In this document: positions 1 to 21,894 of the stretch, piece by piece
How the letters are laid out: every line of letters begins with the position of its first letter
How positions within the stretch are numbered: the stretch's first letter is position 1
From: a virus
Taxonomy: Duplodnaviria > Heunggongvirae > Uroviricota > Caudoviricetes
IMG/VR virus record: IMGVR_UViG_2737471819_000029
Location: 1-21,894 of that record
DNA length: 21,894 nucleotides
Direction: 5' to 3' (one strand)
Translations under genes and position numbers: made by a program
Notes under the pieces: model-generated
The model's input: the letters and a program-made list of their open reading frames with translations, nothing else
Databases searched by the model: none
What the model was told of the DNA's origin: nothing

Positions 1-324
1 ATGAAGATGCCAGAAAAACATGACCTGTTAGCCGCTATTCTCGCGGCAAAGGAACAAGGCATCGGGGCAATCCTTGCGTTTGCAATGGCGTACCTTCGCG
101 GCAGATATAATGGCGGTGCGTTTACAAAAACAGTAATCGACGCAACGATGTGCGCCATTATCGCCTGGTTCATTCGTGACCTTCTCGACTTCGCCGGACT
201 AAGTAGCAATCTCGCTTATATAACGAGCGTGTTCATCGGCTACATCGGTACTGACTCGATAGGTTCGCTTATCAAACGCTTCGCTGCTAAAAAAGCCGGA
301 GTAGAAGATGGTGGAAATCAATAA
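1..324 (+). CDS. S: Class I holin, phage lambda S type (107 aa); Met1-Lys2-Met3 dual-start arrangement (antiholin S107 / holin S105)
   Basis: Translation [39 protein letters not shown]... matches lambda S as I recall it almost residue for residue; hydrophobic helices; immediately precedes the endolysin gene with overlap. Confidence 0.9.
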
Positions 325-784
325 TCAACGTAAGGCGTTCCTCGATATGCTGGCGTGGTCAGAGGGGACAGATAACGGACGTCAGAAAACCAGGAATCAT
401 GGTTATGACGTCATTGTTGGCGGAGAGCTATTCACTGATTACTCCGATCACCCTCGCAAACTTGTCACGCTAAACCCAAAACTCAAATCAACAGCAGCCG
501 GACGTTACCAGCTTCTTTCCCGTTGGTGGGATGCCTATCGTAAGCAGCTTGGCCTGAAAGACTTCTCTCCGAAAAGCCAGGACGCTGTGGCATTGCAACA
601 GATTAAAGAGCGTGGCGCTTTACCGATGATTGACCGCGGTGATATCCGTCAGGCAATCGACCGTTGCAGTAATATCTGGGCTTCACTGCCGGGGGCTGGT
701 TATGGTCAGTTCGAGCATAAGGCTGACAGCCTGATTGCAAAATTCAAAGAAGCGGGTGGGGCGGTCAGAGAGATTGAGGTATGA
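308..784 (+). CDS. R: Endolysin, lambda R-type lytic transglycosylase (158 aa)
   Basis: Translation [51 protein letters not shown]... matches lambda R from memory; start overlaps the end of S; same length as lambda R. Confidence 0.9.
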
Positions 785-1248
785 GCAGAGTAACCGCGAT
801 TATCTCCGCTCTGGTTATCTGCATCATCGTCTGCCTGTCATGGGCGGTTAATCATTACCGTGATAACGCCATTACCTATAAAGAACAGCGTGATAAAAAA
901 GTCAGTGAGCTGAAGCAGGCGAACGCCACCATTACTGACATGCAGCAGCGCCAGCGTGATGCTGATGCACTCGATGCTAAATATACGAAGGAGTTAGCTG
1001 ATGCGAAAGCTGAAAATGATGCTCTTCGGCGGAAGCTTGATAATGGTGGCAGGGTGCTCGTCAAAGGAAAATGCCCTGTGCCATCCTCAGACGAAACCTC
1101 CAGCGCCTCCGGCATGGGCAATGATGCCACCGTCGAACTCTCTCCAGTTGCTGGACGAAACGTTCTCGGTATCCGGGACGGAATTATCCGCGACCAAACA
1201 GCACTGAGAACGCTTCAGGAATACATCTGGACGCAATGCCTTCGATGA
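781..1248 (+). CDS. Rz: Inner-membrane spanin subunit (Rz-like): N-terminal TM helix plus coiled coil
   Basis: ATGA start overlap with R stop; N-terminal ~35 aa ([34 protein letters not shown]) and the [22 protein letters not shown] block match lambda Rz; C-terminal third is divergent. Confidence 0.85.
1001..1207 (+). CDS. Rz1: Outer-membrane spanin subunit (Rz1-like lipoprotein) embedded in the +1 frame of Rz
   Basis: ORF entirely inside Rz in another frame; begins MRKLKMML (lambda Rz1 begins MLKLKMML), has a lipobox-like LIMVAGC followed by a Pro-rich segment PPAPPAW (lambda Rz1 has PPPPPAW). Exact start uncertain. Confidence 0.7.
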
Positions 1249-1422
1249 TAGCGATAATTCTACTCATCATCCTTCACATCTGGCTCTGTAGACAGGGTGG
1301 TGATCACTTCTGGAGTGAATCCAGATTAAACATCTCATTGCTGATGCTTGATGTTGAGCATCTGGCGCGCGGTAAGGGGCTGCGTTGAGATAAGGGCCAG
1401 TCATCACAAACACCAGGATTTA

Positions 1423-1446
1423 GCCTCGCATTCGCGGGGCTTTTTT
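1423..1446 (+). terminator. Putative rho-independent terminator downstream of the lysis cassette
   Basis: GCCTCGC / GCGGGGC 7-bp stem (one G-U pair), ATTC loop, then TTTTTT at 1441-1446. Hand-folded only. Confidence 0.45.
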
Positions 1447-1593
1447 ATATCTGCAACAAACGCGCTTCACACGCGCGACTTCTGAACACAGAACCTTTCA
1501 GGATGACCCTTGAGGATGCCGGTTTGGTTATCGGTGCCTTTCTGTGGGCCGGAATCCTGTGTGACAAGGTTCATCACTAAAAGGTGAGCACTG

Positions 1594-2136
1594 ATGAATT
1601 ATCCAACTATCGTTAACGGCATCGATTTCCGAGAACTGATTTTTGTGGCAAACAACGATCCGGTTACAGATTCTTTTATGGTGGCAAAAGCATTTGGAAA
1701 GCTGCCGAAGAACGTGGTTCGTGACATTGAGCGAACCATAGAAGCTTGCCCTCCTGAGTTTGATACAAAGCTCAACTTTGAGCTTTGCTATAAAAACAAT
1801 GAGTTACAGAATGGTAAGCCGCAAAAATTCTACCGTCTCCGCAAGGATGGGTTGATGCTTTTGGTTATGTCCTACACCAAAAAAGAAGCAATGCGTATCA
1901 AAATTGCTTACATCAACGCATTCAACTGGATGTACGCCATGCTTCAGGTTGGTCATCGTCAATTTGAAGAAGAGAGAAATGCCGTAATGCTGGAGTACAT
2001 GAAAGAGAAGGATGTTGCCAGCATGTCAGGTCGCCTGCTTAATCGCTGGGGAAAAATTAAGAAGCCTCAGCTGCTGGCGAGAATTGAACGCCTTGAACAG
2101 CACGGGCAAACCGTAATCCCCGGACTCACCAATTAA
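1594..2136 (+). CDS. Rha-family phage regulatory protein (putative antirepressor-like), 180 aa
   Basis: Good SD (AAGGTGAG) 7 nt upstream of ATG; N-terminal segment ...AKAFGKLPKNVVRDIERTI resembles the conserved FGK-x-H-x-NV-(L/I)-RDI region of Rha (Phage_pRha) proteins as I recall it. Family assignment is from memory, not a search. Confidence 0.45.
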   Translation: MNYPTIVNGIDFRELIFVANNDPVTDSFMVAKAFGKLPKNVVRDIERTIEACPPEFDTKLNFELCYKNNELQNGKPQKFYRLRKDGLMLLVMSYTKKEAMRIKIAYINAFNWMYAMLQVGHRQFEEERNAVMLEYMKEKDVASMSGRLLNRWGKIKKPQLLARIERLEQHGQTVIPGLTN

Positions 2137-2364
2137 CGGCAGTACAGCGAAACAACCCAAGCCAGTAAGTGGGGGAATAACACTGGCAGCCACTGAAAGA
2201 TGAACCTCCTGCCTTATGGCAAAAAAAGATTCTTTGTGGTGGCGGACTGATGGAAAGACATCGGTTATTGCGGAGACCATTCAATGAGTGGTCTCGACAA
2301 TGGCTTATACCCTACACGGGATAACTTAACTGATATCCCTTTTAACGGATAAACGGAGCCAACA

Positions 2365-2607
2365 ATGGCAGAGATTATTCCCATGACTGAAGAACAGAAA
2401 TTCCAGTTAGAGATTTACAAACTGGTCATGAACCGGAACGCAGCCGCAGAAGAAGCATTTCAGTTCATTGGCACTGACGAGCTGAAGCTTGAGCTATTCA
2501 AAATTCACTTCCAGTCAGGTGGCGCTAATTCAGATATCACGACCCGAACTATCGAAGCGGTGCGTAAATCGAAGGAAGCGTTAGACCTGTTCACTACCGG
2601 AGCATAA
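2365..2607 (+). CDS. Hypothetical small acidic protein (80 aa) immediately upstream of the small terminase gene
   Basis: GGAG SD 7-8 nt upstream of ATG; compact spacing with the next gene (stop 2 nt before terS ATG); no recognisable motif. Confidence 0.5.
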   Translation: MAEIIPMTEEQKFQLEIYKLVMNRNAAAEEAFQFIGTDELKLELFKIHFQSGGANSDITTRTIEAVRKSKEALDLFTTGA

Positions 2608-2609
2608 AC

Positions 2610-3050
2610 ATGGCGCGCCCAACAAAGTATCAAGAGGCGTACGCCGAACAGGCACGCAAACTGTGCTTGCTGGGCTACACCGATGCAGAGCTTGCTGATT
2701 TCTTCGAAGTCAGTGAGTCAACTATTAACAAGTGGAAGCTTGATTATCCTGAGTTTTCGGAGTCCATAAAAAAGGGTAAGGCCGTCGCTGATGCAGAAGT
2801 TAGTGATCGTCTTTATCAACGCGCTATGGGCTTCGTGGCTCCAGACATCGATATTCGTGTTATTGAAAACAGAATTGTCGAAACTCCGCTTGAGAAGTAT
2901 TACCCGCCTGATACAACCGCCGCCATCTTCTGGCTTAAGAACCGACAGAAGGATAAATGGCGCGATAAGGTTGATCACGAGCTAACAGGCAAAGACGGCG
3001 GCGCAATCCAGATTGAAACATCACCGATGAGCACTCTATTCGGAAAATGA
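2610..3050 (+). CDS. Terminase small subunit (146 aa); C-terminal tail shared with Sf6-type TerS, N-terminal domain different
   Basis: C-terminus ...GKDGGAIQIETSPMSTLFGK matches the C-terminal tail I recall for Sf6 gp1; ATGA overlap with the large terminase start; N-terminal ~100 aa contain an HTH-like segment (TDAELADFFEVSESTINKWK). Confidence 0.8.
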   Translation: MARPTKYQEAYAEQARKLCLLGYTDAELADFFEVSESTINKWKLDYPEFSESIKKGKAVADAEVSDRLYQRAMGFVAPDIDIRVIENRIVETPLEKYYPPDTTAAIFWLKNRQKDKWRDKVDHELTGKDGGAIQIETSPMSTLFGK

Positions 3051-4459
3051 CCTCGATTAATCCTATCTTTGAACCGTTCATTGAGGCGCATCGCTATAAA
3101 GTCGCCAAAGGCGGTCGAGGTAGCGGTAAGTCATGGGCAATCGCGAGGTTGCTTGTTGAGGCGGCACGTCGGCAGCCTGTGCGTATTCTTTGCGCTCGTG
3201 AACTGCAAAACAGTATCAGCGATTCGGTAATCCGACTGCTTGAAGACACCATAGAGCGGGAAGGGTATTCGGCTGAGTTTGAAATTCAGCGTTCAATGAT
3301 TCGTCATCTCGGAACGAATGCTGAATTCATGTTCTACGGCATCAAAAACAACCCGACGAAGATTAAATCGCTCGAAGGCATTGATATCTGCTGGGTGGAA
3401 GAAGCGGAAGCGGTAACGAAGGAATCATGGGATATCCTGATACCAACCATCCGTAAGCCGTTCTCTGAAATATGGGTGAGCTTTAACCCGAAGAACATAC
3501 TCGACGATACCTATCAGCGATTCGTTGTAAATCCTCCCGATGATATTTGCCTGCTGACGGTGAACTACACCGACAACCCGCACTTTCCTGAAGTTCTCCG
3601 TCTGGAGATGGAAGAGTGCAAACGCAGAAATCCGACACTGTATCGTCACATCTGGCTTGGTGAGCCGGTAAGCGCAAGTGATATGGCAATCATCAAACGA
3701 GAATGGCTTGAAGCTGCAACCGATGCGCACAAGAAACTCGGATGGAAAGCGAAAGGCGCTGTTGTCTCTGCGCATGACCCATCAGATACAGGGCCAGATG
3801 CTAAAGGTTACGCATCGCGTCACGGTTCGGTAGTTAAGCGCATTGCCGAAGGTCTGCTGATGGACATCAACGAGGGTGCTGACTGGGCTACTTCGCTGGC
3901 GATTGAAGACGGCGCTGACCATTACCTGTGGGATGGTGATGGTGTTGGTGCCGGGCTACGCAGACAGACAACGGAAGCGTTCTCCGGTAAGAAAATCACC
4001 GCCACGATGTTCAAGGGCAGTGAATCGCCATTCGATGAAGATGCGCCGTATCAGGCCGGAGCATGGGCTGATGAAGTCGTACAGGGCGACAACGTTCGCA
4101 CTATTGGTGATGTGTTCCGCAATAAGCGAGCGCAATTCTATTACGCGCTGGCTGACAGGCTGTATCTGACATATCGGGCGGTTGTTTACGGTGAGTATGC
4201 AGACCCCGACGACATGCTGAGTTTCGACAAAGAAGCGATAGGCGAGAAGATGCTGGAGAAGCTGTTTGCAGAACTGACGCAGATTCAGCGCAAATTCAAT
4301 AACAACGGGAAGCTGGAGCTAATGACTAAGGTCGAAATGAAGCAGAAGCTCGGTATTCCATCTCCTAACCTGGCTGATGCGCTGATGATGTGTATGCATT
4401 GCCTGGCATTGGTCCGCGAAGAAACTGAAATATACGTTCCCTCATCCTCCGGTTGGTAA
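3047..4459 (+). CDS. Terminase large subunit (470 aa), P22/Sf6 family
   Basis: Walker A-like KGGRGSGKS near the N-terminus, 470 aa as in Sf6 gp2, position between terS and portal. Confidence 0.9.
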   Translation: MTSINPIFEPFIEAHRYKVAKGGRGSGKSWAIARLLVEAARRQPVRILCARELQNSISDSVIRLLEDTIEREGYSAEFEIQRSMIRHLGTNAEFMFYGIKNNPTKIKSLEGIDICWVEEAEAVTKESWDILIPTIRKPFSEIWVSFNPKNILDDTYQRFVVNPPDDICLLTVNYTDNPHFPEVLRLEMEECKRRNPTLYRHIWLGEPVSASDMAIIKREWLEAATDAHKKLGWKAKGAVVSAHDPSDTGPDAKGYASRHGSVVKRIAEGLLMDINEGADWATSLAIEDGADHYLWDGDGVGAGLRRQTTEAFSGKKITATMFKGSESPFDEDAPYQAGAWADEVVQGDNVRTIGDVFRNKRAQFYYALADRLYLTYRAVVYGEYADPDDMLSFDKEAIGEKMLEKLFAELTQIQRKFNNNGKLELMTKVEMKQKLGIPSPNLADALMMCMHCLALVREETEIYVPSSSGW

Positions 4460-4461
4460 AC

Positions 4462-6588
4462 ATGGCAGAGACATTAGAGAAAAAACATGAGCGGATCATG
4501 CTCAGGTTTGACCGCGCCTATTCTCCACAGAAGGAAGTGCGCGAAAAGTGCATTGAAGCTACGAGGTTTGCTCGTGTCCCCGGAGGTCAATGGGAAGGAG
4601 CAACGGCGGCTGGAACTAAGCTTGATGAGCAGTTAGAGAAGTATCCTAAGTTTGAAATCAATAAGGTAGCAACTGAACTTAACCGCATCATTGCAGAATA
4701 CCGCAATAACAGAATCACCGTTAAGTTTCGTCCTGGTGACAGAGAGGCAAGCGAAGAGTTAGCCAATAAATTAAATGGTCTGTTCCGTGCTGACTACGAA
4801 GAAACTGATGGCGGTGAGGCTTGCGATAATGCATTTGACGACGCTGCTACTGGTGGTTTCGGTTGCTTCCGTTTGACGTCGATGCTGGTCAATGAATACG
4901 ACCCCATGGACGATCGTCAGCGTATTGCTATTGAACCAATATACGACCCGTCGCGCTCCGTGTGGTTTGACCCTGACGCTAAGAAGTACGACAAATCTGA
5001 CGCGTTGTGGGCGTTCTGCATGTATTCGTTGTCACCTGAAAAATATGAGGCTGAATACGGAAAGAAACCTCCTGCTTCTCTGGACGTAACGTCTATGACC
5101 AGTTGGGAATATGACTGGTTTGATGAAGATGTTATTTACATAGCGAAGTATTACGAAGTTCGTAAAGAGTCTGTTGATGTTATCAGTTATCGACATCAAA
5201 TCACTGGAGAGATTGCAACATACGACAGTGATCAGGTCGAAGATATTGAAGATGAACTGGCAATAGCTGGATTTCAGGAAGTGGCAAGGCGCTCAGTGAA
5301 GCGCCGTCGGGTGTATGTATCCGTAGTGGATGGTGATGGTTTCCTTGAGAAACCTCGACGTATTCCTGGTGAGCATATCCCCCTCATCCCGGTTTATGGA
5401 AAACGCTGGTTCATTGATGACATTGAGCGTGTCGAAGGGCACATTGCAAAAGCAATGGATCCACAGCGTTTGTACAACCTTCAGGTTTCAATGCTGGCTG
5501 ATACTGCAGCGCAAGACCCCGGTCAGATCCCTATAGTTGGCATGGAGCAAATTCGTGGACTTGAGAAGCACTGGGAGGCTCGCAACAAGAAACGACCAGC
5601 GTTCTTGCCGTTGCGCGAAGTGAGAGATAAATCTGGCAACATTATCGCTGGAGCTACCCCGGCAGGATATACACAGCCTGCGGTTATGAATCAGGCATTG
5701 GCTGCATTACTACAGCAAACCAGTGCAGATATTCAGGAGGTTACAGGCGGCAGTCAGGCCATGCAGCAGATGCCAAGTAATATTGCTCAGGAAACGGTTA
5801 ACAACTTGATGAACAGAGCAGATATGGCTTCGTTTATCTATCTGGACAATATGGCGAAAAGTCTTAAACGCGCTGGTGAAGTATGGCTGTCAATGGCGCG
5901 TGAAGTGTACGGTTCAGAACGTGAAGTGCGCATCGTTAACGAAGATGGAAGTGATGATATCGCTGTCCTGAGCGCACAGGTTGTTGACAGGCAAACAGGG
6001 GCTGTTGTTGCGTTAAATGACCTTTCTGTCGGTCGATACGATGTGACGGTTGATGTTGGACCAAGCTACACAGCACGACGTGATGCAACGGTTTCTGTAC
6101 TGACAAATGTCCTTAGCTCTATGCTTCCAACAGACCCAATGCGCCAGGCAATTCAGGGTATTATTCTGGACAATATCGATGGCGAAGGCCTTGATGACTT
6201 CAAAGAGTACAACCGAAACCAACTGCTGATATCTGGTATTGCAAAACCACGCAATGAGAAAGAGCAGCAGATTGTTCAACAGGCGCAAATGGCAGCACAA
6301 AGCCAGCCAAATCCTGAAATGGTTCTCGCTCAGGCGCAAATGGTAGCAGCGCAGGCAGAAGCGCAAAAAGCAACTAACGAAACTGCTCAAACTCAAATCA
6401 AAGCATTTACTGCCCAGCAGGATGCGATGGAGAGTCAGGCAAACACTGTCTATAAACTGGCTCAAGCCAGAAACATCGATGACAAAGCAGTGATGGAGGC
6501 AATACGCCTTCTGAAAGATGTCGCCGAGTCACAACAACAGCAATTCCAGTCACCACCACAGTCACCGGCAGACTTAATGCCGAGTTAA
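4462..6588 (+). CDS. Portal protein (708 aa from the ATG at 4462; the ORF track begins at a TTG at 4453)
   Basis: P22 gp1 / Sf6 gp3-like blocks (KRRRVY, AGEHIP, DVGPS) and a long Gln/Ala-rich helical C-terminus typical of the P22-type portal barrel; the ATG at 4462 gives MAETLEKK... and a length of 708 aa. Confidence 0.9.
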   Translation: MAETLEKKHERIMLRFDRAYSPQKEVREKCIEATRFARVPGGQWEGATAAGTKLDEQLEKYPKFEINKVATELNRIIAEYRNNRITVKFRPGDREASEELANKLNGLFRADYEETDGGEACDNAFDDAATGGFGCFRLTSMLVNEYDPMDDRQRIAIEPIYDPSRSVWFDPDAKKYDKSDALWAFCMYSLSPEKYEAEYGKKPPASLDVTSMTSWEYDWFDEDVIYIAKYYEVRKESVDVISYRHQITGEIATYDSDQVEDIEDELAIAGFQEVARRSVKRRRVYVSVVDGDGFLEKPRRIPGEHIPLIPVYGKRWFIDDIERVEGHIAKAMDPQRLYNLQVSMLADTAAQDPGQIPIVGMEQIRGLEKHWEARNKKRPAFLPLREVRDKSGNIIAGATPAGYTQPAVMNQALAALLQQTSADIQEVTGGSQAMQQMPSNIAQETVNNLMNRADMASFIYLDNMAKSLKRAGEVWLSMAREVYGSEREVRIVNEDGSDDIAVLSAQVVDRQTGAVVALNDLSVGRYDVTVDVGPSYTARRDATVSVLTNVLSSMLPTDPMRQAIQGIILDNIDGEGLDDFKEYNRNQLLISGIAKPRNEKEQQIVQQAQMAAQSQPNPEMVLAQAQMVAAQAEAQKATNETAQTQIKAFTAQQDAMESQANTVYKLAQARNIDDKAVMEAIRLLKDVAESQQQQFQSPPQSPADLMPS

Positions 6589-6601
6589 CCAGGAGTAATC
6601 A

Positions 6602-7486
6602 ATGGAAAACGAACTGATCATCGACGGTCAGGTTATTGACCTGTCTGAAACACAGGAAAATGCAGAAGAAACCATCATCCAAACAGAGTCACAGCCTGAG
6701 AATGAAAGCCAGGATGACAACGGTAAAGAGGTGGCAACTGAGCCTGAAAAAACCGAAGAGACACCAGAAGATTACGCCTTGCGTATTGGTGATGAAGAAA
6801 TTCAGCTTAACGCTGACGATGATGATCACATTGACGGGCAACCTGCACCGCAATGGGTGAAAGATCTTCGCAAAGGCTTCAAAGAAACACAGAAAGAAAA
6901 CCGTGAGTTGCGCCGCCAGCTTGAGGAAGCATTAGCCAAGCCAGCGGAACATCAGCAACCACAACCAGACGCTATTCCACCAAAACCGACTCTTGAGTCG
7001 TGTGATTATGACGAACAGGCGTTTGAACAGGCATTGACTGATTGGCATGAGAAAAAAGGCCGTGTCGAACAGCAGCAGCAACAAAAACTACGTCAGCAAC
7101 AGGAATACCAGCAGCGTTTCCAGCAAAGGGTAGAAGCGCATAAACAACGGGCAGCCAAACTTCCTGTGAAAGATTATCAGGAAATGGAAGCCATTGTTCT
7201 TAGTGAGCTACCACCAATTCAGCAGGAAATCATCATTCACTGTGCAGACGAAGGCTCTGAACTACTCGCCTATGGCTTAGGTAAGAGTCAGCAATTACGC
7301 CAGCGTGTAGCCGCTGAGACAGATCCAATTCGCGCAGCATTCCTCTTGGGGCAGATTAGCAAACAGGTAAGCCTTGCTCCAAAACCAAAGAAAGCCATCA
7401 AGCCAGAGCCGGAAGTACGTGGTGGCGGTGCTGATGCGAAACAAGACGAATTCAACAAATTATGCCCCGGCGCAAAAATCGAATAA
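6602..7486 (+). CDS. Scaffolding protein (294 aa)
   Basis: Position between portal and coat; highly charged, Gln/Glu-rich low-complexity protein; AGGAG SD upstream. Confidence 0.8.
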   Translation: MENELIIDGQVIDLSETQENAEETIIQTESQPENESQDDNGKEVATEPEKTEETPEDYALRIGDEEIQLNADDDDHIDGQPAPQWVKDLRKGFKETQKENRELRRQLEEALAKPAEHQQPQPDAIPPKPTLESCDYDEQAFEQALTDWHEKKGRVEQQQQQKLRQQQEYQQRFQQRVEAHKQRAAKLPVKDYQEMEAIVLSELPPIQQEIIIHCADEGSELLAYGLGKSQQLRQRVAAETDPIRAAFLLGQISKQVSLAPKPKKAIKPEPEVRGGGADAKQDEFNKLCPGAKIE

Positions 7487-7497
7487 GGAAAAGATAA

Positions 7498-8769
7498 ATG
7501 CCTAACAATCTCGACAGTAACGTCAGTCAAATCGTTCTGAAAAAATTCCTTCCGGGTTTTATGTCAGATTTAGTTCTGGCGAAAACCGTAGACCGTCAGT
7601 TGCTGGCAGGTGAAATCAACTCCAGCACTGGCGATAGCGTTAGCTTTAAACGTCCGCATCAATTCTCATCCCTCCGTACTCCCACTGGTGATATTTCAGG
7701 GCAAAATAAAAACAACCTGATCTCAGGTAAAGCTACGGGGCGTGTAGGTAACTACATCACTGTTGCTGTTGAATATCAGCAACTGGAGGAAGCGATCAAG
7801 CTTAACCAGCTGGAAGAAATTCTCGCGCCGGTTCGCCAGCGAATCGTTACCGACCTTGAAACAGAGCTTGCTCACTTCATGATGAATAACGGTGCGTTGT
7901 CACTTGGTAGCCCCAATACTCCAATCACCAAATGGTCTGATGTTGCGCAGACGGCATCTTTCCTGAAAGACCTCGGCGTTAATGAAGGTGAAAACTATGC
8001 TGTAATGGATCCATGGTCTGCACAGCGACTTGCTGATGCGCAGACTGGTTTGCACGCTTCAGATCAATTGGTTCGTACTGCATGGGAGAATGCACAGATC
8101 CCAACCAATTTTGGCGGCATTCGCGCACTGATGTCTAATGGGCTTGCCTCTCGTACGCAGGGGGCATTTGGCGGAACACTGACAGTCAAAACACAGCCAA
8201 CTGTTACCTATAACGCAGTTAAAGACTCATACCAGTTCACTGTAACATTGACCGGAGCGACAGCCAGCGTTACAGGTTTTCTGAAAGCTGGTGATCAGGT
8301 TAAATTCACCAATACCTACTGGCTGCAACAGCAGACCAAACAGGCGTTGTATAACGGAGCCACACCAATTAGCTTCACTGCAACGGTTACTGCTGATGCT
8401 GATTCAGACGGCAGTGGCGATGTGACGGTTACGCTTTCTGGTGTTCCGATTTATGACACTACAAACCCGCAGTACAACTCTGTAAGTCGTCAGGTAGCGG
8501 CAGGCGATGCCGTATCTGTAGTAGGCACTGCTAGCCAGACAATGAAGCCAAACCTGTTCTATAACAAGTTCTTCTGTGGACTTGGCTCTATCCCACTGCC
8601 GAAACTGCACAGTATTGATTCTGCTGTTGCAACATATGAAGGTTTCTCCATCCGCGTACATAAATACGCAGATGGCGATGCCAACGTGCAAAAAATGCGC
8701 TTCGACTTACTGCCTGCATATGTGTGCTTTAACCCTCACATGGGCGGTCAGTTCTTCGGTAATCCGTAA
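7498..8769 (+). CDS. Major capsid (coat) protein, Sf6 gp5-type (423 aa)
   Basis: Translation MPNNLDSNVSQIVLKKFLPGFMSDLVLAKTVDRQLLAGEINS... matches Sf6 coat protein as I recall it, same length; followed by a terminator-like hairpin. Confidence 0.9.
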   Translation: MPNNLDSNVSQIVLKKFLPGFMSDLVLAKTVDRQLLAGEINSSTGDSVSFKRPHQFSSLRTPTGDISGQNKNNLISGKATGRVGNYITVAVEYQQLEEAIKLNQLEEILAPVRQRIVTDLETELAHFMMNNGALSLGSPNTPITKWSDVAQTASFLKDLGVNEGENYAVMDPWSAQRLADAQTGLHASDQLVRTAWENAQIPTNFGGIRALMSNGLASRTQGAFGGTLTVKTQPTVTYNAVKDSYQFTVTLTGATASVTGFLKAGDQVKFTNTYWLQQQTKQALYNGATPISFTATVTADADSDGSGDVTVTLSGVPIYDTTNPQYNSVSRQVAAGDAVSVVGTASQTMKPNLFYNKFFCGLGSIPLPKLHSIDSAVATYEGFSIRVHKYADGDANVQKMRFDLLPAYVCFNPHMGGQFFGNP

Positions 8770-8774
8770 TAACA

Positions 8775-8797
8775 AGGGGCTTACGCCCCTTTTATGT
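8775..8797 (+). terminator. Putative intrinsic (probably partial) terminator after the coat gene
   Basis: AGGGGC / GCCCCT 6-bp stem (8775-8780 / 8785-8790), TTAC loop, then TTTATGTTTT. Confidence 0.5.
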
Positions 8798-8811
8798 TTT
8801 AAGGAAACAAT

Positions 8812-8997
8812 ATGGATCGCATGAGTGTATTCCTTGCCGCAGATAACGAATCCGGGCATGTACAGGCCGTTATCGCAGAAAAAGACTTCCAGTTTTTCGA
8901 AAAGTTGGGCTTTGTTGCCTCAGTTGATGAATTGAAACCGACCAGTAAGCGAGCTCGTAAGGCGGCAGACAATGGCAACAGTACTGACAAAGGGTGA
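8812..8997 (+). CDS. Hypothetical small protein (61 aa) between coat and gp4-like gene
   Basis: AAGGAAACAAT-ATG SD context right after the terminator; overlaps the start of the next gene by 26 nt in another frame; P22 also has a small ORF at this position. Confidence 0.4.
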   Translation: MDRMSVFLAADNESGHVQAVIAEKDFQFFEKLGFVASVDELKPTSKRARKAADNGNSTDKG

Positions 8998-9454
8998 GAT
9001 CGTCCTTTTTGCGCTTCGTAAGTTTGCTATTGCTTCTAATGCATCGCTGACTGATGTTGAGCCGCAATCAATTGAAGATGGTGTAAATGATCTGGAAGAT
9101 ATGATGTCCGAGTGGATGATTAACCCCGGCGACATTGGTTACGCTTTCGCAACTGGAGATGAGCAGCCATTACCAGATGATGAGTCCGGTCTTCCAAGAA
9201 AATACAAACACGCAGTAGGCTATCAGTTATTGCTGAGAATGCTATCTGATTACAGCCTTGAACCAACTCCGCAAGTTCTCAGTAACGCCCAACGCTCATA
9301 TGATGCCTTGATGACCGACACTCTGGTTGTTCCTTCAATGCGACGACGTGGAGATTTTCCTGTAGGGCAGGGTAATAAATATGACGTGTTCACATCTGAC
9401 CGATATTATCCAGGCGATCTCCCTCTGATTGATGGCGATATCCCAAACGCATAG
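8972..9454 (+). CDS. Head completion / tail adaptor protein, P22 gp4-like (160 aa)
   Basis: N-terminal region ([43 protein letters not shown]) resembles P22 gp4 ([28 protein letters not shown]...) from memory; correct position. Confidence 0.8.
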   Translation: [160 protein letters not shown]

Positions 9455-9462
9455 GTGAATAA

Positions 9463-10881
9463 ATGCCGATTCAGCAACTTCCGCTTATGAAAGGTGTCGG
9501 CAAAGACTTTCGAAACGCCGACTATATCGACTATCTGCCAGTGAATATGTTGGCTACACCCAAAGAAATCCTGAACAGCAGCGGATATCTTCGCTCATTC
9601 CCGGGCATTGCCAAACGTTCTGATGTGAACGGCGTATCGCGTGGCGTCGAGTACAACATGGCGCAGAATGCTGTTTATCGCGTGTGTGGCGGCAAGCTGT
9701 ATAAGGGCGAAAGTGAAGTCGGTGATGTTGCCGGAAGTGGTAGAGTATCAATGGCGCATGGTCGGACATCACAGGCAGTAGGCGTTAATGGTAAACTGGT
9801 CGAGTATCGCTATGATGGCACGGTTAAAACCGTCTCAAACTGGCCTACAGACAGCGGATTCACGCAGTATGAGTTAGGTTCTGTTCGTGACATTACGCGC
9901 TTACGTGGGCGTTATGCGTGGTCAAAAGACGGCACTGATTCATGGTTTATCACTGACCTTGAAGACGAATCGCATCCTGACCGCTACAGCGCACAATATC
10001 GCGCAGAATCTCAGCCTGATGGCATCATCGGCATAGGCACATGGCGAGACTTCATCGTCTGCTTTGGTTCATCGACGATTGAATATTTCTCCCTGACAGG
10101 CGCAACTACCGTTGGTGCCGCTTTGTATGTTGCACAACCATCGCTGATGGTGCAGAAAGGCATTGCCGGAACTTACTGCAAAACGCCATTCGCTGATTCG
10201 TATGCGTTTATCAGCAATCCGGCAACGGGTGCGCCGTCTGTGTATATCATCGGCTCCGGTCAGGTGTCACCAATTGCCAGCGCGAGCATTGAGAAAATCC
10301 TCCGCTCCTACACTGCTGATGAACTGGCTGATGGTGTGATGGAATCGCTGCGATTTGATGCTCATGAGTTGCTGATTATCCACCTTCCGCGTCACGTCCT
10401 TGTGTACGACGCATCTTCAAGCGCCAATGGTCCGCAATGGTGTGTGCTGAAAACTGGCTTGTATGACGATGTGTACCGCGCTATCGACTTCATTTACGAA
10501 GGCAATCAGATAACGTGCGGCGATAAGCTGGAATCGGTTACCGGGAAATTGCAGTTCGATATCAGCAGCCAGTACGACAAGCAACAGGAACACCTGCTGT
10601 TTACTCCGTTGTTCAAAGCGGATAACGCCAGAGTTTTCGACCTTGAAGTTGAATCGTCAACTGGAGTTGCGCAGTACGCTGACCGCCTGTTCCTCTCTGC
10701 AACCACTGACGGCATCAATTACGGACGTGAGCAGATGATTGAGCAGAATGAACCGTTCGTTTACGACAAACGCGTTTTGTGGAAGCGAGTAGGGCGCATC
10801 AGGAAAAATGTCGGCTTCAAATTGCGCGTTATCACGAAGTCACCTGTCACTCTGGCTGGCTGCCAGATAAGGATTGAGTAA
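9463..10881 (+). CDS. Tail accessory / head completion protein, P22 gp10-like (472 aa)
   Basis: Same length as P22 gp10 and an N-terminus [49 protein letters not shown] that matches what I recall of gp10. Confidence 0.85.
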
Positions 10882-11582
10882 TGGCGGATTCGAATCTCAA
10901 TGTGCCGGTAATCATCCAAGCTACGCGGCTCGATACATCAGTCCTTCCACGCAATATCTTCTCGCAGTCGTATCTGCTTTACGTTATCGCACAGGGCACT
11001 GATGTTGGTAACGTGGCTAACAAGGCCAACGAGGCCGGACAGGGCGCTTATGATGCACAGGTCAGGAACGATGAGCAGGATGTTATTCTGGTCGATCACG
11101 AAGAAAGAATTCGTCAGCTCCGCATCGACGTAGACGACCATGAAATCCGTATTACTGCAAATACCAATGCAATCGCGTCGCTGGATGTCAGACTAACCAC
11201 GGCTGAAGGTGAAATAGTCACCTTGCAGGCTGATGTCAGTGCTCTTGATGGTAGAGTGACGGAGGCTGAAGGAAATATTTCTGCATTGCAGGACGATTAC
11301 GTATCGAAAACAGCAACAGCAACACAATCGCTGGCATCCCCCCTCAACGTAACAACATCCTATTCAGTCGGCGGCACCAAGGTTATCGGTGCTCGTCAGA
11401 CAGGATGGACAGCGGCAACCGGAACGGCACTCCTCGGCGCATTCAACGCTAACCAGTCATACACTGTCGGCACTACGTACACGCAATCCGAAGTCTCAGC
11501 ACTCGCTACAGGTTTGCAGCAGGCGCGGCAGCGTATTCTGGCGCTTGAAACGGCACTTAGATTACATGGGCTGATTGACTGA
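10881..11582 (+). CDS. Tail needle protein, P22 gp26-like (233 aa)
   Basis: Same length as P22 gp26; N-terminus [25 protein letters not shown] and coiled-coil heptads ([23 protein letters not shown]...) match gp26 from memory; C-terminus ...LRLHGLID. Confidence 0.85.
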
Positions 11583-12037
11583 TGATTACATTCAAACCAA
11601 CGCGAAACATCGACCTGATCGAAGCAGTAGGAAATCACCCTGACATCATCGCCGGGAGCAACAACGGTGATGGATACGACTACAAGCCTGAATGCCGTTA
11701 CTTCGAGGTGAACGTGCACGGGCAGTTCGGCGGCATTGTTTACTATCAGGAGATTCAGCCTTTGACCTTTGATTGCCACGCCATGTATCTGCCAGAGGTT
11801 CGTGGATTCAGCAAGGAAATCGGGCTGGCGTTCTGGCGATACATTCTGACTAACACCACCGTTCAGTGCGTCACATCGTTCGCCGCACGCAAATTCCGCC
11901 ACGGGCAGATGTACTGCGCAATGATTGGCCTTAAGCGTGTAGGAACCATCAAGAAATACTTCAAAGGCGTGGATGACGTGACATTTTACAGTGCTACACG
12001 CGAAGAACTAATCGACTTCCTGAATCACGGGAGATAG
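11582..12037 (+). CDS. P22 gp14-position protein (151 aa); function inferred from gene order only
   Basis: ATGA overlap with the preceding gene; sits between the needle gene and the gp7-like ejection gene, as gene 14 does in P22. No sequence motif recognised. Confidence 0.5.
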   Translation: MITFKPTRNIDLIEAVGNHPDIIAGSNNGDGYDYKPECRYFEVNVHGQFGGIVYYQEIQPLTFDCHAMYLPEVRGFSKEIGLAFWRYILTNTTVQCVTSFAARKFRHGQMYCAMIGLKRVGTIKKYFKGVDDVTFYSATREELIDFLNHGR

Positions 12038-12039
12038 CC

Positions 12040-12735
12040 ATGTTATATGCATTTAAGCTGGGCAGAAAACTGCGCGGCGAGGAACCTTATTGCCCTGAAA
12101 AAGGCGGGAAAGGTGGCAGCTCTGATAAAAGCGCAAAGTATGCAGCAGAAGCTCAGAAGTATGCCGCAGACCTGCAAAATCAGCAGTTCAACACCATCAT
12201 GAACAACCTGAAGCCGTTTACTCCTCTGGCTGATAAGTATGTCGGCAGCCTCGAGAACTTATCGTCTCTGGAAGGGCAAGGTCAGGCACTTAACCAGTAT
12301 TACAACTCTCAGCAGTACAAAGATCTTGCTGGTCAGGCTCGCTATCAGAGTCTGGCGGCAGCGGAAGCAACAGGTGGATTGGGTTCCACTGCAACCGGTA
12401 ATCAGTTAGCAACAATCGCACCAACGCTTGGTCAGCAATGGCTATCTGGTCAGATGAACAACTACCAGAATCTGGCAAATATTGGTCTTGGCGCACTGCA
12501 AGGTCAGGCAAACGCCGGGCAGACATATGCCAACAACATGAGTCAGATTTCGCAGCAAAGTGCGGCTCTTGCAGCGGCAAATGCCAACAGACCATCAGCA
12601 ATGCAATCTGCTATTGGCGGAGGTGCGTCTGGTGCTATTGCTGGGGCTGGACTTGCGAAATTAATTGGTTCATCAACTCCGTGGGGTGCTGGTATCGGTG
12701 CTGGTATCGGTCTGCTTGGTTCACTGCTTTATTAA
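12040..12735 (+). CDS. Ejection (injection) protein, P22 gp7-like (231 aa)
   Basis: Position and length (P22 gp7 about 229 aa); Gly/Ala/Gln-rich low-complexity C-terminal half with a hydrophobic tail. Confidence 0.7.
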   Translation: MLYAFKLGRKLRGEEPYCPEKGGKGGSSDKSAKYAAEAQKYAADLQNQQFNTIMNNLKPFTPLADKYVGSLENLSSLEGQGQALNQYYNSQQYKDLAGQARYQSLAAAEATGGLGSTATGNQLATIAPTLGQQWLSGQMNNYQNLANIGLGALQGQANAGQTYANNMSQISQQSAALAAANANRPSAMQSAIGGGASGAIAGAGLAKLIGSSTPWGAGIGAGIGLLGSLLY

Positions 12736-12745
12736 GGGGTAATCA

Positions 12746-14161
12746 ATGGCTACGTGGCAACAGGGTATTAATTCTGGTGGTTTTCTGGCTGGCATCGGTA
12801 CGCAAAATGAGAATGCGCCAAAGGCAAGCGACATTAACGCAACGCTTGGTCTGATCCGCGAAAACAATGAACTGGCTCGATCAGGTGCAAATAACGTTGG
12901 TCTGACCGCGTTACGTGGTCTGGCTGGAGTTGCTGATATTTACAATCAGGAACAGCAACAGAAAGCGATTAGTGCGTTCAATAAGGTTCACGCTGATGCA
13001 TGGGCTTCTGGTGATCCATCGGGACTATTTAAGTTTGCCCAGGAAAATCCAGCGTTTGTTGCACAGGCACAACAGGCGTTTTCCGGTCTTAATGATCAGC
13101 AACGCAACGATATGGGCGATTTAGCCATGAGGGCTAACGTCGCTCTTTCTCAGGGACCGGAAGCCTACAGTAAATTCATTACTGACAACAAGGACAGGTT
13201 AAATCGCGTGGGGGCGAATGCTGACTGGATGATTCAGACAGGTATCCAGAATCCAGAGCAGCTATCACACATGCTGACTACTATGTCTCTCGGTGCGCTT
13301 GGACCAGAAAAGGCGTTTGCTGTTCAGGACAAGATGGCTGGTCGTGAAATTGACCGAGGCAAACTTGCAGAGACAATCCGCAGCAATCAGGCTGGAGAAG
13401 CACTTCAGGCGAGAGGGCAAAACCTTTCCTATCAGTCAGCAATGACTGGACACAATATCGCAGCACAACGCTTGGCTCTGGATCAGCAAGAGTTCGGGTT
13501 TAAGATGCAGCAAGCACAGGAAAAGGCTCAGCAGTTGATTAGCGAAGCACCTAAGCTGTCAGTAAACATGGAAAAAGGCATCGAGACGGCTGTAAACAAT
13601 GCTACAGCATCATCAAACTCAGCCAATTCTATGAGTGCGCTTGCTCAACAGTTCAGAGCAGAAAAACCAACGACAGGTTTGTTCGGTAACGCACAGAACA
13701 TGTTCGCAAAACTTACCGGAAGCGATACAACATTGCGTGATTTGCGCATCCGCCAAAATGCCCTTGTTAACAGTCAGGTTCTTAAATTCCTACCTCCCGG
13801 CCCCGCAACGGATAAAGACGTTGAGATCGTTCGGCAGGGTGCACCAACTGACATGGATAACCCTGAGACGGTCGCAAGATGGCTTGATGCGATGGCAAAC
13901 CTTGAGCGACGAAACGCGCAGTTTAATGAGTTTAAAGCCGAGTGGATGAGCGCGAATGGCAATCCAGGACAATCGCGTAATGGCGGTCAGATATTGGGGT
14001 TGGATGTTAAAAAAGGTGAATCATTGGGGAGTGCCGTTAAGCGGTATATGTCAATGAATACTGACGCAGCGCCAGCACAAGATTCGACACCTTCAGGAGA
14101 ACCACGGAATCAGGTTGGATCATATACCTCAAAATCAGGCATTCAATTTACGGTGGAATGA
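12746..14161 (+). CDS. Ejection protein, P22 gp20-like (471 aa)
   Basis: Same length as P22 gp20 and correct order; start codon preceded by AAGGGG SD. Confidence 0.75.
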
Positions 14162-15999
14162 TGAAAGTAACTGCAAACGGTAAGACATTTACCTTTCCTG
14201 ATGGTACGAGCACCGAAGATATTGGCACCGCCATTGATGAGTATTTTGCTGGTCAGGCTGTTCAGCAACAAACAGTTAATCAGGCCAATAATGCACCAAC
14301 ACGGGAAGAACCATCATTAATGCAACAAGCTGGCGATTGGCTCACTGGTGGTCAAAGTGCAGGGCAAATCGCAGAACAGGCTGGTCGTGGTCTGGTAAAC
14401 ATACCATTTGACGTATTGCAGGGTGGCGCAAGTCTGATTAATGCAATCAGTCAGGGGCTTGGTGGGCCAAAAGTATTGGATGATGTCTATCGTCCAGTCG
14501 ATCGACCGACAGACACTTATGCGCAAGCTGGAGAAACAATTGGCGGGTATTTAGTTCCAGGAGTTGGAACGGCAGGAAGCATGGCTATTGGATCACTGGC
14601 AGAGGCCGCAAATCAGAAAGGCGATTTCGCACAAAATGCAGCTAAAAATGCCGGAGTTAACCTTGCCGCTCAGGGTGTTCTTTCCGCAGCAGCAAAGGGA
14701 ATAGGGCGTGGAATAACGGCTATAAAAGGTGATATTGCGCCAGAAGTGGCGAAGAAAATTGCCACATCAGAATCGATGGGCGTGACACCAATGACATCTG
14801 ATGTTATCCCGCCGAAAAATGCTTTCACTCGTGGCCTTACTCAGGATGCCGAGGGTGCTTTGCTCGGGACAGGCTCAAAGCGAGCGGAGCAATATGCAAC
14901 GCGTAGTAAACTGGTAAGCAATTATTTTGACCGTTTTGGTGAGTATAACCCTGATGATGTGGTGAAATCTCTGACCACCACGTTAAGGGGGCGGAAGGAT
15001 GCCGCTGGCGCTGTTATCAATGACGTCACCAATAAAATGGGTAATGCCGCAGTTGATACCACAAATACCATGAATGCTCTGAATACAGCGATCGCAAGAC
15101 AGGAACGGCTTGGGACGTCTGCCAATCAAAGCCTGCTTACATCCTTGCGTAACCTACGTGAAGAATTAGCAAACCCTGCAACTGATTTGGATGTTACGTT
15201 TGATCTCTTGCGTCAGCACAGAACAGCATTTAGATCTAATGTTCAGGGAGATGCTATGGTCTTCCCCAACCAGGCAAAAGCAGCTACCAATATGGTAGAG
15301 AATGCAATGTCAAAAGACCTTCGTAACGCAGTTGCTAAAAACCTCGGTGCATCAGACGCAGCAAAATACCTTAAAGCAAATTCCGATTATGCAAACGTTT
15401 ATAATAAGGTGCTTAATAAAAACATTGCTAACAAGCTCAACAAGGCAAGCAGTGAAGCCAGTCCTGAACTTATAAATACCGTTGTATTAAGCAGAAAACC
15501 ATCTGACGTGAAACGAATCTGGAGCGCACTGGATGATAAAGGGAAAGATGCTATGCGTGCAGCTTACGTCAGCAAAATAGCGGAAAAGGCCGGTGACTCT
15601 CCAGCCAAGTTCATCACTGAAGTTAATAAGCTGAAATCTCAGTCAGGCGGTGAAATTTACAACACTATTTTTTCTGGGAAGCACATGAAAGAGCTTGATT
15701 CTCTTCATGAAGTTCTACAGCAAACAGCAAGGTCAGACACCGCAAATGTAGTAACTCAGACGGGGCAATCGCAAGCCAACAGGATAAGGACGATTGGCGC
15801 AACTGCGACTCTTGGCATATCAATGGGTCTTGAGGCTGGTTTCGGTGCAATGATGCGCTTGTATGAGTCTAAAGCAGCAAGAAACATGCTTCTCCGCCTT
15901 GCAAACGTCAAGCCTGGAACTCCGGCATATGAGCGAGCGTTAAATCAGGCTGCTAACGCCGTTCGCCCTCTCCTAACTAACGAAGCTACCAGGCAGTAG
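14158..15999 (+). CDS. Ejection protein, P22 gp16-like (613 aa)
   Basis: ATGA overlap with the preceding gene; length close to P22 gp16 (609 aa); last gene of the ejection-protein block. Confidence 0.75.
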
Positions 16000-16018
16000 A
16001 AATGAACGCCAAGGAAGG

Positions 16019-16348
16019 CTATTTAATTCTCTTTTCAATGGCTGCAATTATTGCTTTTCCTGATGTTTCAGGAGATTTTGTAGCCATATAAGACGAAAAA
16101 ATCATGTCGGTCATTCTTTCATAACTTACTATTTCCCACTTAGCCAATGCATGGGACAGTTTGTAGTTGTCATCAGTTAGTGCCCTTATGGAATTTTTTA
16201 AGTGTTTATTCTCTTCTGTTAATCGCGCAATTTTTGTATCAATTTCATGTGAGCGATCTAATTCCTTAACCTGTTTCTTGAGGGCAGCTAACCCTGCATA
16301 TAGTACGCAACAGGATATCCCAAGAGCGAGTACGACTATTTCTAACAC
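16019..16348 (-). CDS. Hypothetical membrane-anchored coiled-coil protein (~110 aa; GTG start after a strong SD). The 181-aa track ORF is this gene plus a spurious 5' extension.
   Basis: On the minus strand AAGGAGG (complement of 16354-16360) lies 5 nt upstream of an in-frame GTG (16346-16348). Product begins VLEIVVLALGISCCVLYAGLAAL (one TM helix) followed by heptad-like charged sequence (KKQVKELDRSHEIDTKIARLTEENKHLKNSIRALTDDNYKL...). The upstream part of the long ORF looks like antisense of the neighbouring gene. Confidence 0.5.
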   Translation of the reverse strand: MLEIVVLALGISCCVLYAGLAALKKQVKELDRSHEIDTKIARLTEENKHLKNSIRALTDDNYKLSHALAKWEIVSYERMTDMIFSSYMATKSPETSGKAIIAAIEKRIK

Positions 16349-16378
16349 ACCAACCTCCTTAGTTTTTCGCAGGATACC

Positions 16379-16744
16379 ATGAAAAAAGTTAACATTGGAA
16401 ACGTACCAAAGATGCTCGTTCCGCTCTTTGAGAGCGGTACAATTGTGTTTTGTAGAGACTTTCCAGAATGGCAACGCCTGCATCAAAAACTTGGCGTTGA
16501 CGTGCATGACTCGGACGCCAACGGAGCGTCTCATACAATGAGTAGCGAGAATGGTGTTTTGCATGTGATAGGCGTGTTCAATGGCAAACTATCTACTATT
16601 GCCCATGAGTGCGCTCACATGGCATTCGATATCTGCTCAAGGGTAGGTGTTGATGTTGAACCAGGAAGAGCCAACGAGACTTACTGCTACTTAATGAGCA
16701 GGCTTGTTGAGTTCTGCGAGCGACATATCAAAAAGCCGGAGTGA
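16379..16744 (+). CDS. Hypothetical small HExxH-motif protein (121 aa), candidate zinc metallopeptidase-like protein
   Basis: Protein-like composition; contains IAHECAHMAFD (H-E-x-x-H); divergent from the membrane protein gene with only ~30 bp between start codons; weak SD (GGA). Confidence 0.5.
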   Translation: MKKVNIGNVPKMLVPLFESGTIVFCRDFPEWQRLHQKLGVDVHDSDANGASHTMSSENGVLHVIGVFNGKLSTIAHECAHMAFDICSRVGVDVEPGRANETYCYLMSRLVEFCERHIKKPE

Positions 16745-16751
16745 CCCGGCT
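16735..16751 (-). terminator. Putative intrinsic terminator for the small minus-strand gene (hairpin overlaps the 3' end of the HExxH gene)
   Basis: AGCCGG / CCGGCT 6-bp stem with 6-nt loop; on the minus strand it is followed by TTTTTGATA. Lies immediately downstream of the minus-strand stop at 16758. Confidence 0.45.
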
Positions 16752-16757
16752 TGATTA

Positions 16758-16937
16758 TTACTTTTTGCTGTCTGGAGTTCGCTTATCTAATACCCAGCCA
16801 TGACCTGGCTTTGTTGTTGGCGGAAGCCTTTCGTTGTCCTTGACGGTGGCAAAATTGTCTTTCTTACCGCCGCGCGGGCCAACTTCTTGGTATATTCCGC
16901 CGTTTTTTCCTGTGTTTTCACCTGGTTTTTTCGCCAT
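16758..16937 (-). CDS. Hypothetical small Lys/Gly-rich hydrophilic protein (59 aa from the second ATG)
   Basis: GAGG 7 nt upstream of the second in-frame ATG (MAKKPGENTGKNGGIYQEVGPRGGKK...); terminator hairpin immediately downstream; candidate -35 TTGACT (complement of 16997-17002) upstream. Confidence 0.45.
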   Translation of the reverse strand: MAKKPGENTGKNGGIYQEVGPRGGKKDNFATVKDNERLPPTTKPGHGWVLDKRTPDSKK

Positions 16938-17097
16938 GATATACCTCAACATACACCCGTTATTGGGCGATTAAATATTGATCTCATTTTATAAGTAGTC
17001 AATATGGCCCAGGTAAATGAAAAAATTAACCAATCGTCATCTGGGGTATCCGTAAAAACCCTTCAGTACATAACTACTGACAGATAACCAACGCAAA

Positions 17098-17122
17098 GAC
17101 CCAGCTTCGGCTGGGTTTTTTA
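17098..17122 (+). terminator. Strong rho-independent terminator inside a 330-bp non-coding gap (orphan on the + strand)
   Basis: ACCCAGC / GCTGGGT perfect 7-bp GC-rich stem with TTCG tetraloop followed by TTTTTT (17117-17122). Confidence 0.6.
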
Positions 17123-17267
17123 TGCCCAAAATTCACCGTAGCAACTAAGCGGTGATGGCCTTGATGGATAGCACTACGAAATTTTCGTAGTTCAAAAACC
17201 AAACAAATACCAACCGTCGCCATGCTGCGGCGATTCCTTGTATCTGGAGCAAATTAAATGACAGACA

Positions 17268-17762
17268 TTATCTAAAACAAGCAAACTCGCCATGATATTT
17301 TTCCCTGAATGCAATAGACATTAATTCTGCCAGCTCAATATCATCGGTATACCCAAGGAAAATAGACTTACCTTTTAGTTTGAACATAACTTTATATGTG
17401 TTTTTCCCTTTAAGAAGATGAACTCCTTTTATACCTGTATTGGATGATGAAACGCTGTTGGTTTTATTCTGACCTCTGGTTACTTCTCTTAGGTTTGAAA
17501 TTCTATTGTCATTTTTAACCCCGTTAATATGGTCAATTAACCCTTTAGGCCAGCATCCTTTCATATAAAACCAAGCAAGTCGGTGGCAAAGATACGATTT
17601 TCCATTAATCCGTATTGATAAGTAGTCGGCCTGTGAGTTCGTCTTAAATCCAGCAACCTTTCCGATACTGGAGCTACCAGAAGCTATCTTCCAAGTGAAG
17701 ACGCCTGTTTCTGGGTTGTAGTTGAGTGAAGAGGTTAATTCTTTATGAGTAATCATATTCAT
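17268..17762 (-). CDS. HNH endonuclease with C-terminal AP2-like DNA-binding domain (homing-endonuclease-like), 164 aa
   Basis: Motif LCHRLAWFYMKG...IDHINGVKNDNRISNLREVTRGQN (HNH_3-type H-N-N core) followed by GIKGVHLLKGKNTYKVMFKLKGKSIFLGYTDDIELAELMSIAFREKYHGEFA (AP2-like); AT-rich codon usage; start may be the second ATG at 17756. Confidence 0.8.
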   Translation of the reverse strand: MNMITHKELTSSLNYNPETGVFTWKIASGSSSIGKVAGFKTNSQADYLSIRINGKSYLCHRLAWFYMKGCWPKGLIDHINGVKNDNRISNLREVTRGQNKTNSVSSSNTGIKGVHLLKGKNTYKVMFKLKGKSIFLGYTDDIELAELMSIAFREKYHGEFACFR

Positions 17763-17782
17763 TCCTTAAATAGAGATTCACT

Positions 17783-19450
17783 ATGTCAAATATTGTGCCA
17801 AATGTTATAATTTCAATGCCAAGTCAACTATTTACGTTAGCCAGAAAATTCCAGGCCGCAAGCAATGGCAAGATATTCATTGGTAAGATAGATTCCGATC
17901 CTACGCTCCCACAGAATCAAGTGCAGGTTTATGTGGAAAATGAAGACGGCTCTCACGTTCCTGTTTCGCAACCAATCATCATTAACGCTGCTGGTTACCC
18001 TGTATATAATGGACAGATTGCCAAATTCGTTACCGTGCAAGGCCATTCTATGGCTGTTTATGATGCGTACGGTGCGCAGCAGTTTTATTTTCCGAATGTA
18101 CTGAAGTACGACCCGGATCAGCTTGAGCAGCGTCTTGCATCATCAATAGGTTCTTCCATGGTTGGCATTACCGATGGAAGGACAGTGCATGATTTTATAT
18201 CTGTTGATGACTATCAGAGAATTGGTGATATCCGTGGTTACGGGGCGACAAATGAAAACGTAAACCCTGTCAACATTGCCGTTGCCACAGGTGAGGCCAA
18301 TGGTCTACTGAAGGTGCCTAATGGAGTATGGAGCGGTAATTTTGAGTTAAAAAATAAAACTAGCATAACTGGTGAATCCATAACATCAACAGTTGTTAAC
18401 GTTCCTATAAACACGATCGGAATAAAGCCTGAGGGCTCTGACGTTAGAGGGATTACTATATCAAACATGAATCTCCAAGTTAACGGATCTGTTGCTGGCG
18501 GTCCTCCTGTTGGTAGCGGGGTCGGAATAGACATGTCTTTTTGCGGAAAGGCAGTTAACTGTGAGTTTAACAACCTTTATCTCGATTTCTTTGATATTGG
18601 TTACAACGCTGGATATGCTGGTTTTTCAAATATTTATAACAATATGAGGTGCAATAACAACCGAATCGGGATTAACCTATCCAGTAACGGAACAATTATT
18701 CAAAACGTATTCAATGGGTGTTATGTTGCAAACTGGACGGCTTATGCCGTGAAAGTTTCTGGCGCTAGCAACCAGATATTCAACGCGCTTAACATGGGAC
18801 ATAACGGGTCCGCCAATGCTTATTTCCTGCAGATAGATACGAACTCAAGAGGAATCATATTTAATCAACCTAACTTCGAAATGGACGTTGCAAACGGGAA
18901 AATTACAGCAGGAAGCCAGGCTATCGTGGTCGCCTCTAGTTCTGAGGTTACATTTAACTCCCCGACATTCAACAGGGTTAACGCTGCAGGGGCAAATGCC
19001 TACCTGTTCCGGGTTAGGGGTAACGCTGTAGTACGTATAAACGACCCTCAAATCTACAACGACGATGGCACAATAGGTCACCTAATTATCAGTGATGAAG
19101 CTGTTGTTTATCTCAATGATCCAAATCGAATATTCACAGTAATTACTATCCAAGGTAATGGGAGGCTAATACGTGTTGACGAGAAGATATCAAACTCCCC
19201 TAACTATACAAACATTCTTACTTTAAAATCTGGAGACATAATTAACTTTGGATTCTATGCAAGATATGCAATGGCGGTTCCAGATTTTCACTCCAATACT
19301 ATGCCATCACCATTCAAGTACGCAGTGAGCTTTGACACTTACCATAGCAGTGGAACTGCCATTGCTCGAGTGTATGATACAACCACAGGAAATGGAGTAT
19401 CAAACATCAATGTTACATGTTTCGTACAGGCGTGGAGAGAGGATAGATAA
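17783..19450 (+). CDS. Tailspike protein (555 aa): P22-type head-binding N-terminal domain fused to a divergent beta-helix-like receptor-binding domain
   Basis: N-terminal ~115 aa (…[49 protein letters not shown]…[17 protein letters not shown]…NVLKYDPDQ) match the P22 gp9 head-binding domain from memory; the remainder is Asn/Gly/Ser/Val/Ile-rich with repetitive beta-strand-like segments and unlike the P22 enzymatic domain I recall. Confidence 0.85.
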
Positions 19451-19451
19451 A

Positions 19452-19476
19452 AATAGGGCGGTTTCCCCGCCCTATT
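19452..19476. terminator. Putative bidirectional intrinsic terminator between the convergent tailspike and acyltransferase genes
   Basis: ~10-bp stem AATAGGGCGG / CCGCCCTATT with a 5-nt loop, flanked by A-run upstream and T-run downstream; stop codons of both convergent genes abut it. Confidence 0.55.
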
Positions 19477-19477
19477 T

Positions 19478-20546
19478 TTATACTGTAACTAAATTGTCTT
19501 CATTTCTATTGGTTTTTCTTTTTAATTTAAGAAAATGTATTTCAAAAAGATAGTATGATGCAATTGATACTATATATGCGATAGCAAACCCACATGCTAT
19601 TATCACAGCATTATTGTTTACCCCAAACAAGGAGGACATTTTGTTTGCAATTGAAAAACACAGCAAATGCCACATATACAAACCATAACTTATCTTTCCT
19701 GTAAATGTTAATGGCTTTAATGATAATGCTTTTGTTATTATTTGTTTTTTCCCTAGCACACTCCACTTGTAAATGAAAAAAATTGCAGATGAAAAAATCA
19801 TCCCAAACGCTGTAAACATATACCAGCATTTCCCAGCCCAATCTACAGGGTTCCAAAAAGCATTAAGACCAACAGAATTTATTCCATTAAGAACCAGCCC
19901 AACACCTGCTATAAAAGTTAAAAATCCTGATTCATATGCGTACTTCTCATCTTTTATCTTGGAAAACAGAGCGCCAAGAACTAACATGTCAATGCAACTG
20001 ATAAGAGTTACATTTACAATGTATGGGTTTCCATCAGTGATTTGAAATATAAAATATCTTGATATACTTGATGTTATTATTAGTATAATAAAAATCAGAT
20101 TCATATTCTTTTTGTTTATGAAAAATATGAATAGAGGCCAAAGCCAGTAAAATTGTTCTTCCACTGCAAGAGACCAAGTGTGCCCCAAAATTCCAGGTGT
20201 TGTAACATTTATTCCTATATAATAGTTATTGTAGATAAGTTATAAACCACAAATAACCATCCGTTGGTTTCCCAGTTGCAATTAGAAGAATAAAGTTAAC
20301 AAGTAGGTAAGCATAAAATAACGGGAATATTCTAAGAGATCTATTTATAAGAAATCGTTTAATATAGTTACTAAAACCAGAGTCTTTATCCTCGATAAGG
20401 ATTGAGGTAATTAAGAAACCAGATAAGCAAAAGAACAGCGGAACTCCAGACCAACCAAGAGAAAATCCTGAAACTTTGGCATGAAAAAGCATTACAATGA
20501 GCACCGCAATACCTCTCACACCATCTAAAGATTGTATATGTTTCAT
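19478..20546 (-). pseudogene. O-antigen acyltransferase (Acyl_transf_3 / Oac-like) interrupted by a single-base frameshift; two ORFs of 106 aa (20226-20546) and 236 aa (19478-20188, really open up to 20239)
   Basis: N-terminal ORF begins MKHIQSLDGVRGIAVLIVMLFHA...GVPLFFCLSGFLITS (typical family-3 acyltransferase start); second ORF contains WSLAVEEQFYWLWP (family signature). On the minus strand the frames read ...WFITYLQ-TAA and TAA-LIYNNYYIGINVTTPGILGHTWSLAVEEQFY; removing one base near + coordinate 20228 joins them into one ~350-aa ORF. Confidence 0.65.
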
Positions 20547-20594
20547 GCTAAAAATCCATATTCTACGGGAAGCGGGAGTCTATCAGATTTAGTT

Positions 20595-20629
20595 GATATT
20601 ATCTATATAGACTAACTAGATGTTATCTA
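20595..20629. repeat. Direct repeat GAT(A/G)TTATCTA (x2, 24 bp apart) containing a 10-bp perfect palindrome TCTATATAGA, in the AT-rich region between the acyltransferase start and the integrase stop
   Basis: Read directly: GATATTATCTA at 20595-20605, GATGTTATCTA at 20619-20629; palindrome TCTATATAGA at 20602-20611. Confidence 0.5.
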
Positions 20630-20736
20630 GCGATTGACTGTCATTCTATGTATATTTTCACGCCTGTTATCATATAACTTGATCATTTGGTATTTTGAGA
20701 GATTAACTTCTTTTGTTTCCAGTGTGGCTATGCCAA

Positions 20737-21894
20737 TTACTCCACCTTTTCATCAATCCAGTCCGCCCACCACTGCATCATTTCTCTGCGCTTATCGAGA
20801 TACTGAGCATGGTTGTAAATTCCGCGCACAGATCCGCCGTTGGCATGTGCCAGTTGCACTTCAATAGCGTCAGCAGGCCATTCGTGCTCGTTCATAATCG
20901 TGCTGAATTCATGCCTGAATCCGTGACCGCTTTCCAGACCTTCATAGCCGATTTGTTTGATCACAAGCAATACCGCGTTCTCGCAGATTGGCTTCTTCTT
21001 ATCGTTGCGCCCGGCAAAAACAAACTCTGACACTGGTTTAGTGATTGAGCTTAGCGTAGTGAGAAGTTCAATCACCTGGTCTGACATAGGAACCACATGA
21101 ATTTTGCGTCCTTTCATCACACTGGCGTCGATGGTGATAATCCTGTTTTCAAAATCGACGTTCTTCCATTGCATGGAACGAAGCTCTTTCGTTCTTAGGG
21201 CTGTATAGCGTAAAACTTTGGTCGCAATGAGCGATACGATGCTTCCTGAAAATGTTGCCAGTGCTTTGTTGAATGCAGGGATCTGGTCTGCTGGAAGAAA
21301 CGGGAAGTTCTTCTTGCGGTATCCCTTCATGGCGTCAGCAAGGTCAGGTGCTGGGTTATATTTAGCCCTGCCGGTGACAATAGCGTAACGGAAAACCTCG
21401 CCGCATCTTCTGCGGGCTTTATTGGCTCGTTCCATTGCACCGCGATCTTCAAATCTGCGGATTACTTCCAGCAGTTGCATCGGCTCAATATCCTGAATTT
21501 CAAGGCCGCCGATGATAGGTAAAATGTCGTCATCAAACATTTTTGCAAGTTCAGTCACATACCCTACTGACCATACTTGCTTCTTGTGCTCGTACCATTC
21601 CTTGTAAATGGCGCTAAAGGAATTGTTGTTAGACGAAGCCTTTTTCGCTTTTACCGGATCGATGCCAACCGAGATGTCTTTCCTCGCGGTCCATGCTTTA
21701 TCCCTTGCCTCCTGCAAAGTCATAAGCGGATATTTTCCGACGGTCAGGATTTTCTCCTTACCGTCAATCTTGTAGCGAAGCTGCCATACCTTTTTCCCTG
21801 ATACAGGGACATAAAGGTACAGGCCATTACCATCGAGAAGGCGGTATGGTTTTTCTTTCGGCTTTGCTGCTTCAATCTGCTTAACGGTGAGCAT
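20737..21894 (-). CDS. int: Tyrosine site-specific integrase (385 aa); resembles the IntS-type integrase of E. coli prophages that target argW, as far as I recall
   Basis: Complete ORF MLTVKQIEAAKPKEKPYRLLDGNGLYLYVPVSGKKVWQLRYKIDGKEK... with C-terminal catalytic region containing R...HGFRHEF...Y (…LESGHGFRHEFSTIM…VRGIYNHAQYL…); start codon is at the last base of the window. Confidence 0.9.
   Translation of the reverse strand: MLTVKQIEAAKPKEKPYRLLDGNGLYLYVPVSGKKVWQLRYKIDGKEKILTVGKYPLMTLQEARDKAWTARKDISVGIDPVKAKKASSNNNSFSAIYKEWYEHKKQVWSVGYVTELAKMFDDDILPIIGGLEIQDIEPMQLLEVIRRFEDRGAMERANKARRRCGEVFRYAIVTGRAKYNPAPDLADAMKGYRKKNFPFLPADQIPAFNKALATFSGSIVSLIATKVLRYTALRTKELRSMQWKNVDFENRIITIDASVMKGRKIHVVPMSDQVIELLTTLSSITKPVSEFVFAGRNDKKKPICENAVLLVIKQIGYEGLESGHGFRHEFSTIMNEHEWPADAIEVQLAHANGGSVRGIYNHAQYLDKRREMMQWWADWIDEKVE

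Follow-up and report, generated by a model that had tools for sequence, protein, structure and literature searches.

At its lysis-to-packaging boundary, the viral DNA analysed here (the window: 21,894 nucleotides, positions 1–21,894 of IMG/VR record IMGVR_UViG_2737471819_000029) carries the gene rha behind a conserved RNA leader that is predicted to fold and thereby to conceal the ribosome-binding site. The explanation that we favour, with a probability of roughly 60%, is that rha is a cassette gene of the late operon and encodes a DNA-binding protein whose translation is throttled by this leader. Nothing about the gene itself is new: it is all but identical to a Rha-family gene that is widely annotated, it stands in the textbook position, and relatives at 97–99% identity already carry the annotation 'Rha family transcriptional regulator'. 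The new point is the leader, which stands ahead of rha and of the other genes that occupy the same slot. The coordinates of all features are collected in Table 1.

Table 1 Features of the rha region and of the neighbouring genes in the window
Feature	Positions	Strand	Remarks
Holin	1–324		upstream of rha
Endolysin	308–784		upstream of rha
Rz	781–1248		upstream of rha
Rz1	1001–1207		upstream of rha, inside the Rz span
T1, intrinsic-terminator-like hairpin and T-run	1422–1447	+	AGCCTCGC-ATTC-GCGGGGCT
Second small G+C-rich hairpin	1461–1477	+	CGCGC-TTCACAC-GCGCG, between T1 and leader
Helix A, 5' strand (CACAGAA)	1487–1493	+	complementary to 1540–1546
Structured leader, ~105 nt	1491–1596	+	one long irregular hairpin (predicted); ends at rha ATG
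Helix A, 3' strand (TTCTGTG)	1540–1546	+	3' end of the apical loop of the leader
rha coding sequence	1594–2136	+	180 aa plus stop
Phage_pRha domain	1666–1932	+	residues 25–113; winged-helix-like, putative DNA-binding head
ORF11CD3 domain	1966–2121	+	residues 125–176; within predicted long helical hairpin
Recombination junction inside rha	1975–1985		boundary of the two domains; identity step vs P22 DNA
Non-coding linker, rha to DUF2560 gene	2137–2364	+	228 bp
DUF2560 gene	2365–2607		downstream of rha
Small terminase	2610–3050		downstream of rha
Large terminase	3047–4459		downstream of rha; portal gene next

The ATG at 1594 is the sole possible start of rha, since an in-frame TGA occupies 1585–1587. 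By profile comparison the product belongs to the Rha family, with curated thresholds passed in three libraries: Pfam returned Phage_pRha (PF09669; E = 1.7e-21, 77 bits, cut-off 29.9) and ORF11CD3 (PF10549; E = 4.7e-26, 91.2 bits, gathering cut-off 25), PHROG 518 ('Rha-like transcriptional regulator') matched with E = 2.8e-81, and NCBIfam TIGR02681 (phage_pRha) scored 85 bits against a cut-off of 45.95. The Rha-like N-terminal signature noticed in an earlier, sequence-only reading of this DNA was thereby confirmed. The protein was 97% identical to a cluster of 705 member sequences named 'Rha family transcriptional regulator [E. coli]' (P0002) and 98.9% identical to a protein of an Stx2a phage. 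It belongs to the 'Bro network' and has two domains, a pRha head and an ORF11CD3 domain that lies within a long helical hairpin (helices predicted at residues 97–143 and 146–170 in the structure model). The pRha domain may be winged-helix-like; a Foldseek search of the PDB ranked PadR and GntR winged-helix regulators at the top without significance (none below E = 0.1), and E values in a PDB sequence search were all above 0.3. Across Enterobacterales ORF11CD3 is near-invariant (ERN..LE.MKEKDVASMSGRLL.RWG, alignment A2) and the N-terminal domain divergent. The profile check proposed in the sequence-only reading, against Phage_pRha and KilAC/ANT, came out positive for the former alone: at E values up to 1, Pfam found pRha and ORF11CD3 in Rha and no ANT/KilAC (PF03374), AntA or P22_AR domain. 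PADLOC returned no defence family for the protein.

The phage is P22-like (Lederbergvirus), and rha lies, as had been read from the sequence, between the lysis cassette and the packaging genes, with Rz/Rz1 on one side and the DUF2560 and terminase genes on the other. Among 30 diverse prophage loci from Enterobacterales and Orbales, the homologues mostly had lysis proteins upstream and terminases downstream, the latter of several unrelated types. By this gene order, rha belongs to the late operon of lambdoid/P22-like phages and stands in its canonical location; it is not an unusual piece of cargo. [quoted passage not shown] The founding members, rha of P22 and of phi80, sit in the same slot; the gene in the window is of this long-known kind. 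P22 rha (orf201, P22gp69) follows Rz/Rz1 and precedes orf80 (DUF2560) and the small terminase gene (gene 3). Its product shares both Pfam domains and is 55% identical overall to Rha of the window, and the upstream terminator hairpin and leader have the same architecture. The C-terminal 60 residues are ~97% identical, whereas identity falls to just ~40% in the N-terminal domain, and the two leaders differ in subtype; on its N-terminal identity the P22 gene is therefore a different allele. P22 also differs from the window by an extra ~600 bp insertion before orf80. The genetically defined rha of phi80 (pRha domain, E = 6e-31) directly follows Rz and an annotated terminator. Its product is 35% identical to Rha of the window and lacks ORF11CD3, and the packaging module of phi80 (lambda-type cos) is unrelated to that of the window.

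In other phages the slot is held by KilA-N, P22_AR_N or GIY-YIG genes, each preceded by a terminator hairpin and by a leader that runs to the ATG. HK620 hkbK joins a KilA-N head to ORF11CD3; the HK97 and HK022 proteins have a KilA-N head in place of pRha; gp42 of POCJ13 joins a P22_AR_N head to ORF11CD3; and epsilon34 gp68 is a T5orf172 GIY-YIG nuclease instead. The leader preceded every cargo type checked and was found across Enterobacterales and in Gilliamella. A covariance model of the leader (R1) matched the window with E = 1.2e-6 and also matched upstream of every homologue; in phi80 the match (115 bits) ended at the likely true ATG. We suggest corrected start codons for P22 orf201, phi80 rha and the CUS-3 homologue, all of which have annotated starts inside the leader; the GTG from which the 201 residues of P22 orf201 are counted is probably wrong.

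The sequence-only reading had credited rha with a strong Shine–Dalgarno (SD) sequence of its own. An SD is indeed present (AAAGGTGAG, 1580–1588, 6–8 nt ahead of the ATG), but it is predicted to be paired in the conserved hairpin rather than free. In the predicted basal helix (helix 1), the anti-SD ACCTTT (1493–1498) pairs with AAAGGT (1580–1585) of the SD. Minimum free energy (MFE) predictions folded 33 of 33 upstream sequences independently to one architecture with the SD paired. In the alignment fitted to the structure of the covariance model (A9), a procedure that inflates pairing counts, 95.3% of the cells were paired against 34–55% in slid controls, and 28 of 30 leader base pairs showed compensatory changes. 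For helix 1 (columns 4–9 with 134–138) 94% of the cells were paired, with compensatory changes in four of five pairs. These counts replaced an RNAalifold run on the raw MAFFT alignment of the 33 upstream regions, which had returned zero pairs because indels misaligned the helices. Taken alone, the leader of the window has no exceptional stability (z = –1.36; equally good folds in 17 of 200 shuffles), and the case rests on covariation across relatives. As the loci are related to each other, shuffle statistics do not amount to probabilities. Taken as a whole, the covarying helix that pairs the SD with an upstream anti-SD marks the rha leader as a putative SD-sequestering element.

A second pairing is available to the leader. 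Helix A, which joins the end of the apical loop to the 5' flank, can form in 19 of 20 distinct leader variants, always in one register and with 5 bp or more, through 17 different helix sequences. Among 38 leaders, the MFE fold of the nascent 5' half contained it in 29 and that of the full leader in none. Rfam gave no match on the leader and no gathering-level match in six related loci, and the C4/IsrK clan (RF01695, RF01394) was not matched at E values up to 10 in 1400–1620 or up to 1 in 1–3200; a minus-strand match to asX2 (23 bits; gathering score, 70) was treated as chance. A 25-codon open reading frame across the hairpin (1503–1580) was rejected as a leader peptide, as its frame is not kept in the closest leader subtype (L006) and its ATG is missing from the Sf101-type leader. 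A search of the literature retrieved no paper connecting Bro-network genes with an RNA leader. The hairpin overlaps the small non-coding RNA P22F (~89 nt) of P22, although the reported ends of P22F, which are pile-ups of small-RNA reads, differ from the hairpin base. P22F was detected as a discrete, abundant RNA in P22-infected cells and validated by RT-PCR (PMC13397905).

The terminator-like hairpin that had been noticed ahead of rha is real. T1 consists of eight pairs, six of them G–C, around a 4-nt loop (1422–1441), followed by TTTTT. By this G+C-rich stem-loop and U-run it classes as a putative intrinsic (Rho-independent) terminator. The terminator scan of 1100–2700 found four such sites where 1.6 ± 1.4 were expected, a count that by itself cannot exclude chance; what excludes a chance origin of T1 is its conservation. 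In P22 and in 27 of the 30 diverse loci, a T1-like hairpin is placed ~150–200 nt, and at most ~280 nt, upstream of the rha start codon. In these 27 loci the structure is kept and the sequence is not, the stems differing and covarying. The epsilon34 and phi80 records label the counterpart as a terminator. Rfam matches at T1 were just generic terminator ends of sRNA models, all under threshold, and were regarded as chance or generic.

Sequence comparisons also mark the rha region as an exchangeable cassette, composed of terminator hairpin, leader, N-terminal domain and C-terminal domain with linker. In 60-nt windows, identity to P22 DNA was 47–64% up to 1979 and 90–97% from 1980 to ~2280. A second recombination junction falls between leader and coding sequence: compared with Sf101/CUS-3, the leader is 40% and the coding sequence 98–100% identical. 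In one contig (L032) the flanks are 98–100% identical to the window and the rha allele only 47%. A 97%-identical cassette is present in the Stx-type phage POCJ13, and the shared sequence of POCJ13/Stx phages, like that of many E. coli genomes, starts at 1422–1434, with T1 as the left edge of the cassette common to Stx-type phages.

A scan with the sigma-70 consensus alone found no plus-strand promoter-like site in 1100–2700, and rha is therefore unlike a moron expressed in the lysogen. Henthorn and Friedman are said to have described, in 1995, IHF-binding consensus sites near the start of rha. In the window, no match to the IHF consensus WATCAANNNNTTR with at most one mismatch was found between 283 and 1793, the nearest lying at 1794–1806; window-wide the matches were at chance level (27 observed, 26.4 expected), and these counts neither support nor exclude regulation of rha by IHF. 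The phi80 record describes rha with the note 'DNA synthesis inhibition in IHF- hosts', and the phi80 and P22 genetics summarised in database records state that excess or unbuffered Rha stops phage DNA synthesis and growth without host IHF.

Our inference for the region is that a DNA-binding protein is probably expressed late and with its translation throttled. rha would have no promoter of its own, and polymerase lacking antitermination would stop at T1. In its stable fold the leader would bury the SD at the base of the long hairpin and so throttle translation of rha. On nascent RNA, helix A would form first and exclude the full hairpin; ribosome loading would be limited to a short window after synthesis, or to the time after a factor or an RNase has opened the hairpin. 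The outcome would be that an operon transcribed very strongly yields only a little of this protein. Rha would bind DNA through its pRha domain, and ORF11CD3 may mediate dimerisation or contact with a conserved partner. Delayed folding controls translation from the leader of the MS2 maturation protein and from hok mRNA; there, as here, an upstream complement pairs with the SD at equilibrium and a metastable pairing forms on the nascent RNA (with kinetics that are only predicted for rha), and neither RNA is related in sequence to the rha leader. At slightly less than even odds, we propose that T1 and the leader together (1422–1596) represent an undescribed class of cis-regulatory RNA, a portable unit for late, burst-limited expression of the Bro-network genes in the slot. 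Such a unit would restrict a Rha, KilA-N, P22_AR_N or GIY-YIG gene to late, antiterminated transcripts, and its two-state fold, a metastable loop-to-flank helix followed by the SD-sequestering hairpin, would allow a brief burst of translation. If true, it would account for the presence of a growth-inhibitory protein in that phage operon which is transcribed most strongly, and would give the P22 small RNA P22F a function. The covarying terminator hairpin and putative SD-sequestering leader, common to all cargo types checked, may offer a mutable handle on the expression of these Bro-network proteins, and so on the 40-year-old Rha/IHF phenotype.

The leader might act differently, as an RNase III-type processing site whose cleavage turns rha translation on or off, or as the precursor of a stable trans-acting small RNA (P22F) like P1 c4 or Gifsy-1 IsrK, whose apical loop might for instance pair with the complementary 5' flank in other transcripts. 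RNase III acts on long irregular hairpins in the lambda N leader and in T7 mRNAs, and the leader hairpin, with ~30 pairs, is likewise long and irregular. P22F accumulates as a discrete RNA, and the loop-to-flank complementarity could act equally between two molecules. Bro-network genes of P1, P4 and Gifsy-1 are moreover under structured-RNA control (PMC10111431; PMC13397905). Like c4 (P1/P7), CI (P4) and IsrK (Gifsy-1), the leader is a structured RNA just upstream of a Bro-network gene with a stable small RNA; unlike them it is a single long SD-sequestering hairpin. Since even permissive searches left C4/isrK unmatched and the P22F ends derive from read pile-ups, we regard processing or action in trans as unlikely, if still worth weighing. 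An antirepressor role for Rha, directed at a CI/C2-type repressor of the phage itself or of a co-resident prophage or satellite in the manner of P22 Ant or P1 Ant1, with the late copy inducing neighbours, appears rather improbable. Homologues are annotated 'anti-repressor' in several records, including the P22 RefSeq entry, some matching PHROG families bear the same label, and pRha is fused to ANT/KilAC in other phages (PMC9043618; PMC6145125). Rha of the window, however, has none of the ANT/KilAC, AntA or P22_AR domains, and the characterised activity of Listeria AriS belongs to its ANT/KilAC domain and not to the variable N-terminal domain (PMC9043618). Expression from the late operon follows the lysis–lysogeny decision, and the searchable literature yielded no experiment showing such activity for a pRha+ORF11CD3 protein. 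Lacking ANT/KilAC, Rha owes the term 'antirepressor', which the sequence-only reading had also applied to the family, to annotation habit and not to a supported function.

The mobility of the cassette invites two further readings. It could be mainly selfish, a remnant or relative of a mobile gene of the homing-endonuclease type that persists at the lysis–packaging junction through its spread among co-infecting phages, with the DNA-binding head as a leftover target-recognition module. The nuclease gene of epsilon34 occupies the same slot behind the same leader, Bro-network domains have been likened to homing-endonuclease modules (PMC10111431), and near-identical cassettes occur in podoviruses, HK97-like siphoviruses and Stx phages. 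Yet Rha has no nuclease domain, ORF11CD3 is very strongly conserved across genera, the elaborate conserved translational leader points to a selected function, and ordinary recombination at conserved flanks could explain the exchange; a selfish origin therefore seems to us quite improbable. The comparison with lambda bor, drawn in the sequence-only reading, held for position and failed otherwise. In its strict form it would make rha a moron that is transcribed on its own in the prophage and benefits the lysogen, perhaps by conferring superinfection immunity or by regulating the host, a reading that we consider most improbable. Like bor and other morons, which are dispensable, exchangeable cargo in the lysis-to-packaging region, rha stands where lambda has bor, in a sharply bounded, horizontally exchanged cassette, and a weak terminator-like hairpin follows it. 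Lambda bor lies on the opposite strand and is expressed in the lysogen from a promoter of its own, whereas rha of the window is co-oriented with the late operon, has no sigma-70-like plus-strand promoter and an SD predicted to be sequestered, and its strong, conserved terminator hairpin stands before the gene, not after it. The lysis–terminase position is, besides, kept across unrelated phage types, and no PADLOC defence match was obtained. The P22-like prophage BTP1 has its lysis and structural genes in a single polycistronic operon, and no more than five of its genes reach high expression in lysogeny, none of them listed in the region of the rha slot (PMC7067206), which speaks indirectly for late-only expression in this relative.

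The linker between rha and the DUF2560 gene is 96–99% identical in many lambdoid phages of E. coli and Salmonella, whatever gene occupies the slot (in HK97 it comes after the KilA-N gene). It occurs in 196 phage records, among them HK97, HK022, CUS-3 and P22 (first 175 nt in P22), and overlaps the P22 small non-coding RNA P22G. By nhmmer it was not detected in more distant loci, its matches being confined to close E. coli/Salmonella phage relatives; it therefore represents recently shared sequence and not deep conservation, and its candidacy as a widely conserved RNA was dropped. The weak terminator-like hairpin downstream of rha is located at 2318–2343. The small hairpin between T1 and the leader, which the scan scored as a minus-strand terminator-like site, has a counterpart visible by eye in most of the aligned loci (alignment A6), with altered stems such as TGCC/GGCA in Gilliamella.

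The ORF at 1594–2136 (+) encodes a 180-aa product, for which ATG 1594 is the sole start because an in-frame TGA lies at 1585–1587; the equivalent methionine is the start of homologues from many genera. The product matched Pfam Phage_pRha over residues 25–113 (77 bits vs. a cut-off of 29.9) and ORF11CD3 over residues 125–176 (91 bits vs. 25), as well as PHROG 518 'Rha-like transcriptional regulator' (E 2.8e-81) and NCBIfam TIGR02681 (85 bits vs. 46), and passed the curated thresholds of these three libraries. The matches bore out the Rha-like N-terminal signature of a 180-aa protein claimed in the sequence-only reading. PADLOC returned no defence match. Moderately confident AlphaFold models (pLDDT 76.5 at full length, 80.3 for residues 1–120) had a small N-terminal alpha/beta domain leading into a long helical hairpin (helices 97–143 and 146–170). 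While the N-terminal domain diverges to ~55% identity across homologues from Escherichia to Providencia and Xenorhabdus, their ORF11CD3 segment ERN..LE.MKEKDVASMSGRLL.RWG is almost invariant, which may point to a conserved partner or to a self-association surface.

The gene is preceded by holin, endolysin and Rz/Rz1 genes and followed by a DUF2560 gene, the small and large terminase genes and the portal gene, in agreement with the position between lysis and packaging genes assigned earlier. The window carries a virion module of the HK620/Sf6 type and stems from a P22-like (Lederbergvirus) phage or prophage of E. coli/Shigella. P22 itself harbors rha (orf201) in the same slot, between Rz/Rz1 and orf80/gene 3. 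Likewise, rha directly follows Rz in phi80, where it was defined genetically and where the record remarks 'DNA synthesis inhibition in IHF- hosts'. Two papers citing the original work place rha in the late operon and call its product harmful to lytic growth in hosts without IHF (PMC4936722; PMC4541283). At E below 1e-5 the homologues fell into 293 protein clusters, almost all of which hold proteins of ~180 aa with the same two domains, named 'Rha family transcriptional regulator' at the source; homologues occurred in 550 phage records, with the closest relatives reaching 97–99% identity. Of 5426 complete E. coli genomes, 2768 contained some part of 1400–2364 and 218 at least 80% of it. We surveyed the neighbourhood of 35 loci (one genome per species) and examined the 30 with a complete gene. 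Lysis proteins prevailed just 5′ (Rz 7, phage lysozyme 6, GH19 endolysin 6, M15 peptidases 3, also holins and LysC) and small or large terminases of several unrelated families just 3′ (Terminase_2 5, GP3_package 4, DUF1441 2, DUF2280 1, Terminase_3 4, GpA 1), while a few loci were placed among tail genes instead. The lysis–packaging site is a conserved slot, not a random insertion, and the rha identified here is a known gene in a known place, near-identical to annotated copies: correct but ordinary. Next to it, a 50-aa ORF with a hydrophobic N-terminus (1236–1388, +) overlaps the Rz stop codon. It corresponds to hypothetical proteins of Sf101 (gp62) and epsilon34 (gp67, 'similar to Sf6 gene 65'), is 97–98% conserved in Sf101 and CUS-3 and missing from P22 and HK97, and may represent a small membrane protein ending the lysis cassette.

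Unlike the ordinary rha gene, the terminator-plus-leader unit in front of it, common to all slot occupants checked, merits follow-up as a candidate undescribed cis-regulatory RNA. The terminator-like hairpin noted earlier was indeed present at 1422–1441 plus a T-run (T1). P22 and 27 of 30 loci have G+C-rich stem-loops followed by a T-run, mostly 150–200 nt before the ATG. They are kept by structure, not sequence, as the stems vary yet stay complementary (AGCCTCGC/GCGGGGCT, AGCCCGGC/GCCGGGCT, AAGCCCATC/GATGGGCTT, AAACCGC/GCGGTTT and others), and the equivalents in the epsilon34 and phi80 records, in the latter before rha, are annotated as terminators. In 33 of 33 sequences folded independently, the ~105-nt segment separating T1 from the ATG adopted the same long irregular hairpin. 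Its basal helix joins CCUUU to the SD AAAGG (1493–1498 with 1580–1585 in the window); the SD formerly described as strong (AAAGGTGAG, 1580–1588) is present, but predicted to be paired. R1, a covariance model made from nine close relatives, found the leader before every rha homologue examined and matched 1491–1596 in the window (E 1.2e-6). Its matches ended exactly at the ATG of phi80 rha and of a second phi80 gene, gp49, as well as at those of the HK97 and HK022 KilA-N genes, HK620 hkbK, epsilon34 gp68, and POCJ13 gp42 and gp45. Among 39 leaders, related to one another and aligned by fitting to R1, standard pairs filled 95.3% of cells, with changes on both sides in 28 of 30 pairs; when partners were slid by 1–3 columns, pairing amounted to 34–55% and the covariation score dropped from 0.59 to 0.04–0.14. 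RNAalifold found nothing in the raw MAFFT alignment of 33 upstream regions, and the stability of the leader in the window is unexceptional (z = –1.36). No Rfam family matched the leader, and a literature search returned no paper describing it.

We also detected a competing pairing. Immediately 5′ of the anti-SD, the 7-nt CACAGAA (1487–1493) is complementary to TTCTGTG (1540–1546) at the 3′ end of the apical loop. This complementarity, termed helix A, keeps its register in 19 of 20 distinct leader variants, which between them show 17 different helix sequences, for instance CCACCGA/TCGGTGG in P22, CCCGAG/CTCGGG in Sf101, GCATAGAG/CTCTATGC in comparison locus L019 and CCAAGAGC/GCTCTTGG in HK022. 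Helix A excludes the full hairpin: a link of ~2 nt connects it to the basal helix, while its partner lies ~30 pairs off at the hairpin top. Folding of the nascent 5′ half gave helix A in the minimum-energy structure of 29 of 38 leaders. The fold of the complete leader, far more stable (–33 to –52 vs. –9 to –26 kcal/mol), never contained it.

Two copies of the leader occur in some phages and run up to the ATGs of two different genes; the Ant-like gene of POCJ13 is inserted between the endolysin and Rz genes. Three annotated starts fall inside the conserved leader hairpin. Since the family-conserved start is the downstream ATG, these annotations are probably 12–23 codons too long.

Duplicated leaders, and annotated starts lying within the leader hairpin
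Feature	Locus	Position	Remark
Double leader	L044 (phi80)	45266–45354	copies precede rha and gp49
Double leader	L029 (Rosenbergiella prophage)	2009–2114, 2870–2979	before two pRha-type genes
Double leader	L043 (POCJ13)	1186–1294, 2558–2663	before Ant-like gene and rha
Annotated start	L003 (P22)	39575	orf201, GTG, 201 aa
Annotated start	L002 (CUS-3)	2776	rha homologue, 203 aa
Annotated start	L044 (phi80)	43739	rha, 184 aa

Within the window, a 25-codon ORF (1503–1580, +; MTLEDAGLVIGAFLWAGILCDKVHH) extends across the entire leader hairpin, with its stop codon on the SD. It lacks an SD of its own; the closest subtype (L006) does not keep its frame and Sf101-type leaders lack the ATG, two findings that make a leader peptide improbable. 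A small G+C-rich hairpin (1461–1477) follows T1 and precedes the leader; most related loci have one in the corresponding position, with different stems but a fairly conserved loop (TCACAC/TCGCA). On the opposite strand, 1421–1500 gave a weak match to Rfam asX2, a Xanthomonas sRNA (23.4 bits vs. a gathering score of 70; E 0.011–0.16), which covers T1 and the second hairpin and was treated as chance similarity between hairpins.

Judged by sequence comparison, the rha cassette is an assembly of exchangeable pieces. Identity to P22 DNA is 47–64% up to 1979 and 90–97% from 1980 to ~2280, with the junction coinciding with the boundary of the two Rha domains. The rha coding sequence is 98–100% identical to those of Sf101 and CUS-3, whereas the leader (1500–1559) reaches only 40%. 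The stretch from 1422–1434 to ~2353 recurs at 97% identity in the Stx-type phage POCJ13 and in many E. coli prophages, the left edge being the terminator hairpin. Contig L032 (JAEWTL010000066.1, 'MAG: Bacillota bacterium') combines holin, endolysin, Rz, DUF2560 and terminase genes 98–100% identical to the window with an rha allele of 47%; this 3.2-kb contig, binned in a Bacillota MAG, is almost certainly a wrongly binned enterobacterial phage fragment. Elsewhere the slot is occupied by genes encoding KilA-N+ORF11CD3 (HK620 hkbK), KilA-N+P63C (HK97), P22_AR_N+ORF11CD3 (POCJ13 gp42) or a T5orf172/GIY-YIG nuclease (epsilon34 gp68), all members of the domain-shuffling 'Bro network' (PMC10111431). 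The notion that the cassette is a selfish homing-type element was ranked below the regulatory reading.

According to this regulatory reading, judged the most likely mechanism, rha would be transcribed only within the Q-antiterminated late transcript, read through T1, and T1 would halt any other polymerase. The leader would confine translation to a short period until the SD-sequestering hairpin forms or, alternatively, translation would wait until something opens the hairpin; the outcome would be a low dose of a potentially harmful putative DNA-binding protein. Supporting context comes from BTP1, a P22-like prophage: high expression in lysogeny is confined to bstA, cI, pid and gtrAC, and a single polycistronic late operon comprises the lysis and structural genes (PMC7067206). 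The idea of rha as a moron expressed in the lysogen was less favored, and no sigma-70-like promoter was found on the + strand in 1100–2700. Rha as an antirepressor likewise ranked lower: of the Pfam domains named in the sequence-only reading, Phage_pRha scored above its cut-off, but an ANT/KilAC domain was absent. As to the leader, we gave a lower rank to an RNase III site or a trans-acting sRNA. P22F, an abundant, RT-PCR-validated 89-nt small RNA of P22 from a 2026 study, has its 3′ limit 6 nt before the rha start (PMC13397905), and comparison revealed that its sequence is the rha leader hairpin.

Downstream of rha, a 228-bp non-coding linker (2137–2364) is 96–99% identical in 196 phage records, including the siphoviruses HK97, HK022, HK140 and mEp234, whatever gene precedes it. 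It overlaps the reported P22 small RNA 'P22G', and its predicted fold is better than that of shuffled sequence (z = –3.3). Insertions cluster in its 3′ part, a hot spot holding ~600 extra bp in P22, a Gp49-family gene in some E. coli prophages and phiKp_30, and a gene annotated as anti-CRISPR in phage Huey. The linker contains a perfect 10-bp hairpin (2273–2295; GAGACCATTC-AAT-GAGTGGTCTC) with no T-run after it; a compensatory double change in P22 (2276 A>G with 2292 T>C) and a G-U intermediate in Sf101 suggest RNA structure, not a DNA palindrome. Just before the DUF2560 gene lies a weak terminator-like hairpin (2318–2343; GGGATA, 10-nt loop, TATCCC, then TTTT), whose matches in the phage L and phage Ayreon records span features annotated as terminators. 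The segment 2286–2353 is conserved even in Stx2 phages without the rest of the linker.

Follow-up and report, generated by a model that had tools for sequence, protein, structure and literature searches.

Does the interval between the gene 16 and gene 9 homologues of this virus encode one undescribed exclusion or defence system, or a set of modules with independent histories? The first-pass annotation of the window, by which we mean the whole analysed stretch of 21,894 nt (IMG/VR record IMGVR_UViG_2737471819_000029), had favored the former. The five features that it listed, a membrane coiled-coil gene, an HExxH gene, a Lys/Gly-rich gene, a terminator and an HNH gene, are all present and lie about where they had been placed (Table 1). 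Our survey comprised 80 related loci anchored on the HExxH gene hkcC plus the window, as well as 5426 E. coli genomes.

The island is very likely a variant of the P22-like “ant moron”, which occupies the interval from gene 16 to gene 9, and consists of four modules with separate histories and expression logic rather than of one system. The interval was described in 2008 as hypervariable, with ten types in sixteen genomes (PMC2629481), so the presumed hypervariable cargo position is borne out and had already been published. The comparison across related prophages points the same way, with 12 unrelated protein families in the sieA slot of the 80 loci and 17 feature combinations when the window is included. 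We therefore read the result mainly as a correction of the record: the island is an already described hypervariable moron, not an undescribed system or a top discovery lead.

Table 1. Features of the gene 16–gene 9 interval and its flanks, in window positions.
Feature	Positions	Strand	Basis or remark
Gene 16 homologue (ejection/DNA-transfer protein), left boundary of the island	14158–15999	+	PHROG 770, E 9e-278
sieA-slot gene, 109-aa membrane protein	16019–16348	−	PHROG 8100; GTG start after AAGGAGG
PsieA-containing upstream fragment, overlaps hkcC 5′ end	16349–16433	−	83/85 nt identical to P22 fragment
hkcC, 121 aa, putative zincin-like (SprT-like) metallopeptidase	16379–16744	+	motif AHECAHM
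Bidirectional terminator between hkcC and orf59a	16733–16752		hairpin scores on both strands
orf59a/hkcD, 59-aa Lys/Gly-rich protein	16758–16937	−	PHROG 3202, E 1.3e-31; annotated in P22 and HK620
orf59a 5′-leader hairpin	16954–16969	−	within 16954–17002 region
orf59a promoter-like site TTGACT-17-AATATT	17002 to 16974	−	promoter scan
mnt-arc-ant deletion scar	17037–17142	+	BLASTN and alignment to P22, HK620, ST160, E. coli prophages
mnt 3′ end	17037–17066	+	part of scar
tANT terminator, hairpin and T-run	17099–17122	+	part of scar
P22-type ant-to-gene-9 spacer and gene 9 leader	17143–17268	+	alignment
HNH cassette overall	17266–17932		HNH gene and recoded tailspike 5′ end
HNH_3 homing-type endonuclease gene, 164 aa	17268–17762	−	Pfam HNH_3; PHROG 99, E 6e-61
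Tailspike gene (gene 9 homologue), right boundary of the island	17783–19450	+	Pfam Head_binding, E 1.6e-64
Recoded first ~150 nt of tailspike gene, part of HNH cassette	17783–17932	+	block comparison to HK620

The island and the ant moron of P22-like phages

The PHROG 770 and Pfam Head_binding matches on the two flanks place the island in a P22-like late operon, between its homologues of genes 16 and 9, and over its whole length the window is collinear with HK620, Sf6 and CUS-3. The 3′ end of gene 16 and ~25 nt downstream are 78% identical to P22 and constitute the conserved left flank of the cassette in the sieA slot. A search for repeats revealed neither direct nor inverted copies on the flanks, such as would mark the island as transposon-like.

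Within the interval, positions 16345–17031 show 98.3% nucleotide identity to P22’s own interval and take in PsieA, an intact hkcC ORF, orf59a and the bidirectional terminator between the two genes. The hkcC/orf59a stretch is 98% identical to P22 and 96.5% to HK620, and hkcC and 59a were listed as P22 genes of unknown function in the description of the ant moron (PMC2629481). The first-pass annotation had recognized none of P22’s exclusion and antirepressor genes here. This holds for the coding sequences of sieA, mnt, arc and ant, which are absent; the nearly identical P22 stretch and the 3′ ends of mnt and ant, however, are present. Nor do hkcC and orf59a, as native P22/HK620 elements, belong among “four unrecognised or atypical genes”. 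All four ORFs have conserved homologues (PHROG E-values 1e-31 to 1e-69), which, together with a dN/dS of 0.05 for hkcC, indicates that they are more than chance ORFs.

Relative to the P22 ant moron, the window thus shares the gene 16–gene 9 position, the 98% identical PsieA, hkcC, terminator and orf59a, and the use of sieA’s start codon, whereas it lacks the sieA, mnt, arc, sar and ant coding sequences, has another protein in the slot and carries an added HNH cassette. HK620 (AF335538) is similar in position and in the order and orientation of the three small genes, with hkcC and hkcD/orf59a 96–100% identical, and the gene order hkcB-hkcC-hkcD-tMNT-tANT-gene 9 is the same. Both have lost mnt-arc-ant and kept the ant terminator. 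In contrast to HK620, the window has a non-homologous 109-aa transmembrane (TM)/coiled-coil protein in the slot, retains the P22-type 70-nt spacer (17143–17212), has an HNH cassette inside the gene 9 start and has a degraded tMNT hairpin. The 70 nt were considered as a foreign insertion, and this was rejected because they align with P22’s own ant-to-gene-9 spacer.

Through an HK620-type deletion mnt, arc and ant were lost, and only the mnt 3′ end and the terminator of ant remained. In tblastn searches Mnt, Arc and Ant gave no match in the window, where only 3′-end remnants and tANT are left, and positions 17060–17268 correspond to the 3′ end of ant, to tANT and to the leader of gene 9. The HK620 record annotates the corresponding sequences as mnt and ant remnants. 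What had been called an orphan terminator is therefore the remaining tANT. With mnt, arc and ant deleted, the prophage is therefore devoid of the immI antirepressor circuit; immI is also missing from HK620, Sf6 and others (PMC2629481). In Rfam, positions 15500–18200 matched nothing but istR, over the tANT hairpin and below threshold (21 bits compared with a gathering score of 45 bits), which we took as a chance match.

Since the 3′ ends of mnt and ant and the degraded tMNT hairpin are clearly relics, the small ORFs might likewise be decaying remains of the immI region with no present function, all the more as none of the three small genes has a known one. We find this very hard to credit. The ORFs are intact in hundreds of genomes, and frequent frameshifts or stop codons were not seen in them, apart from single truncated cluster members. 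The dN/dS of hkcC cited above and the orf59a dN of 0.12–0.19 with saturated synonymous sites argue against decay, as do the catalytic-type residues of HkcC, invariant in 76 relatives, and the invariant C-terminal domain of the slot protein.

The sieA position and its occupant

The slot gene replaces sieA at its start codon. It has the same GTG start and ribosome binding site as P22 sieA and HK620 hkcB, and the homology among P22, HK620 and the window stops within 1–2 nt of this GTG. The sieA position thus constitutes a cassette site with an exchange boundary exactly at the start codon. Its occupants are nearly all envelope proteins: an N-terminal TM segment, a signal peptide or a lipobox is found in 11 of the 12 slot families. 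The PsieA promoter is annotated in the P22-pbi record, and in P22 the PsieA fragment and sieA alone sufficed for exclusion (PMC10883804).

The extent of the gene was defined by PHROG 8100, whose full 109-position profile matches residues 73–181 of a 181-aa ORF (E 1.9e-69), and E. coli annotation concurs. We rejected the 181-aa ORF as the true extent of the slot gene: the 72 extra codons on its upstream side run antisense to hkcC and PsieA and recur in the likewise over-extended sieA ORF of P22.

The protein starts with a hydrophobic helix, continues as a long coiled-coil helix and ends with ~45 invariant residues at the C terminus. AF2 modeled a single helix over residues 2–90 and another one over residues 97–108 (pLDDT 84.7), with only one hydrophobic segment at residues ~2–23. 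These last 45 residues stay unchanged even where overall identity drops to 50%, and dN/dS against the ST160 allele is 0.64 overall. We found the gene in 17 of the E. coli genomes. Divergent homologues adjoin gene 16 in Klebsiella and other P22-like prophages, and in one locus (L114) the homologue is the sole gene between genes 16 and 9.

Positive charges after the TM segment would place the conserved domain in the cytoplasm, and the membrane orientation is ambiguous.

Compared with SieA types A, B and C (PMC10883804), the slot protein has the same locus, promoter context and strand, and is likewise a small protein of the inner-membrane type encoded beside the ejection-protein genes, whose products are the targets of SieA. 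It differs in having no sequence similarity to SieA (BLASTP E 0.36, no meaningful alignment), one predicted TM helix instead of the three segments predicted for SieA (PMC10883804), and a long coiled coil with a distinct invariant C-terminal domain. The SieA motif FxRYPxEAxxFNK (PMC10883804) is absent on direct reading of the 109-aa sequence. To HkcB of HK620 the resemblance is one of architecture only (109 aa, TM segment and coiled coil), and BLASTP gave no alignment at E ≤ 100.

Our best guess from sequence and context is that the slot protein serves superinfection exclusion or another envelope-level function of lysogenic conversion. It would be synthesized constitutively in the lysogen, insert into the inner membrane via its N-terminal helix and act through the invariant C-terminal 45 residues. 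An exclusion role in particular is a reasonable hypothesis, since the gene lies in sieA’s expression context and encodes an envelope protein like most slot families; we hold it tentatively. Rather unlikely, in our estimate, is the more specific reading that the 109-aa single-pass coiled-coil protein is a new SieA-analogous exclusion protein, unrelated to SieA in sequence and fold, which would block the ejection-protein conduit of incoming P22-like phages and, more broadly, that the sieA slot with its mostly envelope-targeted families in the 80 loci is a natural library of alternative exclusion factors.

It is quite possible, if short of probable, that the slot protein is no exclusion factor at all and has another envelope function in the lysogen (division, membrane stress, lysis timing) or is a fast-evolving passenger of little effect. 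Its bitopic combination of TM segment and coiled coil resembles DivIC/FtsB and ZapB, it lacks similarity to SieA, its dN/dS against the ST160 allele has the overall value given above, and only 22 of the 66 P22-like phages require sieA (PMC10883804). The Pfam matches to DivIC and ZapB were rejected as homology; they are weak and below threshold (E 0.01–0.03), and are driven by coiled-coil composition. Against this alternative, the gene shares promoter, ribosome binding site and start codon with sieA, its place beside the ejection-protein gene is kept across genera even where it is the only moron gene, and the invariance of the C-terminal 45 residues argues for a specific conserved interaction. 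The slot occupants provide concrete, cheap-to-test candidates for exclusion proteins of short-tailed phages, a group in which SieA alone has been studied.

hkcC and its association with orf59a

HkcC is 99–100% identical to the hkcC product of HK620 and to an unannotated P22 ORF. Its family comprises 552 clusters, and across 76 diverse relatives H76, E77, H80 and E100 are invariant. This corresponds to a signature HExxH-x19-E, in which a conserved Glu follows 20 residues past the second His on the next helix, a spacing that we take to be that of thermolysin-type gluzincins. In the AF2 model (pLDDT 83.5) the HExxH lies on a helix after a small beta-sheet. Four cysteines (C25, C78, C86 and C103) are conserved and specific to the close HkcC subfamily.

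Profile and fold searches gave faint links to known peptidases. Among the 76 relatives, 12 weakly match Pfam SprT-like, and the BFVD fold neighbours are named SprT-like or metalloprotease. The window protein itself matched no Pfam family above threshold, including SprT-like (PF10263), and a PDB fold search gave no significant match (SPRTN 6mdx_A at E 0.46). In PDB sequence-profile searches with 19 and 76 sequences the best match was myroilysin at E 0.04, aligned around the HExxH only, and a pattern scan of genome contigs returned 118 pattern matches, none of which was confirmed. Based on the motif and the weak profile matches, HkcC is a putative metallopeptidase of a minimal, zincin-like HExxH-x19-E type. 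With SprT-like and other minimal zincins it shares the HExxH helix after a small beta-sheet, the downstream conserved Glu and the weak Pfam and BFVD links, but it differs in being only 121 aa long and below every Pfam threshold.

Downstream of hkcC, orf59a is oriented the opposite way, and an alternative upstream ATG at 16952 would give a protein of 64 aa. Orf59a matches Pfam YjzC (PF14168) below the cut-off (19.1 bits compared with 25 bits, E 0.0017), and its homologues include proteins that carry PF14168 and proteins that are named YjzC family in UniRef. The terminator between the two genes bears the label “t mnt” in the P22 annotation and “tORF59A, bidirectional” in that of HK620.

The convergent pair with its intervening terminator is kept over a range of 43% to 100% HkcC identity, in podophage (P22-like) and siphophage prophages of Escherichia, Salmonella, Morganella, Klebsiella and Rosenbergiella. 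Throughout, hkcC is oriented with the late genes, as in the window, where it follows the late operon, and orf59a against them. Because hkcC always runs in the direction of the late or structural genes and lacks a conserved promoter, it would be expressed by late read-through. The promoter-like site of orf59a is kept upstream of its homologues in both podophage and siphophage contexts, and this site together with the orientation opposite to hkcC suggests expression from the prophage.

This arrangement could reflect a functional two-gene unit, in which Orf59a made by the prophage acts on the host or an incoming phage and the late HkcC protease removes or counteracts it during the phage’s own lytic growth. 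Besides the conserved convergence, orientation and promoter-like site, purifying selection on both genes speaks for it. We nevertheless judge it improbable: in 11 of the 80 P22-like loci hkcC is kept and an unrelated 74-aa membrane protein takes the place of orf59a, remote HkcC relatives occur without orf59a, orf59a relatives are also found alone, and P22 exclusion requires neither gene. Since hkcC occurs without orf59a in those 11 loci and orf59a relatives also stand alone, the linkage may be historical rather than functional. As a novelty, such a pair of prophage effector and late-protease antidote is less likely than a SieA-analogous slot protein. No functional studies of hkcC or orf59a were found in literature searches. 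The findings on the pair are incremental: HkcC, which even in P22 is an unannotated or “unknown” ORF, is a member of a large phage family in which the zincin signature is invariant, and hkcC travels with orf59a, usually lying beside a gene of this putative YjzC family, across phage types.

The HNH cassette and the question of a single system

Protease and nuclease activities are commonly combined in defence systems. It could be proposed that the four gene products (membrane, HExxH, small basic and HNH) form one undescribed exclusion or defence system, for example with a sensor in the membrane, a protease and a nuclease as the effector. Such a pairing of protease and nuclease would fit, and the genes are adjacent, compact and of mixed orientation, where P22 keeps sieA and immI. 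We consider the proposal extremely improbable, as the parts assort independently. No locus among the 80 equals the window, none of the 5426 E. coli genomes covers at least 80% of the island, and no genome searched has all the parts. The genes hkcC and orf59a occur in P22, HK620 and most relatives whatever occupies the sieA slot, and also in siphophage prophages without the other parts, whereas the HNH gene is present in only two of the 80 loci, beside other slot genes and ant. Moreover, the boundaries of the HNH cassette lie inside gene 9, as is typical of a homing element.

Defence searches gave no system either. PADLOC-DB 2.0 returned three weak matches to the island proteins, none of them significant: LmuB over the coiled coil (E 0.0013), a generic homing-endonuclease model (E 1e-6) and ZorE (E 0.027). 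An NCBIfam scan of the four proteins found nothing above noise.

The HNH protein is well assigned to Pfam HNH_3 (55.5 bits with a cut-off of 24.8, E 4e-15). Its gene is inserted 11 nt into the ancestral tailspike gene, the start of which (ATGACAGACAT, 17258–17268) is now truncated in the window. In loci without HNH, the gene 9 leader and the ATGACAGAC start are conserved, and the 5′ sequence of gene 9 includes CAAATTAAATGACAGACATTACAGCCAATGTTGTAGTG. Comparison of the tailspike gene with HK620 in 30-nt blocks revealed 15–19 of 30 matching positions over the first 150 nt and 25–30 of 30 thereafter. This recoded 5′ allele is common only to HNH-bearing loci of the window type.

Besides the two related loci, the cassette was found in seven of the 5426 E. 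coli genomes, and in every case it lies at the start of gene 9. That it is present or absent at one fixed site, with a diverged flank in the carriers, fits the homing-type pattern. Judged by these sequence features, the cassette is a selfish mobile element of the homing type, not a host-benefit gene, and the recoded tailspike 5′ end would shield the carrier allele from cleavage.

Phage Kapi1 (MT813197) has an HNH gene at the same site upstream of the tailspike gene. Both proteins have an HNH_3 domain, and both genes lie at the same nucleotide position just past the ancestral gene 9 start, each with its own divergent gene 9 5′ end. The two proteins are, however, only 42% identical, and homing is putative for both. 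The conserved start of the tailspike gene thus appears as a recurrent landing site of HNH genes, which could promote the exchange of tailspike (host-range) modules.

Native P22/HK620 sequence in the gene 16-gene 9 interval

A P22-like (Lederbergvirus) prophage contributes the end of its late operon to the window, which also encodes a frameshifted acyltransferase and an integrase. The island between gene 16 and the tailspike gene (gene 9) combines its parts in a new way but belongs to a known kind of region, the "ant moron" named by Villafane et al. 2008 (PMC2629481), which in P22 holds sieA, hkcC and 59a besides immI. Every island ORF is real and has conserved homologues (PHROG matches). The gene at the P22 sieA position, here called the slot gene, starts at a GTG after AAGGAGG, as judged from the extent of PHROG 8100 and from a 109-aa gene called at this position in E. 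coli annotation. A mechanical 181-aa minus-strand ORF was rejected as over-extended, since PHROG 8100 covers only its last 109 residues.

Features of the window and of the gene that replaces orf59a in other loci
Feature	Position	Strand	Remark
Gene 20	12746-14161
Gene 16	14158-15999
Island	16000-17782
Slot gene	16019-16348	-	109 aa
hkcC	16379-16744	+	HExxH protein
orf59a (hkcD)	16758-16937	-	Lys/Gly-rich protein
orf59a leader hairpin	16954-16969	-	CGCCC-AATAA-CGGGTG
Degraded tMNT hairpin	17030-17055		CCAATC-GTCA-TCTGGG-GTATCC
mnt 3' end	17037-17066
tANT hairpin	17099-17122
Ancestral gene 9 start	17258-17268		ATGACAGACAT
HNH gene	17268-17762	-
Tailspike	17783-19450		P22 head-binding domain; 555 aa
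Acyl_transf_3 gene	19478-20546	-	O-antigen acetylase-like; adjoins integrase
Integrase
74-aa protein replacing orf59a	about 4380-4604		L009, L011, L048, L052, L054, L056, L065, L070, L071, L077, L086

Several island features, all of which exist, had been judged foreign to P22 in the first-pass annotation. This was wrong, as P22 matches the window with 98.3% nucleotide identity over 16345-17031. The P22-pbi counterpart begins at the start codon of sieA and takes in PsieA, a terminator annotated "t mnt" and orf59a; it also contains an intact 121-aa ORF that carries no annotation in the P22 record. In the HK620 record this ORF is named hkcC and the next gene hkcD, which resembles P22 orf59a. From these matches, the HExxH protein is HkcC and the Lys/Gly-rich protein is Orf59a.

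Further downstream, 17037-17066 is the mnt 3' end, and 17060-17268 aligns to the 3' end of P22 ant with its terminator and to the leader of gene 9. HK620 annotates the hairpin previously taken for an orphan terminator as "tANT, associated with remnant of P22 ant gene". Coding sequence for Mnt, Arc or Ant was not detectable in the window, and HK620 has a mnt-arc-ant deletion of the same kind. By these alignments, the island is mostly native P22/HK620 sequence. Of the P22 elements, hkcC, orf59a, PsieA and the mnt and ant 3' ends are present, and the mnt-arc-ant coding sequences are absent. The HK620 tMNT hairpin (CCCACC-GTCA-GGTGGG-T6) is degraded in the window.

A frameshift near 20190-20225 breaks the acyltransferase gene into ORFs of 106 aa and 236 aa; the gene lies in sequence of 29-35% GC. 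A near match was not found in the phage collection, and the gene is either a pseudogene or the product of a sequencing error.

The sieA slot and its occupants

P22 sieA, HK620 hkcB and the window's slot gene share one GTG start behind one AAGGAGGTTGGTGTG, and homology between the three ends at most 1-2 bases from this GTG. Over the 85 bp 5' of the slot gene, 83 positions match P22. Leavitt et al. 2024 (PMC10883804) showed that exclusion needs no more than sieA and the 85 bp that precede it. The same study distinguished three sieA types and found sieA in only 22 of 66 P22-like phages.

We read the gene in the sieA slot of 80 IMG/VR loci anchored on hkcC. The occupants fall into 12 families unrelated to one another. 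The commonest is a lipobox-bearing lipoprotein of 161 aa; the others are SieA type A, a secreted protein of 129 aa, HkcB, a multi-TM protein of 74/75 aa, the type found in the window (5 loci) and six rarer ones. In 11 of these families the N-terminus carries a TM segment, a signal peptide or a lipobox. A cassette site whose boundary falls exactly at the start codon, together with the list of envelope proteins that occupy it, is an incremental addition to the known region. The 161-aa lipoprotein (MKKSLLIIPLLLAGC...; L012-L017, L021, L027-L029, L039, L041, L043, L044 and other loci) uses its own RBS and ATG, not the shared GTG junction, and resembles lipoprotein-type exclusion factors of other phages.

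The window's slot protein has no BLASTP similarity to SieA or HkcB. Its AF2 model (pLDDT 84.7) consists of one helix over residues 2-90 and a short C-terminal helix. The TM and coiled-coil part varies, whereas the last ~45 residues stay invariant even where overall identity drops to 50%; the overall dN/dS of 0.64 is consistent with this. Divergent homologues from Klebsiella and other hosts adjoin gene 16 in P22-like prophages, and at one locus the homologue is the sole gene between genes 16 and 9. The slot protein is probably a prophage-expressed inner-membrane protein, for which superinfection exclusion is a reasonable candidate role. Since the positive charges come after the TM segment, its orientation in the membrane is uncertain.

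HkcC, a predicted zincin, and the linked Orf59a

When 1.8 billion representative proteins were searched by profile, the HkcC family came to 552 clusters, nearly all of 100-140 aa. Aligning 76 diverse members left H76, E77, H80 and E100 as the only invariant positions, in the pattern HExxH-x19-E, whose spacing is that of thermolysin-type gluzincins. The AF2 model (pLDDT 83.5) shows a four-stranded sheet with one intervening helix, then two helices. Ties to named families are weak: 12 of the 76 members matched Pfam SprT-like (best E 1e-4), myroilysin matched the family profile at E 0.04, most BFVD neighbours are phage proteins of no characterised kind and a few bear the name SprT-like or metalloprotease, and HkcC had no significant match in the PDB.

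HkcC homologues of 43-63% identity occur in Rosenbergiella and Klebsiella siphophage-type prophages, two metagenomic phages and Morganella P22-like prophages, each followed by a convergent 59-aa Orf59a homologue. In all these contexts hkcC is oriented with the structural genes and orf59a opposite, and orf59a retains both a promoter-like TTGACT-17-AATATT site and a small hairpin in its leader. Orf59a itself scores just below the Pfam YjzC threshold, and its homologues include PF14168-carrying proteins as well as some named YjzC. The linkage is not obligate: orf59a is missing from remote HkcC relatives, and Orf59a relatives are found on their own. The zincin signature and this linkage are likewise incremental findings. 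In 11 of the 80 P22-like loci, orf59a is swapped for an unrelated 74-aa two-TM membrane protein, so the position 3' of hkcC is a second cassette slot.

The junction of this swap lies at the final two codons and the stop codon. The leader hairpin stands at the equivalent position in L087, L088, L093 and L095, with an apparent compensatory change in Morganella (GCTC...GAGC). As an RNA element it may have a regulatory or a stabilising role. In L107/L108, a remote HkcC-family member (3001-3345; profile E 2e-22) lies 3' of the endolysin gene between 170-aa and 488-aa genes, without orf59a. It overlaps its neighbours within the phage operon, indicating that the wider family is not confined to morons.

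The HNH cassette and the independence of the island's pieces

The ancestral gene 9 start survives directly before the HNH gene 3' end, and the tailspike restarts beyond the HNH gene with a recoded 5' end. Compared with HK620, only 15-19 of 30 nt match per block in its first 150 nt; past nt 150, 25-30 of 30 match until the head-binding domain ends at about nt 330. Nearly all HNH-less loci have the conserved leader-plus-start in one of a few variants that are closely related to each other, and the three carriers of the window-type HNH gene have the recoded allele in common. A different HNH gene (42% identical) occupies the same site in phage Kapi1 and one IMG/VR locus, with its own recoded allele. 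With 2 of 80 loci and 7 of 5426 complete E. coli genomes carrying it, the cassette is rare; it always adjoins a head-binding-domain gene and in other genomes lies 3' of an intact ant. At the sequence level, it bears the signature of a free-standing homing endonuclease and not of a host-benefit cargo gene; its landing site at the tailspike start is a further incremental finding.

Scored features occurred in 17 combinations among the 80 loci and the window, and none of the 80 loci matched the window's own. No complete E. coli genome covering 80% of the island was found, and the slot gene is present in 17 E. coli genomes versus 7 for the cassette. The pieces of the island are independent of each other. 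The suggested cargo slot is hypervariable and holds one fair, predicted exclusion candidate, but not a four-gene system, and PADLOC, proposed as a check for defence genes, gave no meaningful match for the island proteins.

The window tailspike is short, and the part beyond its head-binding domain is matched best by the PHROG family phrog_8280, annotated as a colanic-acid-degrading tailspike. Tailspike 5' alleles of a third class (MPNITPNV.../MPDITPNV...) are found in L007, L008, L019, L061, L075 and L085; these loci differ in sequence upstream of gene 9 and have some 280 additional nt separating mnt from gene 9, which suggests yet another insertion at the tailspike-start hotspot.

Follow-up and report, generated by a model that had tools for sequence, protein, structure and literature searches.

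HK97 gp15, T4 Imm and lactococcal Sie2009 are small membrane-anchored proteins that prevent DNA from entering across the cytoplasmic membrane; they are made by the prophage or in the early phase of infection, and their genes are independent insertions in or near structural operons. We know of no coiled-coil stalk described for any of these proteins. SieA of phage P22 is an inner-membrane blocker of DNA injection; the gene and its promoter PsieA were reportedly defined by Hofer et al. in 1995. A P22 sieA gene with only 85 bp of upstream DNA, which does not include the distant ATG discussed below, provides at least 10^7-fold exclusion (PMC10883804). Only 22 of 66 P22-like phages possess sieA (Leavitt et al. 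2024, PMC10883804), so that the content of this position in the remaining phages was still to be established. The site has been termed a recognised hotspot of immunity (PMC11364771), and the region has been described as the 'ant moron' region, the morons of which are thought to be functionally non-identical (PMC2629481).

The window analysed here, a stretch of 21,894 nucleotides (IMG/VR record IMGVR_UViG_2737471819_000029), is the late region of a P22-like prophage. Between the ejection gene 16 and the tailspike gene (9), antisense to the late operon, it carries a gene for a protein of 109 amino acids (16019..16348, minus strand). Gene 16, which encodes the ejection or DNA-transfer protein (14158..15999, plus strand), is convergent with this gene and separated from it by a gap of 19 nt. 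The same convergent arrangement with gene 16 occurs in all 39 related viral loci and likewise in the 50%-identity relatives from Klebsiella quasipneumoniae and a metagenome. The gene 16 homologues at the relatives' loci are named Phage_P22_gp16. We regard the 109-aa gene with high confidence as cargo of the sieA slot.

Gene model and upstream signals

In the list of open reading frames the gene is part of a minus-strand frame of 181 codons (16019-16564), which the first-pass annotation considered to be over-extended. A Shine-Dalgarno sequence AAGGAGG (16354..16360, minus strand) lies within this frame, 5 nt (TTGGT) before an in-frame GTG (16346..16348, minus strand), just as that annotation had described, and translation from the GTG at 16348 gives 109 amino acids where a product of about 110 had been expected. 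The gene comprises 109 codons and a TAG stop. Its start codon is separated by 30 nt (16349-16378) from the ATG at 16379 of the divergent 121-aa HECAH gene, hkcC, in agreement with the gap of about 30 bp noted before.

The combination of AAGGAGG, 5 nt and GTG is invariant in all 39 related viral loci, whereas the 72-codon extension upstream of it (16349..16564, minus strand) is absent, closed by a stop or unrelated in sequence in a large part of them. In 21 of the 39 loci the in-frame extension is shut by a stop within 12-26 codons, without offering an ATG. Because the Shine-Dalgarno/GTG pair is invariant while the extension is not conserved, the start is judged to be more than a chance Shine-Dalgarno match. 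The 109-position PHROG profile aligns to residues 73-181 of the 181-aa translation, full-length homologues begin at the same residue as the 109-aa form, and NCBI PGAP annotates the identical 330-nt coding sequence in E. coli. The annotated starts of P22 sieA and HK620 hkcB are the GTG homologous to 16348, and homology to the DNA of P22, HK620 and SE1 reaches this GTG and is lost beyond it; over the 85 bp of upstream DNA used in the sieA construct, the window and P22 are about 98% identical.

In favour of the 181-aa frame that opens with the ATG at 16564 as the genuine product, it could be argued that this frame is uninterrupted and provided with an ATG, and that the extension is open in 18 of the 39 related loci as well. 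However, in the remaining loci the extension is closed or replaced by unrelated sequence, its ATG is not preceded by a Shine-Dalgarno sequence, the extension is the antisense strand of the conserved gene hkcC, and the homologous P22 sieA construct is fully active without the region of the distant ATG. We consider a 181-aa product hardly credible, and a 109-aa gene starting at GTG 16348 is almost certainly the correct gene model. Naive open reading frame calls over-extend the gene, and in the SE1 and ST160 records it is unannotated.

The neighbouring gene hkcC (16379..16744, plus strand) is oriented like the late operon and encodes a protein of 121 amino acids in which a HECAH motif is invariant and Glu100 is conserved. 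Zincin metallopeptidases are recognised by HExxH together with a downstream metal-binding Glu and a zincin fold. Its homologues extend down to 43% identity and occur in several genera. The AlphaFold model has a pLDDT of 83.5, and a structure search with it gave no significant match. A hairpin at the end of hkcC (16733..16752) corresponds to a terminator that is annotated as bidirectional in HK620 and P22 (t mnt). The gene is real but is no dedicated partner of the 109-aa gene. It adjoins that gene in only 9 of the 39 loci, is absent from the other 30 and from the Klebsiella-type relatives, and is found in nearly identical form beside all 12 unrelated types of cargo. These distributions do not support a specific co-regulation of the two divergent genes, for which tight regulation had been proposed, and the co-occurrence check suggested earlier finds them together in those 9 loci only. 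Any mutual exclusion would be one between prophage-state transcription of the cargo and antisense read-through from the late operon in general.

The proposal that the promoters of the two genes are embedded in each other's coding sequence holds in one direction. The PsieA feature annotated at 13861-13891 of AF527608 was mapped onto the window by alignment, and the stretch homologous to this putative promoter of P22-pbi (16379..16409, minus strand; TTGGTA...TTTTTC) lies inside codons 1-10 of hkcC. With a swappable cargo gene upstream of hkcC, and hkcC itself co-directional with the late operon, a conserved hkcC promoter within the cargo is unlikely. A consensus scan found no strong sigma-70 site at the PsieA-homologous stretch and no clear promoter for the 109-aa gene. 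A candidate extended -10 element, TGGTATCCT (16371..16379, minus strand), overlaps the Shine-Dalgarno sequence and ATG of hkcC on the opposite strand. It is present as TGnTATCCT across 58 of 59 unique upstream sequences of this type, and in differing upstream contexts the pattern TGnTAnnnT persists (TGcTATCCT, cTGgTATCCT, TGaTAGAGT, TGgTAAAGT). Upstream of the functional HS1 sieA it is degenerate (CGGTGTTCT), and we list the element only as a candidate because it is not kept in front of that experimentally functional gene.

Exchangeable cargo of the sieA slot

Leader and Shine-Dalgarno sequence form a socket core, CATGGTATCCTGCGAAAAACTAAGGAGGTTGGT (16349..16381, minus strand), which is common to all types of cargo. 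In 80 related loci the same arrangement of leader, Shine-Dalgarno sequence and GTG precedes 12 unrelated families of open reading frames; 11 unrelated cargo families start at the GTG homologous to 16348, which doubles as the cassette's left junction for exchange. The core is kept across 21 different far-upstream contexts and its AAGGAGG in nearly all copies, and it is partly retained in the Klebsiella-type relatives (loci L004 and L007) and upstream of the type-B sieA of E. coli HS. The socket is carried by 793 E. coli genomes. At the other end of the cassette, the motif CCTTCCTTGG (16009..16018, minus strand) directly follows the stop codon. The corresponding pattern CC[ATG]TCCnTGG occurs 0-6 nt past the stop in 7 of the 12 unrelated families and only once in the whole window.

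Morons are recognised by variable content at a fixed position in syntenic phages, and at this junction 12 alternative cargo families are found. The comparison of loci establishes, at the level of sequence, that the 109-aa gene belongs to a set of no fewer than twelve interchangeable genes carried as cargo in the sieA slot. An N terminus with a transmembrane segment, signal peptide or lipobox is carried by 11 of the 12 families, and SieA is the only one among them with a characterised function. The same expression signals precede a dozen unrelated small envelope proteins, the 109-aa protein among them, and the cargo families form a shortlist of candidate new exclusion proteins.

The 109-aa protein and its possible functions

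Residues 2-109 of the protein match the phrog_8100 profile over its full length (positions 2-109 of 109, E=1.4e-69). The family is rare, with members in 17 of 5,426 complete E. coli genomes. When the family profile was run exhaustively with HMMER against 1.84 billion representatives, it gave 8 matches at E<=1e-3, five of which are real relatives (E<=1e-10) and the rest coiled-coil proteins. Relatives with 50% identity were found in a prophage of Klebsiella quasipneumoniae and on a metagenomic contig. A scan of species-representative genomes gave no confirmed relative, as expected for a strain-specific prophage gene. Searches of Pfam, NCBIfam and PADLOC returned no family match, only sub-threshold coiled-coil noise (DivIC, ZapB, bZIP, LmuB), and among solved structures sequence searches gave only zipper-type matches to GCN4, Fos and Jun (E>=0.016, about 0.02), which mirror the heptad composition and not homology. 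Mimicry of the phage's own proteins was also considered and rejected, as no protein of the window, gp7, gp20 and gp16 included, is significantly similar; the best match, to gp16 residues 508-546, does not rise above chance (E=0.05 in a 20-protein database, with no correction for composition). The family is narrow and uncharacterised, and its members are already annotated as a 109-aa hypothetical protein.

The single N-terminal transmembrane helix proposed in the first-pass annotation is borne out by residues 2-23 (codons 16280..16345, minus strand), where the 19-residue Kyte-Doolittle mean reaches 2.43, against a usual threshold of 1.6 for transmembrane segments; this part is helical in the AlphaFold model. 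A lipoprotein reading of the 'GISC' sequence in the anchor was rejected: a basic n-region is lacking, the lipobox departs from the canonical form and relatives do not conserve the Cys. The coiled coil expected earlier is likewise present, as a heptad repeat over residues ~26-71 (leucine zipper, codons 16136..16273, minus strand) with I36, L43, L50, L57, L64 and W71 at the d positions and I40, N47, I54, N61 and L68 at the a positions, two of which are Asn. Within the family it is these core positions that are invariant or nearly so, whereas surface residues vary. AlphaFold predicts a continuous helix of residues 2-90, a loop and a second helix at 97-108 (mean pLDDT 84.8), and the zipper stalk of ~45 residues probably dimerises.

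The C-terminal head (residues 70-109, KWEIVSYERMTDMIFSSYMATKSPETSGKAIIAAIEKRIK; codons 16022..16141, minus strand) is near-invariant down to the 50%-identity relatives. Relative to the 83%-identity group the overall dN/dS is high (0.6-0.8, from small counts), with 11 non-synonymous and 3 synonymous differences in the zipper against 1 and 2 in the head. Judged from these alignments, phrog_8100 is a narrow family with purifying selection on the head. No family member has a Lys or Arg before the transmembrane helix and KK or RK follows it, from which an N-out/C-in topology is predicted. By the positive-inside rule the zipper is predicted to lie in the cytoplasm, so that the term 'ectodomain' used for it earlier is not supported.

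Among the functions offered previously, superinfection exclusion or abortive infection is the best fit, given that the gene lies in the slot of P22 sieA. Going by position only, the protein would most likely be another prophage-made envelope protein that excludes rival phages; its expression state, topology, dimerisation and exclusion activity are what we infer. In the proposed mechanism the cargo would be transcribed during the prophage state from a promoter within ~85 bp upstream. The product, consisting of a 22-residue N-terminal anchor, a zipper stalk of ~45 residues and a conserved 40-residue C-terminal head, would enter the inner membrane with its N terminus outside and its C terminus inside. 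The lysogen would be guarded at the envelope against incoming P22-like phages, most likely by a disturbance, like that caused by SieA, of DNA delivery through the gp20/gp16 conduit. In the lytic cycle, read-through from the late operon would cross the cargo gene in antisense. As a whole, the explanation that this is a sieA-slot bitopic zipper protein protecting the lysogen is in our judgement evenly poised between right and wrong; the statement that the protein blocks phage entry is offered tentatively, with a chance slightly short of even.

A prophage-expressed envelope protein could also act as an abortive-infection membrane effector, which makes the membrane collapse once it is triggered, or as a lysogenic-conversion factor unrelated to entry. 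Slot, orientation and membrane anchor would be equally compatible with such a role. The cargo is very diverse and includes secreted proteins and lipoproteins, not all of which have to act against injection; morons are regarded as functionally non-identical (PMC2629481), and a sensor or adaptor could well be built as a zipper in the cytoplasm with a conserved head. However, PADLOC gave no match to a known Abi or defence model, no partner gene travels with the 109-aa gene, and a lone transmembrane helix without evident pore-forming features makes a weak toxin candidate; we consider this option somewhat unlikely. A more far-reaching possibility, which we regard as unlikely but worth stating, is that the sieA slot is a dedicated plug-and-play expression socket in which whole envelope-targeted anti-phage reading frames are exchanged between two boundaries, the fixed leader, Shine-Dalgarno sequence and GTG on the left and a short CCWTCCnTGG motif behind the stop codon on the right, the 109-aa protein representing a new class of exclusion factor. 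If so, a dimeric inner-membrane zipper would use its conserved cytoplasmic head to jam the exit of the gp16 DNA conduit or a needed host factor, and the other ten orphan cargo families would be a ready catalogue of new exclusion mechanisms.

The adjacent hkcC suggests a further scenario, a 'non-contiguous operon' of the kind of tai/ati in phage phi80, with cargo and hkcC as counterparts: the antisense gene would provide defence in the lysogen, and the HExxH protein, encoded in late orientation, would serve as counter-defence by neutralising the cargo during the phage's own lytic growth. The geometry agrees with that reported in PMC11364771, with the cargo antisense in the late operon and hkcC adjoining in late orientation, only 30 nt separate the two start codons, and hkcC, whose HExxH is invariant, is real and conserved. 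Yet hkcC is missing at 30 of 39 cargo loci and in the Klebsiella-type relatives, its near-identity beside 12 unrelated cargo proteins argues against specific recognition, and P22 sieA functions without the coding body of hkcC, which makes the pair improbable. Even less credence can be given to a mimic of the FtsB/FtsL/DivIC divisome proteins that modulates host cell division. The architecture of transmembrane helix, leucine zipper and short conserved tail is the same, and Pfam reports weak matches to ZapB and to DivIC, the latter with helix and zipper in register (E=0.0095, 16.2 bits). This score is well under the gathering threshold of 28.9 bits, such coiled-coil matches are compositional and GCN4, Fos and Jun score alike, the predicted topology is opposite to that of FtsB, and a constitutive division inhibitor made by a prophage would be costly. 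A role as a spanin, to which the first-pass annotation had likened the architecture, or as another lysis protein is extremely improbable. A transmembrane helix followed by a coiled coil does resemble an i-spanin, and the least-bad score of the family profile among the window proteins was for Rz, although at a non-significant E=0.036 in a 20-protein set. A lysis cassette with holin, endolysin and an Rz-like spanin is already present in the window at 1-1248, and it is on this ground that a spanin role was rejected. The 109-aa gene lies 15 kb from that cassette, antisense to the late operon and in the prophage-expressed sieA slot; no lipoprotein reading frame is embedded in or adjoins 16019-16348, and no spanin match was obtained in PHROG, Pfam or NCBIfam.

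Protection of the lysogen by a sieA-slot zipper protein remains the preferred explanation, and with it a 'hypothetical protein' is turned into a concrete candidate and the gene models of the locus are corrected. If the protein does block entry, it would do so with an architecture far from that of SieA, namely one anchor, a zipper and a conserved head, and would help to define an attackable feature of the gp16/gp20 conduit.

Comparison with known systems

To HK97 gp15, T4 Imm and Sie2009 the protein bears a resemblance by class only. With FtsB, FtsL and DivIC (PF04977) it shares an N-terminal transmembrane helix leading straight into a leucine zipper and a short conserved tail, but its match does not reach the Pfam threshold, it is predicted to be oriented the other way round in the membrane and its gene stands in a phage-moron context. 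The Tai/Ati system of phi80-like phages (PMC11364771) is similar in having an antisense defence gene in the late operon with a late-orientation neighbour; it differs in that Tai is a protein of ~26 kDa that acts on tail assembly, and in that hkcC does not co-vary with the 109-aa cargo.

HkcB of HK620 (phrog_5962) occupies the same slot, uses the same start codon and has the same length of 109 amino acids. Both proteins begin with M-[LF]-E and have a hydrophobic N-terminal segment and a long heptad-rich helix. They are nevertheless not detectably related, as BLASTP produced no alignment between them and hhalign gave a probability of 1%. Their C-terminal regions differ, and the anchor of HkcB is shorter and less hydrophobic (maximum 1.43).

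P22 SieA, which is type A of the types A-C of Leavitt et al. (2024), with HS1 SieA as type B, is without sequence homology to the 109-aa protein; a BLASTP alignment over 76 residues (E=0.32) is confined to the transmembrane and basic region. SieA has 3-4 transmembrane helices against one, and the same hydropathy calculation gives three or more hydrophobic regions in P22 SieA and one in the 109-aa protein. A conserved cytoplasmic motif near the C terminus of SieA, FxRYPxEAxxFNK (PMC10883804), is present in P22 SieA and HS1 SieA and absent from the 109-aa sequence, which instead combines a leucine zipper with a conserved C-terminal head of another kind. Against these differences, both proteins have an N terminus free of Lys and Arg, followed by a transmembrane helix and then a basic cluster, both are restricted to P22-like prophages of Enterobacteriaceae, and both genes lie in the same slot after gene 16, antisense to the late operon, behind the same leader, Shine-Dalgarno sequence and GTG.

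Gene model and true start

On its minus strand the window presents an ORF of 181 aa (16019-16564) in which an AAGGAGG Shine-Dalgarno (SD) sequence (16360-16354) is followed, after 5 nt and in frame, by a GTG codon (16348-16346). Translation from this GTG yields 109 aa, and 30 nt separate it from the start of hkcC (16379). The first-pass annotation had judged the long ORF probably wrong and proposed a product of about 110 aa starting here, some 30 bp from a divergent HExxH gene, and its coordinates were accurate to the base. In a megablast search against phage genomes, 98-99% matches to P22 and HK620 appeared only from window position 16340-16345 onwards. Alignment of the window with P22, HK620 and SE1 shows nearly identical sequences down to CAC, the complement of the GTG, and unrelated sequences past it. 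The annotated starts of P22 sieA and of HK620 hkcB, which also encodes 109 aa, are this same codon.

Translation of the full 181 codons is possible in the window, but this reading is unlikely because AAGGAGG-N5-GTG is invariant across the 39 IMG/VR loci carrying the gene and the extension is not conserved. In 21 of these loci the extension is closed within 12-26 codons, without an ATG, and wherever it stays open in a different context its sequence is unrelated; in the window it lies antisense to hkcC, which is a real gene. The GTG-started protein has its first residue in common with full-length homologues, relatives at 50-65% identity among them. Furthermore, exclusion is complete with a P22 sieA fragment that has just 85 bp of upstream DNA and so lacks the distant ATG (PMC10883804). 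The GTG at 16348 is the real start, and the corrected gene (16019-16348) agrees with annotation existing elsewhere, namely a PGAP CDS of 330 nt (WP_000890120.1) and the PHROG profile phrog_8100, which has 109 positions.

The family is very narrow, with 14 clusters among 5.8 billion proteins and only 5 representatives at E≤1e-10 among 1.84 billion. The gene was found in 13 sequenced Salmonella phages, being unannotated in the records of ST160 and SE1 (L002, NC_011802, 38479-38805), where it is present at 82.6% protein identity, and in 17 of 5,426 complete E. coli genomes. All cases examined show it convergent with gene 16 in an element of the P22 type, among them a metagenomic contig and a Klebsiella quasipneumoniae prophage with relatives at 50% identity.

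Protein architecture and topology

The single N-terminal membrane helix and heptad-rich region proposed earlier are borne out by a transmembrane-grade segment at residues 2-23 (hydropathy 2.43) and a leucine zipper at residues 26-71, with I36, L43, L50, L57, L64 and W71 in the d positions. The a positions include N47 and N61; a zipper pattern of this kind generally favours parallel dimers. Zipper core residues are conserved in the family and surface positions vary, and residues 70-109 (KWEIVSYERMTDMIFSSYMATKSPETSGKAIIAAIEKRIK) are almost invariant. Against alleles of 83% identity, the C-terminal region carries 1 non-synonymous and 2 synonymous changes and the zipper 11 and 3, which are small counts. 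AlphaFold predicts a single helix (2-90), a loop and a short helix (97-108), with a pLDDT of 84.8.

No family member has Lys or Arg ahead of the anchor, which is followed by KK or RK, and residue 2 or 3 is acidic in most full-length members, one protein (P0017) being an exception. The first transmembrane helix of P22 SieA has the same charge arrangement. From this distribution the positive-inside rule predicts an N-out/C-in topology, which would place zipper and head in the cytoplasm and makes the term ectodomain, used in the first-pass annotation, doubtful.

The sieA slot and its expression

The window corresponds to the late region of a phage or prophage of the P22 type: holin, endolysin and Rz spanin genes (1-1248) are followed by those for terminase, portal, coat, ejection proteins 7, 20 and 16, and a tailspike bearing the head-binding domain of P22. 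To survey what occupies the sieA slot, the sequence after the conserved leader was taken from 80 loci found through hkcC (L048-L127, IMG/VR contigs), counting families as mutually unrelated at BLASTP E>1e-3. Twelve such families follow the leader. Eleven begin at the same GTG; the twelfth, a lipoprotein, has its junction inside the SD. SieA is the sole characterised cargo. The others are the 109-aa protein of the window, HkcB, secreted proteins of 129 and 99 aa, membrane proteins of 62, 75 and 106 aa, a 68-aa YobH-like protein, a 149-aa N-in anchored protein, a 140-aa soluble protein and the 161-aa lipoprotein. An N-terminal transmembrane helix, signal peptide or lipobox is present in 11 of the 12, and the YobH-like match was the only Pfam or NCBIfam assignment among them.

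In 7 of the 12 families (L050, L052, L061, L071, L102, L104 and L124), a right-boundary motif, CC[ATG]TCCnTGG, lies 0-6 nt past the stop codon. Its background frequency is 0.07 per kb, most background matches being these same sites, and its sole occurrence in the window is CCTTCCTTGG at 16018-16009 on the minus strand. With the GTG junction on the left and this motif on the right, cassette exchange seems to extend from the start codon to the stop codon. In L050 and L104 the YobH-like or 99-aa cargo stop is followed just downstream by a tiny second ORF with its own SD (GGGAGG), whose product is a hydrophobic peptide of roughly 22 aa (MVTVGWII...); there are thus cassettes with two genes. It was known that only 22 of 66 P22-like phages carry sieA (PMC10883804), variation in the 'ant moron' region was reported in 2008 (PMC2629481), and the sieA site has been referred to as a known immunity hotspot (PMC11364771). 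As far as we could find, the ORF-precise cassette exchange is a new addition.

The first-pass annotation placed the promoters of the two divergent genes in each other's coding sequence. This would hold for the 109-aa gene, since P22's annotated, putative PsieA corresponds to 16379-16409, within hkcC codons 1-10, where a consensus scan detected no good promoter. It is unlikely to extend to hkcC, which has the orientation of the late operon and only variable cargo upstream, and is probably read from the late transcript, antisense to the cargo. The sole upstream block kept across 21 different contexts is CATGGTATCCTGCnnAAAACTAAGGAGGTTGGy, which contains TGnTATCCT, resembling an extended −10 element. 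Upstream of type-B sieA in E. coli HS, a gene that works with 106 bp of upstream DNA (PMC10883804), this element is degenerate. There, in prophage HS1 (L129, 26102-26207), a diverged leader copy (CTGCTCAAAACTAAGGAG) precedes a different junction and an ATG start, with a promoter-like TTGATA-N17-CATTAT immediately upstream; the same upstream context precedes the 109-aa gene in two loci, L023 and L026. The universal part of the expression socket is leader plus SD. Between TATCCT and AAAAC in the minus-strand leader, two adjacent positions (16367-16368) vary freely (GA, AC, TC, GC, GT, TA) within a 35-nt block that dozens of loci otherwise keep unchanged, and might correspond to the discriminator region or the start of transcription.

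Neighbouring genes and function

The divergent gene hkcC (16379-16744, plus strand) encodes 121 aa with an invariant HECAH, a conserved NETYC glutamate and several conserved cysteines. Homologues down to 43% identity, found also in Rosenbergiella and Klebsiella, keep H76, E77, H80 and E100. The protein has no Pfam family, and its AlphaFold fold, a confident model (pLDDT 83.5), gave no significant structural match. From these motifs hkcC would encode a peptidase, and may represent an undescribed minimal zincin. The co-regulation with the HExxH gene suggested earlier finds little backing: hkcC adjoins the 109-aa gene in only 9 of 39 loci, elsewhere the gene is next to a lipoprotein-like one or to the tailspike gene at a distance of 240 bp, and each of the 12 cargo types has a nearly identical hkcC beside it. 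This gives no support to a specific functional pairing.

Further along, an orf59a/HkcD-like ORF (16758-16952, minus strand; 64 aa, phrog_3202) has a sub-threshold YjzC-like Pfam match; between it and hkcC lies a hairpin that corresponds to the annotated bidirectional terminator of HK620. An HNH_3, homing-endonuclease-like gene (17268-17762, minus strand) lies between the orf59a-like gene and the tailspike gene, at the place of P22 mnt-arc-ant; the immI region is absent, and L024, a related locus, has a 41%-identical HNH gene at a similar place. Downstream of the tailspike gene, adjacent minus-strand ORFs (19478-20188 and 20226-20546) match C-terminal and N-terminal parts of the same O-antigen acetyltransferase families (phrog_3333, phrog_6705), which suggests a split or frameshifted lysogenic-conversion gene.

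The anchored coiled coil had also been likened to a spanin, which is unlikely given the window's own Rz spanin; a divisome mimic is likewise improbable. The positional evidence is best read as pointing to a prophage-expressed inner-membrane exclusion or defence protein. That such a protein would act by blocking entry is conceivable, at slightly less than an even chance. On its own the gene is ordinary for a phage moron, and the socket with its dozen orphan envelope proteins offers a concrete, testable catalogue. The 109-aa protein, itself uncharacterised, takes the place of SieA in the same expression slot without being homologous to it, and the arrangement of cargo and hkcC recalls the geometry of the tai/ati non-contiguous operon.

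What the first reader, a model, noticed from the sequence alone, without database searches (positions are those of the whole stretch)
16379..16744. Small HExxH protein (121 aa): candidate minimal zinc metallopeptidase, possibly replacing the antirepressor
The translation contains IAHECAHMAFD, a canonical H-E-x-x-H zinc-binding motif, in an otherwise globular-looking small protein. ImmA-type HExxH proteases in other mobile elements induce the element by cleaving its repressor. An HExxH protein sitting where P22 encodes Ant therefore suggests a protease-based antirepressor or immunity-modulating function. That is hypothesis only.
Basis: partly seen in the sequence, partly recalled or inferred. 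Interest (0 to 1): 0.65.

Follow-up and report, generated by a model that had tools for sequence, protein, structure and literature searches.

The report
P22 hkcC: small conserved HExxH protein
The ORF is real and is the long-unexplained gene hkcC of phages P22 and HK620, a member of a large phage family of about 120-residue proteins with an invariant zinc-protease-type motif; it does not stand in for the antirepressor.

Summary
Bases 16379-16744 (+) encode a 121-aa protein with HECAH at residues 76-80, the only HExxH in all six frames of the window.

The gene is hkcC. It is 99% identical in P22 and HK620, where it has no assigned function. P22 carries it together with arc and ant. In 81 P22-like loci, Ant lies beside hkcC in 30 and is absent in 51. 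What fills the mnt/arc/ant position here is an HNH endonuclease gene. The "replaces Ant / ImmA-like" reading is therefore not supported.

HkcC belongs to PHROG 1365: 546 clusters at 50% identity, nearly all stand-alone proteins, in both temperate and lytic phages. In 224 non-redundant members H76, E77 and H80 are invariant, E100 is present in 222 and Y104 in 208. The spacing HExxH-x19-E matches thermolysin.

Best reading: an accessory, late-expressed, cytoplasmic minimal gluzincin-like metallopeptidase with an unknown substrate. It usually travels with a convergent small gene, orf59a. A published P22 hybrid implies it is dispensable in the laboratory.

The parts
16379..16744 (+). hkcC coding sequence (121 aa plus stop); member of PHROG 1365
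   Evidence: ORF. 99.2% aa identity to HK620 HkcC (NP_112089) and to the P22 sequence. phrog_1365 at E 1.7e-39. Intact in 81/81 loci, with 25 synonymous-only versus 4 aa-changing variable codons.
16371..16374 (+). AGGA, a possible Shine-Dalgarno element 4 nt upstream of the ATG
   Evidence: Read directly from the sequence. Weak, and inferred only.
16604..16618 (+). Codons for H76-E77-C78-A79-H80 (the HExxH motif) on predicted helix 71-89
   Evidence: H76, E77 and H80 invariant in 224/224 nr80 family members. Helix assignment from the AlphaFold model.
16676..16690 (+). Codons for E100-T-Y-C-Y104 at the start of predicted helix 100-116. E100 is the candidate third zinc ligand; Y104 is a conserved Tyr one turn later.
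   Evidence: E100 in 222/224; Y104 in 208/224 plus 14 His. Spacing HExxH-x18-NE in 120 of 127 close homologues. The ligand role is inferred: coordinates of the model could not be inspected.
16733..16752 (-). GC-rich hairpin overlapping the hkcC stop codon, with its T-run on the minus strand. It is the terminator of the leftward orf59a transcript (t_mnt / tORF59A of P22 / HK620).
   Evidence: Annotated as a terminator in P22-pbi and HK620. The same arrangement is seen in a Rosenbergiella and a Pasteurellaceae prophage. It encodes the C-terminal KKPE of HkcC.
16758..16952 (-). orf59a-like gene. The ORF is 64 aa; the likely start is ATG 16937, giving the 59-aa P22 form. Basic (pI about 10), YjzC-like, convergent partner of hkcC.
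   Evidence: phrog_3202 at E 1.3e-31; Pfam YjzC at E 0.0017, below the curated cutoff. 98% identical to P22 orf59a. Found convergent to hkcC homologues in at least 5 different phage genome contexts.
16974..17002 (-). Sigma-70-like promoter (TTGACT-17-AATATT) upstream of orf59a
   Evidence: Identical hexamers and spacing upstream of the orf59a homologue in the Rosenbergiella prophage L010. This is a consensus match only.
16019..16348 (-). Divergent 109-aa protein with an N-terminal transmembrane segment and a coiled coil. It occupies the sieA / hkcB slot and is not homologous to either.
   Evidence: phrog_8100 at E 6e-70 over profile positions 1-109. Start GTG 16348 after AGGAGG, read. Homology to P22 starts at about 16345. 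The slot holds SieA, HkcB, this protein or nothing in the 81 loci.

Best explanation
The ORF is hkcC, a bona fide accessory gene of P22-like phages. It encodes a soluble cytoplasmic 13.6-kDa protein of a large, phage-specific, uncharacterised family (PHROG 1365).

Proposed mechanism:
- H76 and H80 on one helix, together with E100 (and possibly Y104) on the following helix, hold a zinc ion.
- E77 acts as the general base.
- The protein therefore works as a minimal gluzincin-like metallopeptidase.

Proposed expression and role:
- No sigma-70-like promoter was found upstream, and the gene lies in the sense orientation of the late operon (gene 16 -> hkcC -> gene 9). It is most likely made late in lytic growth from the antiterminated late transcript.
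- It probably cleaves a specific host or phage protein that is not needed for growth under laboratory conditions. A conditional function such as countering a host defence or exclusion factor is the likeliest class.
- It is not an antirepressor substitute.

Shown: the gene is real, the four residues are conserved, the fold prediction is confident, the family is widespread, and hkcC occurs independently of ant.
Inferred: zinc binding, peptidase chemistry, late expression and the nature of the target.
For: Identity with hkcC:
-. PMC2629481 lists hkcC and 59a as the two genes of unknown function in the P22 'ant moron'.

Purifying selection:
-.

Family size:
- 546 clusters at 50% identity with E<=1e-3, nearly all stand-alone proteins of 105-140 aa.
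- All 131 tested members fall in phrog_1365.

Conservation:
- H76, E77 and H80 in 224/224; E100 in 222/224; G49 in 222; Y104 in 208 plus 14 His.
- The H80-to-E100 spacing of 19 intervening residues equals thermolysin H146 to E166 (my own knowledge).

Structure:
- pLDDT 91.7, pTM 0.85. Order b-b-a-b-b-a(HExxH)-a(E100). This matches the generic zincin layout of sheet, backing helix, active-site helix and following helix (own knowledge; minimal zincins are discussed in PMC4559962).
- Foldseek against BFVD gave 27 hits at E<=1e-3. Most are unnamed phage proteins. Named ones are 'SprT-like family protein' (E 6e-5, TM 0.68), 'SprT-like' and 'Metalloprotease'.
- The family profile against PDB sequences gave 10 weak hits, of which the best 9 are zinc metallopeptidases: myroilysin at E 0.01 aligned over profile positions 3-109, BMP1/tolloid at 0.07, and peptidyl-Lys endopeptidase.

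Late-operon orientation:
- ST64T/epsilon34/L orf129-type copies lie between the lysis genes and the small terminase gene.
- The same position is seen in a Yersinia prophage, mEp044 and T7-like RSB3.
- No sigma-70-like site lies upstream of hkcC on the + strand here or in two other contexts.

Accessory status:
- Absent from Sf6 (one search found no Shigella phage hits).
- P22 hybrid UB-2464 replaced the whole 16-9 interval with the 836 bp of phage L, yet gave 1e10 versus 5e10 PFU/ml for wild type (PMC10883804). Phage L and P22 each have a single family copy, L's being elsewhere in its genome.
Against: - hhalign against E. coli SprT gives a probability of only 4-10%.
- Pfam SprT-like matches in family members cover about 17 residues around HExxH and score 12-16 bits against a 25.6-bit cutoff. 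NCBIfam gives only weak motif-level hits.
- I could not inspect the model coordinates. A crude covariation analysis places E100 opposite residues 85-86 of the HExxH helix, about 1.5 turns from H80. Its role as a zinc ligand is therefore plausible but unverified.
- No experimental data on expression, metal content or activity were found in the searched papers.
- Some relatives sit among apparent early genes of lytic phages, so late timing is not universal for the family.
Confidence: 0.55

Rival explanations
1. ImmA/IrrE-type protease that inactivates a repressor (C2, Mnt or Arc) and so takes over the role of the antirepressor or modulates immunity.
For: - HExxH plus a downstream Glu is also the ImmA/IrrE signature (own knowledge).
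- The gene lies in the immI neighbourhood. A Pasteurellaceae prophage keeps the order hkcC, orf59a, RHH (Mnt-like).
- One BFVD hit is named 'IrrE protein', but at E 9e-3 and TM 0.28.
Against: - P22 has hkcC and ant together. Ant is present in 30 and absent in 51 of 81 hkcC loci.
- HK620 and this window have hkcC with no mnt, arc or ant.
- No Peptidase_M78 hit appears in the window protein or in 131 relatives.
- No adjacent cognate HTH repressor gene is present.
- Homologues occur in obligately lytic N4-like and T7-like phages.
- In the ST64T and epsilon34 groups the copy lies far from the immunity regions, in the late operon.
Confidence: 0.04
2. A SprT/Wss1-like DNA-associated protease that removes proteins bound or cross-linked to phage DNA, for instance before packaging.
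For: - SprT-like is the only Pfam family hit repeatedly: 33 of 131 members, best E 1e-4.
- Two BFVD structural neighbours carry the SprT-like name.
- Several copies lie next to terminase genes.
- A few relatives carry Lys-rich C-terminal tails.
Against: - In the members examined individually, the Pfam hits are motif-only, spanning profile positions 62-79 of 108 in three and 63-96 in one.
- hhalign probability is 4-10%.
- The SprT third ligand, a His in the HG motif, has no counterpart; the family conserves a Glu instead.
- HkcC is near-neutral (pI 6.4) and has no zinc ribbon or basic DNA-binding region.
- The lysis-terminase junction is a general hot spot for accessory genes, so synteny is weak evidence.
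Confidence: 0.1
3. A zinc- or other metal-binding protein that is not a peptidase. It could be a stoichiometric binder or inhibitor of a host protein, or an enzyme with other chemistry that also uses HExxH.
For: - No structural neighbour among solved peptidases.
- 16 members weakly hit the NCBIfam 'aKG-HExxH-type peptide beta-hydroxylase' model.
- The known phage anti-defence proteins reviewed in the EVADES preprint include none described as a protease or peptidase.
Against: - The Glu of HExxH, the catalytic base and not a metal ligand, is invariant in 224/224. This is expected for catalysis rather than for metal binding alone.
- The weak NCBIfam hits are motif-level.
- 9 of the 10 weak PDB sequence hits, including the best 9, are metallopeptidases.
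Confidence: 0.2
4. HkcC and Orf59a form an obligate two-component module. HkcC would be a protease toxin or effector, and Orf59a a prophage-expressed antidote or inhibitor.
For: - The convergent pair shares a terminator and recurs in at least 5 unrelated genome positions: the P22-like 16/9 junction; the siphovirus tail tube/tape-measure junction in Rosenbergiella and Klebsiella; after lambda-P-like replication genes in a Pasteurellaceae bacterium; between the Mu-F-like and capsid genes in Rodentibacter. It is also seen in Xenorhabdus, Proteus and Serratia.
- orf59a has its own conserved promoter-like site on the strand opposite to the late operon.
Against: - 11 of 81 P22-like loci have hkcC without a detectable orf59a.
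- Nearly all orf129-type and lytic-phage relatives lack it.
- YjzC-like proteins occur on their own in Firmicute phages.
- Co-mobility may only mean that the two genes travel as one cassette.
- No interaction was tested.
Confidence: 0.1
5. Not a functional protein. The ORF would persist only because the DNA carries the promoter of the leftward membrane-protein gene (P_sieA) and the mnt/orf59a terminator.
For: The P22-pbi record annotates P_sieA in the first 31 nt and t_mnt in the last 12 nt of the ORF, and does not annotate the ORF itself.
Against: - 25 synonymous-only versus 4 aa-changing variable codons, with 81/81 intact copies.
- Homologues down to 23% identity keep the same four residues in entirely different DNA contexts.
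- The fold prediction is confident.
Confidence: 0.01

Closest known systems
HkcC of phage HK620 (NP_112089) and the unannotated or 'hkcC' ORF of phage P22
   Same: The same gene: 99.2% amino-acid identity, the same length, and the same position between the gene-16-proximal membrane-protein gene and orf59a.
   Different: Only the neighbours differ. Here the left neighbour is a 109-aa protein instead of SieA or HkcB. To the right, beyond orf59a, lies an HNH endonuclease gene instead of mnt-arc-ant.
Orf129 of ST64T/L, ORF47 of ST104, gp70 of epsilon34
   Same: The same family (PHROG 1365) at 38-39% identity, with the same HExxH...NE...CYL signature and the same strand as the late operon.
   Different: These copies lie between the lysis genes and the small terminase gene, not in the 16-9 interval, and have no convergent orf59a partner. 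Some phages (ST160, SE1) carry both types.
Gluzincins of the thermolysin type (HExxH plus a Glu 20 residues after the second His)
   Same: The same motif and the same spacing. The motif lies on a helix and the Glu on the following helix (thermolysin ligands H142, H146 and E166 from my own knowledge).
   Different: About 120 residues instead of more than 300. No detectable sequence or structural similarity to solved gluzincins. The ligand role of E100 is not verified.
SprT-like / WLM minimal zincins (E. coli SprT, Spartan, Wss1) and minigluzincins (proabylysin, PDB 4JIU)
   Same: Small zincin-type domains of similar size. SprT-like is the closest named Pfam family and supplies the closest named BFVD neighbours. 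Small zincin modules of this kind (WLM, SprT, minigluzincin) are discussed in PMC4559962.
ImmA/IrrE (Peptidase_M78) antirepressor proteases of ICEBs1 and Bacillus phages
   Same: A small HExxH metalloprotease encoded by a mobile element.
   Different: No M78 profile match and no adjacent cognate repressor. HkcC occurs with or without the real antirepressor Ant and in lytic phages.

Membership tests
PHROG 1365 (hkcC / orf129 family, unknown function) | Full-length match to the family profile | tested here: met
   E 1.7e-39 with residues 1-121 on profile positions 3-120 of 127. All 131 distant relatives also hit it.
Zincin / gluzincin metallopeptidases (clan MA) | HExxH on an alpha-helix, conserved across homologues | tested here: met
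   H76, E77 and H80 in 224/224; located in predicted helix 71-89.
Zincin / gluzincin metallopeptidases (clan MA) | A third zinc ligand Glu on a helix downstream of the motif | tested here: inconclusive
   E100 is present in 222/224 and lies at the start of helix 100-116, 19 residues after H80. Crude covariation puts E100 opposite residues 85-86.
Zincin / gluzincin metallopeptidases (clan MA) | Structural similarity to solved zincin catalytic domains | tested here: not met
Zincin / gluzincin metallopeptidases (clan MA) | Zinc binding and peptide-bond hydrolysis | not testable with these tools
   Needs biochemistry.
SprT-like (PF10263) | Domain-level profile match at or above the curated cutoff | tested here: not met
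   The window protein has no hit. Of 131 relatives, 33 hit weakly. In the members checked individually, three hits cover profile positions 62-79 of 108 at about 12 bits and one covers 63-96 at 15.7 bits, against a 25.6-bit cutoff.
SprT-like (PF10263) | Profile-profile similarity to bona fide SprT, and a third ligand His after HExxH | tested here: not met
   hhalign probability 4.4% against E. coli SprT and 10% against a 20-sequence SprT alignment. SprT's invariant PHG His has no conserved counterpart.
ImmA/IrrE (Peptidase_M78) antirepressor proteases | Profile match to Peptidase_M78 / DUF955 | tested here: not met
   Not among the Pfam hits of the window protein or of 131 relatives at E<=1.
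ImmA/IrrE (Peptidase_M78) antirepressor proteases | Encoded next to its cognate HTH repressor substrate | tested here: not met
   The neighbours are a membrane protein and a YjzC-like protein. In other contexts the neighbours are tail, head, lysis or terminase genes.
P22 Ant-type antirepressor | Homology to Ant, or mutually exclusive occurrence with it | tested here: not met
   No similarity. Ant co-occurs with hkcC in P22 and in 30 of 81 loci.
Minigluzincins (proabylysin / projannalysin) | Structural match to PDB 4JIU-type minimal scaffolds | tested here: inconclusive

The most novel reading that the evidence does not exclude
HkcC is the founding member of a structurally distinct minimal metallopeptidase family. 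Phages of many types would deploy it to cleave a host defence or exclusion protein, which would make it the first protease-type phage counter-defence factor. In the hkcC clade it would be coupled to the prophage-expressed small basic protein Orf59a as a regulator or inhibitor.
Probability: 0.12. Interest if true: 0.75.

Novelty: new variant of a known kind. Interest (0 to 1): 0.42.

Why it matters
P22 is one of the best-studied phages, yet hkcC and orf59a have remained without a function since the genome was corrected. Placing hkcC in a family of several hundred sequence clusters, with an invariant catalytic-type HExxH...E...Y signature, turns an ORFan into a testable enzyme hypothesis. The tests are an E77 point mutant, zinc content and a substrate trap.

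It also removes a misleading idea: hkcC is not an Ant substitute.

If the protein is an active protease with a host target, it would add proteolysis to the known ways in which phages interfere with their hosts. It would also define a new minimal zincin scaffold with no solved relative.

Tried and rejected
1. Pfam, NCBIfam and PADLOC scans of the protein found no family.
2. PDB sequence searches with two family profiles gave only sub-threshold hits.
4. SprT membership was rejected. I fetched E. coli SprT, built a 20-sequence alignment and ran hhalign; the probability was 4-10%. A check of ten relatives showed that Pfam SprT-like hits are motif-only.
5. A second family copy in the window was sought and not found.
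6. Domain fusions in longer relatives were not informative: only low-complexity Lys/Glu tails and one coiled-coil-like tail.
7. Literature searches for hkcC, orf59a, SprT-like anti-defence and phage metallopeptidases found only statements that the function is unknown.
8. The idea that HkcC matures the neighbouring ejection proteins or is a virion protein was considered and set aside. The gene is missing from Sf6 and from the viable P22/L hybrid.
9. An obligate toxin-antidote pairing with Orf59a was weakened by 11 of 81 loci that have hkcC alone.
10. The search for related loci with the broad alignment A4 failed because no stretch was conserved enough. The run with A3 on viral contigs returned only near-identical loci.

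Full report
**1. Observation**

The window has an ATG-initiated ORF at 16379-16744 (+) of 121 codons. Residues 74-84 read IAHECAHMAFD, so H76-E77-x-x-H80 is there as described. It is the only uninterrupted HExxH in any of the six frames of the 21.9-kb window. The protein is soluble-looking, with no hydrophobic segment, pI 6.4 and 13.6 kDa.

A longer minus-strand ORF (16019-16564) overlaps the 5' half. The real leftward gene starts at GTG 16348 behind an AGGAGG at 16359-16354. This gives a 109-aa product that matches phrog_8100 end to end. The two genes are therefore divergent and 30 bp apart, not overlapping.

**2. What the gene is**

The window is the late region of a P22-like (Lederbergvirus; HK620/Sf6-like) prophage of E. 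coli. In order it carries:
- lysis genes and a Rha-family gene;
- terminase, portal, coat and ejection proteins gp7/gp20/gp16;
- the tailspike with a P22 head-binding domain;
- a split O-antigen acyltransferase gene and the integrase.

The 121-aa protein is 99.2% identical to HkcC of HK620 and to the same ORF in P22 and about 50 P22-like Salmonella phages. In HK620 it is annotated hkcC, 'hypothetical protein'. In the P22-pbi record the ORF is not annotated at all; only the P_sieA promoter and the t_mnt terminator are marked inside it. The original P22 sequence AF217253 matches at only 72% over the same place. I take this to reflect sequencing errors that were later corrected, but that is my inference.

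[quoted passage not shown] A later annotation lists hkcC as 'Unknown' (PMC4837284).

**3.

In P22 the order is 16, sieA(-), hkcC(+), orf59a(-), mnt(-), arc(+), ant(+), 9. P22 therefore has hkcC and ant together.

I compared 80 near-identical IMG/VR loci plus the window. An Ant homologue lies beside hkcC in 30 and is absent in 51. The gene on the gene-16 side is SieA, HkcB, the 109-aa protein found here, or nothing.

In this window the mnt-arc-ant segment is replaced by about 300 bp, similar to the HK620 remnant region, plus an HNH endonuclease gene at 17268-17762 (-). hkcC is a constant of the region and ant is a variable.

**4. It is a real, selected protein**

All 81 copies are intact. Among 38 nucleotide alleles, 29 codons vary: 25 synonymously only and 4 with an amino-acid change.

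**5. The family**

- A word-indexed search found 32 and then, with a profile, 278 clusters at 90% identity. None is named and none has a Pfam domain.
- An exhaustive profile search of 1.84 billion representatives found 546 clusters at 50% identity with E<=1e-3, of which 151 have E<=1e-10. Nearly all are stand-alone proteins of 105-140 aa.
- All 131 distant members tested fall in PHROG 1365, 'unknown function'.
- The window holds only one copy.

**6. Conservation**

- HExxH is present in 124 of 127 close and 138 of 142 distant sequences. The exceptions are frameshifted or truncated fragments.
- In 224 members filtered at 80% identity, H76, E77 and H80 are invariant.
- E100 is present in 222, G49 in 222, G90 in 211, and Y104 in 208 plus 14 His.
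- Mean column identity is only about 15%.
- The family signature is [ST]-L-x-H-E-x-x-H-x2-F ... G-[VI] ... (N)-E-x-[FY]-C-Y-L.
- Nineteen residues separate H80 and E100, the same as H146 and E166 of thermolysin (own knowledge). The pattern is that of a gluzincin.

**7. Structure**

With a 60-sequence alignment, AlphaFold2 gives a confident model: pLDDT 91.7 and pTM 0.85. The elements in order are strands 11-13 and 21-25, helix 28-37, hairpin 49-56/59-66, helix 71-89 carrying HExxH, and helix 100-116 starting at E100. This order is what a minimal zincin would show (own knowledge; minimal zincins are discussed in PMC4559962).

Searches against solved structures found nothing.
- Foldseek: best E 0.07.
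- The AFDB library was unavailable.

Against predicted viral structures (BFVD) there are 27 hits at E<=1e-3. Most are uncharacterised phage proteins. A few carry the names 'SprT-like family protein' (E 6e-5, TM 0.68), 'SprT-like' and 'Metalloprotease'. More weakly there are 'IrrE' and 'BepA-like'.

I could not inspect coordinates. A crude MI-APC covariation analysis indicates antiparallel packing of the two long helices, with pairs 71-114, 75-112, 78-109/110, 79-106, 83-99 and 86-101. This puts E100 opposite residues 85-86 and Y104 opposite about 82. E100 as third ligand is plausible but not shown.

**8. Membership in named families**

- Pfam gives no hit for the protein.
- Among 131 relatives, 33 touch SprT-like. 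In the members examined one by one, three matches cover profile positions 62-79 of 108 at about 12 bits and one covers 63-96 at 15.7 bits. The cutoff is 25.6 bits.
- hhalign of the family profile against E. coli SprT and against a 20-sequence SprT alignment gives probabilities of 4% and 10%. The alignment is topologically sensible but not significant. SprT's third-ligand His has no counterpart.
- NCBIfam gives only motif-level hits. PADLOC gives none.
- The family profile against PDB sequences returns ten weak hits. The best nine are zinc metallopeptidases: myroilysin at E 0.01 aligned over profile positions 3-109, BMP1/tolloid at 0.07, and peptidyl-Lys endopeptidase at 0.64.

The kind, a zincin-type HExxH protein, is therefore supported. 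Membership in SprT-like, ImmA/IrrE or any curated family is not.

**9. Genomic context and expression**

hkcC lies in the sense orientation of the late operon. No sigma-70-like site lies upstream on its strand here or in two other contexts. In P22 the gp23-antiterminated late transcript runs from the lysis genes through gene 16 to gene 9 (established knowledge), so hkcC should be transcribed late.

The 38-39% identical orf129-type copies of ST64T, ST104, L and epsilon34 sit in the late operon between the lysis genes and the small terminase gene. The same placement is seen in a Yersinia aldovae prophage, in phage mEp044 and, after terminase-endolysin-Rz, in the T7-like Ralstonia phage RSB3.

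Other relatives lie among small genes of N4-like phages and near the left end of Pseudomonas phage GP100. The family is thus not tied to lysogeny or to immunity regions.

**10. A conserved partner**

Downstream and convergent lies orf59a: 16758-16952 (-), probably starting at 16937, basic, and weakly YjzC-like. A hairpin at 16733-16752 overlaps the hkcC stop codon and has its T-run on the minus strand, so it terminates the orf59a transcript. The C-terminal KKPE of HkcC is encoded by the A-run and the stem of this hairpin.

The pair, with the same hairpin arrangement, recurs in quite different places:
- the 16/9 junction of P22-like phages;
- between the tail tube/YdaY genes and the tape-measure gene in Rosenbergiella and Klebsiella siphovirus prophages;
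- after the lambda-P-like replication gene in a Pasteurellaceae prophage, there with an Mnt-like RHH gene;
- between the Mu-F-like and capsid genes in Rodentibacter;
- in Xenorhabdus, Proteus and Serratia genomes.

The promoter-like site upstream of orf59a, TTGACT-17-AATATT, is identical in the window and in the Rosenbergiella locus.

The pairing is frequent but not obligatory. 70 of 81 P22-like loci have orf59a. Almost all orf129-type and lytic-phage copies lack it. YjzC-like genes occur alone in Firmicute phages.

**11. Dispensability**

The family is absent from Sf6 (one search found no Shigella phage hits).

In the SieA study (PMC10883804), the P22 hybrid UB-2464 carries phage L genes 7, 20 and 16 plus the 836 bp between L genes 16 and 9. 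It has therefore lost P22 sieA-hkcC-orf59a-mnt-arc-ant. It still gave 1e10 PFU/ml against 5e10 for the parent. P22 has only the hkcC copy, and L has only an orf129-type copy elsewhere in its genome, so this hybrid should have no family member. That is my inference from two sources, not a stated result. It suggests a conditional, accessory role.

**12. Interpretation**

The best-supported reading is a minimal, cytoplasmic, gluzincin-like metallopeptidase made during lytic growth, with a non-essential and so far unknown substrate. I put about 0.55 on this as a whole. I put more on 'metal-dependent hydrolase-like active site' and much less on any particular target.

Rivals:
- The ImmA-type antirepressor reading gets about 0.04.
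- A SprT-like DNA-associated protease gets about 0.1.
- A non-proteolytic metal-binding or other enzymatic role gets about 0.2.
- An obligate HkcC-Orf59a toxin/antidote pair gets about 0.1.
- 'Not a gene' gets about 0.01.

None of the 268 anti-defence proteins covered by the EVADES preprint is described as a protease or peptidase. A counter-defence protease would therefore be new, but nothing here tests that.

**13. Novelty and score**

The gene itself has been known, as an ORFan, for 25 years. Three things are new:
- the size of its family;
- the invariance of a gluzincin-type signature, combined with the lack of any solved structural relative;
- the mobile pairing with orf59a.

This is a new variant of a known kind. 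It is a useful, testable annotation rather than a surprise. Interest: 0.42.

Noticed in passing
window 16758-16952 (-), promoter-like 17002-16974 (-), terminator 16752-16733 (-): orf59a-like small basic protein (YjzC-like) has its own promoter-like site and terminator on the strand opposite to the late operon, a classic moron layout. It travels with hkcC homologues into at least five unrelated phage genome positions. Its function is unknown.
   Followed up: partly
window 16019-16348 (-): A 109-aa protein with an N-terminal transmembrane segment and a coiled coil (phrog_8100) sits in the slot that holds the superinfection-exclusion gene sieA in P22 and hkcB in HK620. It is not homologous to either. 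Nucleotide homology to P22 begins at about 16345, right at its start codon, so the shared upstream DNA (P_sieA, inside hkcC) may drive interchangeable cassettes. It is a candidate exclusion protein.
   Followed up: partly
window 17268-17762 (-): An HNH endonuclease gene (PF13392, E 4e-15; phrog_99; PADLOC 'homing endonuclease') lies 20 bp upstream of the tailspike gene, in the place where P22 has mnt-arc-ant. Only 3 of the 81 compared loci have it.
   Followed up: partly
window 16953-17267: A non-coding stretch similar to the HK620 region annotated as remnants of P22 mnt and ant. It has a hairpin followed by a T-run on the + strand at about 17099-17124 and a second hairpin at 17215-17232.
   Followed up: no
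window 19481-20188 (-) and 20229-20546 (-): An Acyl_transf_3 (O-antigen acetylase-type) gene is split into two ORFs covering profile positions 2-98 and 122-325. It is probably a disrupted lysogenic-conversion gene or a sequencing error.
   Followed up: partly
window 1594-2136 (+): A Rha-family regulatory protein (Phage_pRha plus the ORF11CD3 domain) is encoded between the lysis and terminase genes. This is the same junction where other P22-like phages carry the orf129-type relative of hkcC.
   Followed up: no
L001 (P22-pbi AF527608) 2501-2866; AF217253: Several P22 reference records do not annotate hkcC at all. The original P22 sequence AF217253 matches the protein at only 72% over the same place, which I infer reflects sequencing errors. 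This probably explains why the gene is easily overlooked.
   Followed up: partly
window 16730-16744: The last codons of hkcC (K-K-P-E-stop) are encoded by the A-run and stem of the minus-strand terminator. The C-terminal KKP[EA] shared by many homologues may therefore reflect conservation of the terminator rather than of the protein.
   Followed up: partly

What the first reader, a model, noticed from the sequence alone, without database searches (positions are those of the whole stretch)
17268..17762. Free-standing HNH-AP2 homing-type endonuclease inserted directly upstream of, and divergent from, the tailspike gene
The HNH motif plus AP2-like domain is the architecture of phage homing endonucleases. 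The gene is AT-rich relative to the structural genes and its start lies only ~20 bp from the tailspike start codon. This suggests a selfish-element insertion next to the most frequently exchanged gene of the phage, which could promote tailspike module exchange or act in phage-phage competition.
Basis: partly seen in the sequence, partly recalled or inferred. Interest (0 to 1): 0.5.

Follow-up and report, generated by a model that had tools for sequence, protein, structure and literature searches.

The report
Homing endonuclease cassette in tailspike start
A small selfish nuclease gene has inserted into the first few codons of the tailspike (host-recognition) gene of a P22-like prophage and brought a foreign replacement start for that gene; near-identical copies sit in many otherwise different prophages of E. 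coli, Shigella and Salmonella, and a 92%-identical version in Providencia, so it is a real but fairly ordinary mobile element with an unusually clear footprint.

Summary
The ORF is real: 17268-17762 on the minus strand, 164 aa, though the true start is probably Met3 at 17756. It is an intact HNH_3 ("HNN") nuclease with an AP2-fold C-terminal domain. The AP2 domain shows up by fold and family alignment, not by Pfam on this sequence.

Comparison with 33 occupied and about 10 empty sites redefines the insertion. It is not simply upstream of the tailspike. The old tailspike ribosome-binding site and first 4-5 codons survive at 17246-17272, fused to the 3' end of the HNH gene. The working tailspike restarts at 17783 with a new ribosome-binding site and a foreign first 47 codons (to 17923).

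This ~650-bp cassette is about 99.5% identical in E. coli, Shigella and Salmonella, and 92% identical in Providencia. The DNA immediately on either side differs by about 12% between loci. Only 7 of about 1,004 E. coli genomes with this tailspike head carry it, and the foreign start never occurs without the HNH. HNH dN/dS is 0.06. Cassette GC matches Proteus/Providencia phages.

Best reading: a free-standing homing endonuclease spreading by intronless homing. Nuclease activity, target site and homing are inferred, not shown. It is a new member of a known kind; interest is moderate.

The parts
17095..17120 (.). tANT-type terminator hairpin. This is native P22-like/HK620-like DNA that forms part of the left homology flank, not part of the cassette.
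   Evidence: Inverted repeat I4. Terminator-like site. Annotated as tANT in HK620 at the homologous place.
17143..17212 (.). 70-bp polymorphic segment in the left flank, a relic of an antirepressor (ant) gene 3' end. It contains the palindrome CTACGAAATTTTCGTAG (17174-17190). It is not part of the cassette.
   Evidence: Absent from HK620 and from most occupied loci, present in L017-L020. 83-89% identical to the ends of antirepressor genes of Klebsiella and Stx2 phages.
17246..17275 (+). Remnant of the resident tailspike translation start. It holds the native SD GGAG (17246-17249), ATG 17258 and codons M-T-D-I-(I), now a 5-codon mini-ORF ending at TAA 17273-17275. The junction with the cassette lies between 17270 and 17272.
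   Evidence: Aligns base for base with the RBS and start of the HK620 and VE-F10 tailspike genes. The same junction is present with a Proteus-type RBS and start (GGAGAAAGCAATGTCAGATATTATC) in L021-L025 and L050.
17268..17762 (-). HNH(HNN)-AP2 endonuclease gene, 164 aa from ATG 17762 (probable true start ATG 17756, 162 aa). The HNH_3 domain is aa 57-99 (17466-17594). The AP2-fold domain is about aa 110-160 (17283-17435). The stop codon (17268-17270) lies within the tailspike remnant.
17763..17782 (.). 20-nt divergent spacer carried by the cassette. It holds the SD for the HNH gene (AAGGA, complement of 17763-17767) and a new, weaker SD for the tailspike (AGAGA, 17772-17776).
   Evidence: 100% identical in all enterobacterial occupied loci and 95% in Providencia. 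Unrelated to the native tailspike upstream sequence.
17783..17923 (+). Cassette-borne foreign 5' end of the tailspike gene (codons 1-47, [11 protein letters not shown]...QNQV). It replaces native nt ~13-141.
   Evidence: 50-62% nt identity to E. coli-type native alleles and ~72% to Proteus-type, against ~95% to E. coli type from nt 145 on. At least 98.6% identical among enterobacterial occupied loci. The last cassette-specific base is tailspike nt 141. Always linked to the HNH.
17789..17816 (-). Candidate sigma-70 promoter for the HNH gene (TTGAAA-16 nt-AATATT), embedded in the cassette-borne first 34 nt of the tailspike ORF.
   Evidence: Consensus scan only, 9/12 match, with 7 sites found against 4.5 expected in the region. 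Conserved in the Providencia clade. Weak evidence.
17783..19450 (+). Tailspike gene (555 aa). The head-binding domain is aa 1-113 (17783-18121), followed by a receptor-binding part.
   Evidence: Pfam Head_binding E=1.6e-64, phrog_8280 E=1.5e-95.

Best explanation
The gene is the nuclease of a free-standing homing-endonuclease cassette of about 650 bp (window ~17271-17923). The cassette has three parts: the HNH(HNN)-AP2 gene on the minus strand, a 20-nt spacer with ribosome-binding sites for both genes, and a foreign version of the first 47 codons of the tailspike gene. It sits inside the 5' end of the tailspike ORF of P22-like (Lederbergvirus) prophages. The resident RBS and first 4-5 codons are left behind as a dead stub, and the tailspike is re-headed by the cassette's own start. 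Proposed mechanism (inferred): when a cassette-bearing genome and a naive P22-like genome are in the same cell, the enzyme nicks or cuts the native tailspike 5' end. The cut is most likely near the insertion point at codon 5/6, or otherwise within nt 1-141. The break is repaired from the cassette-bearing copy. The left end pairs with the retained stub and upstream DNA. The right end must be resected through ~130 nt of non-homologous sequence until homology resumes at tailspike nt ~142 (CAGGTTTATGT...). The HNH gene and the foreign 47 codons are therefore copied in together (intronless homing with co-conversion). Carriers are immune because the native site is split at the stub and diverged in the new gene head. 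Composition and nearest alleles suggest the cassette arose in a Proteus/Providencia-type phage and recently spread through E. coli, Shigella and Salmonella prophages.
For: Shown: the HNH_3 domain and an intact D-H...N...N catalytic set. The closest solved structure is the homing nickase I-HmuI, by sequence (E=8e-4) and by fold (prob 1.0). There is an AP2-fold DNA-binding domain. The motif set HRLAW/WP/DH/DNR/NLRE is the same as in the dispersed HNN-AP2 endonucleases of Xanthomonas phages (PMC2248197). Presence/absence polymorphism: HNH in 7 of 5,426 E. coli genomes against 1,004 genomes with the same head-binding domain. The near-isogenic pair HK620 (empty) and Shigella L031 (occupied) has a left flank 97.7% identical over 853 nt up to the junction, tailspike nt 1-144 at 50-60%, nt 145-240 at 90-94%, and nt 241-528 at 98-100%. 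The junction is identical in two unrelated flank types, E. coli-type and Proteus-type RBS+start. Diversity among 15 enterobacterial loci is 0.55% in the 656-nt cassette, against 11.7% in the 60 nt to the left and 12.0% in the 200 nt to the right, with 13 left and 16 right haplotypes. Right flanks follow different native haplotypes from nt ~142-233 on, for example L032 = Sf101 and L031 = HK620. Upstream neighbours and receptor-binding domains differ between loci. The foreign tailspike start always has the HNH in front of it: 8/8 E. coli places, 9/9 IMG/VR contigs and 2/2 metagenome contigs. HNH dN/dS is 0.06 at dS 0.37 between the enterobacterial and Providencia clades. GC is 0.37-0.38 in the cassette against 0.49 in the window's structural genes and 0.39-0.42 in Proteus/Providencia phage DNA. 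The cassette's tailspike head is closest to Proteus-type alleles (86% aa, 72% nt). The general mechanism is established for T4 seg/mob genes (PMC2988022, PMC2790892), and HEGs are known to sit at recombination boundaries (PMC10448857).
Against: No enzymology has been done: cleavage, target site and immunity are all inferred. P22-like phages are highly mosaic, so ordinary homologous recombination plus selection could move a short segment into many backgrounds without any nuclease action. Many occupied loci were retrieved by exact look-up of four HNH protein variants, which biases the HNH part towards uniformity. The tailspike nt 1-141 part was not used for retrieval and is equally uniform, and no homolog between 52% and 90% identity exists in the 5.8-billion-protein search. 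Occupancy is low (~0.7%) for an efficient drive. No cultured phage in the 50,697-record collection carries it. The gene is antisense to the late operon and its promoter is only a weak consensus match. Fixed cassette-versus-native differences are only loosely clustered, so the target cannot be pinpointed. Transfer between the two flank types needs a left crossover within a 15-nt stub (13/15 identical).
Confidence: 0.7

Rival explanations
1. Passive passenger. The HNH gene is a moron-like insertion, possibly once active, that is now carried into different P22-like backgrounds only by the general, nuclease-independent homologous recombination that makes these phages mosaic. The sharp edges simply mark where homology to the foreign segment begins.
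For: P22-like phages exchange tailspike and immI modules constantly, and upstream genes and receptor-binding domains differ in every locus. The right boundary at nt ~142 coincides with the first conserved stretch, so any recombination would end there. Occupancy is low.
Against: dN/dS of 0.06 and invariant catalytic residues show the protein is maintained by selection. There is a 20-fold diversity drop exactly over the cassette, with crossovers within ~20 nt on the right and within ~16 nt on the left in many independent backgrounds. The same junction occurs in two flank types that share only a 15-nt stub, which is hard to reach without a break at that spot.
Confidence: 0.15
2. Prophage-encoded exclusion weapon. 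The nuclease is expressed from the lysogen, from its own promoter and antisense to the silent late operon. Its selected role is to cut the tailspike gene of superinfecting P22-like phages and so protect the host and resident prophage. Spread of the gene is a by-product.
For: The gene lies in the region where P22-like prophages keep lysogen-expressed genes (immI, sieA, gtr/oac) and is oriented against the late operon. A promoter-like site faces it from inside the cassette. All known copies are in prophages, none in cultured lytic stocks. The only PADLOC hit is the generic 'homing endonuclease' model (E=1.2e-6).
Against: No expression data exist. No partner genes of any known defence system are present, and there is no specific PADLOC system hit. 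Marker exclusion by HEGs already produces this effect, so this is a shift of emphasis rather than a separate mechanism. The element's footprint (co-converted gene head, stub) is that of a homing element.
Confidence: 0.1
3. Not a mobile nuclease at all. It would instead be either a terminase-associated HNH needed for DNA packaging (HK97 gp74 type) or an AP2-type DNA-binding regulator of tailspike expression.
For: HNH proteins next to terminases act in packaging in some phages (own knowledge). AP2 domains are DNA-binding domains.
Against: The gene is ~15 kb from the packaging genes in these genomes (one search shows terminase and portal far upstream). About 99% of related prophages lack it. It belongs to the HNH_3/HNN-AP2 type that is dispersed as free-standing genes. 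The catalytic residues are conserved, which a pure regulator would not need.
Confidence: 0.03

Closest known systems
I-HmuI (intron-encoded HNH homing nickase of Bacillus phage SPO1; PDB 1U3E)
   Same: It is the best solved-structure match by sequence (E=8e-4, aa 53-122) and by fold (Foldseek prob 1.0). It has the same D-H...N...N beta-beta-alpha-metal core without zinc-binding cysteines.
   Different: I-HmuI is encoded inside a group I intron and uses NUMOD/helix-turn-helix DNA-binding modules. The protein here is free-standing, with no intron, and has an AP2-fold C-terminal domain. Identity is about 25%.
HNN-AP2 / HNH-AP2 free-standing endonucleases (Xanthomonas phages Xp10/OP1/Xop411 group I; ICP1 'IPA-HNH'; the family from which plant AP2 domains are thought to derive)
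   Same: It has the same two-domain architecture and the same motif boxes HRLAW, WP, DH, DNR, NLRE. Homologs are scattered singly through many phage genomes.
   Different: Here the AP2 domain is too diverged for Pfam. The nearest relatives are at most 52% identical. No member of that family has been reported at the tailspike start of P22-like phages in the literature searched.
T4 free-standing homing endonucleases SegF, SegG and MobE (intronless homing, marker exclusion, co-conversion of flanks)
   Same: It is a free-standing nuclease gene next to an essential gene, with presence/absence polymorphism between relatives, divergent sequence in the carrier's copy of the neighbouring gene, and flanking DNA co-inherited with the nuclease gene (PMC2988022, PMC2790892).
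   Different: The T4 elements sit between intact genes, and activity and target sites are known. Here the element interrupts the ORF after codon 4-5 and carries a replacement gene head, it lives in temperate phages and prophages, and nothing has been tested biochemically.
mobE insertion that splits nrdA in Aeromonas phage Aeh1 ('genes in pieces'; own knowledge, Friedrich et al. 2007)
   Same: An HNH homing endonuclease gene sits inside a protein-coding gene without an intron or intein, with gene function preserved.
   Different: In Aeh1 the host gene is cut into two expressed halves that reassemble. Here only a 5-codon stub is left and a complete gene is restored by a foreign 5' end.

Membership tests
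HNH_3 (HNN-type beta-beta-alpha-metal nucleases, I-HmuI-like) | Pfam PF13392 match above the gathering score | tested here: met
   55.5 bits against a cut-off of 24.8, E=4.3e-15, aa 57-99.
HNH_3 (HNN-type beta-beta-alpha-metal nucleases, I-HmuI-like) | Catalytic Asp-His and the two Asn residues of the motif present | tested here: met
   D77, H78, N86, N90 and N102 are invariant in a 53-sequence alignment. They align with DH...N...N of I-HmuI.
HNH_3 (HNN-type beta-beta-alpha-metal nucleases, I-HmuI-like) | Metal-dependent DNA nicking or cleavage | not testable with these tools
   Needs purified protein.
HNH(HNN)-AP2 endonucleases | C-terminal AP2 domain detectable by the Pfam AP2 model (PF00847) | tested here: not met
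   No AP2 hit for the whole protein or for the isolated C-terminal 60 aa even at E<=10.
HNH(HNN)-AP2 endonucleases | C-terminal domain homologous to, and folded like, AP2 (three-stranded sheet packed on a helix) | tested here: met
   The C-terminal block aligns with homologs of which 37/53 hit Pfam AP2. The model has strands 114-117, 122-129 and 132-139 plus helix 142-156 at pLDDT >90. It matches 1gcc (rmsd 1.6 A/55, TM 0.70), 7et5 (2.1 A/59) and 7wq5.
HNH(HNN)-AP2 endonucleases | Motif boxes HRLAW, WP, DH, DNR, NLRE and no CxxC zinc dyads | tested here: met
   HRLAWFY, WP, IDHIN, DNR and NLRE are all present and match the description in PMC2248197.
Free-standing homing endonuclease genes (intronless homing) | Own ORF, not inside an intron or intein | tested here: met
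   It is a separate minus-strand ORF between the tailspike stub and the new tailspike start.
Free-standing homing endonuclease genes (intronless homing) | Present or absent at the same site in closely related genomes | tested here: met
   7 of ~1,004 E. coli genomes carry it. HK620 and L031 form a near-isogenic pair.
Free-standing homing endonuclease genes (intronless homing) | The carrier's copy of the presumed target differs from the HEG-less allele (immunity) | tested here: inconclusive
   Tailspike nt 1-141 is 50-62% identical to native alleles and the native start is truncated at the junction. The target site itself is unknown.
Free-standing homing endonuclease genes (intronless homing) | Nuclease-dependent unidirectional gene conversion with co-conversion of flanks | not testable with these tools
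   The population pattern is compatible. Phage crosses with a catalytic mutant are required.
Terminase-associated packaging HNH (HK97 gp74 type) | Encoded next to the terminase genes and universally present in the phage group | tested here: not met
   It lies at the tailspike, ~15 kb from terminase and portal, and is absent from ~99% of related prophages.
Known anti-phage defence systems (PADLOC) | Match to a defence-system protein model with its partner genes nearby | tested here: not met
   The only hit is the generic 'HEase' homing endonuclease model, E=1.2e-6. Neighbours are phage structural and immI genes.

The most novel reading that the evidence does not exclude
The cassette is a self-sufficient 'gene-head replacement' homing element. 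It invades the coding sequence of an essential virion gene at codon 5 and keeps that gene alive by carrying its own ribosome-binding site, start codon and first 47 codons. These codons also hold the nuclease's promoter and the cleavage-resistant target variant. Its target is the head-binding N-terminus shared by all P22-like tailspikes, so it can jump between phages of different bacterial families (Morganellaceae to Enterobacteriaceae). Expressed from prophages, it would destroy or convert the tailspike gene of superinfecting relatives, creating a recombination hotspot at the boundary of the host-range module.
Probability: 0.3. Interest if true: 0.65.

Novelty: new member of a known kind. Interest (0 to 1): 0.45.

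Why it matters
The tailspike is the host-range determinant of P22-like phages and their most frequently exchanged module. A nuclease that breaks DNA at the start of that gene would give a concrete mechanism for why recombination joints cluster there. It would also be a natural, easily testable example of intronless homing in temperate phages, where most knowledge comes from lytic T4-like phages. The footprint is clean: a stub of the old gene start, a foreign gene head, a 20-fold diversity drop, and a near-isogenic empty phage (HK620) that is a laboratory model. This makes the system directly testable. Practically, annotators should recognise the 5-codon stub and the chimeric tailspike N-terminus. 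People engineering P22/HK620/Sf6-type tailspikes should know that some prophages may cut the native 5' end.

Tried and rejected
1. Pfam AP2 on this protein gave no hit even at E<=10. The AP2 call therefore rests on the family alignment and the fold.
2. NCBIfam gave no hit for the HNH or the tailspike.
3. I looked for a near-isogenic empty site using the window's receptor-binding domain (18130-19450) in E. coli complete genomes and found no match. HK620 against L031 was used instead.
4. The GTDB species-representative scan found only distant homologs (37-42%) in unrelated bacteria and was uninformative.
5. I first read the first 144 nt of the tailspike as 'recoded' de novo for immunity. I rejected that. 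It is a natural third-lineage allele closest to Proteus-type phages, with mostly synonymous divergence.
6. The two copies in E. coli ET479 looked like possible evidence of homing between co-resident prophages. I rejected that too, because they belong to a tandem duplicate of the same prophage with identical protein accessions.
7. The short (62-80 aa) members of the HNH cluster looked like possible decaying copies. The one examined is cut by an insertion that looks like IS1, not by gradual decay.
8. The 70-bp window 'insert' at 17143-17212 looked like a possible second small mobile element. It is a polymorphic relic of an antirepressor gene end.
9. The nearest ~50% relatives (P0040, P0018) were checked for a tailspike association. 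There is none: they sit in lysis or nin-region contexts.
10. The literature search for a previous description of an HNH at the P22-like tailspike start found none. HNH genes reported in P22-like phages are at other sites: epsilon34 gene 31, and SEN22 between terminase and portal.
11. Packaging-HNH and defence-system readings were considered and rejected.
Full report
**1. The observation**

The window is the right end of a P22-like (Lederbergvirus) prophage. In order it holds:
- a gp16-type ejection protein gene (14158-15999);
- hkcB/hkcC/orf59a-like small genes and a decayed immI region, as in phage HK620;
- the ORF in question (17268-17762, minus strand);
- a tailspike gene (17783-19450; Pfam Head_binding aa 1-113, E=1.6e-64);
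- a disrupted acyltransferase;
- an IntS-type integrase.

The ORF is a genuine gene. It hits Pfam HNH_3 at E=4.3e-15 and PHROG 99 'HNH endonuclease' at E=6e-61. Its first ATG is 20 nt from the tailspike ATG. The Shine-Dalgarno AAGGA abuts that ATG and lies 6 nt before the second ATG (17756). The true product is therefore probably 162 aa, as RefSeq annotates it elsewhere. GC is 0.368 against 0.487 for the structural genes.

**2. The protein**

In an alignment with 52 homologs, H60, R61, D77, H78, N86, N90, R92 and N102 are invariant. These residues are the D-H...N...N catalytic set of the 'HNN' branch of HNH nucleases. The same motif boxes (HRLAW, WP, DH, DNR, NLRE) are described for the dispersed HNN-AP2 endonucleases of Xanthomonas phages (PMC2248197).

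The only solved structure found by sequence is the homing nickase I-HmuI (1U3E, E=8e-4).

Pfam AP2 does not hit this sequence even at E<=10, but two lines of evidence support an AP2 domain:
- 37 of the 53 aligned homologs hit AP2 in the homologous C-terminal block.
- An AlphaFold model (pLDDT 92.8) shows a three-stranded sheet plus helix. It superposes on AtERF1 (1gcc, 1.6 A over 55 residues, TM 0.70) and TEM1 (7et5, 2.1 A). The N-terminal two-thirds match I-HmuI (prob 1.0).

So the HNH-AP2 architecture is right, with a diverged AP2 domain.

Between the enterobacterial and Providencia versions of the gene, dN/dS is 0.06 at dS 0.37. The protein is therefore under strong purifying selection.

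**3. Where exactly the insertion lies**

Phage HK620 and E. coli VE-F10 match the window on both sides but lack the gene. Base-level alignments show three things.

- Left side: native sequence runs through the tANT terminator, the native tailspike SD (GGAG, 17246-17249), the native ATG (17258) and codons Thr-Asp-Ile. It then passes directly into the 3' end of the HNH gene. The HNH stop codon (17268-17270) lies in this remnant. The remnant now reads as a 5-codon mini-ORF (MTDII*).
- Right side: the working tailspike gene starts at 17783 behind an unrelated 20-nt spacer.
- The first 141-144 nt of the working tailspike are only 50-62% identical to E. coli-type native alleles. Identity then jumps to ~95% from CAGGTTTATGT onward.

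The inserted unit is therefore ~17271-17923: the HNH gene, the spacer, and a foreign first 47 codons. It replaces native nt ~13-141 of the tailspike.

The foreign head is not a scrambled copy. It is closest to the tailspike heads of Proteus-type Lederbergviruses (86% aa, ~72% nt), and those phages have no HNH.

**4. Distribution and linkage**

- In 5,426 complete E. coli genomes, the HNH gene and the foreign tailspike head occur in exactly the same 7 genomes (8 places). The extra place is a tandem duplicate of one prophage.
- The conserved part of the head-binding domain occurs in 1,004 genomes, so occupancy is about 0.7%.
- No cultured phage in 50,697 records has a close homolog.
- In the 5.8-billion-protein collection there is a single >=90% cluster of 74 sequences, from E. 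coli, Shigella sonnei, Salmonella enterica and Providencia alcalifaciens. Nothing lies between 90% and 52% identity.
- Searching only for the foreign tailspike start finds 9 IMG/VR contigs and 2 metagenome contigs, and all have the HNH in front.

**5. Footprint across 33 occupied loci**

The loci are L002-L005, L015-L034 and L042-L050. The HNH always abuts a head-binding tailspike, but everything else varies:
- Upstream neighbours include several antirepressor types, Arc/Mnt, P63C, and gp16 directly.
- Receptor-binding domains include P22-type, HK620-type and others (one, L043, looks Sf6-type from memory; not tested).

Among 15 enterobacterial loci with full flanks, mean pairwise difference is:

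| Segment | Mean pairwise difference |
|---|---|
| 60 nt left of the cassette | 11.7% |
| 656-nt cassette | 0.55% |
| 200 nt right of the cassette | 12.0% |

There are 13 left and 16 right haplotypes.

The last cassette-specific base is tailspike nt 141 in every locus. Beyond it, each locus follows a different native haplotype. L032 is Sf101-like from nt <158. L031 becomes identical to HK620 from nt ~233.

HK620 and L031 form a near-isogenic pair:

| Region | Identity |
|---|---|
| Left flank, 853 nt up to the junction | 97.7% |
| Tailspike nt 1-144 | 50-60% |
| Tailspike nt 145-240 | 90-94% |
| Tailspike nt 241-528 | 98-100% |

This is what a conversion tract with a variable right end looks like.

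On the left, polymorphisms are retained to within 16 nt of the junction.

In Providencia and in L021, the same cassette is joined at the same position to a Proteus-type stub, GGAGAAAGCAATGTCAGATATTATC|TAAA (HNH 92% and 98.6% identical respectively). That stub is the native RBS and first five codons of that lineage. Two Providencia loci show the same break: 99.3% in nt 1-144, then 87.5%.

One caveat applies. Many loci were fetched by exact look-up of four HNH protein variants, which favours uniform HNH sequences. The tailspike-head part was not used for retrieval and is just as uniform.

**6. Interpretation**

Shown:
- an intact, selected HNN-AP2 nuclease gene;
- a discrete ~650-bp unit with fixed junctions;
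- presence/absence polymorphism;
- complete linkage of nuclease and foreign gene head;
- very recent spread into many backgrounds across three enterobacterial genera, with an older, 92%-identical branch in Providencia;
- composition (GC 0.37-0.38) and nearest alleles pointing to a Proteus/Providencia-type phage origin.

Inferred: the unit spreads by intronless homing, as established for T4 SegF/SegG/MobE (PMC2988022, PMC2790892).
- The enzyme breaks the native tailspike 5' end.
- The break is repaired from a carrier genome. The stub and upstream DNA serve as the left homology arm, and homology resumes at nt ~142 on the right.
- The nuclease gene and the 47 foreign codons are therefore co-converted.
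- Carriers are immune because the native site is split and the new head is diverged.

A cut near codon 5/6 best explains three things: the identical junction in two flank types, the minimal left co-conversion, and the cluster of cassette-specific changes at codons 3-5 (D3N, I/T5V). A second cluster at codons 38-47 (T38S, E44Q, I47V) leaves a more distal site possible.

A minus-strand promoter-like site (TTGAAA-16-AATATT, 17816-17789) lies in the cassette-borne part of the tailspike ORF and could drive the nuclease gene. This is only a consensus match.

The finding fits the observation that nuclease genes sit at boundaries of genetic exchange between phages (PMC10448857).

**7. Rivals**

- A purely passive passenger moved by ordinary mosaic recombination cannot be excluded without experiments. 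It fits poorly with purifying selection on the nuclease, with crossovers crowded within ~20 nt of both edges in many backgrounds, and with the identical junction in flanks that share only a 15-nt stub.
- A prophage-expressed exclusion role is compatible with the location and orientation. It overlaps with HEG marker exclusion. PADLOC gives only the generic homing-endonuclease model.
- Packaging-HNH or regulator roles are rejected on position, rarity and conserved catalytic residues.

**8. Novelty and score**

Free-standing HNH-AP2 homing endonucleases and intronless homing are well known, and this is a new member. I found no earlier description of one at the P22-like tailspike start.

The unusual detail is that the element lies inside the ORF and restores it with a portable gene head, leaving a 5-codon stub. 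The nearest analogue I know is the mobE insertion that splits nrdA in phage Aeh1 (own knowledge).

Interest is moderate (0.45). The mechanism is expected. What adds value is the clean footprint, the location at the host-range gene, the spread across bacterial families, and the availability of HK620 as an empty-site laboratory phage, which together make it a good test system.

Noticed in passing
window 19478-20546 (minus strand): Two adjacent ORFs (106 aa and 236 aa) match the N- and C-terminal parts of Pfam Acyl_transf_3. This looks like a frameshifted or nonsense-disrupted O-antigen acetyltransferase (lysogenic-conversion gene). It is the most AT-rich part of the window, at GC 0.31-0.34.
   Followed up: no
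window 17143-17212: A 70-bp segment is present here and in L017-L020 but absent from HK620 and most other loci. It is flanked by an imperfect direct repeat (CACCGTAGC / AACCGTCGC) and contains the 17-nt palindrome CTACGAAATTTTCGTAG (17174-17190). It is 83-89% identical to the 3' ends of antirepressor genes of Klebsiella and Stx2 phages, so it is a relic of the lost ant gene.
   Followed up: partly
window 16340-17265: The immI region (mnt/arc/ant) is decayed exactly as in phage HK620 (96.5% identity over 807 nt). Only terminators and small ORFs remain, whereas other cassette-bearing prophages keep full Arc/Mnt/antirepressor sets.
   Followed up: partly
window 18130-19450: The receptor-binding part of this 555-aa tailspike has no megablast match in 5,426 complete E. 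coli genomes. The whole protein best matches phrog_8280, 'tail spike protein with colanic acid degradation activity' (E=1.5e-95). It is a rare specificity module of unknown target.
   Followed up: no
window 17258-17275: The leftover native tailspike SD and start now form a 5-codon mini-ORF (MTDII-stop) with a strong ribosome-binding site, ~500 nt upstream of the real tailspike start. The new tailspike SD (AGAGA) is weaker than the native GGAG. The effect on tailspike expression is unknown.
   Followed up: no
L051 2501-2911 and L052 (E. coli/Shigella-type draft contigs): In this lineage the HNH gene is interrupted right after the catalytic DHING (codon ~79) by foreign DNA beginning GGTAATGACTCCAACTTATTGATAGTG. 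I recognise this from memory as an IS1 end (not tested). The contig ends inside it.
   Followed up: partly
L053/L054 (E. coli ET479, NZ_CP100950.1 1440558-1520558): The cassette-bearing P22-like prophage is present as two tandem copies at argW with identical protein accessions. Many genes are annotated as frameshifted, which suggests a tandem double lysogen, assembly errors, or both. The same prophage also carries a second, unrelated 121-aa HNH endonuclease gene in the early-left (ea) region.
   Followed up: partly
phage collection: One phage record has a 60-80% identical tblastn match to the HNH protein. All 3,150 others are below 60%. That record was not among the rows listed and was not identified. 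It could be the closest cultured-phage relative.
   Followed up: no

What the first reader, a model, noticed from the sequence alone, without database searches (positions are those of the whole stretch)
19478..20546. Lysogenic-conversion O-antigen acyltransferase split by a single-base frameshift
Two adjacent minus-strand ORFs carry the N-terminal and the central/C-terminal signatures of one family-3 acyltransferase, as in the Sf6 oac gene which sits between tailspike and int. Hand translation shows that deleting one T near + 20228 fuses them. This is either a pseudogene (loss of serotype conversion), a sequencing error, or an on/off switch. It matters because the phage's own tailspike probably targets the O-antigen that this enzyme would modify.
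Basis: seen in the sequence. Interest (0 to 1): 0.55.

Follow-up and report, generated by a model that had tools for sequence, protein, structure and literature searches.

The report
Frameshifted prophage O-antigen acetyltransferase gene
A P22/Sf6-like prophage of E. coli carries, between its tailspike and integrase genes, a membrane sugar-acetyltransferase gene broken by one extra base that near-identical prophages lack, so this is an ordinary, very recent loss-of-function allele and not a new mechanism.

Summary
Minus-strand ORFs 20546..20226 (106 aa) and 20239/20188..19478 match Pfam Acyl_transf_3 positions 2-98 and 117-325. Removing the T at 20228 (CTACAA[T]AACTAT) gives a 355-aa protein that exists, residue for residue, on 86 public E. 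coli contigs.

Prophages from other isolates differ from the window by only this base plus one intergenic SNP over 20.9 kb. All 119 more distant homologues are single polypeptides. The break falls at an invariant Asn (N107) in the re-entrant loop between transmembrane helices 3 and 4. The catalytic motifs end up in the first fragment and helices 4-10 in the second.

The site has no repeat tract, no Dam/OxyR-type signature and no slippery site. An on/off switch or programmed recoding is therefore not supported.

The split allele is recorded in two samples (NCBI and Logan sources), which favours a real mutation over an assembly error. Read data are still needed to settle this. Two other independent single-base frameshift alleles of the same gene exist in public assemblies.

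The gene occupies the Sf6 oac slot, and Int is 99% identical to Sf6 Int, but the protein is only a distant relative of Oac. It co-diverges with the tailspike receptor-binding domain as a 2.6-kb cassette. The target sugar is inferred, not shown. Interest is low.

The parts
19478..20546 (-). Whole AT3-only acyltransferase pseudogene: 1069 nt, against 1068 nt for the intact gene.
   Evidence: GC is 29-34% against 43-47% in the flanking phage genes.
20226..20546 (-). ORF1: residues 1-106 followed by a premature TAA. It holds helices 1-3 and the motifs R11-X10-H22, F38-F39-x-x-S42-G43 and R69-x-x-R72.
   Evidence: The motif definitions come from PMC7448272.
20228..20228 (-). The inserted base: T on the minus strand, A on the + strand. 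It interrupts the A4 run CAAAAC and turns codon N107 into a TAA stop in the ORF1 frame.
   Evidence: It is the only indel against six intact alleles. It is the unique single-base solution.
19478..20239 (-). ORF2 frame: residues 107-355 of the intact protein are readable in the +1 frame. The first canonical start is TTG at 20188, giving 236 aa. It covers helices 4-10 and the motifs H122-x-W-S-L-A-x-E-E-Q-F-Y and S286-Y-G-L-Y-x-x-H293.
19451..19477 (.). GC-rich hairpin flanked by A5 and T5. It is a shared bidirectional terminator between the convergent tailspike and acyltransferase genes.
   Evidence: Fold of 19445-19485: -23.5 kcal/mol, z = -6.4, and 0 of 200 shuffles reach it. Sf6 has an annotated terminator at the same place.
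20547..20736 (-). 190-bp region upstream of the acyltransferase gene. It carries weak sigma-70-like matches at 20670-20643 and 20626-20598 and a single GATC at 20681-20684.
   Evidence: The number of promoter matches is no higher than in shuffles, so the promoter is inferred only.
17783..19450 (+). Tailspike, 555 aa. The head-binding domain is shared with Sf6, HK620 and P22. The receptor-binding domain (about residues 117-555) is unrelated to them and co-diverges with the acyltransferase.
18122..20743 (.). The exchangeable cassette relative to Sf6: tailspike receptor-binding domain, terminator, acyltransferase and its upstream region.
   Evidence: DNA homology to Sf6 stops at 18121 and resumes at 20744.
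20737..21894 (-). Integrase, 385 aa, 99% identical to Sf6 Int. The prophage sits at argW.
   Evidence: tRNA-Arg(CCT) lies next to int in source contig L001.

Best explanation
The locus is a prophage accessory (lysogenic-conversion type) gene for an AT3-only membrane O-acyltransferase. In its intact 355-aa form it would carry an acetyl group from cytoplasmic acyl-CoA through a 10-helix pore onto a surface polysaccharide, most likely the O-antigen that the neighbouring tailspike binds.

In this strain (E. coli GCA_000798115.1, contig JUCN01000068.1) a single T was inserted after codon 106. Translation stops at TAA after Q106.

The 106-residue product keeps helices 1-3, with the R-X10-H, FFxxSG and RxxR motifs. 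It lacks the invariant N107, the rest of the re-entrant loop and helices 4-10. The remaining 249 codons have no good start.

The enzyme is therefore inactivated. This is a very young pseudogene, and the lysogen should lack the modification.

Shown: the gene family, the exact lesion, that the allele is derived and rare, and that no switch features are present. Inferred: the substrate, the loss of phenotype, and that the extra base is present in the DNA rather than only in the assembly.
For: 1. The two halves match complementary parts of PF01757, and the fusion matches the whole profile.
2. The exact fused 355-aa sequence (P0121) is on 86 contigs. The exact 106-aa sequence is on 2.
3. Of 24 contigs read that carry the identical tailspike, 22 (groups of 16, 5 and 1) have the intact gene. 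Only the source contig's group is split.
4. The window differs from L017 (another NCBI assembly) and L020 (a Logan assembly) by one intergenic SNP (2272) plus the 20228 insertion over 20.9 and 19.4 kb. It differs from L013 by the insertion alone over 7.6 kb.
5. All 119 homologues at 30-73% identity are single proteins (median 356 aa) with no gap at the junction. N107 is invariant, Q106 is 93% conserved and Y104 is 97% conserved.
6. [quoted passage not shown] In OafB models this is the re-entrant loop that gates the pore (PMC9833829).
7. The R-X10-H and RxxR residues are essential in OafA, OafB and Oac (PMC7448272). Here they are separated from helices 4-10.
8. The split product is recorded from both NCBI and Logan sources and in two samples.
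9. Two further independent one-base frameshift alleles of the same gene exist: P0127 (deletion at nt 399/400) and P0130 (+G at nt 247/248).
Against: - No read data were available, so a consensus error in the assembly cannot be formally excluded.
- I could not see whether the second sample carrying the split allele is an independent isolate or a re-assembly of the same reads.
- Apart from the frameshift the gene carries no other damage. This fits either a very recent mutation or an error.
- Substrate and phenotype are untested.
- The tailspike's best PHROG family is annotated for colanic-acid degradation. The target could therefore be a polysaccharide other than the O-antigen.
Confidence: 0.78

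Rival explanations
1. Sequencing or assembly error: the strain really has the intact 355-aa gene, and the extra base exists only in the deposited contig.
For: - The window differs from near-identical prophages by only this base and one SNP in 20.9 kb.
- The gene shows no other decay.
- The source is a draft assembly.
Against: - The insertion is a T inside an A4 run. It is not a homopolymer length change, so it is not the typical platform indel error.
- No other indel occurs in 20.9 kb compared with relatives.
- The exact 106-aa product is recorded from NCBI and from Logan read-based assemblies, on two contigs in two samples.
- Other genuine-looking frameshift alleles of the gene exist in other assemblies.
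Confidence: 0.15
2. Reversible on/off switch: phase variation of O-acetylation by slipped-strand mispairing or by an epigenetic Dam/OxyR switch.
For: Phase-variable acetyltransferases are known. Examples are H. influenzae oafA (tetranucleotide repeats), oafB/gtr (Dam-dependent) (PMC9558356) and neuO of the P22-like prophage CUS-3 (cited in that review).
Against: - There is no tandem or homopolymer repeat at the site. The only Tandem Repeats Finder hit is a weak 15-nt, 2-copy array at 19704-19732.
- The inserted base differs from its neighbours.
- There is only one GATC in the 190-bp upstream region.
- Twenty-two of 24 contigs read that carry the identical tailspike have the same intact sequence, with no length variation at the site.
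Confidence: 0.02
3. The split is functional: either programmed +1 ribosomal frameshifting restores the full protein, or the two fragments are made separately (termination at TAA 20228-20226, reinitiation at TTG 20188) and reassemble.
For: - ORF2 has a TTG 38 nt after the stop, with a weak GGA upstream.
- The break lies in a loop between helices.
- From general knowledge, some polytopic membrane proteins tolerate splitting.
Against: - The shift site is not conserved. All relatives are unsplit.
- CUA-CAA-UAA-C has no +1 re-pairing codon and no upstream Shine-Dalgarno-like stimulator.
- A product starting at the TTG begins at residue 120. Residues 107-119, including the invariant N107, would then be in neither fragment.
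Confidence: 0.03

Closest known systems
Shigella phage Sf6 Oac (gene 15, O-antigen acetylase)
   Same: - Same Pfam family (PF01757).
- Same AT3-only architecture of about 330-355 aa.
- Same slot and orientation: tailspike, terminator, then acyltransferase and int on the opposite strand.
- Int is 99% identical, and both phages integrate at argW.
   Different: - Sequence similarity is only 29% over the first 85 residues (E = 1e-4), so it is not an orthologue.
- The tailspike receptor-binding domain is unrelated.
- The gene here is frameshifted.
Salmonella OafA/OafB (AT3-SGNH O-antigen acetyltransferases)
   Same: They share the R-X10-H, FFxxSG and RxxR motifs, with R69/R72 numbered as in OafA. 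They also share a 10-helix AT3 fold with a re-entrant loop between helices 3 and 4.
   Different: - No 11th helix and no periplasmic SGNH domain.
- No Dam/OxyR phase-variation signature upstream.
Intact alleles of the same gene in E. coli and E. albertii prophages (P0121, P0125, P0126; loci L003-5, L013, L016, L017)
   Same: They are 99-100% identical in protein. The DNA is identical apart from the one base, and the tailspike, integrase and argW site are the same.
   Different: They lack the T at 20228 and encode one 355-aa protein.
H. influenzae Rd oafA, an AT3 gene found frameshifted in the first genome and intact in other strains
   Same: It is an AT3 surface-sugar acetyltransferase found as a frameshifted allele in one sequenced strain and intact elsewhere (PMC9558356).
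   Different: That gene is phase-variable through tetranucleotide repeats. This one has no repeats at the lesion.

Membership tests
Acyltransferase-3 (PF01757), AT3-only carbohydrate O-acyltransferases | Profile match above the curated threshold over the whole domain | tested here: met
   The fusion scores 90.2 bits against a 31-bit cutoff, over profile positions 2-325 of 326. The halves cover 2-98 and 117-325. PHROG O-acetyltransferase / O-antigen acetylase families match at E = 1e-39 and 1e-35.
Acyltransferase-3 (PF01757), AT3-only carbohydrate O-acyltransferases | R/K-X10-H motif in helix 1, FFxxSG in helix 2, RxxR at helix 3 | tested here: met
   R11...H22, F38-F39-C-L-S42-G43 and R69-S-L-R72 are present. 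H22, F38, S42, G43, R69 and R72 are invariant in 110 homologues. The motif definitions come from PMC7448272.
Acyltransferase-3 (PF01757), AT3-only carbohydrate O-acyltransferases | 10-helix fold with a re-entrant loop between helices 3 and 4 | tested here: met
   The AlphaFold2 model of the intact allele P0001 has pLDDT 95.7 and pTM 0.91. It shows long helices and two short helices at model residues 84-99 (fused residues 98-113). This is a prediction only. No solved AT3 structure was found.
Acyltransferase-3 (PF01757), AT3-only carbohydrate O-acyltransferases | One uninterrupted polypeptide | tested here: not met
   The reading frame is broken at codon 107 in this window. The locus is therefore a pseudogene member of the family.
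Acyltransferase-3 (PF01757), AT3-only carbohydrate O-acyltransferases | Acetyl transfer to O-antigen or another glycan | not testable with these tools
   This needs LPS chemistry or serology.
Sf6 Oac orthologous group | Full-length sequence similarity to Oac | tested here: not met
   29% identity over 85 aa only, E = 1e-4.
Sf6 Oac orthologous group | Position between tailspike and int, convergent with the tailspike | tested here: met
Repeat-mediated phase-variable (contingency) gene | Simple-sequence repeat or homopolymer at the frameshift site, with tract length varying among close relatives | tested here: not met
   There is no repeat at 20228. The insertion is a T within AAAA. Relatives are invariant at the site.
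Dam/OxyR epigenetic switch (gtr / oafB type) | Cluster of GATC sites in the upstream regulatory region | tested here: not met
   One GATC (20681-20684) lies in 20547-20736. The requirement for several GATC sites is from my own knowledge of Broadbent et al. 2010, which is cited in PMC9558356.
Programmed +1 ribosomal frameshift (prfB type) | Shift site conserved in homologues; slippery P-site codon plus an upstream stimulator | tested here: not met
   Homologues and near-identical alleles are in frame. CAA-UAA-C offers no +1 re-pairing.

The most novel reading that the evidence does not exclude
The split gene is not dead. Ribosomes terminating at TAA (20228-20226) reinitiate at TTG 20188, and the helix 1-3 and helix 4-10 fragments reassemble into an active split AT3 enzyme.

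A more modest variant is that the recurrent single-base frameshifts in this gene (three independent alleles) reflect positive selection for losing O-acetylation.
Probability: 0.04. Interest if true: 0.5.

Novelty: new member of a known kind. Interest (0 to 1): 0.15.

Why it matters
The value is mainly in annotation. The two ORFs should be annotated as one pseudogene, and the strain should be predicted to lack this surface modification.

A modest further value lies in the cassette itself. This acyltransferase and tailspike receptor-domain cassette is uncharacterised. It is absent from 50,697 phage records and from 5,426 complete E. coli genomes searched.

Public assemblies also contain naturally near-isogenic prophages that differ by one SNP and this one base. 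Those pairs would be convenient for testing what the enzyme acetylates and whether acetylation blocks the phage's own tailspike.

Tried and rejected
- DNA searches of the gene against the phage collection (blastn) and against complete E. coli genomes (megablast) found nothing. A wider query against complete E. coli genomes matched only the integrase, the tailspike head-binding domain and, in a few records, the adjacent HNH endonuclease gene.
- tblastn against phages gave only relatives at 29% identity or less.
- The tailspike receptor domain has no informative relative in phages or in the PDB, so the target glycan could not be named.
- No PDB sequence hit for the acyltransferase. No Foldseek PDB hit at E < 1e-3. 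There was one BFVD hit, a 637-aa unnamed protein with TMq 0.68.
- Exact look-ups of P0001 and P0002 found no contig.
- Literature searches for the assembly accession found nothing, so the sequencing platform and serotype of the strain remain unknown.
- The promoter scan was no better than shuffles, and the terminator scan missed the obvious hairpin. I folded the hairpin directly instead.
- The switch, recoding and split-enzyme readings were considered and rejected, as set out under the rival explanations.

Full report
**What is in the sequence.** On the minus strand, ORF1 runs 20546..20226 (106 aa). A second frame is open from 20239 to 19478, with its first canonical start at TTG 20188 (236 aa). 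ORF2 is in the +1 frame relative to ORF1.

Pfam Acyl_transf_3 (PF01757) matches ORF1 over profile positions 2-98 (E = 2.6e-9). It matches ORF2 over 117-325 (E = 6.7e-14). A conceptual fusion matches over 2-325 of 326 (E = 1.8e-25, 90 bits against a 31-bit cutoff).

Deleting the minus-strand T at 20228 (CTACAA[T]AACTAT) gives one 355-aa ORF reading ...WFITYLQNYYIGINV....

**Source and setting.** The window is part of E. coli draft assembly GCA_000798115.1, contig JUCN01000068.1 (identity checked). It is the late region of a P22-like (HK620/Sf6-like) prophage.

The prophage is integrated at argW. tRNA-Arg(CCT) lies between int and yfdC.

The gene order is tailspike (17783-19450, +), a strong hairpin terminator (19451-19477; -23.5 kcal/mol, z = -6.4), the acyltransferase (-) and int (20737-21894, -). 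This copies the Sf6 arrangement of gene 14, terminator, oac and int.

Int is 99% identical to Sf6 Int. DNA homology to Sf6 stops at 18121, the end of the tailspike head-binding domain, and resumes at 20744. The tailspike receptor-binding domain, the terminator, the acyltransferase and its upstream region therefore form a 2.6-kb replacement cassette. The acyltransferase part has low GC (29-34% against 43-47% in the flanking phage genes).

**The intact state is the norm, and the lesion is one base.**

- The conceptual 355-aa protein exists exactly in public data (P0121, 86 contigs). The exact 106-aa fragment is on 2 contigs.
- Alignment with three intact IMG/VR alleles shows a single indel, at 20228.
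- A look-up of the identical tailspike read 24 contigs. Groups of 16, 5 and 1 carry the intact gene; the 341-aa call in one group is only a different start choice, because the DNA is identical. Only the source contig's group is split.
- Over 7,612 bp, L013 differs from the window by that base alone.
- Over 20,882 bp, L017 (another NCBI assembly) differs by that base plus one intergenic SNP at 2272. L020 shows the same two differences over 19,395 bp.
- An exhaustive scan of single-base edits of the intact gene finds only one that reproduces ORF1: T inserted before gene nt 319.

**The split is not a conserved state.** The 119 homologues at 30-73% identity are single proteins of 268-426 aa (median 356) and are ungapped through the junction.

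The break falls in the motif Y104-x-Q106-N107. N107 is invariant in 110 aligned sequences.

**Consequence for the protein.** ORF1 retains R11-X10-H22, FFCLSG (38-43) and R69-x-x-R72. The equivalent residues are essential in OafA, OafB and Oac (PMC7448272; PMC9833829).

ORF2 holds H122-x-WSLAxEEQFY, G191 and S286-YGLY-x-x-H293.

An AlphaFold2 model of the intact allele (pLDDT 95.7, pTM 0.91) places residues 98-113 in two short helices between helices 3 and 4. In the published OafB model this is the re-entrant loop that gates the central pore.

Neither fragment can form the pore alone. A product starting at TTG would begin at residue 120, so residues 107-119, including N107, would be in neither fragment.

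**Switch or recoding?** There is no repeat at the site. The inserted T interrupts an A4 run rather than lengthening it.

Only one GATC lies upstream. The sequence CUA-CAA-UAA-C offers no +1 re-pairing and has no upstream stimulator. Near-identical relatives show no variation at the site. I reject phase variation and programmed frameshifting.

**Real mutation or error?** I could not see reads.

Three things favour a real mutation:

- The exact split product is recorded from both NCBI and Logan read-based assemblies, in two samples.
- The error type is atypical for sequencing platforms.
- No other indel occurs in 20.9 kb.

Two other independent one-base frameshift alleles also exist in the same 90% cluster. 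P0127 has a deletion at nt 399/400 (2 contigs), and P0130 has +G at nt 247/248. There are also C-terminal-only products of unknown lesion, P0124 (7 contigs) and P0131.

I put a real pseudogene at about 0.78 and an error at about 0.15.

**What the gene does when intact (inferred).** It is an AT3-only enzyme. PHROG families for O-acetyltransferase and O-antigen acetylase match at E = 1e-39 and 1e-35.

It is only distantly related to Sf6 Oac (29% identity over 85 aa). It has no close relative in 50,697 phage records or in 5,426 complete E. coli genomes.

It co-diverges with the tailspike receptor domain:

| Locus | Acyltransferase identity | Tailspike identity |
|---|---|---|
| L009 | 71% | 83%, full length |
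| L006 | 73% | 77%, receptor domain |
| L010-12 | 57% | receptor domain unrelated |

The linkage, together with the Sf6 and BTP1 precedents, supports the idea that the enzyme modifies the glycan that the tailspike recognises. The glycan itself could not be identified.

**Verdict.** This is an ordinary, very recent loss-of-function allele, or less likely a consensus error, of an uncharacterised member of a well-known class of prophage conversion genes. Only the on/off-switch alternative is rejected, and the term 'oac-like' applies to position and family, not to orthology.

Noticed in passing
window 1-21894: GATC is depleted: 53 sites against 86.3 +/- 8.0 in dinucleotide-preserving shuffles, and all 100 shuffles have at least 53.
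   Followed up: no
window 17268-17762 (-): An HNH endonuclease ORF (PHROG 99, E = 6e-61) with GC of about 37% sits immediately upstream of the tailspike. It is replaced by a 42%-identical version in L005 and is absent in L009, so it looks like an independently mobile insert.
   Followed up: partly
P0005 vs P0006 (loci L010-L012, 5001-6152): A 57%-identical acyltransferase occupies the same int-tailspike slot of other argW prophages. It occurs in two forms that differ by an in-frame 10-residue tandem duplication (QQQTATDSNR / QQQTATASN).
   Followed up: no
window 2272: This is the only other difference from the nearest relatives (L017, L020) in 20.9 kb. It is G here and A there, in the intergenic stretch between ORFs ending at 2136 and starting at about 2365.
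   Followed up: partly
same gene in other assemblies (P0127, P0130, P0124, P0131): There are at least two further independent single-base frameshift alleles: a deletion at gene nt 399/400 and +G at nt 247/248. C-terminal-only products also occur on 8 contigs. Roughly 5-12% of recorded contigs carry a disrupted copy.
   Followed up: partly
window 20224-20243 (-): The inserted T creates a second ATAACT hexamer (20229-20224), 14 nt downstream of an existing one (20243-20238). This could hint at a templated misalignment, but in DNA this AT-rich it is probably chance.
   Followed up: no
window 17783-19450 (+): The tailspike's best PHROG family (phrog_8280, E = 1.5e-95, residues 1-496) is annotated 'colanic acid degradation activity'. 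The receptor domain has no close relative in sequenced phages; the only match is an 81-residue stretch at 39% identity to Dickeya phage tailspikes.
   Followed up: partly
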